DNA of 52,448 nt from Pseudomonadota bacterium (GTDB lineage Bacteria; Bdellovibrionota_F; JAHFAK01; JBDREC01), in assembly GCA_043820105.1 (NCBI GenBank), contig JBDREC010000108.1:1-52448 (forward strand), read 5' to 3'. Below the pieces are notes generated by a model. It did not search any database and had not been told where the DNA came from. It worked only from the letters and a program-made list of their open reading frames with translations. Shown here one piece after another: positions 1-52,448 of this stretch. The position numbers were made by a program, and so were the translations under genes. Numbering within the stretch: position 1 is the first letter of the stretch; every line of letters starts with the position of its first letter.

Positions 1-184
1 AATAAAAATATATTTATTATAAAGGTTTATTGCATGACAGTGGGAATACAATAAGCCTTTAATAATAAAATATTTTTATTGCTTGAATAAGGAGTGTGGG
101 CATTAGCTTTTTGAAAAAGAGGTTTTGTAATGTTTTTTATATGCCCGCTTTAATGTTTGGGTATTTAAATTGGAGATGATCCAT

Positions 185-703
185 TTATTCAAGCTCACCT
201 AAATTAATTGATTCCAAATTGTTACCCATTTCCCCTTCATTATCTCCAATATTTCTTGTATGACCAAGGCCGAGTTGTCCATAATTGTTTACACCCCAGC
301 ACTTATATGTATAATCACTCATTTTAGCGCAAGTATAACCGTTGCCACATTTTACAGTAAGCGCATATAATTCTTCTCCAGTATTTTCATCTGTTCCTAA
401 CTGTATTGGAAGTAAGTTATTGCTCATAGTATTTGTTGTGTCACCATGATTAGTTTGATTGCCTTGTCCTAGTTGGCCGTATTCATTATTTCCCCAGCAT
501 TTAAGGGAATAATTTGTCATTAAAGCACATGCATGATCATTGCCTACTGATATTTTAAGTGCTTTTAGTGAATTTTCTGAAGCATCTGATCCTAAATACA
601 AAATAGGTAAATTATCACCCATGTCTAAACTATCATCACCTCTATTATATGTTTCACCTATTCCAAGCTGACCTTTGTCATTGTATCCCCAACATTTTAC
701 ATA
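185..703 (-). CDS. RCC1/BLIP-II repeat protein, C-terminal fragment (5' end missing)
   Basis: Three repeats of KCWGxNxxGQLGxG...GD...MGxNL (YVKCWGYNDKGQLGIG, LKCWGNNEYGQLGQG, YKCWGVNNYGQLGLG). The sequence begins mid-repeat at ~703; the ORF-track start at 745 appears to be antisense of the neighbouring gene. Confidence 0.8.
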   Translation of the reverse strand, partial: YVKCWGYNDKGQLGIGETYNRGDDSLDMGDNLPILYLGSDASENSLKALKISVGNDHACALMTNYSLKCWGNNEYGQLGQGNQTNHGDTTNTMSNNLLPIQLGTDENTGEELYALTVKCGNGYTCAKMSDYTYKCWGVNNYGQLGLGHTRNIGDNEGEMGNNLESINLGELE

Positions 704-739
704 AGATATAAAACTCAAGAAAATGAGTTTTATGCAACC

Positions 740-3700
740 TTGCAAAGATTAATTCTTAAAAATATTGTTGAAGTAAACGAAAAATTAGAAAATATCAGTA
801 TTGAAAATATTAAAACCCAGGAACCCAAAATAAATAATCCTAGTTTTAAATCTTGTATTATTGAAATTCAGCAAAGTAAAACAATTAGAGCTATTCACGA
901 AGCTTGTGCATATGAAATGGAAGAGCATGCAATTTATTTAAGCAACTATAAGAATATTATTGCGGATCATTTTCAAGGTGCAGGTAAAAAGGATAAAGCA
1001 TTTAATTATTATTTAAATGCAGCTAGTGAATTTGTTCAAAGGAATTTGCATAATAAAGCCGCGAAAACTTATGAAAAAGCTTTAGAAGCTTTTAATTTTA
1101 CTGGTGCAATAGATGAGATTACCATTAGACAAGACATTTTTTATGAACTGTCGCAGATTTATACATTCTTGGGTGATTTTAAAAAAGCAGCTGATCTTTT
1201 AGCTCAAATAGATGTTCAATTTGAAACAAATAAAAGAAGGCTAGAAATATTGCATGACCTGGGAAAGGTCAACTTTGCCGCTGGTATGCATAAGGGCGCG
1301 ATTGAATTGTTTGAACGTGCAATTTTAGAAGCTGAAAAAGAGGATAATAAAAATAGTGCTGGGATATTTTATCTTTTAATAGCACATTGCTTAATTAATC
1401 TTGCGAAATTTGAAGAAGCTAATGCAATTATTACTCGGATGGAAAAAGAAGAAATTAAAGAGACCAGTAGTAAGACATCTTTATACTATTTAAAGGGTTT
1501 GTTAGATTATTATAAAACAGATTTTAATAGTGCTAAAGAAAATTTTATGCTTTCTTTAAAATTAGCTGAAAATAGTAATGATGAATCATCTGTAATGCGC
1601 TCTGCTAACAATATTGGTTTATCCTTTTCGGCCATAAACGAGTTTTCAGAAGCTTTAACTTGGTTTGATAAAGCTTTGAAACTAGTTGAGAATTCTGGAG
1701 ATATTCTAGGATCAGCTAGAATACTTCAAAATACTGCTAATTGCCATATACAAATGGGAAATTTAAAAGAATCTTTAAATAGCTATCAAAAGTCCTTAGA
1801 AATATTTAGAAACCTGGATATGCCGAGTCTTGCTGAAATCCTTTTATATAATATATCCCTGGTTTCCTTTGAAATTGGTGATATCAGTAGAGCAAAGGAG
1901 TTTTTGCAAGAAGCAAATGAACTTGGAGAAGCTAGAAATAATAAGACTATTATGGCTTCAAGCCAAATGCTAAATGGTGAAATGAGTTTATATGAAAACA
2001 ACACTAAGGATGCACTATCTGCGTTTCAAAAATCTTATGATTTATTTAATGAGCTTGGCATCAAACTCTATGCATCTATTGCACTTGTAAATATAGCTTT
2101 TATTAAATTTAAACTTAATCATTTAGAAGGTATTGATGATATTCTTTTAAAAGCACTTGAAGAATCCAGAAAAGATATCAAAGTTCAAGCAGAAGTAAAT
2201 TGTATTGCTTGCCAAATCGCCTTAGGAAATAAAGATTTAAATAAGGCAAAAGAATATTTAGATAAACTCGAATCTCTTGATATTGATCGTTTGAACTATC
2301 AGATTCAAATATCTATTTTTGAACTGTATTCAAGATTTCATTTGTTAAATGGGAACCTTGAAAAAGCTAATTTCTATTCAGATAAGCTGACGACTATTTT
2401 AAATATGATTAATAAAAACATTCCAGAAAGCTTAAAGTCCAGTTTTAACTCACACCTGCGAGTTAAACAAGCAAATGAAACAATTGATAAAATAAACTAT
2501 AAAAGACATGGGCATCTGGATGGTTTTAAGTTAGAAAGAATTATTAACACAAACTTGGAGTTAATGTCTGAAAATAGCTTATATCAGGTTTTAGATTCAA
2601 TAATAGATAACGCCATATTATTTTCAAATGCTAAAAGAGGCTTTATTATTTTAAGGAAAAAAGAGTTTGAAAATAAAATCCCAAAACATGTTGATTTAAA
2701 TGATGGTAATATCGTAGCAGCTGCTAGGAATTTTGAGCAAAAAGATATAATTGCTTCAGCGAAAGATATAAGCCAAACAATTTACACTAAAACATTCAAT
2801 GAAGATAAAATTATTGATATAGAAAATGCCCTGGAGGCTTTTGCAGAAACCAAGTCAATTCAGAAGTCAAAGTTGAAAAGTGTTATAACCTTTCCTATAA
2901 TTGACCGTGGTAACATTATTGGAATTGTCTATTTGGATGATCCAATAAATATCGGAGCTTTTAATGATCTGGATACAAGGCTTATATCTTTTCTAGCAAA
3001 GCAAGCATCAAAAGTTATTTCTAACTTTTTATTAATTAGTAAGCTAAAAGATAAAAATGAAGAGGTTTTAAAATTAAACAAGTTACTAAAAGAAAGGCTA
3101 ATTATAAAAGAAGAGACATCTGATAATTTAAAAAAGCTGCTTAATGCTAAGGACCAAATTGAAAGACTGCAATATGATAATAAAAACATTATTACCCAGG
3201 ATCCAAAGATGTTTCAAATATTTGAAGTAATTGATAAGGTTAAAGATGCTGATTTAACAGTTTTGATTAATGGGGAGTCTGGAACAGGAAAGGAGCTAAT
3301 TGCAAGGGCAATACATTACAATAGCAATAAAAATAAGGAGTCATTCTTTAGTGAAAATGTAGCTGTTTTTAGTGAAACTTTATTGGAAAGCGAACTTTTT
3401 GGACACGCTAAAGGATCCTTTACTGGTGCTATAAATGACAAAAAGGGTATTTTTGAAATTGCTAAAGATGGCACAATTTTCCTTGATGAAATTGGTGAGA
3501 TGTCTCTTAATATGCAAAAAAAACTGCTTCGTACCTTAGAGGAAAGAAAAATTAAACCAGTTGGATCAAATAAATTTATTAAGATCAATTGCAGAATCAT
3601 TTGTGCAACACATAGAGATCTTGAAAAGCTAGTAGAAGAGGGTTCTTTTAGGCATGATCTTTATTATAGAATAAATGCAGTTATTATTAAAATACCACCT

Positions 3701-4099
3701 TTAAGAAAAAGAAAAATGGATATTCCATTATTAACAAATTATTTTTTAAAAAAATATTCTGCACAAAACCCAAAAAAACTAGATTCTAAAATTGTTGACT
3801 TATTTGTGAACTATGAATGGCCAGGTAATATAAGAGAGTTAGAAAATGAAATAAAACGGCTTGTTGTCCTTGCTGATCATGATATTATTGAAGCCTCGAT
3901 TTTGAAAACTGACAAAAGGTTTTCAAGTTTAAAAGCCAAGGAAAAGACGGATAAGCTTTCAGACATTATTAGTGCTGTTGAAAAAAAGGTGATAATCGAA
4001 AAACTCTCCGAATACAACGGAAATAAAAAGAAAACAGCAGAAGTTCTTGGAATAGACCGAAAAACCCTACTCAAAAAAATCGAGAAATTCGGGATTTAG
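740..4099 (+). CDS. Sigma-54-dependent enhancer-binding protein with TPR array, GAF, AAA+ and Fis-type HTH; probably N-terminally truncated
   Basis: Walker A GESGTGKE, ESELFGHAKGSFTGA loop, FLDEIGEM, FRHDLYYRIN, WPGNIRELEN and C-terminal GNKKKTAEVLGIDRKTL. GAF region (RGFIIL...IIGIVYLD) is preceded by many TPR helices. The frame stays open upstream of the TTG. Confidence 0.92.
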   Translation: MQRLILKNIVEVNEKLENISIENIKTQEPKINNPSFKSCIIEIQQSKTIRAIHEACAYEMEEHAIYLSNYKNIIADHFQGAGKKDKAFNYYLNAASEFVQRNLHNKAAKTYEKALEAFNFTGAIDEITIRQDIFYELSQIYTFLGDFKKAADLLAQIDVQFETNKRRLEILHDLGKVNFAAGMHKGAIELFERAILEAEKEDNKNSAGIFYLLIAHCLINLAKFEEANAIITRMEKEEIKETSSKTSLYYLKGLLDYYKTDFNSAKENFMLSLKLAENSNDESSVMRSANNIGLSFSAINEFSEALTWFDKALKLVENSGDILGSARILQNTANCHIQMGNLKESLNSYQKSLEIFRNLDMPSLAEILLYNISLVSFEIGDISRAKEFLQEANELGEARNNKTIMASSQMLNGEMSLYENNTKDALSAFQKSYDLFNELGIKLYASIALVNIAFIKFKLNHLEGIDDILLKALEESRKDIKVQAEVNCIACQIALGNKDLNKAKEYLDKLESLDIDRLNYQIQISIFELYSRFHLLNGNLEKANFYSDKLTTILNMINKNIPESLKSSFNSHLRVKQANETIDKINYKRHGHLDGFKLERIINTNLELMSENSLYQVLDSIIDNAILFSNAKRGFIILRKKEFENKIPKHVDLNDGNIVAAARNFEQKDIIASAKDISQTIYTKTFNEDKIIDIENALEAFAETKSIQKSKLKSVITFPIIDRGNIIGIVYLDDPINIGAFNDLDTRLISFLAKQASKVISNFLLISKLKDKNEEVLKLNKLLKERLIIKEETSDNLKKLLNAKDQIERLQYDNKNIITQDPKMFQIFEVIDKVKDADLTVLINGESGTGKELIARAIHYNSNKNKESFFSENVAVFSETLLESELFGHAKGSFTGAINDKKGIFEIAKDGTIFLDEIGEMSLNMQKKLLRTLEERKIKPVGSNKFIKINCRIICATHRDLEKLVEEGSFRHDLYYRINAVIIKIPPLRKRKMDIPLLTNYFLKKYSAQNPKKLDSKIVDLFVNYEWPGNIRELENEIKRLVVLADHDIIEASILKTDKRFSSLKAKEKTDKLSDIISAVEKKVIIEKLSEYNGNKKKTAEVLGIDRKTLLKKIEKFGI

Positions 4100-4114
4100 T
4101 CGCATTTATTTTTT

Positions 4115-4152
4115 ATGAAAATCTCAGGGAAGTTATTTTAAAAAGGGCATGC
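4115..4152 (+). repeat. Dispersed ~38-bp repeat, copy 1
   Basis: ATGAAAATCTCAGGGAAGTTATTTTAAAAAGGGCATGC; matches the reverse complement of 8650-8688, with a 16-nt identical core TCAGGGAAGTTATTTT. Confidence 0.7.
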
Positions 4153-4272
4153 GCCCCAGTCGGCCCACTCAGTCGGAAAAAGTTATATTATTCGAATTGT
4201 TAAGTATTGAACTTTTTTTGAGTTAAATACTCCTTCCTTTTCAAAATCAGGCAAGTGCAATAATTTTTGGGC

Positions 4273-4321
4273 AAAAAAAATGATCCTGGATGATTTTTTT
4301 AAAACCTTCCAGGATCTTTTT
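4273..4321. terminator. Bidirectional intrinsic terminator-like hairpin
   Basis: GATCCTGGA (4282-4290) pairs with TCCAGGATC (4308-4316); flanked by A8 on the left and T5 on the right, between convergent genes. Confidence 0.7.
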
Positions 4322-4344
4322 ACTTAGAAATGGGATAGTGTACT
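4273..4344 (-). ncRNA. Candidate sigma-54-dependent small RNA (~70 nt)
   Basis: Lies between a consensus sigma-54 promoter (4355-4371, minus strand) and a hairpin plus U8; no ATG-initiated ORF in between. Inferred only. Confidence 0.4.
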
Positions 4345-4354
4345 ATATTTATTT

Positions 4355-4371
4355 AGCAATGCTTGTGCCAA
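4355..4371 (-). promoter_or_regulatory. Sigma-54 (-24/-12) promoter
   Basis: Minus strand reads TTGGCACAAGCATTGCT, an exact match to TGGCAC-N5-TTGC(A/T). Confidence 0.75.
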
Positions 4372-4549
4372 CAGGGATTAGTGTGAAAAAAACGAATAAA
4401 AACGAATGGATAAGAATGGAGATAAGAAAACTATAACTACAAATTGTGGATATTGACCTTTATAATTATAATTGTGTAAAATCTTATTTTACTTATTTTT
4501 CCTTTCCATCTCGATAATTATCAATTTCCATTGAATTATACTTTGATAG

Positions 4550-5749
4550 CTATTGGCTGGCTTCTATTGCAACTATTGCATTTGCATCTAAAAGACTGTG
4601 TGTAAGCCATTTATATGTAAGATAGGCCAGTCCATTATCTCCCCATAAAGTACCCCAGGAATTTTTGATTATTAGAAATCCCTGGCCTTCAACACGATCA
4701 TCATCAACATAACCGATAGCTAAAACTGCGTGCCCGCATACACCTTCACATGTATCAGCTTTAAATATCCAAGACACTGTTCCTGCTTTATTTGATGCTA
4801 TATTAAAATCAGTATTAGCATTTAAAGAAAGGATAACAGGATAACCTCTATAAAGGGCTTGTTTTATTCTTCCAACTGAATTGTATAAAACATGTGCTTC
4901 TTTTATTGTATACCCAGATGATTCAGCTGCTGTTGCATCTTGGAATTTTCCTTCATTACCACCACCTTGAGCCTCTGTTTCTGTACAGGTGAAATTTGGA
5001 AAATTAAGCAGATAATCAGTGCAGTCATATTCTAATCTATTATAAGGCCAATTAGTATCATTGATAATTACAGCTTGATTTTCTATAAATCCAGAAATCA
5101 CTGAAACTGGAGATAATCCTGCGCTATCCCAACTTCCTTCAGCAGCCTTTCCAAGAAAATAGGTGTTTTGTTCAGACAGATTTATGGTCTGGTCATTTCT
5201 GTCTATAAGGAGTTCCAATGCAGCATTTAATGAAAAGGAGACACAGGTTCCTCTGTTGCCCTGGTCTTTTATTGTATTTATAATTTTTCCACTATTTGCA
5301 ATAATTACAGAAGTGCTTATTCCTAATTTTTCTGATTCTGTAATATCACAATCATCAATTGTATCCGGGCAGTGGTTTGTAGAAAAATCAATTAGCTGGA
5401 CCTCATCCCCATTATCAAGTGTTAAGCGACCATTTTGAGCTAAAATTCTACTAATTTGAGCCCCTTTTGATTGGTTTTGAACAACTTTATTTGCTATTTC
5501 ACTCATTTCTATGCCATAATTATCTGGAATGCTACCATCTTTGGTATAAATAGGTGCATAAAATCCAGTATTAGCATCATCTTCTTCTACAGTATCCACC
5601 TCTATTTCACTTTCTTCAACATTATCAACTTCCTCACCTGATGTTTCTTGAGTCGTATTTTCATCATTTTTATCTTCTTCAGAAGAGAATTCACCACAAG
5701 TATTTAAAATGAATGGGAAAACAAAGATTAAGATAAAGATTCTAAGCAT
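4550..5749 (-). CDS. C1A (papain-family) cysteine peptidase, probable lipoprotein
   Basis: IKDQGNRGTCVSF (oxyanion Gln and catalytic Cys), GHAVLAIGY (His), IIKNSWG (Asn); signal peptide ending ILNTC; acidic linker. Confidence 0.9.
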   Translation of the reverse strand: MLRIFILIFVFPFILNTCGEFSSEEDKNDENTTQETSGEEVDNVEESEIEVDTVEEDDANTGFYAPIYTKDGSIPDNYGIEMSEIANKVVQNQSKGAQISRILAQNGRLTLDNGDEVQLIDFSTNHCPDTIDDCDITESEKLGISTSVIIANSGKIINTIKDQGNRGTCVSFSLNAALELLIDRNDQTINLSEQNTYFLGKAAEGSWDSAGLSPVSVISGFIENQAVIINDTNWPYNRLEYDCTDYLLNFPNFTCTETEAQGGGNEGKFQDATAAESSGYTIKEAHVLYNSVGRIKQALYRGYPVILSLNANTDFNIASNKAGTVSWIFKADTCEGVCGHAVLAIGYVDDDRVEGQGFLIIKNSWGTLWGDNGLAYLTYKWLTHSLLDANAIVAIEASQ

Positions 5750-5834
5750 AGTTAAAAATATTAATATTAATATTTTATTATTTTATCATGATTTAAGACA
5801 TTAATCAATGAAAAGAATTTTCCAGTTTTTTCTA

Positions 5835-8465
5835 TTACACAAACTTGAGTAGAAATGACTTAATTTCATTCTTGCCAAATTCTATATTTACAATTTCATT
5901 TTCAACAGAAATTTCTTTTGAAACAGGTCTTTCAATAAGATCTGTTTCAATTATTTTAGCTATTTTTTTCATTGGAAAAGATAGGGCGATTTTTGCATCC
6001 TGGTTTTCGGATTCATAAAGTCTTATTAAAACATCCCAGTCTGAATCTTTTTCCCAAGGTTTTTTAATCGCTGATAAAATGACTCCATTTGAAGCTCCAA
6101 ATTGCTTTATTCTTACCATTTCTTGAGTTGGAGCTAGCTTGCCCATTGAAAGATCAATTTCTTTTTTATAAACAGGGAAATTAAATTCAAAAGCTTTTTT
6201 AGGAATACTTGCTTGAGACCAGGTTTTTTTGAAAGGATGTAAGGCATATTCAGCTGAAAAATAACCTTTGTCAGTATAAGGGCCCCAAAAGGTGAGGCCA
6301 TATCTGCCAGGTCTTGGAGAGGTTGAGTTTTTTAAAAGAGTCATTCTAATATTATTTAAATTTTCATCTTCAGCTGATGGTTTAATATCAAAACCATATT
6401 TTGAATTATTATAAAGTGCGATTCCAAATTCATCATTATTATTTTGTAGAGCAACCCACTTATGAGCTGGAACTTCAAAATCATCCTTGCTTCCATCATG
6501 TCTTCTTTCAATAAAACCATAAGGAGCATCATAAAAAGCTCTTTTTGATTTATTTGAAATATTTAATGGAAAAGCTATTTTAATAAGTTTGTTTCTTGAG
6601 TAAAAGTCAAAATCTATTTTGAAGTAAATCAAAGGCTCATCTTTTTTAATAGATATTTTTTGAGAAAAGTTATTTTTCTTTTTATATTTTCTTTTCACTT
6701 CTATTGTCGCCAGCAAATCATTGTCTTCTATAACTTCAATGCTCTCTATATCCTGGTTTTGATTGTTAAGAATAGTTCCTTGGCCCCAGTATTTAATATT
6801 CCAAGCAGGGAATATTGGAGAATAATCAGTAAAAATTTCTAATTGATTTGCATGCATTCCTTTATAAATAATGTCTTTACCAAGATCTTTTGAAAAAATA
6901 CTTTCAATATTGCCACTTGCTTTTGATAAAACAACTCTTACCTGATCATTTTCTAAATAAATTTCATCATCCTTTTCAAGGACCATGCTTTTTCTTTTTG
7001 CCTCACTTGAGTTTTCACATTCCTTAATAAGATATGTTGAATAACCACAAGCTGGGATGCTTGCTTTAAATAAAATATTATTCTTAGAATCTTTTACAGC
7101 TTCTATTTTTTCATTATTAAAGTTATATACTTCTACATTTTTGCTGTTCAATTGATTGGGAAGTTTATGGCTAAGTAAGGTATCTTTCGCCCAAGATAGA
7201 CTATTGTAAAGCAGAATTGGTATGGTCTGTTTTTTATCAGTATCTTTTTTAAATAAACTTAAATCAATTTCTTTTGAAAAGGTATCTATGCATTTGTCTA
7301 TATGCTCTCTGCCATATTTAAATATATATCTATAGTCTTCCATTGAATCTTCAACAGTTGATTCTATATTTGAGCCTGGAAGAATATCATGGAATTGATT
7401 TATTAATAAATGCTTCCATGAAGTATGCAAGTATTTATCAGGATATTCATATCCAGTAAGCAAAAACATCTTTTCACAAGATTCAAGCAAGATTTCTGCT
7501 CTTCTATTTCCCTTTTTTAAGACCGACCTTGTAGTGAAGCATCCTTGATGATTTTCCAAATATAGCTCATCTTTGAGGGTTTCTATTTTAATATCAGATT
7601 TTTTTAACTCATCTAAAGTTTTGTCAAATCTTTGAAATTCCAGGAAATGATGATCTTTAAATTTTTCCTGGATATGATGAACTTTTTTAATATCAGCTTC
7701 TGGGACAGCTCCACCATGATCTCCAACACCCATTATAATAGGTATAAAGGGGGCATTTTTATGATTAGAAAACAAAAAGTTTCTAAGTCTTGAAAGGTTA
7801 ATATATGTGAGCCTGTTGTTGTAGTGACCTGGAGTTAAAAAGGATAAAATCTTTGAACCGTCATTGGATTGCCAATAAAACAGGTTTTGTTTTGGTGCAT
7901 TGGTAATATTCCATCTCATCTTTGAAGAAACAAAGTATTCGATACCAGATTTTTTTAGAATTTGAGGAACAGTTCCAGCGTAACCAAAACTATCAGGGAA
8001 ATAAGCAATTTTTACGTCAACCCCAAATTTATCCAGAAAGTATCTTTTTCCATAAAGAAATTGTCTTGCCAGTGATTCGCCACTTGGAATGTTCATGTCA
8101 GATTCAACAAGGGTACCGCCGATTATTTCCCATCTGCCTTCTTTGACAAGTTTTTGAACTTGGTTAAAAATTAAAGGACAATGTAATTCCATCCATTCAT
8201 ACATCAAAGAAGAAGTTTGCATAAAACGAAAATCAGGATATTTATTCAAAAGTTTAATTGCTGTTTTAAAGGTATCATGCACAACTTCAATTGCTTCCAT
8301 CCAGCGCCATTTCCAGACAATATCAATATGAGAATGACCAATAATTTTAAATGTATTTTTATTTTTATCAGCTTTTCGCAAGTAACCAAGCATAAAGGAT
8401 AATGCTTTTGAGGTGTAGTTGTAAAGAATTGCTTTTCCCATGCCTTTTTTAAGGATTGAATACAT
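5835..8465 (-). CDS. Alpha-mannosidase, glycoside hydrolase family 38
   Basis: GHSHIDIVWKW, ESDMNIPSGESLARQ, PDSFG nucleophile motif, GVGDHGG, ELYLENHQG, NQFHDILPGS. Confidence 0.95.
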   Translation of the reverse strand: MYSILKKGMGKAILYNYTSKALSFMLGYLRKADKNKNTFKIIGHSHIDIVWKWRWMEAIEVVHDTFKTAIKLLNKYPDFRFMQTSSLMYEWMELHCPLIFNQVQKLVKEGRWEIIGGTLVESDMNIPSGESLARQFLYGKRYFLDKFGVDVKIAYFPDSFGYAGTVPQILKKSGIEYFVSSKMRWNITNAPKQNLFYWQSNDGSKILSFLTPGHYNNRLTYINLSRLRNFLFSNHKNAPFIPIIMGVGDHGGAVPEADIKKVHHIQEKFKDHHFLEFQRFDKTLDELKKSDIKIETLKDELYLENHQGCFTTRSVLKKGNRRAEILLESCEKMFLLTGYEYPDKYLHTSWKHLLINQFHDILPGSNIESTVEDSMEDYRYIFKYGREHIDKCIDTFSKEIDLSLFKKDTDKKQTIPILLYNSLSWAKDTLLSHKLPNQLNSKNVEVYNFNNEKIEAVKDSKNNILFKASIPACGYSTYLIKECENSSEAKRKSMVLEKDDEIYLENDQVRVVLSKASGNIESIFSKDLGKDIIYKGMHANQLEIFTDYSPIFPAWNIKYWGQGTILNNQNQDIESIEVIEDNDLLATIEVKRKYKKKNNFSQKISIKKDEPLIYFKIDFDFYSRNKLIKIAFPLNISNKSKRAFYDAPYGFIERRHDGSKDDFEVPAHKWVALQNNNDEFGIALYNNSKYGFDIKPSAEDENLNNIRMTLLKNSTSPRPGRYGLTFWGPYTDKGYFSAEYALHPFKKTWSQASIPKKAFEFNFPVYKKEIDLSMGKLAPTQEMVRIKQFGASNGVILSAIKKPWEKDSDWDVLIRLYESENQDAKIALSFPMKKIAKIIETDLIERPVSKEISVENEIVNIEFGKNEIKSFLLKFV

Positions 8466-8649
8466 AGCTTCCCTTTAATCTTATTGAAAAAAATCTGGGT
8501 TATAATTACAAGTTTGAATGAAAATTACAAATATTATTTTGAAAAAAGCAGGGGACCCAAAATAACCTTTTAAAAACTATATTCCAGACTGCTCCCTTTT
8601 CTAATAAAATCGGGCCAATATTTAAATGTAAACCAGATTCAATTGGCTT

Positions 8650-8688
8650 GCATGCCCACTTTAAAAATAACTTCCCTGATATTTCCAT
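8650..8688 (-). repeat. Dispersed ~38-bp repeat, copy 2
   Basis: Minus strand reads ATGGAAATATCAGGGAAGTTATTTTTAAAGTGGGCATGC; just downstream of a stop codon, like copy 1. Confidence 0.7.
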
Positions 8689-8696
8689 TTAAAATA

Positions 8697-9890
8697 TTAC
8701 TTGGTAGATAGTTTTGAATCTGAGTTTAGGTTGTATACTCTGCCTCTCCAGGTAACTTCTTGTTTCATTAAGATTTGGGAGTATACTATTGGGGCAATTA
8801 GTAGGATTCCAAAGGAAACCCAGGAGTGGCGGAATTTAATTTGTGCACCACCTGCGTCTTGATGTAGCATGTTTATGCTTTGAGAGACAGCTAGTGTTAC
8901 TAGACCATTTATTATGCCTGCTAGCTGATAACCCATTAGAAATGAGGCTACAGAAAAAATAAGGCTGAACCAGAAGACCATGCCTCTGATCCATGGTCCT
9001 AGCTTGAAGGTTAGGCCTGGAAGACCTGACCTTGAAAAGGTTATCCATTTTATATATATTTTCCAAAAATCTTTTATGGAAAGTCCATATTGAATTATTT
9101 TAATTTGATTTGGACATACAAGGTTTTTAAGGCCTTCTTCGTGTACTCTTCTTCCAATATACATATCATCAACAAGTTGCCCTTCAGCTGTTTCAAAGCC
9201 TCCAATTTTATCAATTGCTTCGCGTTTAAATAACATAAATTGACCCATTATAAATGGCATTTCCCAACCATGTTTTGAAGCATTTGATTTTGCTTCTGGT
9301 GTGTAAAGACCATTTAGCATGAGGGCATAACCTGCATCTCCAATGGTTTGAAATGACTCTGATACAATTACTGGAACAAAGGCAGAACCTGCTTTTGGGT
9401 CGCTTTCTAAGGTTTCAACAAGTTTTGTTAGCAGTTTTCTATCATTTCTTGTATCTGAGTCAGCTATTGCAATTAATTCATTTTTGGCAACTTCATAGCC
9501 CTTTATCATTGCGTTTAACTTACCGGTTCTATTTTTAGGAGGGTTTCCGGAAAATAAAATATTTGCATTTACTGTGGGGTTTTTAATTTTAAAGGTTTCA
9601 ATTTCTTCTTTTACAAGTGGATAGGCTTCATCCTTATCATCATCAAAAATAAATATAGTCTCAACATTACCTGGGTATCCAGGATTAAGGGCATTTTGGA
9701 CATTGCCTCTTATACCTGCATCTAAGCCTTTGATAGGTCTGAGTATTGATACAGATGGATACTTTTTTAATTTTGGAATTGTTTTAGTATCTGACAATCT
9801 TTTAGAAATTGACCTGTGATAATAAATAACTCTAAAAAGCATTATCAAGCCTGCAAAAACTAAGATGTATTCAATCTGCGTTAATATCAT
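8697..9890 (-). CDS. Glycosyltransferase GT2/GT21, ceramide glucosyltransferase / HpnI-like
   Basis: N-terminal TM helix, PSVSILRPIKGLD, KLNAM, IADSD (DxD), MGQFMLFKREAIDKIGGF, LVDDMYIG, C-terminal TMs and VTWRGRVY. Confidence 0.85.
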   Translation of the reverse strand: MILTQIEYILVFAGLIMLFRVIYYHRSISKRLSDTKTIPKLKKYPSVSILRPIKGLDAGIRGNVQNALNPGYPGNVETIFIFDDDKDEAYPLVKEEIETFKIKNPTVNANILFSGNPPKNRTGKLNAMIKGYEVAKNELIAIADSDTRNDRKLLTKLVETLESDPKAGSAFVPVIVSESFQTIGDAGYALMLNGLYTPEAKSNASKHGWEMPFIMGQFMLFKREAIDKIGGFETAEGQLVDDMYIGRRVHEEGLKNLVCPNQIKIIQYGLSIKDFWKIYIKWITFSRSGLPGLTFKLGPWIRGMVFWFSLIFSVASFLMGYQLAGIINGLVTLAVSQSINMLHQDAGGAQIKFRHSWVSFGILLIAPIVYSQILMKQEVTWRGRVYNLNSDSKLSTK

Positions 9891-10599
9891 TTTTACTATC
9901 CTTTTTTTGTTTTTCTAATTTATTATTAATCATTATTTTTATGTTATTAAACAAGGTTGGAATTTCTGCGCCAGCACCGCTTTTTGCTAGCCATTTGGGC
10001 AGCCAACCTCCCATATCAACACTAACTTGAAACCTGACTTTTGATTTTTGTGGGTCCTCAAGTTGCATGATTTGCCAAAGACCCGAGTGAAAATCAATTC
10101 TAACAACACCACTTTTATTTTGAGGGCCTTTAATTTTATTTGAAACATCATACTGTACAAAATATACCTTATCTTTTTCCCAATATTTCACTTCTAATAA
10201 ATAATCTCTATCACTTATTATCGGAAGATTAAGATGTTGATATGCAAAAATATAGCCATCTTTTTTTTCAAGCACTTTGCTTGTGGTAACTCTTTCCACA
10301 ACCCCTAGTTGACCCTCATAATCAATTACACTATCAAGAATAACTTTAGCTGGAAAATTTATAAGTGTTTCACCAGCTATTTTTACTATGTCTGATTTTT
10401 TGTGCTTGTAAACTTTTACACCATCTTTATCTGCAATTTCTTCATATCCCATTGTGGATAATCTTTTGGTCATAGCTGCATTTTCAATATAACTATATTG
10501 ATTCGCAAATATGTGATTTGAATTTGAAATTAAAACAAATAGTAATATCATGACAAGTAGCTGGAAATAGGCTTTAATGTTTAATATAAAATTCTTCAT
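9871..10599 (-). CDS. START/SRPBCC lipid-binding domain protein with signal peptide
   Basis: DKDGVKVY, LPIISDRDY, GVVRI...GLW, VDMGGWLPKWL are typical START motifs. Likely start is ATG 10599 after AGGAG (track start 10632). Overlaps the glycosyltransferase start. Confidence 0.85.
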   Translation of the reverse strand: MKNFILNIKAYFQLLVMILLFVLISNSNHIFANQYSYIENAAMTKRLSTMGYEEIADKDGVKVYKHKKSDIVKIAGETLINFPAKVILDSVIDYEGQLGVVERVTTSKVLEKKDGYIFAYQHLNLPIISDRDYLLEVKYWEKDKVYFVQYDVSNKIKGPQNKSGVVRIDFHSGLWQIMQLEDPQKSKVRFQVSVDMGGWLPKWLAKSGAGAEIPTLFNNIKIMINNKLEKQKKDSKNDINAD

Positions 10600-10690
10600 T
10601 TGGTCTGGCCTGCTCCTATCAGTTAAGGTCATAATGTTTATATTAATTATAAAACAATGTCAATGAAATAATGCGGCGCGTCTATGATTG

Positions 10691-11365
10691 CTATATTGTA
10701 AACTCTATTCCAAGAACAAATCTCCAGAAGTTAGCAGGTTCTATGTCAAAGTTAAATTCAGCATAAGGTTTTCCCCATCCTAAGCCTAGCGCCATATGAA
10801 GGTTAGAGGTCATTTGAAATTGTGTGTTTGGCGCCAGTTCTTCACCCATTGATAGATAGATTTGTGTCAGGAAATTCTTCTTGTTAAATTCAAGACCTGG
10901 AATACCATAAATTGCAATTCCAAATTGGTCGTTAATATATTCAATTGGAACATTAGCTTGAGCAAAAAAATCAAGATGCTGTGCCAGGTTTACATAATAA
11001 ACAATACCAGTATCAATTTGAAATCCTCGTGGAGCAACTATTGGCAGAGTATAGTCAACAATTAAGCTTAAGTGTCTTGACAGGCTTGTTAAAATTCCTA
11101 TTACAGGACTAGTATTAATAGCATCTGTTTCACTGGAGTCAACATAGAGAATTTGTGGAACATCTAAATGGATTTCAAGATTATCTAAAAGACCAAATTC
11201 AGTATATAGGTTCACAGACTCAGTTAAGCCTTGAGTTAACTCAAAATCAGGATAAAAATTAAGTTTTCCCTTAGAAGTAGGTTTCAAAAAGCATTTGTGG
11301 ATTGCAAATACATTTATAGTGAGAAGAAAAAAAAGCACAATAATACTAATTAGTATTTTTTTCAC
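10691..11365 (-). CDS. Hypothetical secreted protein, probable outer-membrane beta-barrel
   Basis: GGAGG RBS, GTG start, signal peptide ending VFA, alternating hydrophobic strands, C-terminal FVLGIEFTI. Confidence 0.6.
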   Translation of the reverse strand: MKKILISIIVLFFLLTINVFAIHKCFLKPTSKGKLNFYPDFELTQGLTESVNLYTEFGLLDNLEIHLDVPQILYVDSSETDAINTSPVIGILTSLSRHLSLIVDYTLPIVAPRGFQIDTGIVYYVNLAQHLDFFAQANVPIEYINDQFGIAIYGIPGLEFNKKNFLTQIYLSMGEELAPNTQFQMTSNLHMALGLGWGKPYAEFNFDIEPANFWRFVLGIEFTI

Positions 11366-11383
11366 AAGAAGCCTCCGAGAATA

Positions 11384-11411
11384 GTACAGCGTACAGCGTA
11401 CGGCGTACGGC
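11384..11411. repeat. Heptamer tandem repeat (GTACRGC)x4
   Basis: GTACAGC GTACAGC GTACGGC GTACGGC. Confidence 0.9.
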
Positions 11412-11440
11412 GAAATATTCAGAATGTTAACTCTTAATTA

Positions 11441-11470
11441 ACTGAATACTGAATACCAAATACTGAATAC
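11441..11470. repeat. Heptamer tandem repeat (ACTGAAT)x4, one degenerate unit
   Basis: ACTGAAT ACTGAAT ACCAAAT ACTGAAT AC. Confidence 0.85.
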
Positions 11471-11474
11471 TACC

Positions 11475-11768
11475 TTATTCCACATCACTTTCAGGTTCTT
11501 CTAAAACCTTTGGAAAATCAGTAAAAGGAAAAGGTTTTGTTTTTTCATTGTAAGACAGATATCTTAGAATTTTATATGCGTAAACAATTACTTTATTTGA
11601 AAAATCCTGCATAGGTTGATTATATTTCTTTGTTATTAAAGCTATTACTAGCTGTACTATTACACAAAATAAAATAATAGATTCACAGATACCGTATATA
11701 CACACATAAAGAATTGTTAATAAAACTCTGATCCAACTTGTTTTTCTTTCGATAAGTTTTTTTTCCAT
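11475..11768 (-). CDS. DUF4389 family membrane protein
   Basis: WIRVLLTIL...VQLVIALIT...LRYLSYNEKTKPFPFTDFP pattern; probable start ATG 11768 after GGAG. Confidence 0.85.
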   Translation of the reverse strand: MEKKLIERKTSWIRVLLTILYVCIYGICESIILFCVIVQLVIALITKKYNQPMQDFSNKVIVYAYKILRYLSYNEKTKPFPFTDFPKVLEEPESDVE

Positions 11769-11975
11769 ATTGTTCTCCATAATAGAAATAAAAGGTTTAA
11801 AATATTTTTGTGCGTTCAAAGAGGAAGTAAAGACTATGAAACTTATTTAGAAAAATCAAAGATAAAATTAAATATTATTTATTAAAAAGTTTTGAATTTT
11901 GGGACAGACTTGACTCAGTATTATTTTTAATCTAAACCAACCTGCTGATATGATAGACAATTAAATTGACAAGTT

Positions 11976-11992
11976 TTGGCATAAGTGTTGCA
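11976..11992 (+). promoter_or_regulatory. Sigma-54 promoter of the 12068 ORF
   Basis: TTGGCATAAGTGTTGCA: GG at 11978-79, N10, GC at 11990-91. Confidence 0.7.
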
Positions 11993-12067
11993 TTTTTATT
12001 TAGAAGGACCATAAAAAGTATAAAACAGTAGAGCATTCTATTTTCTGTTGGGGATTAAAGAAACATT

Positions 12068-13180
12068 ATGAAACAGAAATCTTTGAAAACTAAAATTTTT
12101 GCGCTTTTATCTTTATTTGTATTGCTGCAATCTCTGGGTTTTGCTCAAGATAGACTAAAAGCATTAAGACCAACTATTTCAGACAAGAGAGTTGAGAATT
12201 TAATGAGTGGGGTCGTTTCTTTTAGATTTCACAAATATGACAAGCTTTTAAAACTTGCTCAGAGCAAAGACTTAGAAAACTCTGGTTATGCCATGGTTTA
12301 TCTAGGTTTTTATCTTAAATTATCCTTATCAAAAGAGATTAATTTAAATGATATAAATAGTGTTTTTGAAGCCATTGATTCTCAGGTCGATGTTGCTTTG
12401 AAATATTTTGAACAAATAGTTCTTAAAGTAAATTTCCATACAATGGAAAGTGAAGATTTTTTAACATATTTAAATCATGCTAATTCCATTATTTTAGCTC
12501 TAAATATAATTTTAGATTTAAAGTACAAGAAAGAGGATCTTAGTAGGTTTAGGAATCTTTTGGAATATTTTAAGCATACTTACGCTCTAACTTTGCTTAA
12601 TGTAGCGCAACTGTCTTTGAAAGATATTGATCGCGATGGGAAAAATATTTATCTCCTTGAAAATACTATTAGAGTACTTGGAATGCTAGCTAGAGAATTA
12701 AATGATTTTGAGCTTGGATTTAAAGTTATGAATATTTTAGACGATCTATCAATGAATATTATTACCTTGATTGAGACTCGATATGCAAAAGGGCGATCTT
12801 TAATAGCTGTAGAACTTGTTTATGTACAGGCTCTGAAAAATATAATTATCTCCTTTGGACGAAATGGGCATCTTTATCCACCAATTTTAAAATATCTTGG
12901 TAAAATAAAAACCTGGGCAGAGCTTTTTTGTGAAGTTTATAATAAAGAGCTTGGTAGTGAATTAATTAAAGATGTTGATAAAGCCTTTGAGCATATAGAA
13001 ATCCACTTTGGTGGCTTAAATATATTTAAAATTTATGGACGTGATTTTTCATTATTTGATGGTAGAAGCACTATTGATGATGATAAAAGACCTTTAAGCC
13101 AAGGTGATGATAGTCAGAGAAGTTATCGGTTTAATCCTATCGGTGAAATTAATTTTTATTCTTGCATATCTATTTTTTAG
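12068..13180 (+). CDS. Hypothetical secreted alpha-helical protein ending in CISIF
   Basis: 370-aa ORF with a signal peptide (ending LGFA-Q); no recognised family. Confidence 0.75.
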   Translation: MKQKSLKTKIFALLSLFVLLQSLGFAQDRLKALRPTISDKRVENLMSGVVSFRFHKYDKLLKLAQSKDLENSGYAMVYLGFYLKLSLSKEINLNDINSVFEAIDSQVDVALKYFEQIVLKVNFHTMESEDFLTYLNHANSIILALNIILDLKYKKEDLSRFRNLLEYFKHTYALTLLNVAQLSLKDIDRDGKNIYLLENTIRVLGMLARELNDFELGFKVMNILDDLSMNIITLIETRYAKGRSLIAVELVYVQALKNIIISFGRNGHLYPPILKYLGKIKTWAELFCEVYNKELGSELIKDVDKAFEHIEIHFGGLNIFKIYGRDFSLFDGRSTIDDDKRPLSQGDDSQRSYRFNPIGEINFYSCISIF

Positions 13181-13269
13181 CAACTTTTATTTACTAGATA
13201 ATTTAATGAAATTTTAGTATAATACTATAGTATGCTAAAAGTATTATATATAAAAAGGAATCAGGGGAG

Positions 13270-13731
13270 ATGAAGAACATGTTTAACATGTTGAAAATAA
13301 TGCTAATTTTATTTCTTGCTTTAAGCCTGTCTTCTTTAGCTTCACCGAAAATCGGTGGATCTTGTTCTTATTCTTCAAATCCAGGTGAAATTGTTATTTT
13401 GGATATTATGGAATCTGACCTTAAAAAACGGAAGGATAATCCCTGTGAAAAATCATTTATTATTACTTATAAATTCAAAGCAAAGCTTAGAGATAATTTG
13501 AGTGAATTAGCACAAAGCATTGAAGCAAAGGAATTGAATTTGAAGTTTGCTTCTGGTTTTTATCCAGGACCAAAGTTTATAAAAAAATATCAAATCGAAA
13601 AAGGTAAAATATTTGAAGCAAACTTGAAATTGATTGAAAAGGGAACTTGTACTCCTTTTATTATAGATATTCCTGAAATTGATTTGTCAGATAGATTTGA
13701 ATTTTTAGAATGCATGGAGCAGGATAAGTGA
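13270..13731 (+). CDS. Hypothetical secreted protein with conserved-looking cysteines
   Basis: GGGGAG RBS, signal peptide, IGGSCSY and KGTCTP motifs; GTGA overlap with the next gene. Confidence 0.75.
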   Translation: MKNMFNMLKIMLILFLALSLSSLASPKIGGSCSYSSNPGEIVILDIMESDLKKRKDNPCEKSFIITYKFKAKLRDNLSELAQSIEAKELNLKFASGFYPGPKFIKKYQIEKGKIFEANLKLIEKGTCTPFIIDIPEIDLSDRFEFLECMEQDK

Positions 13732-16673
13732 AACTAATTTTTAAAAAAAATTATTTCTACATTTTTCTAATATGCATTTCTTTATTTTTATTGAATATTT
13801 CACCAATTTTTTCACTAGTAGCTTTTGAAGATAATGATTCTCTAAGTGAAATTCGTAAAAAGATACAAGAAAATGGATATAATTTTGAGGTTGATCACAC
13901 TTGGGTTTATGATTTGCCTCAATCTGAAAGGGATAAAGTCGTTCGACTTGGCGTTCCCATTACTCAAAAAACATCCTGTAAAACTTCAAAGAGATTTAAA
14001 TTTCAAGTTGGTGATGAGCTTTTGCCAGCAAGTTTTGATTGGCGAGATTACAATGGACATTCCTATGTCAATGCCATCAGAAATCAAGGATCTTGCGGAT
14101 CATGTTATGCTTTTGCAGATGTTGCAGCAGCAGAAGGAACTTACAATTTTGCAATGGGCCTTTATGATGATGATAGAGCAAGTTTTTCAGAATCTTTTAT
14201 GCTTTATTGTCTCGCTGACTTAGAAGAATATTCAAGTCATATGTTAGGCTGTGGTGGAGCTGATGTTCTTTATTATGATATGGATTCTTTTGTTGAATAT
14301 GGAGCCATTGCACTTGCTAGTTTTGCATATACAGAAACAGATCCTGGTTGTACTCATTGGGGAAATGATAGAACACAAATGACATCTTATGAGAGAATTG
14401 ACTGTAATGATATAGCGGCAATTAAATCAGCCATAAAAAATTATGGAAGTGTAAGAGCCAATGTTTTAACAACCTCTGCCTTTACTGCTTATGTAAGTGG
14501 AATTTACGAAGATGAAAATACTGCTTGTGCTGCAGAGCCTTGTTATTTGGAAAACGTAGATCATGCTATCGCTTTAGTTGGCTGGAATGATAATGGTGAC
14601 GCTGATAATAATGGTTACTGGATCTTAAGAAACTCATGGGGCGATTCTTGGGGTGAAGCTGGCTATATGAGAATAAAATATACCTCAGCTGCTGTGTCAT
14701 GTGCCGCGGCTTATTATACCTATACTTCAACCTTAACATCTGACCCAATCTCAATTGTTTTTGAAGATGTTTATGTTAATGATGCATCTGATGCCTTTAC
14801 TATAATATTGACTAATTCAGGAGCTCCTGATGTTTCGATTTCATCTGCTGCATTAACAGGAACTGACGCAGATGACTTTAGTTTAAGTGAGGACAATTGC
14901 ACGGGTGTAACTTTGTCTTCCGGTGAGTCCTGCAGTCTTAAAATAATATTTACTCCAAGCTCAGCAAAGGTTATGACTGCTTATTTATCAGTCCTATATA
15001 ATGATGCAGATATTAAGGAAATAACAATCAATGCAGAAGGGCTTAATAACTTGCCTACAGCCAGTGCTGGGCCTGATCAAACAGTTGATGAATCAGAATC
15101 CGTTAGTTTGAATGGAGCAAATTCAAGTGATGCAGATGGTACTATCGTATCATATTTATGGTCTCAAAGCTCAGGTACAACAGTTACTTTATCAAGTGTA
15201 GCAGCCGCTTCTCCAACTTTTGATTCTCCAAATGTTGGTGAAAATGGAGAAGCTTTGGTTTTTAATTTAACTGTAACTGATAATGATGGTGGCCAGGATG
15301 TCGATTCTTGCATAGTTAATGTTACCTGGATTAATGTTGCACCAGTTGCTGACGCTGGGGATAATCAAACAGTTGAAGAAGGAGATATTGTTACTCTTGA
15401 CGGAAGCGCGTCAAGTGATGAAGATGATGGAATAGCTATTTATTTGTGGGAACAAACTGCCGGAACAAGTGTTACCTTATCTGATTCAAGTTCTTCAGAA
15501 CCAACCTTTACTGCTCCAGATACAGGAGTAGATGGTGAGGCTTTAACATTTCAACTAACTGTTACTGATGAGTCAGGCTTACAAGATACTGATACAGTTG
15601 TTGTTAATGTGAGTTGGGTAAATGCCACTCCTATAGCTTTAACAGGAAGCGATCAGACAGTGAAAGAGGGTGTAACTGTAATTTTAGACGCTTCTTTATC
15701 TTCGGATATTGATGATGGAATTGCTAGCTATGAGTGGACACAAAGTGAGGGCGATCCAGTTACTTTATCTGACTCAACTTCTGCTACTCCTACATTTGTT
15801 GCTCCAATTGTTGCTTCAGCTGATCTTACTTTAATCTTTACAGTAACAGTTACTGATGTTGGTGGATTGCAAGATACCTATGATACAGCAATAACTGTTC
15901 AGGATAATGCTATTACAGACTTTGCAAGCGATATTTTATCAACATATTCTTTTAATGATATAGCTTTTGGTTTTAAAATAATATCAGGCGGCGATTTTGT
16001 AGCTATTGATTCTTATGATCCTGATACCTTATCCCTCTCTGCAACTCCAACAGATATGGGCTATGGTATATTTGAGATTAAGATTAAAACAGAGGAATTA
16101 GCTCAGAAAGTAAAATTTATTATTTATCTTTCTATAGATGGTGAAGAGAATTCTGTTTTTTATAATTATAAAAATGATTCTTCATGGTCATATGAAAATT
16201 CAACTTATTCACTCAGAAAAGACCTCATTACTGTTTCCGTTAAAGAAGGAGGTGGGAATGATTATGATGGTGAGGAAGATCAAATTTTAACTTTCATCGC
16301 AGGAATTAATGAGCCAAGCTCAATTTCCAGCGAAGGTCAAAGTACTAGCTCAGATTGGTGTTTTATTGCAACCGCTGCTTATGGTTCAAAGCTTGATCCG
16401 CATGTTGTTTATTTGAGGCAATTTCGGGATCAATATTTAATGAAGAATCTTTTGGGAAGAAAGTTTGTAGAATTTTATTATGAAAAGTCTCCAGCTATTG
16501 CTAAAATTATTGCTGATAATGCTGTATATAGATTCATTGTTAAAATATTGTTACTACCATTTGTTTTATTTTCTTTTATAATTCTTAATTATCCTATCTT
16601 ATCGATTTTACTTTCACTTAGTATGCTTCCGGCTTTTTGGTTGATAATTTTTGTAAAGAGAATTAGGGATTAG
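13728..16673 (+). CDS. C1A cysteine peptidase with Ig-like domain, three PKD/K319L-like repeats and CFI-box-CTERM anchor
   Basis: LPASFDWR, IRNQGSCGSCYAF, DHAIALVGW, WILRNSWG; DNCTGVTLSSGESC Ig domain; three AGxDQTVxEG...LDxSxSSDxD repeats; WCFIATAAYGS...LRQFRD...FYYEKSP followed by a TM helix. Confidence 0.93.
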   Translation: MKLIFKKNYFYIFLICISLFLLNISPIFSLVAFEDNDSLSEIRKKIQENGYNFEVDHTWVYDLPQSERDKVVRLGVPITQKTSCKTSKRFKFQVGDELLPASFDWRDYNGHSYVNAIRNQGSCGSCYAFADVAAAEGTYNFAMGLYDDDRASFSESFMLYCLADLEEYSSHMLGCGGADVLYYDMDSFVEYGAIALASFAYTETDPGCTHWGNDRTQMTSYERIDCNDIAAIKSAIKNYGSVRANVLTTSAFTAYVSGIYEDENTACAAEPCYLENVDHAIALVGWNDNGDADNNGYWILRNSWGDSWGEAGYMRIKYTSAAVSCAAAYYTYTSTLTSDPISIVFEDVYVNDASDAFTIILTNSGAPDVSISSAALTGTDADDFSLSEDNCTGVTLSSGESCSLKIIFTPSSAKVMTAYLSVLYNDADIKEITINAEGLNNLPTASAGPDQTVDESESVSLNGANSSDADGTIVSYLWSQSSGTTVTLSSVAAASPTFDSPNVGENGEALVFNLTVTDNDGGQDVDSCIVNVTWINVAPVADAGDNQTVEEGDIVTLDGSASSDEDDGIAIYLWEQTAGTSVTLSDSSSSEPTFTAPDTGVDGEALTFQLTVTDESGLQDTDTVVVNVSWVNATPIALTGSDQTVKEGVTVILDASLSSDIDDGIASYEWTQSEGDPVTLSDSTSATPTFVAPIVASADLTLIFTVTVTDVGGLQDTYDTAITVQDNAITDFASDILSTYSFNDIAFGFKIISGGDFVAIDSYDPDTLSLSATPTDMGYGIFEIKIKTEELAQKVKFIIYLSIDGEENSVFYNYKNDSSWSYENSTYSLRKDLITVSVKEGGGNDYDGEEDQILTFIAGINEPSSISSEGQSTSSDWCFIATAAYGSKLDPHVVYLRQFRDQYLMKNLLGRKFVEFYYEKSPAIAKIIADNAVYRFIVKILLLPFVLFSFIILNYPILSILLSLSMLPAFWLIIFVKRIRD

Positions 16674-16707
16674 AATTAAGATTAAGATTAGGAATTAAGA
16701 ATTAAGA
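16660..16707. repeat. Degenerate 6-7-nt tandem repeat (A)ATTARG
   Basis: GAATTAGGGATTAGAATTAAGATTAAGATTAGGAATTAAGAATTAAGA fills the intergenic gap. Confidence 0.8.
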
Positions 16708-17550
16708 ATGAAAAAAGATCTTACCTCCATTGACTTTCATGATAATGCGGAAATTTATGATGCAATAAATGATTTTGATTTTGATTTAGAGTTTTATAAA
16801 AAATGGATTGCAAAATCTGGAAATAAGATTTTGGAAGTTTGCTGTGGAACTGGCAGGCTTGGTTTGCATCTGGCAAAACTAAATATAAACTACACAGGCC
16901 TTGATATCTCAAATTCTTTTTTAAAGTCTTTTAAGTCTAAGCTTGTGAAAGAGAACAAGAGCGCAAGGGAACAAGGGGATAAACAATTCGAAATTCAAAA
17001 TTCAAAATTCAAAATTAAAGATTCTAAGGTAAGACTTCTGAAAAGAGATATGAGATGTTTTGATTTGAAGCAGAAATTTGATTTGGTTTTTATTCCTTTT
17101 AATTCATTTTTGCATCTTTATACGTATCAAGATGCGAGTAAATTTATGGAATCTGTAAAAAAACATTTAGCAAAAAAGAGTTACTGCATTATTGATGTAT
17201 TTAACCCTGAACCAAAGTTTTTAGCCAATGCATCAAAAAAAGAAAGAAAATTTAAGAACCAAAAAACTGGTGGATATATCTTTAAGACTGACTCTGGTCT
17301 AAAATTCAGGCTCTATGAAAAGGGAGTTTATAATAAAAAAAACCAAATCCTTGAGAATAACTGGAGATACCTTTTTCTGGATCAGGCAAGAGAAGTTAAT
17401 AAAAGCCTGAATTTAAGAATGTATTATCCACAGGAACTTAATGCTTTACTTGCTTTCAATGGTTTCAGGATTATACACAAATTTGGTGATCACAACGAAA
17501 CAGGATTTAACTCTGATTCCATGTATCAGATTTGTGTGTGTCAAAAATAA
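16708..17550 (+). CDS. Class I SAM-dependent methyltransferase with an in-frame repeat-derived insertion
   Basis: ILEVCCGTGRL (motif I), GLDIS, DMRCFDLKQKFDLVFIPFNSFLHL, LRMYYPQEL. Confidence 0.92.
   Translation: MKKDLTSIDFHDNAEIYDAINDFDFDLEFYKKWIAKSGNKILEVCCGTGRLGLHLAKLNINYTGLDISNSFLKSFKSKLVKENKSAREQGDKQFEIQNSKFKIKDSKVRLLKRDMRCFDLKQKFDLVFIPFNSFLHLYTYQDASKFMESVKKHLAKKSYCIIDVFNPEPKFLANASKKERKFKNQKTGGYIFKTDSGLKFRLYEKGVYNKKNQILENNWRYLFLDQAREVNKSLNLRMYYPQELNALLAFNGFRIIHKFGDHNETGFNSDSMYQICVCQK
16941..17019 (+). repeat. Octamer repeat (AAGRGMRC-like)x4 followed by heptamer repeat (AATTCAA-like)x5, inside the CDS
   Basis: GCTTGTGAAAGAGAACAAGAGCGCAAGGGAACAAGGGGATAAA, then AATTCGA AATTCAA AATTCAA AATTCAA AATTAAA. 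Confidence 0.85.
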
Positions 17551-17552
17551 TA

Positions 17553-17987
17553 TCAGTTTTTAAAATATACTAAAAGTGCTGAACCAATAATACAAAATGA
17601 AATCCCTGCCATTTGAATAGCAGATAATTTTTCGTGTAGCACCAGGATTCCGAGAATTGTTCCGATTACAGGTGCCAGGCAAAAAGCTATAGTCATGACA
17701 GTTGAAAGATTTCCTGTTTTTAGGCCGGTGTAAAGGAATACAATTCCCAATCCACCTGCCAGAAATCCACCTCCAATGGCAATAAGGGATATTGACTTAA
17801 ATCCGGCTAATTTTAATTGACCCCAAAAAGGAAAAGAGATTACTATTAACATTAATAGAGAAAAGGCGGTACGAATGGTTGTTCCCATCACCGGGGCTAA
17901 ACCACCAAGGGTAACTCCTTTTTTCTCAAGTAATGAGCCTATACCCCAACAAAAAGCTGTTAGAACAGCCCAAAGCTCTGCGTTCAT
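17553..17987 (-). CDS. EamA/DMT family transporter (single repeat)
   Basis: LTAFCWG start, five hydrophobic helices, ILVLHEKLS...AGI motif. Confidence 0.9.
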   Translation of the reverse strand: MNAELWAVLTAFCWGIGSLLEKKGVTLGGLAPVMGTTIRTAFSLLMLIVISFPFWGQLKLAGFKSISLIAIGGGFLAGGLGIVFLYTGLKTGNLSTVMTIAFCLAPVIGTILGILVLHEKLSAIQMAGISFCIIGSALLVYFKN

Positions 17988-18105
17988 ATTTATTTTAATC
18001 CTTTAATGAATTATAATTATTTTTTTATATTATCCTGTTAAGATAAAGTAAATAATATTTAATGAAGAATATTTGCAGGGCTAATATTCCACAAATGGAA
18101 AAAAA

Positions 18106-19302
18106 TTACCTTATGCGGGCAGAGTTGGTATTTATCATTTCAGCTAGTTTTACAGCCGGGTCTTTGACTTTACTTAAAAATATCATTGCAGCAATGACAT
18201 ATGGTTTATAGCTTGCTTCTTTGTAGAGGGGGGTTCTGTACCTGTCAAATACTGAGGCAACTACTTCACCTTCTTTGCAGCTTACGCCAGTAATATCAGC
18301 TGGCAAGCAATGCATGTATAAAGCTTTTCCATTTTTTGTTTTTGACATTAAGTCTTCTGTGCATTCCCATTCTTTGTGATTTGCATTTTGATTTAATAAC
18401 TCTTTTTCAAGAGCTTTAATTCCATCAAAATCGGAATTTCCATAAAGATTTGTTCTTTTTTCCATTGCAGCAAATGGTGCCCAGCTTTTTGGGTAAACAA
18501 TATCAGCATCTTGAAATGCTTCTGCCATACGGTAGGTTTTAGTAAAACTTCCACCTGATTCTGAGCTATTGGCTTTGGCTAATGTTTCAATGTCTGACAT
18601 AATTTCATAGCCTTCAGGGTGTGCTAGAGTAACATCCATTCCAAAACGTGTGAATAATCCAACAATACCTTGGGGAACAGATAAAGGTTTTCCATAAGAA
18701 GGTGAATAAGCCCAGGTCATGGCTATTTTTTTGCCTTTTAGGTTTTCAATTCCACCAAAGTGATTAATGACATGCATAGCATCTGACATTGATTGCGTAG
18801 GGTGGTCAATATCACATTGAAGGTTAACTAGAGTTGGCCTTTGTTCTAAAACGCCATCTTTATGGCCAAGTTCAACTGACTGGGCTACTTCCTGCATGTA
18901 AGTATGACCTTTGCCAATGTACATGTCATCCCTAATTCCAATTATGTCTGCCATAAATGAGATCATGTTAGCAGTTTCTCTAACAGTTTCACCATGAGCA
19001 ATTTGAGATTTGCCTTCATCTAGATCCTGAACTTCTAAGCCTAGAAAGTTACAAGCTGAAGCAAAACTAAATCTTGTTCTTGTTGAATTATCTCTAAATA
19101 ATGAAACCCCAAGGCCTGAATCAAAAATCCTTGCGGAAATATTATTTTCCCTCATTCCTCTAAGGATGTCAGCTACTAAAAAAGTCGCCCCAATTTCTTC
19201 ATCATTTTTATCCCAGGTTAATAAAAAATCATCATTAAACATTTTGATGTTTTTTTTATCAGATAATTGCTTAACTAAATTATTTATTGAATCAATGTTC
19301 AT
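18106..19302 (-). CDS. ygeW: Knotted carbamoyltransferase YgeW
   Basis: FRDNSTRTRFSF, GKSQIAHGETVRETANMISF, NLQCDIDHPTQ, WAYSPSYGKPLSVPQG, YMHCLPAD. Confidence 0.95.
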   Translation of the reverse strand: MNIDSINNLVKQLSDKKNIKMFNDDFLLTWDKNDEEIGATFLVADILRGMRENNISARIFDSGLGVSLFRDNSTRTRFSFASACNFLGLEVQDLDEGKSQIAHGETVRETANMISFMADIIGIRDDMYIGKGHTYMQEVAQSVELGHKDGVLEQRPTLVNLQCDIDHPTQSMSDAMHVINHFGGIENLKGKKIAMTWAYSPSYGKPLSVPQGIVGLFTRFGMDVTLAHPEGYEIMSDIETLAKANSSESGGSFTKTYRMAEAFQDADIVYPKSWAPFAAMEKRTNLYGNSDFDGIKALEKELLNQNANHKEWECTEDLMSKTKNGKALYMHCLPADITGVSCKEGEVVASVFDRYRTPLYKEASYKPYVIAAMIFLSKVKDPAVKLAEMINTNSARIR

Positions 19303-19528
19303 CTTTTTATTCCTTCTGATTTATTGTTTTCATATTACTAAGTGTGATATATTGAAAATAAATAAAAAAGAAAGTAAAAAAAGGCTTTTGATTAAATTAT
19401 TCAATAATCTGTAATATTTTGAATTTAAACCTTTTTATGATATAATATAAATATATATGTGTTTTTAAGATTATCACAAAATAATATCTTGAAATCATTA
19501 TGTTATCTTTTTAATAAGGAGGGGTAAA

Positions 19529-20530
19529 ATGAGTGCTAAAAAACCAAATATTAAGTTTAATAAGAAAATTATTCTCTTATTATCATTAATTCTTTTATTA
19601 ATTTTTGCTTCTTTTGGAGTCATTGGAAGTGGTCGTGGTGGCTGTTCAAGTTCCACAAACGAAACATCCTGGGATTCTGGTTTAATGGAGTCTATTGCAA
19701 GTGAGGGTGCTACAGCTACTGTTGAAGTAAAATTTACTACTGAATACCCAGTTGGTGATTATGTTACAATTGTTGCAAGTGCAGCAGGTGAAACTTCTCA
19801 GACAGTATCATTTTCTACTGTAGCTGCTCAAACCTTTTATGATTCTTCTGATATAGCACCTTTTACTGGGCTTACCATTGGTAAAACATGGAATTTTCTT
19901 GTAATGGTTTATGATGAAATTACCTATGGAGATGATTTAGTTGTTGTTTTAGATAGTGCGGTAGTTTTAGGAAGTGCTGAGGTTGATCAACTGATTACAT
20001 CAACATCTGAAACTGTTGAAATAGCTGTTGAAATTAATGCCACAGGAGATGAAGATGAAGTAACAATAAGCATGACAGCTGAAGTGCAGGCTGAAGTTAC
20101 TTTTACTTATAATGAGCATTGTGTTGTGACTACTTCTCAAAATTATGAAATTGCCTTGGACTTGTATGATGAATTAGCAATCACCTTTGATAATGATTGG
20201 ATAACTTGTAATGATGCTGATGATGGAATTGACCTGTGTGATAGCTCAGCTACTGATGCTGTTTTAATAAGTTCAATTACAATTGTTGGCAGAGAGGGAT
20301 ACGATGATGTTACAATAGATCCTAATGATAGTGAAGTTTTATTTGATGGTGATGCACTTTGCGCTCAAACAGGAACTCACTGTTGTGACTTTGTGCTCAC
20401 TGTTCCTGTTTCTTCCTTGGTTGGCAATTGGTTAAACTATTCAGCAGTTACATTTGATATGACTTTTACAGATTCAGAAGGCGCTGATGTAACACAACCA
20501 ATTAGTGTGACAATTCCATCCTTGGAATAG
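19529..20530 (+). CDS. Acidic beta-rich putative lipoprotein
   Basis: AGGAGG RBS; signal ending SFGVIGSGRGGC; D/E/T/S-rich; HCCDF motif shared with the next gene. Confidence 0.75.
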   Translation: MSAKKPNIKFNKKIILLLSLILLLIFASFGVIGSGRGGCSSSTNETSWDSGLMESIASEGATATVEVKFTTEYPVGDYVTIVASAAGETSQTVSFSTVAAQTFYDSSDIAPFTGLTIGKTWNFLVMVYDEITYGDDLVVVLDSAVVLGSAEVDQLITSTSETVEIAVEINATGDEDEVTISMTAEVQAEVTFTYNEHCVVTTSQNYEIALDLYDELAITFDNDWITCNDADDGIDLCDSSATDAVLISSITIVGREGYDDVTIDPNDSEVLFDGDALCAQTGTHCCDFVLTVPVSSLVGNWLNYSAVTFDMTFTDSEGADVTQPISVTIPSLE

Positions 20531-20555
20531 TGACTAAATAATTATTGGATCAGAT

Positions 20556-22511
20556 ATGAAGAAAACTAGTAATAAATTAGAATTAAAACAAATTCTTTAT
20601 CTTGTTGTATTTGCTACTCTAGTTTTCTTTTCCTTTGGAGTTGTGGGAAATGGATGTGGGGGAGAAAGTCACTATCTTACTAAAAACTCAGAAAAAATTC
20701 CTGTTTCCATGAGTTTTAAATTTGATGCAGAAGCAGGAGGAAGTGGTACTTATACAGTTGATTTAATAGCAAGTCCTGATGCTGGTGGTGATGATATTAC
20801 CCAGGCATGTAGTATCGATGCTTCAACAAGTTCTTGCACTTTTGAAGGCCTGTCAATTGGGATTTATCAAATTACTGGAAATGTTAGCAATTCAGATGGT
20901 GAATTAATTGGATATGTTGTTGCTGTGTCCTGGACAATAAGTTCAACAACAACTTCAGAAACTTTAGCAATTAATTTTTCGACAACTTCAGGTGCCATTT
21001 TTGTTGAACCAGATATTGATGCTTCTATCATGTATGAATATTATTATGGTCCCACACCAGTATACACTCAAGATAAGATATCAAAATATTTTGATGCAGT
21101 TACTTCAGTATCAACAATAACTTTAGAAAATCCAATTACCTTTACTGATGATGATTCATATTTTTATTGTGATGATTCAAGTTTAGTAAGTTTAGAGGTT
21201 ATGGTTTGGGATGAAAGTGAGACTGATTCATACGATGCAATTAGCGATGTTTTATATTATAGCTCTGATGGATATACAGCTACTGACTGTAGTGTTGGAA
21301 ACTGTTGTAATTTCATGGTAACTTTAGATGTGGACAGTATTTATACTGATGAAGGTTTTACACCTCAAATTTTCGTTGCAACTTTAACTGCAACTGACAC
21401 AGATTCAAATGTAACAGAGATTTCAATAAGGGTTGATTTATCTGACATTGTTGAACCAAGTCATCCTGAAGCAGAGTTTGATGTTGTTTATAATGTAGAT
21501 CCAGGAGATGATGCAATGACTGCTCGGACAGGTTATTGGCTTGATAGTGCCATTAATCCAATTAACGGAGATATTCACTTAAGTTATTATGACATAAGTT
21601 ATACTGGTTTAGCTTATGCCCTTTGTGAAGGCGGTAATCTAGAGAATTGTACAATTACAGAAATTGATAGAGTGAACCTCAGTGGCCGATATTCTGGCAT
21701 TGCACTTGATTCCAACTATTATCCTCATATGATACATTGTGAAACTATTACAGGTGATTTGAAATATGTAACAAACGCTAGTGGTGGGTGGGCATATACT
21801 ACTATTGCTTCAGGTGTTAATTCTAGGTTTTCCTCAATAGCTGTGGATAAATTGGACCATGTTCATGTCAGTTTTTATGATAATGTTGCTGGTTACTTGT
21901 ATTATTCCTACTATGATGGAGTATCTTGGACTACTGTACCTGTTGAAACTTCTGTTAATGTCGGGCAATATTCAAAAATCGCTGTTGATTCAGCTAATAA
22001 TCCATATATAGCCGCCTTTAATTCAAGCACAGGAGATCTTGAGCTGTTTTATTTAAGTGGTAGTAGCTGGACAAGAGAACCTGTTGATACACCAGGATGG
22101 ACCGGATTGTATTTAGACATTGGAATTGATAGTAATGATGTTATTCACCTTTCTTATTATTCAAGTGGCTATAGTGGAAGTTTAAAATATGCCTTTGGAA
22201 ATCCTGGAACCTGGAGTATTGCTTATATTGATTCAACTGCTAAGGCTGGTCAATGGACATCTTTGTTTGTTGATGATTATGACAATATTCATATTGCTTA
22301 TAAACACTCTTTGGGAACTGATATTTCAATCAAGTACATGCGAAAAGTTAATAATATCTGGTCTGATATTTTTACTGTTGATACATCTTCTTCTATAAGT
22401 GATATGCTATTTCCATCTGTTATAGTAGGTGAAGATAATGTATATGTTCCATTTTATAAAGCTTATACCTCCACAAATGCCCACCTTGTGATGCCAACAT
22501 CTGCTTTTTAA
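20556..22511 (+). CDS. Acidic putative lipoprotein with C-terminal beta-propeller
   Basis: Signal ending SFGVVGNGC; NCCNF motif; repeated GxYxxIAxDSxxxxHISYY...LxY blades. Confidence 0.8.
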   Translation: MKKTSNKLELKQILYLVVFATLVFFSFGVVGNGCGGESHYLTKNSEKIPVSMSFKFDAEAGGSGTYTVDLIASPDAGGDDITQACSIDASTSSCTFEGLSIGIYQITGNVSNSDGELIGYVVAVSWTISSTTTSETLAINFSTTSGAIFVEPDIDASIMYEYYYGPTPVYTQDKISKYFDAVTSVSTITLENPITFTDDDSYFYCDDSSLVSLEVMVWDESETDSYDAISDVLYYSSDGYTATDCSVGNCCNFMVTLDVDSIYTDEGFTPQIFVATLTATDTDSNVTEISIRVDLSDIVEPSHPEAEFDVVYNVDPGDDAMTARTGYWLDSAINPINGDIHLSYYDISYTGLAYALCEGGNLENCTITEIDRVNLSGRYSGIALDSNYYPHMIHCETITGDLKYVTNASGGWAYTTIASGVNSRFSSIAVDKLDHVHVSFYDNVAGYLYYSYYDGVSWTTVPVETSVNVGQYSKIAVDSANNPYIAAFNSSTGDLELFYLSGSSWTREPVDTPGWTGLYLDIGIDSNDVIHLSYYSSGYSGSLKYAFGNPGTWSIAYIDSTAKAGQWTSLFVDDYDNIHIAYKHSLGTDISIKYMRKVNNIWSDIFTVDTSSSISDMLFPSVIVGEDNVYVPFYKAYTSTNAHLVMPTSAF

Positions 22512-22528
22512 AATTAAAATAATTATAA

Positions 22529-22753
22529 CTAGTTTTTTTCAACTCTTATGTTAACATTTTGTTCGAGTACAGTAACGATATCACCTGGGTAAATCTTTTT
22601 TCCTCTTAATAATATGACTTGGTTGTTTAATAAGACAAATTCATTTTTAATCAAATGTTTTGCGTGTCCACCAGATTCCGCTATATTCGCGAGTTTAAGT
22701 AGCGAATCAAGTTTTATAAAAGCAGTATCTATTTTATAAGTTTCTTCTTTCAT
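22529..22753 (-). CDS. RNA-binding S4 domain protein (YaaA/YbcJ family)
   Basis: FIKLDSLLKLANIAESGGHAK...RGKKIYPGD; ATGA overlap with the MarR gene. Confidence 0.93.
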   Translation of the reverse strand: MKEETYKIDTAFIKLDSLLKLANIAESGGHAKHLIKNEFVLLNNQVILLRGKKIYPGDIVTVLEQNVNIRVEKN

Positions 22754-23334
22754 GTATGTTCCTCACAATTATATCTTATTTCACTATTTGAGATTCTTAT
22801 TTTAGTGAAATTACAATAATGTGGTTTAGTGGATTTTGCAAATTTATTAAAAATAAAATTATGACAAGTTAAGCAAATATTACTTTCACTAATAATTTTT
22901 TTATTTTGCAGTTCAATGATTAATTTATATAAAAAATTAAGTCCATTATCTTTTTCTGTGAAAGTCAATTTTTTTAAAATATCTTCAAGTGTATTGTTCC
23001 AAGAATTAAATTTTGCAAGAAGCTTTTTGCCTTTAGCAGTTATTTGGATGTTTGTTTTTCTTTTGTCTGTAGAATAAGCTTGTTTTTTTATATATTTTTT
23101 TGATTCTAGAGAATTTAAAGTTTCTGTTAGTGTTGGTTTTGTTAGCCCAAAATAAATGGCGATTTTAGCATTGAAACAATCTTCTTTTTTGTTGTTTTTT
23201 AGATAAAGTAATATGTGCTGTTGAATTGGGGATATATTTGCTTTTTTTGTTTCATTCCAAAGAATAGTCTTAAAAGCATGAAAAGTTCTTTCAAAGCAAA
23301 AAAGCAAGTTATCATCTAATTTATTGTTGACCAA
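22750..23334 (-). CDS. MarR family regulator with C-terminal Cys/His motif
   Basis: ISPIQQHILLYL, FGLTKPTLTETLNSLESKKYI, DKRK...ITAKG wing; tail CLTCHNF...HYCNF...RYNCEEH. Confidence 0.88.
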   Translation of the reverse strand: MVNNKLDDNLLFCFERTFHAFKTILWNETKKANISPIQQHILLYLKNNKKEDCFNAKIAIYFGLTKPTLTETLNSLESKKYIKKQAYSTDKRKTNIQITAKGKKLLAKFNSWNNTLEDILKKLTFTEKDNGLNFLYKLIIELQNKKIISESNICLTCHNFIFNKFAKSTKPHYCNFTKIRISNSEIRYNCEEHT

Positions 23335-23363
23335 ATTAAATTTCTTTCTTATATAATAAATTA

Positions 23364-23378
23364 GTTAGGAATCCTAAC
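23364..23378. promoter_or_regulatory. Palindromic operator, probably for the MarR regulator
   Basis: GTTAGGA-A-TCCTAAC in the 73-bp gap between divergent genes. Confidence 0.7.
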
Positions 23379-23407
23379 AATAATAGAAAAACTTATCAAT
23401 AAGTCAA

Positions 23408-24022
23408 ATGTTAAAATGGAAAGTTTTTATGTTTAAAAAGCTTAAAATAAATCTTCCTAAATCATATGTTCTTTATCTATTATTTATTATAATTGGCATA
23501 TTGTTAGCGGTCCCACTTTTTAGCACATTTTACTATGCAATGGTTAGAACATCTACACCAGAGTTTTGTGCATCCTGCCATGAAATACATCATGCATATG
23601 ATACTTGGATGACCTCAAGTCATCATAACAATGAAAAAGGAGTAGTAGCTGATTGTATGGATTGTCATATTGCTTCTCCAAGAGACTTGTTTGATTTTTT
23701 TTATTCTAAAACTTTACATGGTGCCAAGGATGTATTTCTACATTTTTTTAAATCAGAGCATAATATCGAAGAAATGAAAAAAAATGCGGTTTTAGGAATA
23801 AAAAATAACCAATGCCTAAAGTGTCATAGAAATTTATTATATATTCCAGGAAATAAAAAAGCATATAAAGCACATAAGGCAATTTTGAATCCGAAACATG
23901 AAGGAAAAAAACATCGTTGTTTAGACTGCCATAAAAACCTTGTTCACAATGACCGTGAACTTTATTTTGAAGATAAATTTATAAAGAAAAAAGTTTATGA
24001 AGGAGACTTAGATGAAAATTAA
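23408..24022 (+). CDS. NapC/NirT (NrfH-like) membrane tetraheme cytochrome c
   Basis: N-terminal TM helix; TSTPEFCASCH, CMDCH, CLKCH, CLDCH (four CxxCH). Start may be ATG 23429. Confidence 0.93.
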   Translation: MLKWKVFMFKKLKINLPKSYVLYLLFIIIGILLAVPLFSTFYYAMVRTSTPEFCASCHEIHHAYDTWMTSSHHNNEKGVVADCMDCHIASPRDLFDFFYSKTLHGAKDVFLHFFKSEHNIEEMKKNAVLGIKNNQCLKCHRNLLYIPGNKKAYKAHKAILNPKHEGKKHRCLDCHKNLVHNDRELYFEDKFIKKKVYEGDLDEN

Positions 24023-25406
24023 AGCAATTATTATAGTAGGATTTTTAACAGTAATAACATTTATTACTATAGCTATTAATAATGATACGGTTAAATCTAA
24101 TTCTGAAAATAATATGACTAAGAAGATGGATTATAAAATTATAAGAGGTCTTTCTGAAGAGGAAAAAGCTTGTATTCAGTGCCATAAAGAAACAAGTCAC
24201 GGAATATTTGCAGATTGGGCAAGCTCTGCTCACGCTAAAGCAAATGTGACTTGTCTTGATTGTCACAAAGCTGAAAAGACAGATAAAGATATAAGTGTGG
24301 AGCATGCAAAATATTATAAGCGCTCAGATCTTCCCTATGGTAACATGAAATATCATATTGATATTACAGCTGTTGTAACACCTAAAGATTGTTCAAAATG
24401 TCATCCTGATGAAGCCTTTGAGTATTCAAAAAGCAAGCATGCAAATACACATAAAATTATGTGGGCTATTGATCCTTGGCTTAATAATGGTATGAATTCT
24501 GATAATGAAAGAAATGCTGGTTGTTATGCATGTCACGGAACTGTTTTAAAAATGAAAGATGGAAAGCTTGATCCAGAAACTTGGCCAAATGTTGGAGTTG
24601 GAAGAATAAACCTTGATGGATCAAAAGGTAGCTGTACAAGCTGTCATACAAGACACAAGTTTTCAACAGCTGAAGCAAGAAAACCAGAGGCCTGTGGTCA
24701 ATGTCACTTAGGACCTGATCATCCTCAAAAAGAAATCTATGAAGAATCAAAACATGGCGCTATATATGCAATGGAAGGACATAAATGGAACTTTGATGCA
24801 GCTCCTGAAACATGGACTCCTGGGGTTGACTATCGTTCTCCAACATGTGCTACCTGCCATATGTCAGGTATTGGAAAAGTAGGGACAAGTCATGATGTAA
24901 CAGAAAGATTGTCATGGGAAACTCAGGCTCCATTGACTGTTAGACCAAATGACTTCAAACCATTTCCAGCACAAGTTGACTGGAAAGAAGAAAGAGCAAA
25001 AATGGAAAATGTATGCTTACAGTGTCACAGCACAAACTGGACAAAGGGTCATTTTGTAAAAATGGATAAGGCTGTGCATGAATACAATGATGTATATTTT
25101 AAACCTGCTAAAGCCAAACTTGATGAACTCTATGCAAAAGGCTTACTTGATAAATCAAAATTTTTTGATGAAGACTTAGAAGTTGAGTTTTATGAGCTTT
25201 GGCATCATGAAGGAAGAAGGGCTAGAATGGGAACAGCTATGATGGCTCCTGATTATGCTTGGTGGCATGGTTTTTACGAGTGTAAAAAAAGGTTTAATAG
25301 GTTTATGTTTGAATCTGATGAAGCAATTAAATCAGGAAAAAAAGCTCATGTTTACAAAGACTATCCAAATGCTACAGGTCAAACCATTAAAGATCCTATT
25401 ATTTAA
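24012..25406 (+). CDS. Octaheme cytochrome c, hydroxylamine oxidoreductase (HAO) family
   Basis: Eight CxxCH: CIQCH, CLDCH, CSKCH, CYACH, CTSCH, CGQCH, CATCH, CLQCH. Also CHTRHKFS, CHLGPDHPQKEIYEESKHG, HHEGRRARMG...PDYAWWHG. Confidence 0.92.
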   Translation: MKIKAIIIVGFLTVITFITIAINNDTVKSNSENNMTKKMDYKIIRGLSEEEKACIQCHKETSHGIFADWASSAHAKANVTCLDCHKAEKTDKDISVEHAKYYKRSDLPYGNMKYHIDITAVVTPKDCSKCHPDEAFEYSKSKHANTHKIMWAIDPWLNNGMNSDNERNAGCYACHGTVLKMKDGKLDPETWPNVGVGRINLDGSKGSCTSCHTRHKFSTAEARKPEACGQCHLGPDHPQKEIYEESKHGAIYAMEGHKWNFDAAPETWTPGVDYRSPTCATCHMSGIGKVGTSHDVTERLSWETQAPLTVRPNDFKPFPAQVDWKEERAKMENVCLQCHSTNWTKGHFVKMDKAVHEYNDVYFKPAKAKLDELYAKGLLDKSKFFDEDLEVEFYELWHHEGRRARMGTAMMAPDYAWWHGFYECKKRFNRFMFESDEAIKSGKKAHVYKDYPNATGQTIKDPII

Positions 25407-25425
25407 ATATCATTTTAATTTTTGC

Positions 25426-25704
25426 TCAGAATATATTTAAACAACTGTTTTTTTTTGCTTCCCCAGGATCATTGGGTGTTGGTCGTTTTTTAGATTCTAA
25501 TTCATCTATTGTTGCTTCCTGTCTTTCTGTGCTCAATCTTTGACTGTTAATGTCTGTACTATGAAACCTGACATTATCAAGGCCAGATCCTTGGCTATAT
25601 TTTCTTGTAAGCATTTTAAAGGTATCAATAATATCAGGATGTTTTCTTAGTGCTTCAATATTTGATTTGCCTGCTTTAATAAAAATTTCTAGAAACTCAA
25701 TATT
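25426..25704 (-). pseudogene. Probable 3' gene remnant ending in CLNIF
   Basis: The frame is open from a TAG at 25705-25707 (NIEFLEIFIKAG...KNSCLNIF). An upstream GAGGAG has no suitably spaced start codon; internal ATG at 25614. Confidence 0.5.
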
Positions 25705-25737
25705 CTACTTATTTAGCTCCTCAAATACAAGTGTAAA

Positions 25738-27243
25738 TTAAAAGAGATTAAGACAAAGGGTGTTTGAAGGCAATTTGCTAAGTCGATTTCTATCTGGGAT
25801 TTGTTCAAATATATCTGCTACTTTTTCTGGTTCATTTACCCAGTCCCTGGCAGATTGATTTAGATCTAAATAATATTGTATTTTTCTTGCCTTGGTTTTT
25901 ATTGCTAACCTGGCCTTAGGATTAGCCAAGAATTCGCTCATTCCATATAACCCACGTCCTCTGAATAATTGTCCCAAAAAACCTATTTGCTCTGATGTAA
26001 ATCCACCATAAACATCATTTTCATTTTTATGAGTATTTTCAAACATTATCTCTAAATATTCTGGTAATAATTCAGGATAGTATTTTAAGATTTTTATTAA
26101 AGAAATATGGTATTGTCCCATTGCAATTGCTGAATCAATATTTTTAAAAGTTTCATGATAAAATAGTGCAACTTTTTTTGTAGCTCCTGGGTGATCACCT
26201 GTACCTGCTGCTTCTTTAAAAAATTTAATCAAAGTTTCTCTATAATCAGGTGGAAATGTAATGAAACTTAGAATTTCCCACAAGCGAGGTAAATCATTTT
26301 TTGACCTTACAAGGCTAATTAGTGTTTCTTTTGCATAAATTGAGGCTTTAGTGGGTAGAATACTTAGAAAGGGCCCATTTACTTTTTCTTCTTTTGATTT
26401 TAACCAAATAGTAACCAGTGTAATAATTGCCTCTTCTACAACTTCCTCGTGCTCATTGTTTTTAATTATTTGCTCAAGGTTTCTAATTTCTTTTTCTTTT
26501 GGGGGATAAGATAAACTAAAGTCAATTGAAACAGTCTGAGGAGACCGGCCATTTATTATTGTGCCACTAATTCTTAATAATTTCTCTTTTAGATTTTGTA
26601 AATAATCTTCATTGGGAAAAATGTTGTCCCAACTACTGTATTTTATCGTTTTTATCATGCCTTTTCTATAGCCAGTAATTATGTCATCAGGTTCAATCTC
26701 AATGATCTTACCTCTGGGGCTAATAAAAATTGTAGCTCTTATTTGCTTATTCTCATAAATTAGACGTCCTCCATCTGCAAACAAAAAAACAGAACCAAAC
26801 ACATCAATGTCATCAAAGAAACTTGGACTTAAGATCATAAAGGGAATGTCAAATTTAACATCATGACCTAGGATATTTTTGTAAGTTTGGGCTACTGGAA
26901 TTGAGAAAAAATTCATTGGAAAAGATGGATCTTCTCCTAATATAGTGTTAGAATCAATTCTCATTGGGATAGTCCCGTCTGGTAGCTTAATCCATGAACC
27001 TGTGTTGTGAGTGCTTACTCTATAGGTTGTTGTGCCATTAGAATTATTAATGATATGCACTTTAGTACCATTACTAAAAGAAAGGATTGGATCTTGAGAC
27101 CACCAGATTACTTTAAAATTAACATCATCTTCAATTCTAAGGGAATCATTGTGCATTATCTCTTGAACTGTTATTGCATCAGCTAATGGAAAAACTAAAG
27201 TGCTAAAAAAATATAAGATAATCGAAAAATAATTAAGCTTCAT
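25738..27243 (-). CDS. Hypothetical secreted protein ending in CLNLF
   Basis: Probable start ATG 27243 (MKLNYFSIILYFFSTLVFPLADA, a signal peptide) after AAGGA; track start is 27318. Confidence 0.75.
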   Translation of the reverse strand: MKLNYFSIILYFFSTLVFPLADAITVQEIMHNDSLRIEDDVNFKVIWWSQDPILSFSNGTKVHIINNSNGTTTYRVSTHNTGSWIKLPDGTIPMRIDSNTILGEDPSFPMNFFSIPVAQTYKNILGHDVKFDIPFMILSPSFFDDIDVFGSVFLFADGGRLIYENKQIRATIFISPRGKIIEIEPDDIITGYRKGMIKTIKYSSWDNIFPNEDYLQNLKEKLLRISGTIINGRSPQTVSIDFSLSYPPKEKEIRNLEQIIKNNEHEEVVEEAIITLVTIWLKSKEEKVNGPFLSILPTKASIYAKETLISLVRSKNDLPRLWEILSFITFPPDYRETLIKFFKEAAGTGDHPGATKKVALFYHETFKNIDSAIAMGQYHISLIKILKYYPELLPEYLEIMFENTHKNENDVYGGFTSEQIGFLGQLFRGRGLYGMSEFLANPKARLAIKTKARKIQYYLDLNQSARDWVNEPEKVADIFEQIPDRNRLSKLPSNTLCLNLF

Positions 27244-27282
27244 AATATGCACAACACGTTCCTTCTCAGAATGAAAATATTT

Positions 27283-27308
27283 TTTTTGCAAATGACAATT
27301 TGCAAAAA
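27283..27308. promoter_or_regulatory. Inverted repeat, possible operator
   Basis: TTTTTGCAAAT-GACA-ATTTGCAAAAA between divergent genes. Confidence 0.45.
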
Positions 27309-27485
27309 CAAATAGCATTTTACTTATTTGCGTTATTGATTACAAGAAAAAATGAATTTATATTGATTAAAAAACAAGCGCTTATACTAATATTTATGAC
27401 ATGCCTCATTATTTGCTTGAAAACTTATTTTAAAATTGTATTAATGCAATCAGTCATGCAAGACATCTTAGGTTAGGAGTATATT

Positions 27486-28694
27486 ATGGAAAGAGCTGTT
27501 TTAGGGCAAGAAGGTCTTATGTTTGGCATTGCCCGGTCACAAGATATTAAAAATCTCATCTATCACTTACGTTATCAAGTATATATCCATGAAATGGGAA
27601 AAAATATTTTCATTGCTGATCATAAAAAGCAAAATTTAAAAGATGACCTTGATGATGAGGGCTATCTTTTTTATATAAGAAAAGCTAAGCAAATAGCAGC
27701 AACAGTTCGTCTTAATTTTTATAATAGTTCTCAAAGCAAAGCTTATTTTCACAAAACATATGGACTCGATCATTTTCTGGACTTTCCTTTAGAAAGCATT
27801 ACTTTTTCTTCAAGATTAATAGTGCATCCTGATTGGAGAAATACCAGGATTTTATTGCATCTTTTTAAATACTTTTATGAGGAAATAAAAGATAGAAATA
27901 TAAAATTTAATTTTTGTACATGTGCCCCATATCTTGTGGGGCTTTATCAGCATCTTGGATATAGAAGATATAAAGACAATGTGATTGATCCAGATGTGGG
28001 TTATAGAATTCCTATGGTAATGTTGGCAAATGACAAAAAATATTTAAAGTCTGTAAGATCTATATTTAGTCGCCTAATTCCAGACGAGCAAAATGATCCA
28101 TTAATAGGGAAGTGGTTTCAGGCTAGATTTCCAAATTATATTGGATATATTAATGAACGATTAATTCCTAAAGAAGATTTTTTTAATTATCTTAGTGTAA
28201 GAATCCATAATGACAGCAGTCCGATATTTCGAGATCTAAGCTCAGAAGATACGCAAGAATTTTTATCAAAGAGCACAGTTTTGAACTGTAAAAAGGGCGA
28301 TGTGATAATTAATCAAGGTGAACTTGCTAATGATATGTTTTTAATCTTAAAGGGATCAGTGGATGTTTCTGTTAATAGTAATTCTAAAACTTATCACTTA
28401 ACTGTTTTAGGAAAAGGTGAGCTCTTTGGGGAGATGGCTTTTCTCGGGAAAATGAGAAGGTCTGCCACAGTTAAGGCTTGTGAAGATCTGGAATTACTTA
28501 TTCTAACCCATACCTTTTTAAAAAAACTAATGAACGTAAATCCAGAAATTACTTTAACAGTAATGATTAATATTTCTGCAATGCTTAGCACTCGTTTAAA
28601 AAACACAACTCAAAGTTGGCTTAAATCTAATGAAGAAGATATAATTATTGAGCCCGTTGAGAACAGAGATTTTCTTGAATTGGGAGGGATCTAA
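27486..28694 (+). CDS. GNAT-fold (FeeM-like N-acyl amino acid synthase) domain fused to a cyclic-nucleotide-binding domain
   Basis: IYHLRYQVYIHEMG, ATVRL, SSRLIVHPDWR, LVGLYQHLGYRRY; CNBD motifs GDVIINQGE...MFLILKGSV...LGKGELFGEMAFL...RSATVKA. Confidence 0.85.
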   Translation: MERAVLGQEGLMFGIARSQDIKNLIYHLRYQVYIHEMGKNIFIADHKKQNLKDDLDDEGYLFYIRKAKQIAATVRLNFYNSSQSKAYFHKTYGLDHFLDFPLESITFSSRLIVHPDWRNTRILLHLFKYFYEEIKDRNIKFNFCTCAPYLVGLYQHLGYRRYKDNVIDPDVGYRIPMVMLANDKKYLKSVRSIFSRLIPDEQNDPLIGKWFQARFPNYIGYINERLIPKEDFFNYLSVRIHNDSSPIFRDLSSEDTQEFLSKSTVLNCKKGDVIINQGELANDMFLILKGSVDVSVNSNSKTYHLTVLGKGELFGEMAFLGKMRRSATVKACEDLELLILTHTFLKKLMNVNPEITLTVMINISAMLSTRLKNTTQSWLKSNEEDIIIEPVENRDFLELGGI

Positions 28695-28697
28695 AGA

Positions 28698-29501
28698 ATG
28701 GATATAAATTTAGGTTCATATTCCTATGGAAATTTTCATGATAATGAAGCAGAACTTAAAAGGCTTGAGCTTCAGGCAAACATTGCTAAAGAATTTGAAA
28801 TAAAAATATTAAAAAAATATGGAGTTACTAAAGGAAAAAAAATCTTAGACCTTGGATGCGGAACAGGAATAACTTCAATTGCCATTGCCCAGGCGAGCTA
28901 TCCTGGAAATGTTATTGGTGTTGATGCAAATGAGCTTCTCATTAAAAGGGCTTGTGAACATAAAGTTCAAGCCAAGCAATCAAATCTTAAGTTTCATTTC
29001 CAAAATGTTTATGAATTAAACCTTGCTGATAAAGATTTTGATATTGCCTATTCTAGATTTCTTTTCCAACATCTTCAAAATCCAAAAGTGGCTATTGCAA
29101 AGATAAAAGCTCATTTAAAAACATCTGGAATGATTTGTATTGCTGATATTGATGAACGTTTTCTGCTTCTATACCCTGAAAATGCAAGTTTTGATTCACT
29201 TTGTAAGGCTGCATGGATATCTCAAAAGAATAGAGGTGGAGATAGGTCAATTGGAAGAAAGCTTGTCCATTACTTAAAAGAAGCAAATTTTTCAAATGTT
29301 AAGCTGGAAGTATTCACTCTTTCTAGTTTTGATTTAGGGTTTAAAAATTTCATTGAGATTACTACAAAGTATAAAGCTGAGCAAATAAGCCAAGATATCT
29401 TAGACAGAAAAACTGTTAATGAATATCTTGAGCAAATTCAGAAGCTTCCAGAAGACACTTTGGGAATTGTCAGTATATTTGTTGCAACAGGTGTAAAGTA
29501 A
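28698..29501 (+). CDS. Class I SAM-dependent methyltransferase
   Basis: ELKRLELQA, ILDLGCGTG, VIGVD, FDIAYSRFLFQHL, RGGDRSIGRKL. Confidence 0.92.
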   Translation: MDINLGSYSYGNFHDNEAELKRLELQANIAKEFEIKILKKYGVTKGKKILDLGCGTGITSIAIAQASYPGNVIGVDANELLIKRACEHKVQAKQSNLKFHFQNVYELNLADKDFDIAYSRFLFQHLQNPKVAIAKIKAHLKTSGMICIADIDERFLLLYPENASFDSLCKAAWISQKNRGGDRSIGRKLVHYLKEANFSNVKLEVFTLSSFDLGFKNFIEITTKYKAEQISQDILDRKTVNEYLEQIQKLPEDTLGIVSIFVATGVK

Positions 29502-29542
29502 AAATCTACCATTTGAACATAATAATAAAAAATTAATAAAAA

Positions 29543-29599
29543 CAAGCCATTGAAATTAAATCAAAATATCTAAATTGCCATTTTGGTATCCTTTTTGCT
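29543..29599 (+). promoter_or_regulatory. Sigma-54 promoter with upstream IHF-like site for the pilin-like gene
   Basis: TTGGTATCCTTTTTGCT (GG 29585-86, GC 29597-98). At 29543-29555 the minus strand reads TTTCAATGGCTTG, close to WATCAANNNNTTR. Confidence 0.65.
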
Positions 29600-29640
29600 T
29601 AATAATATGCTGATTATTTAAAAATCAAGGAGGAAAGACA

Positions 29641-30141
29641 ATGAACAAAAGAGGATTTACTTTAGTAGAACTCATGATAACTGTGGCTATTATTGGAATT
29701 TTAGCCTGTCTTGGTGGCTCATCTTTAATGGGTTTAATTCAAAAAGCGAAAAAAGCAGAAGTTAATATCATTATTTCCGGTTTATTTACAGCAGAATCAC
29801 ATTACAGCCTTGAAAAGACAAAAATTCATCCTGTTGGCAGCAATGTTAATCCTGTTCCAGTTTCTACAGCAGTACTTAGTGGAGATAAAATATCTGGTTC
29901 GCAGGCTCTTATTGCCTCTGATGTCGGCTGCAATATTATTGATTATGATGTAACAGAAGATATTTATTCAAGTTTTTATGTTGAGAAAGTTAGTATTCAA
30001 AAAACTACAAATTATTATATTAAAGTTTTACAGGACTTAGATGATGATGAAAATATTGGAACTTATGTACAGGAAATTGCAATTGATAGCGTTGGTTTTG
30101 TAAGTAAATCAAGTGACATAAGTACAGAACAAGAAGATTAA
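29641..30141 (+). CDS. Type IV pilin-like protein (paralog of 40521-41033)
   Basis: AGGAGG RBS; prepilin site [20 protein letters not shown]; shares KAKKAEV and QDLDDDxxxGTYxQ with the other pilin. Confidence 0.92.
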   Translation: MNKRGFTLVELMITVAIIGILACLGGSSLMGLIQKAKKAEVNIIISGLFTAESHYSLEKTKIHPVGSNVNPVPVSTAVLSGDKISGSQALIASDVGCNIIDYDVTEDIYSSFYVEKVSIQKTTNYYIKVLQDLDDDENIGTYVQEIAIDSVGFVSKSSDISTEQED

Positions 30142-31424
30142 TTATCAAGTTCTTTGAAATCACCCATGAATTTTACAAATCCCCAAATTGCGCCAATACC
30201 TATTATTGTATGCGCAGCTAGTACATACCAAACATATTCAGGATGTCCCATTTCGCGAAACATTCCATAAAGTGGAGTATAAATCATTCCTGAAAATGCT
30301 CCAACACCAACAGATAAAAAGCTTGCACCCATGTAAAGGCCAGCTTTTTCTTTTGGTGCCATCCATGTTATGTATTCTTGGATCCTAGGTGATGCAATCA
30401 TTTCACCAACTGCAAAAATGAAAATTCCTAAAAATGCAAAGGCAGGTGATGAAAAAGCAGCAAAAGCTAAGACAACAAAACCAACAGCTGTTACAAAAAG
30501 ACCAAACAAGAATGTTGGAATTCCAGCAAACCTTTCAGCTGCCTTTGAAACAAATAATTGAAAGAAAATGATAATGTAGCCAGTATGGGCAATTGTTTCA
30601 CCAAGAAGTTTTCTTTGTCCATCAGCATCAACATGTGATAGAAAGTTTGCTATGCCGCTTCCAAGTACCATTTGAACATATTGAAAGAGAGCAGCTGTAT
30701 CAACATTTTTATCAATAAAAATTGCTACTAAGTTAAAAAAGCCCCAAAAAGGGATCCAGAAGAAAAAGCCCAGCATACCTAAAAATAGGGCAAATTTTAC
30801 ATCTGATAAAGCTTCCCAAATATCAGCAAATTTTTGTTTTAAAGTAACACCTTCGATTTCTCTTTCAGGTTCTTTATAGAAAAATAAAGTAACAAAAAAC
30901 ATAATTGTAATTGTAATAGCAGACACTAAGAAGGCATAGTTCCATGATATGGCTCTTAGTTTACCAGCAACAACAGGTCCAAAAGAAGCTCCAACATTAA
31001 CCATTGCATAAAAAATTCCAAAGCCTAGGGTTTTATTTGAGCCATCTGTTGAAACTCTAACTGTTCCAGAAATCAATGGTTTAAATATACCAGCTGCAAA
31101 ACCTATTCCTAGCATAGTTAAAGCAATGCCAGAGAATGATTTTGTGAACATTAATAAGCATATTGTTGGAATGTAAGCCAGGTATGAAACCAATAACATT
31201 TTCTTGAAACCAAACCTGTCAGCAAATGTTCCAGAAATTAAAGGAACAGTATAAGATACAAGCAGGAATAAAGTTTGAACAAAGCCAAGTTGGCCCTTGG
31301 AATATCCTAGATATTCCATGTAAATTCCAAATCCTAAATAAATTCCATAATAAGCAAATCTTTCTAAAACTTCTATAAAGTTTGCTAACCAAAAGACTGG
31401 TGGGAAAGCTGTACGTTTTGACAT
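30138..31424 (-). CDS. MFS transporter, POT/PTR peptide transporter-like
   Basis: IEVLERFAYYG (ExxERFxYYG), GTFADRFGFKK, GIFKP, GFGIFYAMVNVGA, GEMIASP. Confidence 0.92.
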   Translation of the reverse strand: MSKRTAFPPVFWLANFIEVLERFAYYGIYLGFGIYMEYLGYSKGQLGFVQTLFLLVSYTVPLISGTFADRFGFKKMLLVSYLAYIPTICLLMFTKSFSGIALTMLGIGFAAGIFKPLISGTVRVSTDGSNKTLGFGIFYAMVNVGASFGPVVAGKLRAISWNYAFLVSAITITIMFFVTLFFYKEPEREIEGVTLKQKFADIWEALSDVKFALFLGMLGFFFWIPFWGFFNLVAIFIDKNVDTAALFQYVQMVLGSGIANFLSHVDADGQRKLLGETIAHTGYIIIFFQLFVSKAAERFAGIPTFLFGLFVTAVGFVVLAFAAFSSPAFAFLGIFIFAVGEMIASPRIQEYITWMAPKEKAGLYMGASFLSVGVGAFSGMIYTPLYGMFREMGHPEYVWYVLAAHTIIGIGAIWGFVKFMGDFKELDN

Positions 31425-31533
31425 ATATGTCTCCTCTTTTTAAGTTTGAATTTTTCTGTTCTGTATAAATGTCATATAGGGTTTATTTAATTGAAATAAT
31501 TTGGCAAGGATTTTTTTTGGGATAGTTTTGTTA

Positions 31534-31884
31534 TTAAATAGCAGTTCCACCTAAATCACAAGATCCAGATCCAGGTCCTACACCATTTGAAGAACAAGCA
31601 GCGGCATAGACCCCTTGATTACATGACCAACCACTTTCAGCTGTATTGCCTTGACCGCATTGACCGGCTTGAGCACCAGTAGTGCAAGCATTGCCATTTA
31701 AAGGAGCATCTCCACCTGTGCCTGTTGCACACATTGTTGCAGCTGAAGTGCCTCCTGTGCAGGTGGTTGTGCTGAATCCAGCATAGGCATTTGTTCCAGA
31801 TATGCATTGATTTGTTGTATGTCTAGGATTCAAATGTAATAGCCTTGGTTTATTGTAATTAATGCTTCTTTTCGCTTTTGACAT
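31534..31884 (-). CDS. Cys/Gly-rich repeat peptide, candidate RiPP precursor 1
   Basis: Basic leader with YNKPRL; eight Cys, seven as CxxG and one as CxxxG; no hydrophobic signal peptide. Confidence 0.7.
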   Translation of the reverse strand: MSKAKRSINYNKPRLLHLNPRHTTNQCISGTNAYAGFSTTTCTGGTSAATMCATGTGGDAPLNGNACTTGAQAGQCGQGNTAESGWSCNQGVYAAACSSNGVGPGSGSCDLGGTAI

Positions 31885-32000
31885 AATTAATATCCTACAA
31901 ATAATTAAATTGATCTTTTTAAGATAATATTAAAAAATATGATTTTCAAGTATATAATTACAATAATAATTTATTGTTTTAATATAAAAAGGAAAAAATT

Positions 32001-33032
32001 ATGCCTCAGTTAACAATTGTTAAAGATTATAAATCAAACTTAAATATTAGGGAAACTGAAGAAGCAATTAAATTTATTAAAGATACTTTTCAAACAAAAT
32101 TTGCAAAAGCTTTAAATTTGCAAAGAGTTTCAGCCCCATTATTTGTTGAAAAGGGCTCTGGGATAAATGATGATTTAAATGGTGTTGAAAGAAAATCTGA
32201 GTTTTTATTGGGTTGTGGAAAAGTCGCAGAAGGCTTAAACTCTCTGGCTAAGTGGAAGAGAATGAAACTAGCTGAATATGGTTTTTCTACAGGTGAAGGG
32301 CTTTATACTGACATGAATGGAATAAGGCTTGATGATGAGCTTGATAACTTGCATTCCCATTATGTTGATCAATGGGATTGGGAAAAAGCTATAAACAATG
32401 AGCAAAGAACAGTTCAGTTTTTAAAAGAGAGTGTTAATAGTATTTATCAAGTTATAAAGTCAGTCGGTGAGGAGCTTTGTGAAAAATATTCCTACATAAA
32501 TTATAAATGGCCAAATGAAATCACCCATATTCACGCTGATGATTTATTAAGGAAGTATCCTGATCTTAGCCCCTTAGAAAGAGAAGGCAAGGCTAGCCAA
32601 GAGTTTGGTGTCATATTTGTCAGGGGAATTGGAGGCAAGCTTTCCGATGGTACCATTCATGATGGAAGAGCTCCTGATTATGATGACTGGTCAAGCATTG
32701 GGTCTGATGGCAGGATTGGCTTAAATGGTGATATTATAGTGTGGAATCCTATTTTGAAAAGGGCATATGAATTAAGTTCAATGGGAATCAGAGTTTCAAA
32801 AGAATCTTTAAAAAAACAGTTAGAAATACGAGAGGCTTCAGATAGGCTAAATTTAGAATGGCATAAAAGACTTTTGGCTGATGAATATCCCTTTTCTATT
32901 GGAGGTGGTATTGGACAATCAAGACTTTGCATGTTCTACTTACAAAAAGCTCATATTGGAGAAACTCAGGCAAGTGTTTGGCCAGATGAGATGATAGAAG
33001 TCTGTAAGGTAAATGGAATAAATCTTTTATAA
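32001..33032 (+). CDS. asnA: Aspartate--ammonia ligase (asparagine synthetase A)
   Basis: GINDDLNGVER, SLAKWKR, GEGLYTDMN, HSHYVDQWDWEK, HDGRAPDYDDW, SIGGGIGQSRL. Confidence 0.97.
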   Translation: MPQLTIVKDYKSNLNIRETEEAIKFIKDTFQTKFAKALNLQRVSAPLFVEKGSGINDDLNGVERKSEFLLGCGKVAEGLNSLAKWKRMKLAEYGFSTGEGLYTDMNGIRLDDELDNLHSHYVDQWDWEKAINNEQRTVQFLKESVNSIYQVIKSVGEELCEKYSYINYKWPNEITHIHADDLLRKYPDLSPLEREGKASQEFGVIFVRGIGGKLSDGTIHDGRAPDYDDWSSIGSDGRIGLNGDIIVWNPILKRAYELSSMGIRVSKESLKKQLEIREASDRLNLEWHKRLLADEYPFSIGGGIGQSRLCMFYLQKAHIGETQASVWPDEMIEVCKVNGINLL

Positions 33033-33055
33033 AGGCATGTTTGAGTTAATATTAG

Positions 33056-34039
33056 CTAAAATATAGTGATTATATTCATGATTGTTAAGGAGCAAAGGGC
33101 AGTCGCAATTGGGACTGAAATATTATCATCTATTTTGCGACTGAAAAGTTCAGCCAAGCAACCTGCTAAGGCTCCTCCTGAGCTTAGGGCAAGTATATAA
33201 ACAAAAGAAAGGTTTGGATAATATATTAAAAGTGCTATGCTTGCTGTGATAGTACCAACTATCCAAAAAGTTAAGCTGCCTTCAAGTGAACGACCGTTAG
33301 CTAAGCAAATTCGACCAAATCGACGACCAATTATCGCTGCTGCTGGATCAGCTGTAGCTAAGACAATAATAGCAATTGAAGCAATTGCTTTGTTTTGTAT
33401 TAGAGCCAGAATAAACAATGAAGTAGAAAACCAGGTCGCTGAATTTACTCGCCATTTTTCATGTGGGTGAGCAAGCTTTACAAAAGGCGCCATAATAATC
33501 TTATTAAGCTGCGGAGTTTGTCTGCGTATGAATTCAAGAAACCAACAGGTTGATACAAAGGCAGCTGAAAGGTAAATGGCCATTGAATTACTTAAAAGAT
33601 GCTGAAGAATTATTAAAACAATAAAACCATTTGTAACATGAAATAAATTCCTTGCATAATTTGTTGGGCGCAAAGAAGGAACATGAATATCAAAAGTTTT
33701 AAGATTCTTGATTAGCTGCTCATAAGCAGGAATTATTTCAATTCGAAATTGATTCCACCTGCTTTTAATAAGATCAATTGATTTTTTTTGATCAGGTAAA
33801 GATTCTTCGACTTGTGTGCATAGTTCACAAATTCTCTTATGAAGAGCCACAATATTAGGATGTTCAAGTGATGACTCATAGGAGATTTTAATTTTGTTTA
33901 GATTTTTTCGTATTATTTCTAATTTTTGCTCCGCCCAATGTTCCAAATCATCATTCCAGCGAGCAGGATCAATTTCACCTAACAAAGTGTAAAGGTCATT
34001 AGCAATAAAACGACAATCAATTGCTAGTAAGTTACTCAT
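33056..34039 (-). CDS. Polyprenol/diacylglycerol kinase (dolichol/phytol kinase, CTP_transf_1-like) membrane protein with soluble N-terminal extension
   Basis: ARNLFH, HPHEKWRVNSATW, LATADPAAAIIGRRFG, RSLEGSL, AELFSRKIDDNISVP. Confidence 0.85.
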   Translation of the reverse strand: MSNLLAIDCRFIANDLYTLLGEIDPARWNDDLEHWAEQKLEIIRKNLNKIKISYESSLEHPNIVALHKRICELCTQVEESLPDQKKSIDLIKSRWNQFRIEIIPAYEQLIKNLKTFDIHVPSLRPTNYARNLFHVTNGFIVLIILQHLLSNSMAIYLSAAFVSTCWFLEFIRRQTPQLNKIIMAPFVKLAHPHEKWRVNSATWFSTSLFILALIQNKAIASIAIIVLATADPAAAIIGRRFGRICLANGRSLEGSLTFWIVGTITASIALLIYYPNLSFVYILALSSGGALAGCLAELFSRKIDDNISVPIATALCSLTIMNIITIF

Positions 34040-34127
34040 AATGTCAGGCTAATTATTATAATTTAATTTGGATAGCAATGAAAAACATTAAAAAACAAAA
34101 AAAATATGATTAAAAAAAAAGAAAATC

Positions 34128-34156
34128 TTGACTACATACATACATGTATGTATGTA
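34128..34156 (+). promoter_or_regulatory. AcrR-type operator overlapping a sigma-70 promoter
   Basis: Perfect 24-bp palindrome TACATACATACATGTATGTATGTA (34133-34156) adjoining a -35 TTGACT (34128-34133). Confidence 0.85.
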
Positions 34157-34184
34157 AAACAAATTTTTATTAAGAGGCTTGTTA

Positions 34185-34835
34185 ATGAAAAAAACAAAAG
34201 AAGAAGCACAAAAAACTAAAGAAGCAATAATAAAAGCAGCTAGTGAAGTGTTTTGTGATCATGGCTATGCTAGTACAAAATTAGAAGAAATAGCTAAAAA
34301 AGCTAAGCTTACAAGAGGTGCAATCTATTGGAATTTTAAAAACAAAGAAGACCTGTTTTGTACCTTAATTGATACTTCTTTTAAGCAAATAGATACTTCA
34401 ATAAAACCCATTTGGGAATCTGACCTTGGTGCTTTAGAAAAATTTGAAAAAACTATTAAAACCTTTTTAAAGGAAATAAAAAGAAGTAATAAAATTAAAA
34501 TACTTACCTTTATTCATAATCCAATATTTAATAATTTGAAAAGTGACGTTGATAAAAAAGCCCAAAGACTTCTAGAAAAAAACAGAAGTGAGCGAATAAA
34601 AAGGCTAGAAGTGTTGATTGAACAAGCAAAAAAAACGGGTGAAATTAGAAAAGACATTACTAGTCATCAAATTTCTAATTCATTTTTTATTTATTTAATT
34701 GGATTAATGAAATTTACTCTAATTCCTTCTAATAAAGATATTTCACAAAGAGATTTAAACAGTTTAATCAAAATATATCTGGATGGAATAAAAAACCCTT
34801 CGTTTAAATATAAAGAGGAGAATGTGAATGTTTAA
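34185..34835 (+). CDS. TetR/AcrR family regulator
   Basis: MKKTKEEAQKTKEAII...GYASTKLEEIAKKAKLTRGAIYWNFKNKEDLF; AAGAGG RBS before ATG 34185. Confidence 0.95.
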   Translation: MKKTKEEAQKTKEAIIKAASEVFCDHGYASTKLEEIAKKAKLTRGAIYWNFKNKEDLFCTLIDTSFKQIDTSIKPIWESDLGALEKFEKTIKTFLKEIKRSNKIKILTFIHNPIFNNLKSDVDKKAQRLLEKNRSERIKRLEVLIEQAKKTGEIRKDITSHQISNSFFIYLIGLMKFTLIPSNKDISQRDLNSLIKIYLDGIKNPSFKYKEENVNV

Positions 34836-36408
34836 ACATTTATTATGTTTTATGACGATTATTGTTATTTTGATATTTAACTTAAGCGCTAATGAATTAG
34901 TTGATAAACATAAAATCAACTTATCTAAAATAGATATTAAAATCGAAGATGAACCTGCAATTTTGCTTGGTGGACAAAAGATTACCATTGGGGATGCTAT
35001 CAAAAAAGCAATTGAAATGAACCTGGATATTATTCAAGGAAGCTATGATGTAGCTATGACGGATACAATGATTCAAGAACTAAAGCAAAAATACGCTCCT
35101 TATTTAATTAGTAAAGCAGGGACTAAGTATGCTCAGTATCCTGAAGCTTTGGCAATTTATAGTGGACAAGAGATAACTTCTGTTAATGGTCAAGCAATAG
35201 TTTCTAAAAGATTTAAAACCGGCACAACAGTTTCAGGTGGTATATCATATGAATTTGCTGATACAGAAAGAGAAATGCCTGAAGAATTTGCAGCTTTTGG
35301 AGATCTTTTTGGACTAAGTGTTTCGCATGCTCCTGTAGTATTTATAAATCTCAAGCAAGAACTCTTAAAAAATGCTTTTGGGTATAATGAAAAAAGGCTA
35401 TTAACTCAACTTGATAACTATGCAGCCATGCAAAAAGATGGAATCATTTATGCACTTTCATATGTAATAGTTGGTGTTATTTATGATTATTGGAATATGA
35501 TAACAAAAAAAGAAGCCCTTTCAAATTCAATTACAGCTCTAAATGCTACAAAAAATGTGCAAAAAGTTAATGTTACGAATGTAAAATATGGTTTGGCTGA
35601 AACTTTTACCGAAAATTATTATAATCTTTTAATTGAAGGAGCTGAATCAGCTAAAATATTGGCTGAACAAGAATTTAAAAGCGCAAAAAGAAAATTCTTA
35701 TCTACAGTAAACCTTAATTCTAATTTGATGGTAGATGATTCTATTATTCTAACTAATAAATTACCAATAATTAACAAAGAAACGGCAGTTGCTGAAGCTT
35801 ACTCAAAAAGAGCTGATTTATTAAATGCAAAACGCAGCCTTAAAAATGCTAAACTTGACCTAGATATAATTAAAAATGAAAGATTGCCTGAATTGAATGC
35901 ATTGTTTGATGCTAATACATTAGGATATCAAGATGGCTTTGGTGGTTCCTTTAAAGATACAGCCACTTTTGCCTATCCTACTTTTGAGTTTGGTTTAATG
36001 TTAACCATGCCGCTTGATAATCCAGCCAATAAAGTGAAGTCTAGAAATGCCAAATTCAATATTAAAAAAGCTCAAATTCAGTATGATAAAATCAAACGAA
36101 AAGTAAAAGATGATGTTGAAGAAGCAATCGAAAAAATTGAAATGATGCACAAACTTGTTCAGAAAACAAAAATAGCTAGAAAAGAAGCCGAAACATTTTA
36201 CAATAAAATGTTAATTCGATTGAAAAGAGGAAAGCTAAATTCTGCAACTGTTAAAAATGGAATAGATGCCCTAATTGAAAGTCGAAAATATGAACTTGAA
36301 ACTCTTGTTGCATATAATTTAGCTTTAATAAGTTTCCAGGTGGCAAAAAATAAGCTGTGGGAATTTTATGATATAGATGTTGAAAAATATATCCCCAAAG
36401 ACATTTAG
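34828..36408 (+). CDS. TolC family outer membrane efflux protein
   Basis: Signal peptide; ITIGDAIKKAIEMN, INLKQELLK, RADL...ERLPELN, LTMPLDN repeats; operon context. Confidence 0.88.
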   Translation: MFKHLLCFMTIIVILIFNLSANELVDKHKINLSKIDIKIEDEPAILLGGQKITIGDAIKKAIEMNLDIIQGSYDVAMTDTMIQELKQKYAPYLISKAGTKYAQYPEALAIYSGQEITSVNGQAIVSKRFKTGTTVSGGISYEFADTEREMPEEFAAFGDLFGLSVSHAPVVFINLKQELLKNAFGYNEKRLLTQLDNYAAMQKDGIIYALSYVIVGVIYDYWNMITKKEALSNSITALNATKNVQKVNVTNVKYGLAETFTENYYNLLIEGAESAKILAEQEFKSAKRKFLSTVNLNSNLMVDDSIILTNKLPIINKETAVAEAYSKRADLLNAKRSLKNAKLDLDIIKNERLPELNALFDANTLGYQDGFGGSFKDTATFAYPTFEFGLMLTMPLDNPANKVKSRNAKFNIKKAQIQYDKIKRKVKDDVEEAIEKIEMMHKLVQKTKIARKEAETFYNKMLIRLKRGKLNSATVKNGIDALIESRKYELETLVAYNLALISFQVAKNKLWEFYDIDVEKYIPKDI

Positions 36409-36438
36409 CACATGCAATTACTATAAAAGGAAAAGTCT

Positions 36439-39400
36439 ATGAAAAATGTTATATCATTTTTAATGAAACAAAATCTTTTAATTAACTTAATTGTTGTTTT
36501 AATTTTATCTGTAGGTTTTGTTACTATAAAAAATATAAATCGAGAAGTAGCCCCTGAGGTTAACTTTGACATGGTCACAATTACAACAATTTATCCAGGT
36601 GCAAGTCCTGATGAATGTGAACAACTTATTACCATTCCCATTGAAAAAAAATTAAGGGAAGTAATGGGGCTTGATAAGGTTCGAAGTTATAACATAGAAA
36701 ATGTTTCAGTTATTGTGATTTATTTATCAGAGGATGCTAAAGATAAGTCCAAAGTAGCAGATGACATTAAAGATGCTGTAGCTTTAGTTAAGGATTTGCC
36801 TGGTAATGCTGAAAAACCCGAAATAAAAGAAGTTAAGCTTGATAAAACCCCTGTTTTAAATTTCGCTATTCGTGGTAAAAAATCAAATGTTTCTTATAGA
36901 AAAATCAGAGAAGTTTCTGAAAAACTAGAAGAGTATTTGTATGAAATTAATGGCATCGCTGATGTTGAAACATATGGAAAGCAAGATAGAGAGTATTTGG
37001 TTGAGGTAAATCCAAAAGCACTGAGTAAATATAGAATTGGTCTTAATAAAGTAATTGATACTTTAAGAGGTAGAAACATTGATCTCCCAGGTGGGTCAAT
37101 AAAGGTTGGGGAAAATGAATATATTCTAAGGACCAAGGGGAAATATAACTCAATTGAGGATATTAAAAATACCTCCCTATTTGCAAATGATGCTGGGTTT
37201 TTAACAAAGGTCAAAGACCTTGCAAAAGTATCAGATACCTTTGAAGAAGCTGATGTTTTTGAAAGGTACAATGGAACTAGATCTGTTATAATGATTGCAT
37301 GGAAAAAACGAAGTGCTGATGAAATAAGAGTTGTTGATACGATTAAAGAAAAAATGAAAACTTTTTCTAATCCCTATGAAAATGAAATAACTATTGATCA
37401 TTTTGGGGACATGAGCAGGATTACTAGAGACAGAATTGATGCAGTTATTGAAAATGCTTTAGTAGGATTTTTACTTTTAATAGCAATTTTATTTCTTTTA
37501 ATGGGAATTCGAATGTCTCTTATTGTAACAGCTTCAATTCCAATTGCTTTTATGGTCGCGTTTATTGGAATGAAGTTAAATGATATCACAATCAATGTTA
37601 TTAGTACCTTTGGTTTAATAATGGTTTTGGGAATGATTGTTGATTTTAGTATTGTAGTTTCAGAAAATAGTTATAGGTACCTGCAAGCAGGCAAATCAAA
37701 GTTGGATGGAATTAGCAAAGGTGTTTCTGAAGTTTTTTGGCCTGTTACTGTTACATTATTATGTATAGTTGCAGCGTTTGCTCCACTTTTATTTATCTCA
37801 GGTGTGGTTGGAAAATTTATTGTAGCAATTCCTTTGGTTGTTATTTTATGTTTAGTTGCTTCATGGATGGGTGCCTTTTTAATTATTCCTAATTATTTAT
37901 ATACCTTTGGTGCTAAGAAAAAATCCAATAATATAAATAAAGAAACAAGCAACAATGAAGAAGTTTATACTAAGGGTTATTTTAGATTTATACAAAAAAT
38001 TTACAGCAGAGCTTTAAAGTGGATGCTTGATTATAGATATATTGCAATAGTGTTAATGTTTGCTTTATTAATAGGAACTTTATCTCTTAGCAAAAAGGTA
38101 GGCTTTGTTTTTATGCCATCAGGAGGAGCTGAAGCTATAAAGATTTGGCTTAAAATGCCACAAGGAACAAATTTAGATACAAACCTTGGACAAGTAAAAA
38201 TTGTGGAAAAAATGATTAATAAACTTCCCAAAGAAGAACTTGAGGGATACAGGATCACTGTTGGAAATGAAGAAACAAGCTGGCTTGATCCAAAACCAGG
38301 GCAGGGAACTCATAAATCAACTATTCATTTAAACTTGAGTCCTGAAAAGAAGCGAAAAAGAAAAGGTGATGAAATTTTATCACAATTAAGAAAAGATTTT
38401 GATAAAGCAAAGAAAGACAAAATCTTTTCAAAAGATGATTTTTTCCAATTTGAGTTAGAAGAAAATGGACCTCCAATTGGAAAACCAATTAATATTGAAA
38501 TAAGAGGCGAAAGCTTTACTGAACTCAAAAAAATTGCAATGGAATATATCTCTTTTTTAGAAAAAACAGATGGTGTATTTGGTATTAGCATAGATCTTGA
38601 GGAAGGTAAGCAAGAATTTAGATATTCAATTAATGAAGACATGGCAGCAAGGACACAAATATCCACAACAAGCGCAGCCCTTGCTCTTAACTCATCTTTT
38701 GAAGGTGCTATTGCAACAAGTGTAAGAGATGGGAAAGATGACATTGATATACGAGTCAGATTTCCAGAAGCAGAAAGAATTGGAGTCGGTAGCCTCAAAA
38801 AAGTAATGATTTCAAATAATCAAGGCGGATTAATTCCTCTTTCTTTAGTTACAGAAGTTAAAAAAGAAAAAGGCTATTCTAATATAAATAGATTAGATTA
38901 TAAGCGGGTTGTTCAGGTATATGGAAATGTAGATCTTTCAATAATTACATCTTTAGAAGTTAATGAAAAGTTAATGTCGCATTTTAAAAATATAGAAAAA
39001 AGGCATCCCGGATATAATGTCACATATGGAGGTGAACAAGAAGAGACTCAAGAAAGAATGACAGAGCTGGCAGTCTTATTTTTATTTGCCTTATTTATTA
39101 TATTTATTATTTTAGCTGTATTTATGAATTCAATTATCCTACCTGTTGTGGTAATGAGCGCCATTCCTTTTGCTACCATTGGAGTAATCCTTGCACTTTT
39201 AACACATGGTGAACCAATGAGTTTCATGACAACTCTCGGTATATTCAGCTTAGCAGGAGTTATTGTTAGCAATACTTTAGTTTTAGTCCAATTTATAAAT
39301 TATCAAAGAGATAAAAAATTAAGTTTAAAAGAATCCCTTCTTAATGCAGGTGTTATTAGATTAAGACCCGTTTTATTAACCGCAGGCACTACAGTCTTAG

Positions 39401-39624
39401 CCCTCATTCCAACTACCTATGGTTTTGGAGGCAAAGATTATTTTGTAGCCCCCTTAGCGCTTGCTTTTGCCTATGGTTTGATTTTTGCAACTTTCATAAC
39501 CCTTGGATTAATTCCAACCTTTTATCATATAGCTGAAGACTTGAAGGGAATATTTGCTACGCTTCTAAAAAAGCTAGGAATAGAAATTAATCCAAAAATT
39601 TATTCTAAAAAAGAGAATTATTAA
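36439..39624 (+). CDS. RND efflux transporter permease (AcrB/AcrD/AcrF family)
   Basis: 1061 aa; YPGASPDECEQLITIPIE, LGMIVDFSIVVSEN, LAGVIVSNTLVLV, RLRPVLLTAGTTVLALIP. Confidence 0.96.
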   Translation: MKNVISFLMKQNLLINLIVVLILSVGFVTIKNINREVAPEVNFDMVTITTIYPGASPDECEQLITIPIEKKLREVMGLDKVRSYNIENVSVIVIYLSEDAKDKSKVADDIKDAVALVKDLPGNAEKPEIKEVKLDKTPVLNFAIRGKKSNVSYRKIREVSEKLEEYLYEINGIADVETYGKQDREYLVEVNPKALSKYRIGLNKVIDTLRGRNIDLPGGSIKVGENEYILRTKGKYNSIEDIKNTSLFANDAGFLTKVKDLAKVSDTFEEADVFERYNGTRSVIMIAWKKRSADEIRVVDTIKEKMKTFSNPYENEITIDHFGDMSRITRDRIDAVIENALVGFLLLIAILFLLMGIRMSLIVTASIPIAFMVAFIGMKLNDITINVISTFGLIMVLGMIVDFSIVVSENSYRYLQAGKSKLDGISKGVSEVFWPVTVTLLCIVAAFAPLLFISGVVGKFIVAIPLVVILCLVASWMGAFLIIPNYLYTFGAKKKSNNINKETSNNEEVYTKGYFRFIQKIYSRALKWMLDYRYIAIVLMFALLIGTLSLSKKVGFVFMPSGGAEAIKIWLKMPQGTNLDTNLGQVKIVEKMINKLPKEELEGYRITVGNEETSWLDPKPGQGTHKSTIHLNLSPEKKRKRKGDEILSQLRKDFDKAKKDKIFSKDDFFQFELEENGPPIGKPINIEIRGESFTELKKIAMEYISFLEKTDGVFGISIDLEEGKQEFRYSINEDMAARTQISTTSAALALNSSFEGAIATSVRDGKDDIDIRVRFPEAERIGVGSLKKVMISNNQGGLIPLSLVTEVKKEKGYSNINRLDYKRVVQVYGNVDLSIITSLEVNEKLMSHFKNIEKRHPGYNVTYGGEQEETQERMTELAVLFLFALFIIFIILAVFMNSIILPVVVMSAIPFATIGVILALLTHGEPMSFMTTLGIFSLAGVIVSNTLVLVQFINYQRDKKLSLKESLLNAGVIRLRPVLLTAGTTVLALIPTTYGFGGKDYFVAPLALAFAYGLIFATFITLGLIPTFYHIAEDLKGIFATLLKKLGIEINPKIYSKKENY

Positions 39625-40409
39625 TTAGGGTAATTTATCTTATCAAAACAAATCTTGCCTAAGCTCTTTTGCTTTCTATGTTGTATTTTTTTAACCTTGT
39701 TTTCTAGATTAATCCTGTGCCGTGATTTATTTTGCTTGGAGATATATTTCATTTGTATAGCAACAATAGCTTCTAAAGTTTTAATAAGAATATTATGTTT
39801 GCCCTTGAAATCTTCCATCTCCCATCTATCAAAGGCATCAAGTAGATGATAAATTGATTCAATAGTTGATAAACAAAATTCAGCTGGCTGCCTTTTAATA
39901 GTAAATTTAGATAAACCTGGTGAGTCAAAACTTATTCTATCAATTCCTTGAAGATTTTTGCTATTTTTAAGTATTTGTTTTGCCCATCTCCAGGTGCCAT
40001 CAATAACAAATATTACAAGCTTACGCTTATTTATAATTGATTCATGAATCGGAGCTTCAGATATATTGTGGACTTCAGGCCCAGGATATAATAATAAAGG
40101 ATAAACTTCATTGCTATCTAAAATCTCATTTACTTTTGTATTTGTTTGAAATTCAGCCCCAACTAATGTCGATGAATTTTCAAGACAAAGGTGGGCTAGT
40201 CGTCCTGTTGTAATTCTAACCCTTTTTAACTCTTTTGGATGAATTAATATTTTTATATGAGCTTTGGTTTGAAATGGAATAATGTTTTTACAAATGCAAG
40301 TATTATCAGGTCTTAAACACTTTATACATAAGTTGCGCAAGGCTTCAAGGTTATGCGTACTTTGCCTTAGCCTTAGTTTTTTTTTGTTTTTATATTCTGC
40401 TAAATTCAT
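39621..40409 (-). CDS. DTW-domain tRNA-uridine aminocarboxypropyltransferase (TapT-like)
   Basis: CIKCLRP...CIC, ILIHPKE, TGRLAHL, LLYPG, IDGTWRWAK, CLSTIES. Confidence 0.92.
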   Translation of the reverse strand: MNLAEYKNKKKLRLRQSTHNLEALRNLCIKCLRPDNTCICKNIIPFQTKAHIKILIHPKELKRVRITTGRLAHLCLENSSTLVGAEFQTNTKVNEILDSNEVYPLLLYPGPEVHNISEAPIHESIINKRKLVIFVIDGTWRWAKQILKNSKNLQGIDRISFDSPGLSKFTIKRQPAEFCLSTIESIYHLLDAFDRWEMEDFKGKHNILIKTLEAIVAIQMKYISKQNKSRHRINLENKVKKIQHRKQKSLGKICFDKINYPN

Positions 40410-40520
40410 AAATAATTAATTTCATAACTTTATATTTAAAGCTATATTATAGAATTGTTTGAATTATGTAATTATTGTTAAAGATAAATGGTGGCTGTTT
40501 ATTGGAAAAAGATCAACAAA

Positions 40521-41033
40521 TTAATCTTCTACGGTAGTTACTAGTCCCAAGTTATTTTTGAAAGCATCTCCAGTGTTATTTTTGTCTCTCATAAAACCCT
40601 GCTGATAAGTACCAACTGTAGCATCATCATCTAAATCCTGATAAATGAAAATCTCACACTGTGTTGTTGGATCCCAAATACCTGTATCGCAGTCAACTTT
40701 TGCTGCACCATAAGTATCTTGATCTGGAACATAGCCAATGATCTTAAATCCATTTGTATCGCCTGCAAAAGCACCCTGAGATCCTGGAACCTTACTTCCA
40801 TTTAAATCTCCAGCTCCATTAGCTGGTTTTGGAGTTGGTATATGGTGAAATTTTGCATTATCAATGTTGTAGTCAGCCTGAGCTGCAAAAATTCCTGAGA
40901 CCATAACTTCGACTTCGCTCTTTTTAGACTTTTTAATATAAGCCATAAAAGATGGGATTGCTATAGCTGCCAAAATGCCGATAATGGCAACAACAATCAT
41001 TAATTCGACCAGTGTAAAGCCTTTTTTCTTCAT
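40521..41033 (-). CDS. pilA: Type IVa major pilin
   Basis: [35 protein letters not shown]...KSKKSE; one Cys pair; sigma-54 promoter and enhancer sites upstream. Confidence 0.9.
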
Positions 41034-41120
41034 GTTACTCTCCTTTTGAAAAAGTTGTTAATATTTTGCTGTTAAGCAAATATGAGCACCTAGGGTCAAG
41101 GTTTCTTTCTTTTATTTTAT

Positions 41121-41163
41121 TTTGTTCCCTTGTTCTCTTGCGCTCTTGTTCTCTTTTACAAGC
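41121..41163 (-). repeat. Octamer repeat block, second copy of 16941-16983
   Basis: Minus strand GCTTGTAAAAGAGAACAAGAGCGCAAGAGAACAAGGGAACAAA; 4 mismatches in 43 nt against the copy in the methyltransferase gene. Confidence 0.85.
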
Positions 41164-41177
41164 AAGAATTATGCCAA
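41161..41177 (-). promoter_or_regulatory. Sigma-54 promoter of pilA
   Basis: Minus strand TTGGCATAATTCTTGCT. Confidence 0.85.
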
Positions 41178-41249
41178 AACCCATAATTTTTAATACCCTG
41201 AAATTAAAGGTGAAATTTAAAAGCTATTTTTACTTCAAGCACTAAAAAG

Positions 41250-41348
41250 TGACAATTTTTGTCAAACCATGACAAATTTTGTCACCCAGGCTATAACTGG
41301 TTGAAATTAAAGGTGAAAATAGATTGGGCGGGGTGACAAATTTTGTCA
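41250..41348. promoter_or_regulatory. Three palindromic enhancer (UAS) sites TGACAAWTTTTGTCA, probably for a PilR-like activator
   Basis: Copies at 41250-41264, 41270-41284 and 41334-41348. A 17-bp direct repeat TGAAATTAAAGGTGAAA (41199, 41302) overlaps IHF-like sequences. Confidence 0.8.
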
Positions 41349-41604
41349 CATCCTGCAAATCTAGGTATTTAGGGGTTCTCAAAGCTTTTCAGTACGAGAT
41401 TTGACTTCGCTTCTCCAAAAATATATAAATTATGCTAAATATTATTAAGGTTCATCTCCATTTTGAGTACCTAAACAATAAGAAACCTATGTACAAACCT
41501 ATGTACGGAGGTTCAGATTCTGAAATCTGGATTTGATATCTGGAAAATCTAAGTATATTTTTATTTTATTCCCCCCAAGTGTTTGTTTTTTTTGGCGCTC
41601 AATG

Positions 41605-41621
41605 TTGGCATAGATCTTGTA
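41605..41621 (+). promoter_or_regulatory. Sigma-54-like promoter upstream of the RAYT gene (non-canonical -12)
   Basis: TTGGCATAGATCTTGTA: GG-N10-GT. Confidence 0.45.
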
Positions 41622-41659
41622 TATATTTCGTCCTAAGTTTAATTTTAAAAGGATAATCT

Positions 41660-42373
41660 ATGCCTTCAATTCCAAGATCTGCTATCTTAGAAAAAGACTG
41701 TTACTTTCATGTAACTCTTAAGTTTCATAACTACGATTGGGCCTTGCAGCCTTATTGGGCTAAAAAACTTTATTATAATCTTCTATGCAAATATAAAGAT
41801 AGATATAATGTTAAAATTACAAACTATAATCTCATGGATTCACATCCGCACCTAGTTGGTCATCAAAAATCACTAGATGATTTCTCAGCCTATTTCAGGA
41901 GAATTCACTCCATCTTTGCCAAAATTTACAATAAGAAAAAGAAAAGACGAGGTCAGGTTTTTTTAGATAGATTTGTTTCTCAATATGTTGAAAGACATGA
42001 TGATTTGGTAAATGTGACAGCTTATGTAGATTTAAACCAAGTAAAAGCCAAGATGGTCACACATCCTTCAAAAAACAAATTCTCATCATAGGCATATTAC
42101 GCAGAAGGAGCAGAAGATGAATTGATAAGCCCATCACCGATTTATAAAAAGTTAGGCAAAACATTAGAAGAAAGACAAAGAAAATACATAAAGCTCATAG
42201 AATCATTTATGGAAGTTTGGGAAGCTATTAAAGAAAGGTTTCATGAAGAATGTAAATATTTTATTGGATCAGATAGCTGGGTAGAAGACAAAAGAAATGA
42301 TTTAAGACAAACTATGCGAGAAAAGTATCAGAAGTGGAAAAAATATTTCAAAGAGCGGGAGCCAGAAAAATAA
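41660..42373 (+). pseudogene. REP-associated tyrosine transposase (RAYT, Y1/HUH, IS200-like) interrupted by an in-frame TAG
   Basis: MPSIPR, YFHVT, LMDSHPHL (HUH), RRGQVFLDRF, YVDLNQVKA (catalytic Tyr), then KFSS-TAG(42089-91)-AYY where WSSY is usual. The 42122-42373 ORF is the same frame; 237 codons in total. Confidence 0.88.
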
Positions 42374-42603
42374 TTTTATAAAATACTCAGCCTTTTTATT
42401 TATGAAGATTGTATAGGTGTACGATTTTGACAAAAACCCAATCTAGATAACCAAATTAACACAGAAACAGACTTGAATTTTATGAAGAATTGTTCATTAA
42501 TTGAAATTCAGTTGAAATGTAATACTTAAAATTTACAATTCGGATTTAAGTCTTAGTGCAGATTTAGCTTTTCTAAACTGAAGCCTCCGTACAGTATTTT
42601 GTT

Positions 42604-42765
42604 TTCAATTATAAATATGCCAGAACTATTTTCGAAAAAGGCAACATTATTTTCAAACTTCAAATCAAGGATAAATATAAGTTAGCTTGCCCAATTTGTA
42701 AATCAAGAGCTATCTCTTTTCAAGGCTCGACTACAAGAAGATTAAAAGCAATGCTCTTATTATAA
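42604..42765 (+). pseudogene. ISL3-family transposase N-terminal remnant
   Basis: My translation, not in the track: FNYKYARTIFEKGNIIFKLQIKDKYKLACPICKSRAISFQGSTTRRLKAMLLL*. It resembles the ISL3 N-terminus (Y-x-Y-x-RT...IF...CPxCxS...G...RR). No start codon. Confidence 0.6.
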
Positions 42766-42812
42766 ATAAATAATAATTAAAAAATCATTTGAAGTGATAC
42801 ATGCACTCTATA

Positions 42813-43193
42813 TTAAATCCCATACCAATTATGAAATTTAATGATCTTTCCATTTTCATTGAAAAATACATGAAGAGCGTTTGACATATTAAACTCTATT
42901 CCATCCTTCTGTTTTCCTTTAGCTTTAACGGTCATTGCGATAGCGCGATTATCATTATCAATTATTCGATCCACATATTCAGCTTTCATGAAGTCAATTT
43001 TAGTAAAAAAATCCTCATACAACTTTTTAATTTCTTGCCTTGATGTCTTGTGCTTTGCATCCCAGGGACTTTTTTGATCATTTATCCCATGAACAATATG
43101 ATCAAAAGTCTCATTAAAAAGGTTAGCTACATCACTGCTATTACTATTATTTACAGCCTTACCATACTCGTCTATTAATTGATTTATATCCAT
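42813..43193 (-). CDS. SnoaL-like / NTF2 family protein
   Basis: 126 aa; VANLF, IKKLYEDFF, HVFFNENGKIIKFHNWY; GAAGGA RBS. Confidence 0.8.
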   Translation of the reverse strand: MDINQLIDEYGKAVNNSNSSDVANLFNETFDHIVHGINDQKSPWDAKHKTSRQEIKKLYEDFFTKIDFMKAEYVDRIIDNDNRAIAMTVKAKGKQKDGIEFNMSNALHVFFNENGKIIKFHNWYGI

Positions 43194-43429
43194 AATAATC
43201 GTCCTTCATTTTTTTAAAGAAAACCATGAAACATTCATTTTTAAAAATCAAATAATTAATTTTTTGATTGAAAGCACTTTTGCTTATTATGCTGAAGAAA
43301 TATGCCTGACCTCTTTTCGTTAAAGCTTTCTTGGTTGAATTTTATTAATTTCTATTATAAAGCATTTCTCTTTTACAGGAATATAACTTTAGGTCTTATG
43401 TTTTTTTAATTTAATCAGGAGCCTTTTAT

Positions 43430-44593
43430 ATGAATTTTGTATTACTGTCACCTCATTTCCCTCCAAATTATCATCTTTTTGCAGTTCGTTTGCATGAAAT
43501 GGGGGTCAATGTTTTGGGGCTTGCAGAAGAAGCTTATGACAATTTAAATGATAATTTAAAGTCTCATTTAACTGAATATTATCGTGTAAATGATATGCAT
43601 AACTATGATGAATTAGTAAGAGCGCTTGGATACTTCACGCATAAATACGGAAAAATTAATAGAATTGAATCGCATAATGAATATTGGCTGGAAACTGAAG
43701 CAAAGCTCAGGACGGATTTTAATATATTTGGAATAAAAAATGATCAGATAGATAAAATCAAACAAAAATCTGAAATGAAAAAAACTTTTATTAAAGCACA
43801 GATAAGTGCAGCAAAAGGTGAACTTGTAGAAGATTTGGGAAAAGCTTTAAAATTCATCGATGCAGTTGGATATCCGGTTATCGCAAAACCTGATATTGGC
43901 GTGGGGGCTTATGATACTTTTAAAATTCATGACAAAAAAGAGTTAAAGCAATTTTTTGACAATAAACCAGATGTTGTATACTTTATGGAAGAGTTTATTG
44001 ACGGTATAATTCAATCTTTCGATGGGCTTACTGATCAGGATGGAAATATTGTTTTTTATACAGTTCATCAATATTCAACTGGTGTAATAAATACTGTTAT
44101 AAAAGATAAAGATATTTATTATTATTCCCTGCGTGATATTCCGACTGATATTAAAGATGCAGGCACAAAAACACTCAGGGCTTTTAATATTAAAGAAAGA
44201 TTTTTTCATTTGGAATTTTTTAGAACAGCTGACAATAAATTAATAGCCCTTGAAGTCAATATGCGGCCTCCGGGTGGGATGACTACTGACATGTTTAATT
44301 ATGCAAATGATATTGATATCTATAAAGAATATGCAAATGTAGTTTCCAGGAATATTTTTGAGGCAAAATACACGCGCTTAAAACATTGTCTTTATGCAGG
44401 AAGAAAAACTTATAAAAACTATTTACATAGCACGGATGAAATTTATCACAAATTTAAAAATAATATTGTGCACAGGGAGCGTTTAAGTGGCGCGTTTAGT
44501 CCGGTATTGGGAGATTTAGGAATCCTCCTGTGTTCACCAAAATTAGATGAAATAATAAGCATGGCTGAATATATCCAGGCTGTTGAAGAATAA
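43430..44593 (+). CDS. ATP-grasp domain protein
   Basis: MNFVLLSPHFPPNY, ESHNEYWL, GYPVIAKPDIGVGA, YFMEEFIDG, FFHLEFF, LEVNMRPPGG. Confidence 0.92.
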   Translation: MNFVLLSPHFPPNYHLFAVRLHEMGVNVLGLAEEAYDNLNDNLKSHLTEYYRVNDMHNYDELVRALGYFTHKYGKINRIESHNEYWLETEAKLRTDFNIFGIKNDQIDKIKQKSEMKKTFIKAQISAAKGELVEDLGKALKFIDAVGYPVIAKPDIGVGAYDTFKIHDKKELKQFFDNKPDVVYFMEEFIDGIIQSFDGLTDQDGNIVFYTVHQYSTGVINTVIKDKDIYYYSLRDIPTDIKDAGTKTLRAFNIKERFFHLEFFRTADNKLIALEVNMRPPGGMTTDMFNYANDIDIYKEYANVVSRNIFEAKYTRLKHCLYAGRKTYKNYLHSTDEIYHKFKNNIVHRERLSGAFSPVLGDLGILLCSPKLDEIISMAEYIQAVEE

Positions 44594-44605
44594 AAAAGGG
44601 AAAAA

Positions 44606-45343
44606 ATGAATATTGAATATCATAAATGGTATAGCCAAAACTTAAATCAGGACATGGAATTAAAGGTTTATGGCCATGCAGGAAAACCTGCAATTGTGTT
44701 TCCAGCTATGGGTGGGAGGTTTTATGAATTTGAAGATTTTAAAATGATAGAGGCAGTAAACTCGTTTATTGAAGCAGGAAAAATCCAGTTTTTTACTGTT
44801 GATAGTGTTGATTTACAATCCTGGTGTAATCATGAAATTCATCCACAGGAACGTGGATTTAGACACGAAGCTTACAATAGATATATTACACAGGAAGTGC
44901 TTCCTTTTATTCGAAACAGAATTGATTCAAATGTTAAATGCCTTACCACAGGTTGCAGTATGGGTGGATATCATTCCGGCAATTTCTTTTTCAGACATCC
45001 TGATTTATTTGATTGCCTCATATCTTTAAGTGGAGTTTTTAGTTTAAAGATGTTTGTGGGTGATTATTTGGATGATAATGTCTATTACAATTCACCTCTA
45101 TTATATTTAAAGAACCTTTCAGATAACTGGTATCTGGACCGATATAAAAAAAGCAAAATCATTATTTGTGTTGGCCAGGGACCCTGGGAAGATGAAATGC
45201 TTGATGACATAAAACCACTTGAAGGAATTCTGAAAGCAAAAAGCATTCCTGCCTGGATAGATTATTGGGGAAATGATGTCAATCACGACTGGGTTTGGTG
45301 GAGAAAGCAATTGCCATATTTTTTAGGAAAATTAGATCTTTAA
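44606..45343 (+). CDS. Esterase family alpha/beta hydrolase
   Basis: YGHAGKP, GCSMGGYH (GxSxG), VGQGPWE, WGNDVNHDWVWW. Confidence 0.92.
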   Translation: MNIEYHKWYSQNLNQDMELKVYGHAGKPAIVFPAMGGRFYEFEDFKMIEAVNSFIEAGKIQFFTVDSVDLQSWCNHEIHPQERGFRHEAYNRYITQEVLPFIRNRIDSNVKCLTTGCSMGGYHSGNFFFRHPDLFDCLISLSGVFSLKMFVGDYLDDNVYYNSPLLYLKNLSDNWYLDRYKKSKIIICVGQGPWEDEMLDDIKPLEGILKAKSIPAWIDYWGNDVNHDWVWWRKQLPYFLGKLDL

Positions 45344-45353
45344 AATCACCATT

Positions 45354-45421
45354 TGTACGGAGGTTAAGATTCTGGAATTAATATAAAAGGTGCAGTATTA
45401 GAAGTGTGTGTTCACCTCCGT
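45354..45421. repeat. REP/REPIN-like mini-element (paired inverted arms)
   Basis: TGTACGGAGGT (45354-45364) pairs with ACCTCCGT (45414-45421); starts 10 bp after the esterase stop. Confidence 0.75.
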
Positions 45422-45598
45422 CTTAATTTTTTATTCAATCAAATATTTATGGAGGCGCTTGCACAAAAGTCGTATCCATGGAGATAGTGTTGAAATTATT
45501 GGTAAAAAATGGGAGAAATTTAAACGAATTCTTGACATGGATTATTATAATAGGATAAGTGAAACAAAATCAATTTATTGAAGGATATTAACTTTTTT

Positions 45599-45898
45599 AT
45601 GAAAAAAATTATTTATTTTAAACCGTCTCTGCACTCAATTATTAATTCAAGTCAAGCTGCTTGTGCCTCAGGCTCTTCTGCTAGTGAAACTGGTTGGACC
45701 TGTAGTTATGGTGGGGAAACTGTTTATGACGGTCGATGCAATTACGGGACTGGCGCCCTCCTTTGGCGAGAAGGCTATCACTATGCTTGTATGTCAGGTA
45801 CCAATGCAGTTTCCACCCTGGATCCGTGCAGCGTTGGAACTAACCCTGGTGTGTCTTTTGATGGTAATATATGCCTGTCCGGTGGAGATTTGGATTAA
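45599..45898 (+). CDS. Cys/Gly-rich repeat peptide, candidate RiPP precursor 2
   Basis: Leader MKKIIYFKPSL; six Cys, all in CxxG; likely start ATG 45599 (track start TTG 45578). Confidence 0.7.
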   Translation: MKKIIYFKPSLHSIINSSQAACASGSSASETGWTCSYGGETVYDGRCNYGTGALLWREGYHYACMSGTNAVSTLDPCSVGTNPGVSFDGNICLSGGDLD

Positions 45899-45921
45899 TT
45901 CAAAGATTTGGATTAATTCAA
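45886..45921. repeat. 18-bp perfect tandem duplication
   Basis: AGATTTGGATTAATTCAA x2, spanning the peptide stop codon and abutting a degenerate arm ATACGGAGGTTAGA. Confidence 0.9.
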
Positions 45922-45935
45922 ATACGGAGGTTAGA

Positions 45936-46358
45936 ATGAAGGACAGAACGGCATTAATAATTATTGATGTTTTAGAAGGTATTGTTAAATTGCCTGTTTC
46001 AATTTATAAAGATAAGCTGTTTTTTGAAAATTTACAAACTAATATAGAAAAGGCCAGAGAGAATGAAAGTCCTGTTATTTATACACAACATTTTACTCCA
46101 CAAGGAAGTTTTTTGAGAAGGGATCAGAACATCAAAAAAAATACATAAACTAATAAACCCTCAAAGGGGTGATGTTATAATTGAAAAACATGAGCCAGAT
46201 TCATTTCATGGAACAAATTTAGATCAAATGCTAAAAGATATAAATATCAATATCCTTTATCTTTGTGGATTTGCAACAGAAGGTTGCATTGATTCAACTG
46301 TTCGTATTGCATTTAGTAAAGGTTATAGCGTTATTCTTATTTCTGATTGTCATACAAC
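45936..46358 (+). pseudogene. Isochorismatase/cysteine hydrolase pseudogene (paralog of 47948-48472)
   Basis: MKDRTALIIIDVLEGIVKLP...; homopolymer frameshifts near 46110 (-1) and 46135 (+2). Similarity to the intact copy stops after ISDCHT, just before the repeat at 46370. Confidence 0.9.
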
Positions 46359-46369
46359 AAAAAAAACTA

Positions 46370-46415
46370 TGTACGGAGGTCCAGATTTGTTATTTTGGAT
46401 TTAAACCTCCGTACA
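46370..46415. repeat. REP/REPIN-like mini-element (perfect 11-bp inverted arms)
   Basis: TGTACGGAGGT-24 nt-ACCTCCGTACA; the interior CCAGATT...TGGATTT parallels the RAYT left flank. Confidence 0.88.
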
Positions 46416-46438
46416 GATTTTTTATTCACTAAAAACAA

Positions 46439-47584
46439 TTAATAATTCATAATTTCATTCAGATTATAGAATTTATTGCTAACAGTTTCAGAATTTCCAG
46501 ACATTTCCAAGGGACCACCTGTTTCAAAAATTTCTTCAAAATTATCTAAAGTACCAACATATTCATAAGAATCAAAGACATATGGAAGCCCTTCACTAAT
46601 AAGAAATGAGCTTGAGTCAGATATTTGAAAATGAAGATGTGGCGCTGTAGAGTTTCCGCTATTGCCTAAATAAGCAAGTACATCTCCTGTTGACACTGTA
46701 TCTCCAATGGAGACTTGTATTGTTTCTGGAATGATATGTGCATAAAAAGCAAAGCGATCATTTCCTAAATCGAGTATAATAAAGTTGCCAGCCACATTTT
46801 CAACTGTCAGTGGATAAGGCATATCTTGATTAGGTAATTGTTCTGGAAAATCGTCTTTGATATTAATAACAGTTCCATCAGCGACTGCTAAAAGGGGAGC
46901 GCCATAGGAGTAATAGTCCTCATTCGCAGTTCCATCATTTTGGTATATATAACCATCTTCATCAAACTGCAATAGGTCAACTCCAAAACGCTGAGAAATA
47001 TATGGAACATCTTGAAAATCAATGATCGCTCGACGATGGTGGAGATCAAAATTCGATGGGCCGTTAGCTGCCCACCATCGATCTCCCGTAACTGGTGGAG
47101 AGATAAGTGCGGTTTCTGTAGTATCAACAGTTGTTTGAGCACCTTCCTTGGTAATTGTAGCACCTTCATTATCGAAATATACTTTATGATAAAGTGTCAA
47201 AGGGACATCTGCGCTTGTCTCAAAGGTAGGCCAGACAAAAATCACTGCTCCCTGTGATGGCTTTTCTTTATTATATGCTTGAAGAGAATTGCTTAACTCG
47301 TCGCCTTCATACGTTTTTAGAATTGTTCCTGTGCTGTCATTATCTATTATTTCAACTTTTGATATGCTGTAGCCCAATTGTTCATAATCGCCCAAATGCA
47401 GCTCATAGCCTAATGCTATTTCGCTTTTAAAAGCAACAGGCATAGGTGCTTTTGTCACCCACAAATCAATGTTTTGTAACTGATTTTCAGCAGTCGTTTC
47501 TTCGTCTATACATGCATTTAAGTTAATTATAAATATAAAACCACAAATTATAAAAAATAATTTTAAAGGCATGGCAAGTTTCAT
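46439..47584 (-). CDS. M23 family metallopeptidase, lipoprotein
   Basis: Lipobox LNAC; QRFGVD, YGAPLLAVADGTV, AGNFIIL, YAHI, LGNSGNSTAPHLHFQ. Confidence 0.92.
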   Translation of the reverse strand: MKLAMPLKLFFIICGFIFIINLNACIDEETTAENQLQNIDLWVTKAPMPVAFKSEIALGYELHLGDYEQLGYSISKVEIIDNDSTGTILKTYEGDELSNSLQAYNKEKPSQGAVIFVWPTFETSADVPLTLYHKVYFDNEGATITKEGAQTTVDTTETALISPPVTGDRWWAANGPSNFDLHHRRAIIDFQDVPYISQRFGVDLLQFDEDGYIYQNDGTANEDYYSYGAPLLAVADGTVINIKDDFPEQLPNQDMPYPLTVENVAGNFIILDLGNDRFAFYAHIIPETIQVSIGDTVSTGDVLAYLGNSGNSTAPHLHFQISDSSSFLISEGLPYVFDSYEYVGTLDNFEEIFETGGPLEMSGNSETVSNKFYNLNEIMNY

Positions 47585-47701
47585 TTTTTATTCCTTTTGT
47601 TAAGAATTGTTTTTTCATATAAATCTTTCACGATTTTTATCACTATTACTTTATCAAGTAAATATAATATTTTTCAAAGTTGATTTTGTTAAAAATTAAA
47701 C

Positions 47702-47711
47702 GTACGGAGGT
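47702..47711 (+). repeat. Solitary REP-like arm
   Basis: GTACGGAGGT followed by CTAAA; I found no partner arm downstream. Confidence 0.7.
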
Positions 47712-47947
47712 CTAAAAGGGTTTATCTTTACCGCTTATTTAATTTCCAACTGTAACTTTTTATGAAAGATTTATATTCAATAAAAACATAGAGAAATAAA
47801 ACACAGACTATTATTAATATCGCTGGAACAGCTCTTTTAAAAGAACGAGCAAGACGAACTTACATTTGAAATAATGAAGTTGATAATTTTACTTTGTTAA
47901 TATAAAAATATCTTTTGTAGAATCCATAAATAAAAACGAGGTGAAAA

Positions 47948-48472
47948 ATGGAAAATCAAAAGGCCTTAATCATTATCGATGTTTTAGAAGGTATTGTGAA
48001 ATTACCTGTTCCAATTTATGAGGAAAAGAAGTTTTTTGAAAATTTGCAAATTATTTTGAAAAAAGCCAAAGATAAAGAAATTCCAGTTATTTATAACCAA
48101 CATTTTACTCCAAAAGGTAGCTTTTTTGAAAAAGGATCAGAAAATCAAAGGATACATAAGTTAATTGAACCTCAAAAGGGGGATATCGTCATTGAAAAAC
48201 ATAACCCAGACTCATTTCATGGAACAAATTTAGATCAAATCCTAAAAGAAAAAAATATCAATACACTTTATATTTGCGGATTCGCAGCAGAAGGTTGCAT
48301 TGATTCAACTGTTAGAAGTGCATTCAGTAAAGATTATAAAGTCATTCTTATATCTGATTGTCATACAACTACAGATACTGAAATCTTGAAAGCAGAACAA
48401 ATAATGGATCACCATAATCATATTTTGCAAAGATTTGCGATCTTGAAAAAAACGGAAGAGGTGCAATTCTAA
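47948..48472 (+). CDS. Isochorismatase family cysteine hydrolase
   Basis: ALIIIDV, IEKHNPDSFHGTNL, ICGFAAEGCIDSTVRSA, LISDCHTT; GAGGTG RBS. Confidence 0.95.
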   Translation: MENQKALIIIDVLEGIVKLPVPIYEEKKFFENLQIILKKAKDKEIPVIYNQHFTPKGSFFEKGSENQRIHKLIEPQKGDIVIEKHNPDSFHGTNLDQILKEKNINTLYICGFAAEGCIDSTVRSAFSKDYKVILISDCHTTTDTEILKAEQIMDHHNHILQRFAILKKTEEVQF

Positions 48473-48834
48473 TGACTTTAATAATTGCCTTATATATCTT
48501 AAACTCTACCTTATTATTGCTACATGAAATAGAATCAGCCTACGAAAAAGAATGGGAAATATTAAAACTTCCAGGAAAGATAACAGGTTTTTTAATCCTG
48601 CATTTACCTATAATATTTTTGCTTTTTTATGGACTTTTGGAGTTAAATAAATTTTCAAAAATAGGAATTGCAATTGGCTTGCTTAGCGGTATTGGGGGCG
48701 TGTTACCATTTTTTGTGCATAAGGTATTTGTAAAGAAAAAAGACAAGTTTATTTTGCCACTATCAAGGATTATTATTTATTCAAATTTAATAACAGGGAT
48801 TGTTTTAGCAGGTTTAATTTTTAGAAAATACTAG
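48472..48834 (+). CDS. Four-TM membrane protein (DUF6713-like)
   Basis: NSTLLLLHEIESAYEKEWEIL...GFLILHLP; TAATG translational coupling. Confidence 0.75.
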   Translation: MTLIIALYILNSTLLLLHEIESAYEKEWEILKLPGKITGFLILHLPIIFLLFYGLLELNKFSKIGIAIGLLSGIGGVLPFFVHKVFVKKKDKFILPLSRIIIYSNLITGIVLAGLIFRKY

Positions 48835-48917
48835 AAATTCAATAGGGGCTTTATTCTCAACAAAAATCTTCAGTCGTACTTGTAATTATTGTTTTAAATA
48901 AGGATGTGATTTTTATA

Positions 48918-49379
48918 ATGAAAATTTATATAGATGCTGATGCTTGTCCAAATGCTGCAAAAGAGGTTCTTTTTAAAACATCAAAGCGTTTGAATATCGA
49001 GCTTATTCTCGTTTCTAATAGAAGTGTCAGGGCGCCTGAAGGCGACCATGTCAAATGCATTATTGTGGAAAAAGCAGCAGACGCAGCAGATGATAAAATT
49101 GTAGAACTTCTCGAAGCTGGAGATTTGGTAATTACTTCTGATATTCTTTTAGCTGCACGTATTGTTAAAAAATCAGCTTTTGCATTAAACTCACATGGCC
49201 AACTTTTTGACGATGATAATATTGGTTCACGCCTAGCGGTTCGAAATCTTCTGGAAGATTTGAGAAACAGTGGGATACAAACTTCATGGTCCGCGCCCTA
49301 TAACGCTAAAAATAAGGCTGATTTTGCAAATGCGCTCAATCGATTTATCACTAAGAGAAATATTGGAAGTAAAAAATAA
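48918..49379 (+). CDS. yaiI: YaiI/YqxD family protein (UPF0178)
   Basis: MKIYIDADACP, DAADDKIV, GDLVITSDILLA, FANALNR. Confidence 0.92.
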   Translation: MKIYIDADACPNAAKEVLFKTSKRLNIELILVSNRSVRAPEGDHVKCIIVEKAADAADDKIVELLEAGDLVITSDILLAARIVKKSAFALNSHGQLFDDDNIGSRLAVRNLLEDLRNSGIQTSWSAPYNAKNKADFANALNRFITKRNIGSKK

Positions 49380-49411
49380 AAACTAGCAAGACGGACTTGC
49401 AATCATCTTCT

Positions 49412-49516
49412 TTAATCTCTGTTGGCTTTTTTCTCTTTTTTCTCTTTACGTTTTTCTTTTAAGGTTTTTGTTGAACTTTTCTTTTCATTCTTTTGAGTAT
49501 TTTTACCTTTTGCCAT
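49412..49516 (-). CDS. Small lysine-rich protein (34 aa)
   Basis: My translation, below the track cutoff: MAKGKNTQKNEKKSSTKTLKEKRKEKKEKKANRD*; AGAAGG RBS. Confidence 0.7.
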   Translation of the reverse strand: MAKGKNTQKNEKKSSTKTLKEKRKEKKEKKANRD

Positions 49517-49775
49517 AAATTTTGCCTTCTATATGGTTATTAATAAATGTTTTTTAAGATTACATAATATTAACTAAATCCATCTATTTGTCGAGATTAT
49601 TTATTAAGAATTGCTATTTATTATTTCCATGTCAAAACATATTTATTTCAATTATTTTTCAGGATCACAGCTCATTTGCTTATTAATGAGTTTTTTAGGA
49701 ATTATTATTTTTTTATATCTATTTGTAATAAAAAGATCTTCTTTAGCTTGAATTTGTTTTAATAGAACTTTTCTT

Positions 49776-51815
49776 TTATAAAACTATAACAGTAAAACTT
49801 ACAGTATAATTATCTTCAAGAAAGTTACCAGAAGCATCCCTTACAGTTGCTGAAACATAAATATTATATGTTATGGAACTAGTAAGGGGATTATCCGGGG
49901 TAAAAGTAAATGTTTTATTATTATTATAAACTGTTGGATCAGACATAATTCGTAGACAGATTGGAGGATCTCCCTCAAACGGTTGTACAATACCTAATCC
50001 AATGCTACCAGTTTCGCAGGAATCGTCATCAGTGTTTACAGTTAAGGTTGAAACATCCATTGGCTCGGAAAAAGTAATACTTATAGTGGGGTTTAATTCA
50101 TCAACTAAAGCTCCATTCGCTGGAACAACAGAGACAACTTCTGGTGCTGTCTCATCTGGAGTGGTTAAGAAAAAAGAAATATCACGACCAAAGTTGTTTC
50201 CTGAAGTATCAGTTACTGATTCAGAGATATCGATAAAGTAAGGGGTGTCATTTAAAAGACTTGAACTTGGACTAACAGTAAATGTTTTATTTCCATTAGA
50301 TGCAGAAGGAGCAGAAGACATTTTAATACAGGAGTTAGGACTAGAATCGGTTGAAACTTGTAAAGATCCACTACAGCTGGTATCACTAGTGTTAACAGTA
50401 ATCGTAGAAGTGTCCATTTGTTCTGAAAAAGTTACAGAAATAGAAGTGCTTATAGAGGCTGATTCTTGACCATAATAGGGGTTTGTGCTGTAAGCTGTTG
50501 GATTAGTTATATCCGGGTAAACAGTAGTCGTAAAATTACTATAAGAAGAGTTATAGACTTCCGCTAATGAGTTTAGGGAAATATCTTGAGCATCTGTTGT
50601 AATTTTAATACTGTATTGGGTGCCATTATCTAAGTTTTCTGACGGAGTAACAGTAAAAACAGTTTGATCAGAATTATATTCTGGTTCTGAAGCCATTTGC
50701 ACACAGGTGGTAAAATTATCAGAGGATAGTTGAATTGTCCCGGTACACTGAGTATCCGTATTGTTAGTGCTTATTGAAGCAATGCTCATGGCTTCTGAAA
50801 ATGTAATTTGTACTGAAGTGCTTATAGTAACCTCGGTTGATGATACAGAGGAAGGATAGATAGAGGATACAGTTGGAGCTGTCAAATCTTCAGATTCCTC
50901 TGTTGTAAAACCAGATTGACTGATATATTCTTCTACCAAAGCATTGCCATCGGAGTCTGTTACTTCTGTAGTAACTTTCACTTTATATGAAGTATTATAT
51001 GTAAGATTTGTTGCTGGTTGTAGGTAAAAAGTAGTATCAGAGCTTAAAGGGGCAATTAATTTCTTGTAAAGAGAACTTTCTTCTGTTGAATTATCAAGCA
51101 TTTTCACACAGGTTGTAAAATCATCTGAAGATACTTGGACCGATCCCGAACAGGTCATGTCATCGGAATTTGCAGTTATAGTAGAGGCTAACATTTCTTC
51201 TGTAAAAGTAATAGCAATAGGAGAAGAGACCTCAACAGAATTTTCATCTTCTGCTGGATCGACAATATATACAACAGGATTTTCGCTCGCAGTAGTAAAT
51301 GTTAGACTGTAAGCATCATTTAAATGATTGTTTTTACTTCCTTTTGATGGGCACGGAGTATGAAAATCACTTGTAACACTTACTCTATATTCAGTTGATG
51401 GTTGTAAGGGTAGTGTTGGTTTGAAAGTTAAATATGTTGGATGAAAGGTAGCATTGTTTTGATTTGAATAGCTGATTGTGTTTGGAGTTTTTTCTTCTCC
51501 AAATTCAAGTGACACTAGCTCAATTTCAAGGCATCCTGTGTAGTCATTTTCAGCATTCGCTGCTTGTAATCTAATATTATCATCACAATAAGGATCTACT
51601 GGTGAGTAAAACCAGTCAGAAATAGGAGAATATCTGGTGGTCAAGGGTTTTGTAAATACTACTGTTATTTCAGGTTGGAGAGGAACATTTTCAGTACCAC
51701 TTTCAGGGAATGATGAACTAATATAAAAATTTTCATCAGTTGAAGAACAGGAATCCTGGCCACTAATTAAAACAATCATAATTAAAAGAAAAATTAATTT
51801 AACAAATGTTTTCAT
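49776..51815 (-). CDS. Surface lipoprotein with five Ig-like (Big_5/SbsA-like) domains
   Basis: GAGGG RBS; signal ending ISGQDSC; repeats PxVxxxxP...IxITFSExM...C-x-G-x-x-Q...C-x-x-M...YxIxIT...DxSGN. Confidence 0.88.
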   Translation of the reverse strand: MKTFVKLIFLLIMIVLISGQDSCSSTDENFYISSSFPESGTENVPLQPEITVVFTKPLTTRYSPISDWFYSPVDPYCDDNIRLQAANAENDYTGCLEIELVSLEFGEEKTPNTISYSNQNNATFHPTYLTFKPTLPLQPSTEYRVSVTSDFHTPCPSKGSKNNHLNDAYSLTFTTASENPVVYIVDPAEDENSVEVSSPIAITFTEEMLASTITANSDDMTCSGSVQVSSDDFTTCVKMLDNSTEESSLYKKLIAPLSSDTTFYLQPATNLTYNTSYKVKVTTEVTDSDGNALVEEYISQSGFTTEESEDLTAPTVSSIYPSSVSSTEVTISTSVQITFSEAMSIASISTNNTDTQCTGTIQLSSDNFTTCVQMASEPEYNSDQTVFTVTPSENLDNGTQYSIKITTDAQDISLNSLAEVYNSSYSNFTTTVYPDITNPTAYSTNPYYGQESASISTSISVTFSEQMDTSTITVNTSDTSCSGSLQVSTDSSPNSCIKMSSAPSASNGNKTFTVSPSSSLLNDTPYFIDISESVTDTSGNNFGRDISFFLTTPDETAPEVVSVVPANGALVDELNPTISITFSEPMDVSTLTVNTDDDSCETGSIGLGIVQPFEGDPPICLRIMSDPTVYNNNKTFTFTPDNPLTSSITYNIYVSATVRDASGNFLEDNYTVSFTVIVL

Positions 51816-52085
51816 ATTCCCTCGGTAATGTTATTATAAAAAATTATATTAATATAATAGTATGATTATAAACTACATTGTCAAAAAAAATATACTAAGT
51901 TATGCAGAATTAGGGGAACAAAAGATACTCTATTTAGCTATCTGAAAATGGTGTTTTAAGATGAATTTTTGGTGTAGTGAGTTTAATATTTCAAACTTGA
52001 TAAAATTACTTTCTTATTTAAATATCTTAGTTCTCTTAGTGCTATGCTGGTAATTTATAAATAATTTTATGCTTGGATTATATTT

Positions 52086-52448
52086 ATGACTATTAAAAAA
52101 GTGCTAATGATTGGTGATTTACAATTGCGCCAAAAAAGTTGTGAAGTTAAAGATTATGATTACAGTTTAAAAACGCTTATTATTAATTTAAGGGAGACTT
52201 TAGAAAACTTACAAGAAACAAAAAAGATTGGGCGGGCTTTAGCTGCCCCTCAAATTGGTATTCATAAACAAGTCATTTTTGCAAAATTGCCAAATAGGTC
52301 GATTGTTATGATAAATCCAAAGGTTGTTTGGAAGAGCGAAGAACTGATTGAAGTTTGGGATTCTTGCTTTAGTTTTGATGTTGCATTTTTTATTAAAATA
52401 AAGAGACATAAAAAGATTAAAGTTGAATATTTTGATGAAATGGGAAAT
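52086..52448 (+). CDS. def: Peptide deformylase, runs off the window end
   Basis: My translation: MTIKKVLMIGDLQLRQKSCEV...GRALAAPQIG...MINPKVVWKS...WDSCFS...RHKKIKVEYFD. Confidence 0.88.
   Translation, partial: MTIKKVLMIGDLQLRQKSCEVKDYDYSLKTLIINLRETLENLQETKKIGRALAAPQIGIHKQVIFAKLPNRSIVMINPKVVWKSEELIEVWDSCFSFDVAFFIKIKRHKKIKVEYFDEMGN

What the first reader, a model, noticed from the sequence alone, without database searches (positions are those of the whole stretch)
41483..47720. RAYT/HUH transposase followed by accessory gene blocks delimited by its own TGTACGGAGG motif: a possible integron-like gene-capture array
Seen: the motif (T)GTACGGAGG(T) or a close variant occurs at 41502(+), 42584(-), 45354(+), 45414(-, partial), 45922(+, degenerate), 46370(+), 46405(-) and 47702(+). 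I did not see it elsewhere in the 52 kb. Inward-facing pairs enclose the RAYT gene (~1.1 kb) or only 68 and 46 bp. The intervals between pairs each hold a self-contained, unrelated block: ISL3 remnant + SnoaL + ATP-grasp + esterase (42594-45353); CxxG peptide + broken isochorismatase (45422-46369); M23 lipoprotein (46416-47701); then isochorismatase, DUF6713-like and yaiI. Arms sit 10 and 23 bp from the esterase and M23 stops, and one coincides with a gene truncation. Known: RAYTs are Y1 HUH nucleases that cut and rejoin ssDNA at REP hairpins and are thought to spread REPINs; classical REPs start with GTAG/GGAG. Inference: here a GTAC-type REP may act as a recombination site that accumulates cargo beside the enzyme, like attC sites but with an HUH nuclease in place of an integrase.
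Basis: partly seen in the sequence, partly recalled or inferred. Interest (0 to 1): 0.85.

Follow-up and report, generated by a model that had tools for sequence, protein, structure and literature searches.

The report
Broken RAYT-like transposon with mini-copies nearby
This is a decayed copy of a small single-strand-DNA transposon, with two miniature copies and one lone end scattered among ordinary neighbouring genes, and the tests that could be run give no support for a gene-collecting device.

Summary
GTACGGAGG occurs six times exactly between 41503 and 47710 and nowhere else in the window. The gene between the first inward-facing pair is a Y1 HUH nuclease whose model is closest to the E. 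coli REP-associated transposase. It carries a TAG where relatives have Tyr or Phe.

The integron-like reading is not supported:
- The 70-bp and 46-bp "pairs" are left end plus right end of the same element, that is, internal-deletion miniatures. A 348-bp intermediate lies on contig C1.
- 21 of the genome's 27 exact sites lie on 14 other contigs.
- No block gene recurs beside another site.
- The ATP-grasp and esterase pair occurs in 39 of 45 metagenome loci without the nuclease or the other window genes.
- Relatives of the nuclease have homologous arms (core GACGGAG) spread genome-wide, also among housekeeping genes.

One breakpoint does sit at an arm: a broken isochorismatase paralogue ends at the left end of the 46-bp miniature.

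Strain-to-strain variation could not be tested, because no close relative is held.

One unexplained hallmark was found: short tandem duplications of the outer flank abut the arms.

The parts
41449..41481 (+). 33-nt terminus-like repeat of another, unidentified insertion sequence, directly left of the element
   Evidence: 22 other copies or part-copies in the genome. All end at the same GGAGATGAnCC, and their flanks differ beyond it. Only the terminal 33 nt are present in the window.
41483..41506 (+). 12-nt tandem duplication (AAACCTATGTAC twice) that runs into the GTAC of the left arm
   Evidence: The same kind of one-sided duplication occurs at 6 of 27 sites in the genome (random positions: 230 of 20000) and at 9 of 61 arm copies in relatives.
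41502..41529 (+). Left end of the full element: arm TGTACGGAGGT, a 2-nt spacer, then a 6-bp hairpin (41514-41529)
   Evidence: motif. (ssDNA fold -7.9 kcal/mol, z -3.2). (left ends of the C74, C68 and C1 copies align).
41660..42373 (+). RAYT-like Y1 HUH nuclease gene, 237 codons, with an in-frame TAG at 42092-42094 (codon 144)
   Evidence: Pfam Y1_Tnp scores 21.8 bits (cut-off 23). NCBIfam REP_Tyr_transpos scores 49.3 bits (cut-off 80). H62-P63-H64 and Y122 are invariant in 14 sequences; the stop aligns with Y/F and C74 has TAT there. AF2 model pLDDT 85.7; best PDB hit 4ER8, E 1e-5. TAG is an ordinary stop in this genome (437 of 2236 long ORFs).
42584..42593 (-). Right arm of the full element (CCTCCGTACA on the + strand)
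   Evidence: It shares the right-end signature atctGTACGGAGGtttaa (read on the - strand) with 46406 and with C1:93065.
42680..42760 (+). Short relic of an ISL3-type transposase N-terminus
   Evidence: 87% identical over 68 nt to C96:138-205, itself a decayed fragment. The assembly holds no intact copy.
42813..45343 (.). Ordinary genes between arms: SnoaL-like (-), ATP-grasp (+), esterase (+)
   Evidence: ATP-grasp and esterase are adjacent in 39 of 45 metagenome loci of 4 kb or more, at 42-63% identity (ATP-grasp), with no nuclease or other window gene nearby.
45354..45423 (+). 70-bp miniature element: a left-end part plus a right-end part, with a decayed right arm (CCTCCGTC)
   Evidence: both halves resemble the ends of the full element. 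The ssDNA fold is weak (-6.6 kcal/mol, z -1.1).
45578..45898 (+). Small Cys-rich ORF of 106 aa with no family match
   Evidence: no Pfam or NCBIfam hit. One 48%-identical paralogue on C46, not near a motif.
45922..45930 (+). ATACGGAGG: most likely the ribosome-binding site of the broken isochorismatase, not an arm
   Evidence: It lies 5 nt before the ATG at 45937. One-mismatch copies are not enriched genome-wide.
45937..46358 (+). Broken isochorismatase paralogue: frameshifted, with its 3' end missing
   Evidence: 83.5% identical over 413 nt to 47959-48369. The likeness stops at 46358. The rest of the gene is not found after the miniature element.
46370..46415 (+). 46-bp miniature element (left arm plus right arm); strong hairpin between convergent genes, with an A-run before it and a T-run after it
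   Evidence: ssDNA fold -11.3 kcal/mol, z -5.1, 0 of 200 shuffles as good. The end signatures match the full element and the 348-bp C1 copy.
46439..47584 (-). M23 peptidase gene
   Evidence: Peptidase_M23, 55.9 bits.
47702..47711 (+). Lone arm GTACGGAGGT with no partner and no hairpin
   Evidence: The fold is no better than shuffles (z +0.9).
47948..49379 (+). Intact isochorismatase, DUF6713 and YaiI genes, with no arm between or after them

Best explanation
The locus holds a decayed copy of a small transposon-like unit of the REPtron/TIRtron kind. The unit has one gene, for a RAYT-like Y1 HUH single-strand nuclease, bounded by 10-11-bp inverted arms (TGTACGGAGGT). The left arm is followed by a short hairpin.

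Next to it lie two internal-deletion miniatures of the same unit (70 bp and 46 bp) and one lone arm, all in the gaps between ordinary chromosomal genes.

The local nuclease gene is dead (nonsense codon). An intact 74%-identical paralogue on contig C74, with the same left arm, could act in trans.

Inferred mechanism, by analogy with IS200/IS605 TnpA and E. coli TnpA-REP: the enzyme binds the folded arm and hairpin on single-stranded DNA, cuts beside it through Tyr122, and rejoins the strands. This moves or copies the unit and its miniatures.

The cluster most likely reflects repeated short-range insertion, together with tolerance of insertions in a stretch of dispensable genes. Other mobile-element debris lies in the same stretch.

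At least one rearrangement used an arm. The broken isochorismatase paralogue ends at the left end of the 46-bp miniature. This is most simply a deletion next to an inserted copy, or between two copies.

The genes between the arms are residents, not captured cargo.
For: Shown:
- The protein has the HUH motif and catalytic Tyr, a Y1 fold, and E. coli RAYT (4ER8) as best structural match.
- The same arms flank this copy and the left side of the C74 copy, and they bound the 348-bp truncated copy on C1. That copy keeps the first 44 codons at 98% identity.
- Left and right ends have distinct signatures, and the two short pairs each carry one of each.
- Fragments at 91-98% identity on C1 and C3 show recent copying.
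- 27 exact sites lie on 15 contigs. 21 of the 27 are outside ORFs of 120 aa or more (crude ORF call).
- 10 of the 27 lie within about 6 kb of a Y1 gene or fragment of this type (C108 6, C1 3, C74 1).
- Of 36 relatives' loci scanned, 21 gave an exact inverted repeat of 10 nt or more, and 12 of these carry the core (C)AGACGGAG, ATGACGAAGG or CAAGACGGAC. The left arm lies 109-229 nt before the start and the right arm 232-435 nt after the stop.
- Those arms are dispersed genome-wide: 94 against 22 control in one genome, 54 against 3 in another.
- In L124 they sit among housekeeping genes such as rsmB and ffh.
- No block gene is repeated beside another site.
- ATP-grasp and esterase are a free-standing pair elsewhere.

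Inferred: the chemistry, action in trans by the C74 paralogue, short-range insertion, and the deletion at the isochorismatase.
Against: - No transposition event is caught directly. No empty site or circle junction was seen.
- The only joint in reads (41791 to 46401) is explained by the C1 copy.
- The concentration here (6 of 27 sites in 6.2 kb) is stronger than a simple scatter predicts, and one breakpoint does sit at an arm. Recombination at arms is therefore real in some form.
- In relatives, extra arm copies mostly face the nuclease gene (30 of 37). Random insertion does not predict this.
- The isochorismatase/arm junction is not confirmed by independent reads. Run cover was about 2x and patchy, so a misjoin at a repeat cannot be excluded.
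- The protein scores below the curated cut-offs of both family models.
Confidence: 0.75

Rival explanations
1. One reading: the arms are recombination sites at which a Y1 HUH nuclease gathers gene blocks beside itself. This would be a functional analogue of integron attC sites, or of end-bypass capture by IS91/ISCR elements and Helitrons.
For: - Sites are concentrated next to the nuclease gene.
- Arms lie 10 and 23 bp from gene ends.
- A gene fragment ends at an arm.
- The block genes look dispensable. The ATP-grasp was not found above 26% identity in the three nearest held genomes.
- In relatives, extra arm copies face the gene in 30 of 37 cases, with genes in between. That could allow outer arms to act as alternative ends.
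Against: - The short pairs are complete miniature elements, not single sites.
- Orientations are mixed, and the blocks are multi-gene and lie on both strands.
- 21 of 27 sites are elsewhere, mostly single.
- No block recurs with arms.
- The ATP-grasp and esterase pair lacks arms or nuclease in 39 of 45 loci.
- Genes between arms in relatives include housekeeping genes such as ffh and rsmB.
- The local nuclease carries a stop.
- No arm follows the last three genes.
Confidence: 0.06
2. A domesticated REPIN-RAYT system. On this reading the arms and doublets are kept by the host for a function such as transcription termination or mRNA stabilisation, the nuclease only maintains them, and their clustering here is functional.
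For: - The 46-bp doublet is a strong hairpin with an A-run before it and a T-run after it, between convergent genes. That is the shape of a two-way terminator.
- Most sites are intergenic.
- The exact 10-mer is strictly conserved, while one-mismatch copies are not enriched.
Against: - There are several paralogues and fragments of the gene in one genome. That is the opposite of the single vertically inherited copy said to mark domesticated groups (PMC5581495, abstract and passages).
- Copy number is low (27).
- The lone arm and the 70-bp element fold no better than shuffles.
- The simple terminator scan did not report the doublet; its loop is longer than that scan allows.
Confidence: 0.1
3. The one piece of evidence for recombination at an arm, the truncated isochorismatase, is an assembly misjoin of two loci that each carry a copy of the repeat.
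For: The genome is a metagenome-assembled draft of 113 contigs, and copies of this element sit at contig ends (C68, C74). The public runs that hold the organism cover it only about 2x, and no listed piece spans 46340-46400.
Against: The 46-bp element has no identical copy elsewhere in the assembly that could have caused a misjoin. A 255-nt run contig bridges its right arm into the M23 gene without any difference (record 13). The frameshift in the paralogue shows decay that does not depend on the junction.
Confidence: 0.07

Closest known systems
REPtron: E. coli TnpA-REP/RAYT with its REP/BIME (structure 4ER8; PMC3479197, search listing and abstract only; PMC8266576, passages read)
   Same: - A Y1 HUH nuclease gene flanked by inverted copies of a short motif plus hairpin, which also occurs elsewhere in the genome.
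- 4ER8 is the best structural match of the model.
- There is a conserved 4-nt head 5' of the hairpin. GTAC is one base from GTAG, and in Marinomonas TnpA-REP a GTAG-to-GTAC change retargets cleavage (PMC8266576).
   Different: - The head is GTAC followed by GGAGGT, and it sits 8 nt from a 6-bp hairpin instead of at the foot of a long stem.
- Relatives have AGAC or TGAC heads.
- The protein is 237 aa, with a helical tail of about 100 aa and HPH in place of H-hydrophobic-H.
- There are several gene copies and fragments per genome.
- There are only 27 sites, not hundreds.
- The protein scores below the curated family cut-off.
TIRYT/TIRtron (Di Nocera 2013, PMC3733652, passages read) and TnpA-Y1 subclass 2.1 (Quentin 2018, PMC6006769, sections 12 and 15 part 1 read)
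   Same: - A RAYT-like gene bounded by terminal inverted repeats rather than canonical REPs.
- The repeats form moderately abundant families, partly as dimers.
- Median length is 238 aa, with an 'SS' motif in the proximal tail and a Y-x-x-L-N-P type tyrosine motif (here YVDLNQ; relatives Y[IV]DLN[QP]).
- It is common in 'Delta'-type lineages.
   Different: - The published TIR consensus GGGGWSAS is absent; the arms here share the core ACGGAGG.
- The HuH motif is [SN]HPH, not NH[VYF]H.
- No HTH or DnaA-C-like domain was detected by Pfam.
IS200/IS605 family with its miniature derivatives
   Same: - A Y1 HUH enzyme and a hairpin near the left end.
- Multiple and partial copies in one genome.
- Short non-autonomous derivatives made of the two ends.
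   Different: - IS200-type TnpA proteins are about 150 aa and have a Y-x-x-x-Q motif (PMC6006769, Table 1).
- Their ends are subterminal hairpins without terminal inverted repeats.
- There is no tnpB here.
- These structures rank below 4ER8 in the fold search.
Integron cassette arrays, and HUH-based capture by IS91/ISCR and Helitrons (search listing and own knowledge)
   Same: Hairpin-forming sites recognised as single-stranded DNA, and sites close to gene ends beside a recombinase gene.
   Different: - There is no uniform site orientation.
- The sites are whole mini-elements.
- Blocks are multi-gene and bidirectional.
- The sites are not confined to an array.
- The enzyme is a small Y1 protein, not a tyrosine recombinase or a Y2/helicase rolling-circle transposase.

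Membership tests
RAYT / TnpA-REP (REPtron) | HUH motif and catalytic Tyr in a Y-x-x-x-N-P/Q helix on a Y1 fold | tested here: met
   H62-P63-H64 and Y122 (YVDLNQ) are invariant in 14 aligned sequences. Model pLDDT is 85.7; best PDB hit is 4ER8 with E 1e-5 and TM(target) 0.68.
RAYT / TnpA-REP (REPtron) | Score above the curated family thresholds | tested here: not met
   NCBIfam NF047646 scores 49.3 bits against a cut-off of 80. Pfam PF01797 scores 21.8 bits against 23. phmmer against PDB sequences found no hit at E up to 1.
RAYT / TnpA-REP (REPtron) | Gene flanked by inverted copies of a repeat that is also dispersed in the genome | tested here: met
   Arms lie at 41503+ and 42584-. There are 27 exact sites on 15 contigs, and 26 of 741 GGAGGT are preceded by GTAC against 0.72 expected.
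RAYT / TnpA-REP (REPtron) | Canonical REP: a 5' GT[AG]G directly at the foot of a stem-loop | tested here: not met
   The head is GTAC, separated by GGAGGTT from a 6-bp hairpin. Relatives have AGAC or TGAC. The right arm and the lone arm have no significant hairpin.
RAYT / TnpA-REP (REPtron) | Single copy per genome (the domesticated groups 2 and 3 of Bertels 2017) | tested here: not met
   Two full-length genes of this type (C108 with a stop; C74 at 74%), fragments on C1, C3 and C103, and two more paralogues at 42-44%.
RAYT / TnpA-REP (REPtron) | Cleavage and strand transfer on cognate ssDNA | not testable with these tools
   This needs a biochemical assay.
TIRYT / TnpA-Y1 subclass 2.1 | About 238 aa, an SS motif in the tail, and a Y[IV]xLNP motif | tested here: met
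   237 aa, S142-S143, and YVDLNQ (YIDLNP in some relatives), compared with Table 1 of PMC6006769.
TIRYT / TnpA-Y1 subclass 2.1 | HuH = NH[VYF]H, TIR consensus GGGGWSAS, and an HTH-like C-terminal domain | tested here: not met
   The HuH motif is SHPH or NHPH. The arms are TGTACGGAGGT or (C)AGACGGAG. No HTH family appears in Pfam at E up to 0.01.
IS200/IS605 | A short TnpA (about 150 aa) with Y-x-x-x-Q, and subterminal hairpins without terminal inverted repeats | tested here: not met
   The protein has 237 aa and Y-x-x-x-N-Q, and the element has 10-11-bp terminal inverted repeats.
Integron-like cassette array | One recombination site per cassette, all in one orientation, confined to the array | tested here: not met
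   The order of sites is + - + (-) + - +. Two of the 'sites' are left-plus-right mini-elements. 21 of 27 sites lie on other contigs.
Integron-like cassette array | Cassettes are mostly single, co-oriented, promoterless genes | tested here: not met
   Block 1 holds three genes on both strands. M23 is on the opposite strand to its neighbours.
Integron-like cassette array | Cassette content differs between strains, with junctions at the sites | not testable with these tools
   No close relative is held. 0 of 30 other genomes share more than a 56-83-nt stretch of the pilin gene. The runs give only about 2x of the same organism. Metagenome relatives of the ATP-grasp reach at most 63% identity over its full length.

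The most novel reading that the evidence does not exclude
The arms of this Y1 family may be live recombination sites that reshape their surroundings, not only the ends of a selfish unit. On this reading the enzyme nicks just outside a bound arm and rejoins after a short stretch of synthesis. That would leave the one-sided 9-17-nt flank duplications seen at 6 of 27 sites here and 9 of 61 in relatives. Outer, inward-facing arm copies (30 of 37 in relatives) could then serve as alternative ends, so that neighbouring genes are occasionally cut out, lost or carried along. The isochorismatase fragment that ends at an arm would be one such event. This would be a Y1-HUH route to local gene shuffling, closer to ISCR or Helitron end-bypass than to an integron.
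Probability: 0.08. Interest if true: 0.7.

Novelty: new variant of a known kind. Interest (0 to 1): 0.3.

Why it matters
As a gene-capture device it would have been a new principle, but the tests that could be run do not support that.

What remains is a useful, modest result.

- **A divergent RAYT/TIRYT-like clade.** 168 cluster representatives score at E 1e-30 or better. It is found mostly in groundwater and sediment MAGs labelled Deltaproteobacteria or UBA10199.
- **Recognisable cognate arms.** They share the core GACGGAG, which becomes GTACGGAGG here.
- **IS-like behaviour.** The gene behaves like an insertion sequence (several copies, fragments, miniatures), not like the single-copy domesticated RAYTs of Gammaproteobacteria.
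- **A bearing on published classifications.** Quentin 2018 reports no REP-like partner for the long subclass 2.1 proteins (PMC6006769). Di Nocera 2013 found only GGGGWSAS-type TIRs for TIRYTs (PMC3733652).
- **A possible footprint of activity.** The one-sided flank duplication at the arms is statistically solid and unexplained. It may be a sequence footprint of how these nucleases act in cells.

Tried and rejected
- **Synteny in relatives.** 30 other genomes were searched with 11 kb of the locus. Only a 56-83-nt piece of the pilin gene matched, in 7 of them. The three nearest genomes have no ATP-grasp orthologue (26% identity or less) and only distant Y1 proteins (24-38%). So synteny could not be judged.
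- **Public runs.** Two groundwater runs hold 0.19 and 0.13 of the sampled words, as contigs of 200-370 nt at about 2x; a third holds next to none. They give no usable structural variation. The one joint near an arm (41791 to 46401, shorter side 20 nt, 10 letters between) matches the truncated C1 copy and is not a variant of this locus.
- **Metagenome loci of the ATP-grasp.** 78 loci were returned, at 63% identity or less over the full-length protein. This is too distant for synteny. They show only that the ATP-grasp and esterase pair is widespread.
- **A second arm family.** CAAGACGAAC flanks the C39 paralogue. Window sites 47850 and 49388 looked like members. However, the degenerate pattern AAGACG[AG]A[CG] is not enriched genome-wide (100 against 304 for the reversed control), so these two sites are treated as chance.
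- **Motif as ribosome-binding site.** GGAGGT is Shine-Dalgarno-like, but only 1 of 27 sites precedes a start codon of an ORF of 60 aa or more. Rejected as a general explanation, and kept only for 45922.
- **Equation with the 'CGTC-tagged' REPs of Di Nocera 2013.** The complementary strand of relatives' arms reads CCTCCGTC, but there the tag lies 3' of the hairpin, not 5' of it. The geometry differs, so this is not claimed.
- **Rfam.** No family reached its gathering score in the window. The promoter and terminator scan gave counts near the shuffles.
- **E1 inside an ISL3 copy.** Whether the full element sits inside an ISL3 copy could not be settled, because the assembly holds no intact ISL3.
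- **A wasted query.** One query (an arbitrary frame of L108 read through all stops) was ill-conceived, gave nothing and is not used.
- **A slip in my notes.** Note 2 says 40 of 45 loci. The correct count is 39 of 45.

Full report
**1. The observation**

GTACGGAGG is exact at 41503+, 42584-, 45355+, 46371+, 46406- and 47702+, with a one-mismatch copy at 45922+. There is nothing else in the 52448 bases. That is 7 matches against 1.12 expected, and 0 of 100 shuffles reach 7.

The decayed partner CCTCCGTC at 45415-45422 is also present.

The inward-facing pairs span 1092, 70 and 46 bp. The arms lie 10 bp after the esterase stop and 23 bp from the M23 stop.

**2. The genome**

The window is contig C108 of a 3.81-Mb draft of 113 contigs with 32% G+C. 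It is 92.9% complete.

The only public runs that hold it are groundwater metagenomes.

It has no close relative among the held species genomes: two are in the same order and one is in the same class.

**3. How common the motif is**

There are 27 exact 9-mers on 15 contigs.

This is far above chance. Of the 741 GGAGGT in the genome, 26 are preceded by GTAC, against 0.72 expected.

One-mismatch copies of the 10-mer are not enriched: 35 were seen and about 68 are expected from base composition.

Only 1 of 27 sites could be a ribosome-binding site.

21 of 27 lie outside ORFs of 120 aa or more, by a crude ORF call.

So this is a low-copy, sharply conserved, mostly intergenic repeat. Six of its 27 copies lie in the 6.2 kb of the finding. 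Ten lie within about 6 kb of a nuclease gene or fragment of this type (C108 6, C1 3, C74 1). An eleventh, at the end of C68, has the same left end as C74. The other 16 are scattered over 12 contigs.

**4. The gene**

41660-42373 reads as 237 codons with a TAG at codon 144.

Homologues have Tyr or Phe there, and the C74 paralogue has TAT.

TAG ends 437 of 2236 long ORFs in this genome, so it is an ordinary stop.

H62-P63-H64 and Y122 (YVDLNQ) are invariant in 14 aligned sequences.

The protein scores below the curated cut-offs: Pfam Y1_Tnp 21.8 against 23, and NCBIfam REP_Tyr_transpos 49.3 against 80.

An AlphaFold model built from the alignment has pLDDT 85.7. It shows the Y1 core followed by a helical tail. 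Its best PDB match is the E. coli REP-associated transposase bound to a REP hairpin (4ER8, E 1e-5, TM 0.68 on the target). IS200, IS608 and ISDra2 transposases rank below it.

The genome holds these copies:
- an intact paralogue on C74 (74% identity);
- two more distant paralogues on C76 and C39 (44% and 42%);
- fragments on C1 (44 codons, 98%), C3 (61 codons, 95%) and C103.

This is IS-like behaviour. It is not the single-copy state described for domesticated RAYTs (PMC5581495, abstract and passages).

**5. What the short pairs are**

Left and right ends of the full unit can be told apart.
- Left ends read (a)ctatGTACGGAGGt(c/t)cagatt and are followed by a 6-bp hairpin.
- Right ends, read on the other strand, are atctGTACGGAGGtttaa.

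The 46-bp element at 46370-46415 carries one of each. So does a 348-bp element on C1, which still holds the promoter region and the first 44 codons.

The 70-bp element at 45354-45423 likewise joins a left-end piece to a right-end piece. Its right arm has decayed to the AGACGGAGG form that relatives carry.

These are therefore internal-deletion miniatures of the nuclease-bearing unit. They are neither single recombination sites nor pairs of identical REPs.

The 46-bp element folds strongly as ssDNA (-11.3 kcal/mol, z -5.1). The 70-bp element and the lone arm at 47702 do not fold better than shuffles.

**6. The blocks**

No block, and no block gene, recurs next to another copy of the motif. At the DNA level the only repeats are the isochorismatase pair, a YaiI paralogue on C10 far from any site, and mobile-element pieces. 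The protein level gives the same result.

The ATP-grasp gene has 78 relatives in metagenome contigs, at no more than 63% identity over its full length. Of the 45 loci of 4 kb or more, 39 have the esterase directly downstream, and three of the other six end at the contig edge. None has the nuclease, SnoaL, the Cys-rich ORF, M23, isochorismatase, DUF6713 or YaiI at E 1e-5 or better.

So this pair is a free-standing two-gene module, with no link to the arms elsewhere.

The wider neighbourhood is ordinary: a TetR-OEP-AcrB efflux operon, a DTW-domain gene, a type IV pilin-like gene and a Big_5 protein.

**7. The one breakpoint at an arm**

The broken isochorismatase (45937-46358, frameshifted) is 83.5% identical over 413 nt to the intact gene 2 kb downstream.

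The likeness stops at 46358. It is followed by AAAAAAAACTAT and then the left arm of the 46-bp element. The same aaaactat precedes the arm on C42, so the break coincides with the element's extended left edge.

The missing 3' part of the gene does not follow the element. The 3' end of M23 does.

The simplest account is an insertion followed by an adjacent deletion, or a deletion between two copies.

The junction is not confirmed by independent reads.

**8. Relatives of the nuclease**

A scan of species genomes found 44 loci. Most are in MAGs labelled Deltaproteobacteria, UBA10199 or simply 'bacterium', with up to six copies listed for one genome.

A profile search finds 168 cluster representatives at E 1e-30 or better, and 10099 at 1e-10 or better.

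Of the 36 loci examined, 21 gave an exact inverted repeat of 10 nt or more around the gene, and 12 of these share a core: (C)AGACGGAG(G), ATGACGAAGG or CAAGACGGAC. The left arm lies 109-229 nt before the start and the right arm 232-435 nt after the stop. The window's arm, TGTACGGAGG, shares ACGGAGG with them.

Extra copies lie in the +-6 kb around the gene, up to 14 in one locus.

The arms are also dispersed genome-wide: 94 against 22 for the reversed control in one 2.5-Mb genome, and 54 against 3 in a 1.8-Mb genome.

Genes around the arms in two such loci include the following:
- L124: rsmB, a Ser/Thr kinase, a GGDEF protein, a SpoU methylase and ffh;
- L101: carbonic anhydrase, a LysR regulator, an M48 peptidase, TerC and a phosphoribosyltransferase.

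This is what an ordinary REP-like repeat looks like. It argues against capture as a property of the family.

**9. Two features that the plain reading does not explain**

First, 6 of the 27 sites here have a 9-12-nt tandem duplication of the outer flank that ends within -1 to +5 nt of the motif start. The window's example is AAACCTATGTAC twice, at 41483-41506. Only 230 of 20000 random positions show the like. In relatives, 9 of 61 arm copies have such a duplication (units of 9-17 nt), against 140 of 20000 random positions. The duplicated flanks differ from site to site, so the event happens at each site.

Second, in the 12 relatives' loci, 30 of 37 extra arm copies face the nuclease gene. These copies are not independent, because many are tandem. 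The window does not show this bias.

I offer only an inference. A nick outside a bound arm, short displacement synthesis and rejoining would give the duplications, and repeated rounds would give same-sense arm arrays. Replication slippage at a hairpin is the rival.

**10. Comparison with what is known**

The anatomy is that of a REPtron (PMC6006769 section 12; PMC8266576 passages). It is closer still to the TIRtrons and TIRYTs of Di Nocera 2013, which are RAYT-like genes bounded by terminal inverted repeats that form moderately abundant families (PMC3733652, passages).

By Table 1 of Quentin 2018, the length, the SS motif and the Y motif fit subclass 2.1. That subclass is reported to have no REP partner and to match the TIRYTs (PMC6006769, section 15 part 1).

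The differences here are the HPH motif, the ACGGAGG arms in place of GGGGWSAS, and the absence of a detectable HTH tail.

Their profiles and alignments are in supplements that I could not open, so subclass membership is untested.

GTAC as a head is of interest. In Marinomonas TnpA-REP a GTAG-to-GTAC change retargets cleavage (PMC8266576, passages). However, relatives use AGAC or TGAC heads, so the conserved part is what follows the head.

Searches for TIRYT, TIRtron or REPtron (7 papers) and for UBA10199 with transposase or 'repetitive extragenic' (10 of 129 listed, none with UBA10199) showed no description of this clade or of the flank duplications. I did not search further than that.

**11. 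Verdict**

The identification of the gene, and of the motif as its cognate site, is right.

The integron-like capture reading is not supported by anything that could be tested, and it fails the anatomical criteria. It is not formally excluded, because strain comparison was impossible.

The locus is best read as a dead copy of a RAYT/TIRYT-like transposon with its miniatures, in a stretch of dispensable genes, and with one arm-associated deletion.

Noticed in passing
window 41483-41506; G000 C1:92726, C42:52895, C68:47008, C76:2262, C104:624; loci L097, L101, L104, L108, L114, L122, L126: One-sided tandem duplications of 9-17 nt of the outer flank run into the first bases of the arm. They occur at 6 of 27 sites here and at 9 of 61 arm copies in relatives, against about 1% of random positions.
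   Followed up: partly
loci L101, L104, L108, L114, L120, L124: Extra arm copies around the nuclease gene of relatives mostly face the gene (30 of 37). Some form tandem arrays with a 17-45-nt period.
   Followed up: partly
window 41449-41481: A 33-nt terminus-like repeat of another mobile element. It has 22 other copies or part-copies in the genome, which all end at GGAGATGAnCC. At least three internal sequence types lie behind it. No transposase was identified for it.
   Followed up: partly
window 41584-41612 and the matching place in copies on C74, C1 and C3: A conserved TTGGCATA-N4-TTGTATATA lies about 50 nt before the start codon of the nuclease gene in 4 copies. It resembles a sigma-54 type -24/-12 promoter; that resemblance is from recall and was not tested.
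   Followed up: no
whole genome G000: The most frequent 12- and 16-mers are heptamer tandem repeats (AAGTGGT type, up to 544 occurrences of a 12-mer, and AATACTG and AAGTCGT types). They are far more abundant than the arm motif.
   Followed up: no
window 43430-45343 and 39 metagenome loci (L011...L088): The ATP-grasp_4 protein and a putative esterase form a tightly conserved adjacent pair across many metagenomes at 42-63% identity. Their function is unknown.
   Followed up: partly
window 40521-41033 (-): A type IV pilin-like gene (prepilin N-terminal domain) has at least seven 71-78%-identical paralogous stretches on C19, C30, C88 and C103.
   Followed up: no
G000 C76:92630-97100 versus window 36439-42373: An AcrB-type transporter paralogue (34% identity) lies directly upstream of a nuclease paralogue (44%) on C76. 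This echoes the order in the window and may be coincidence.
   Followed up: no
G000 C39:35287-35338 and 36497: The 42%-identical paralogue on C39 has its own arms (ACACAAGACGAACC), with a 26-nt tandem duplication on the left. So each paralogue type appears to keep its own arm sequence.
   Followed up: partly
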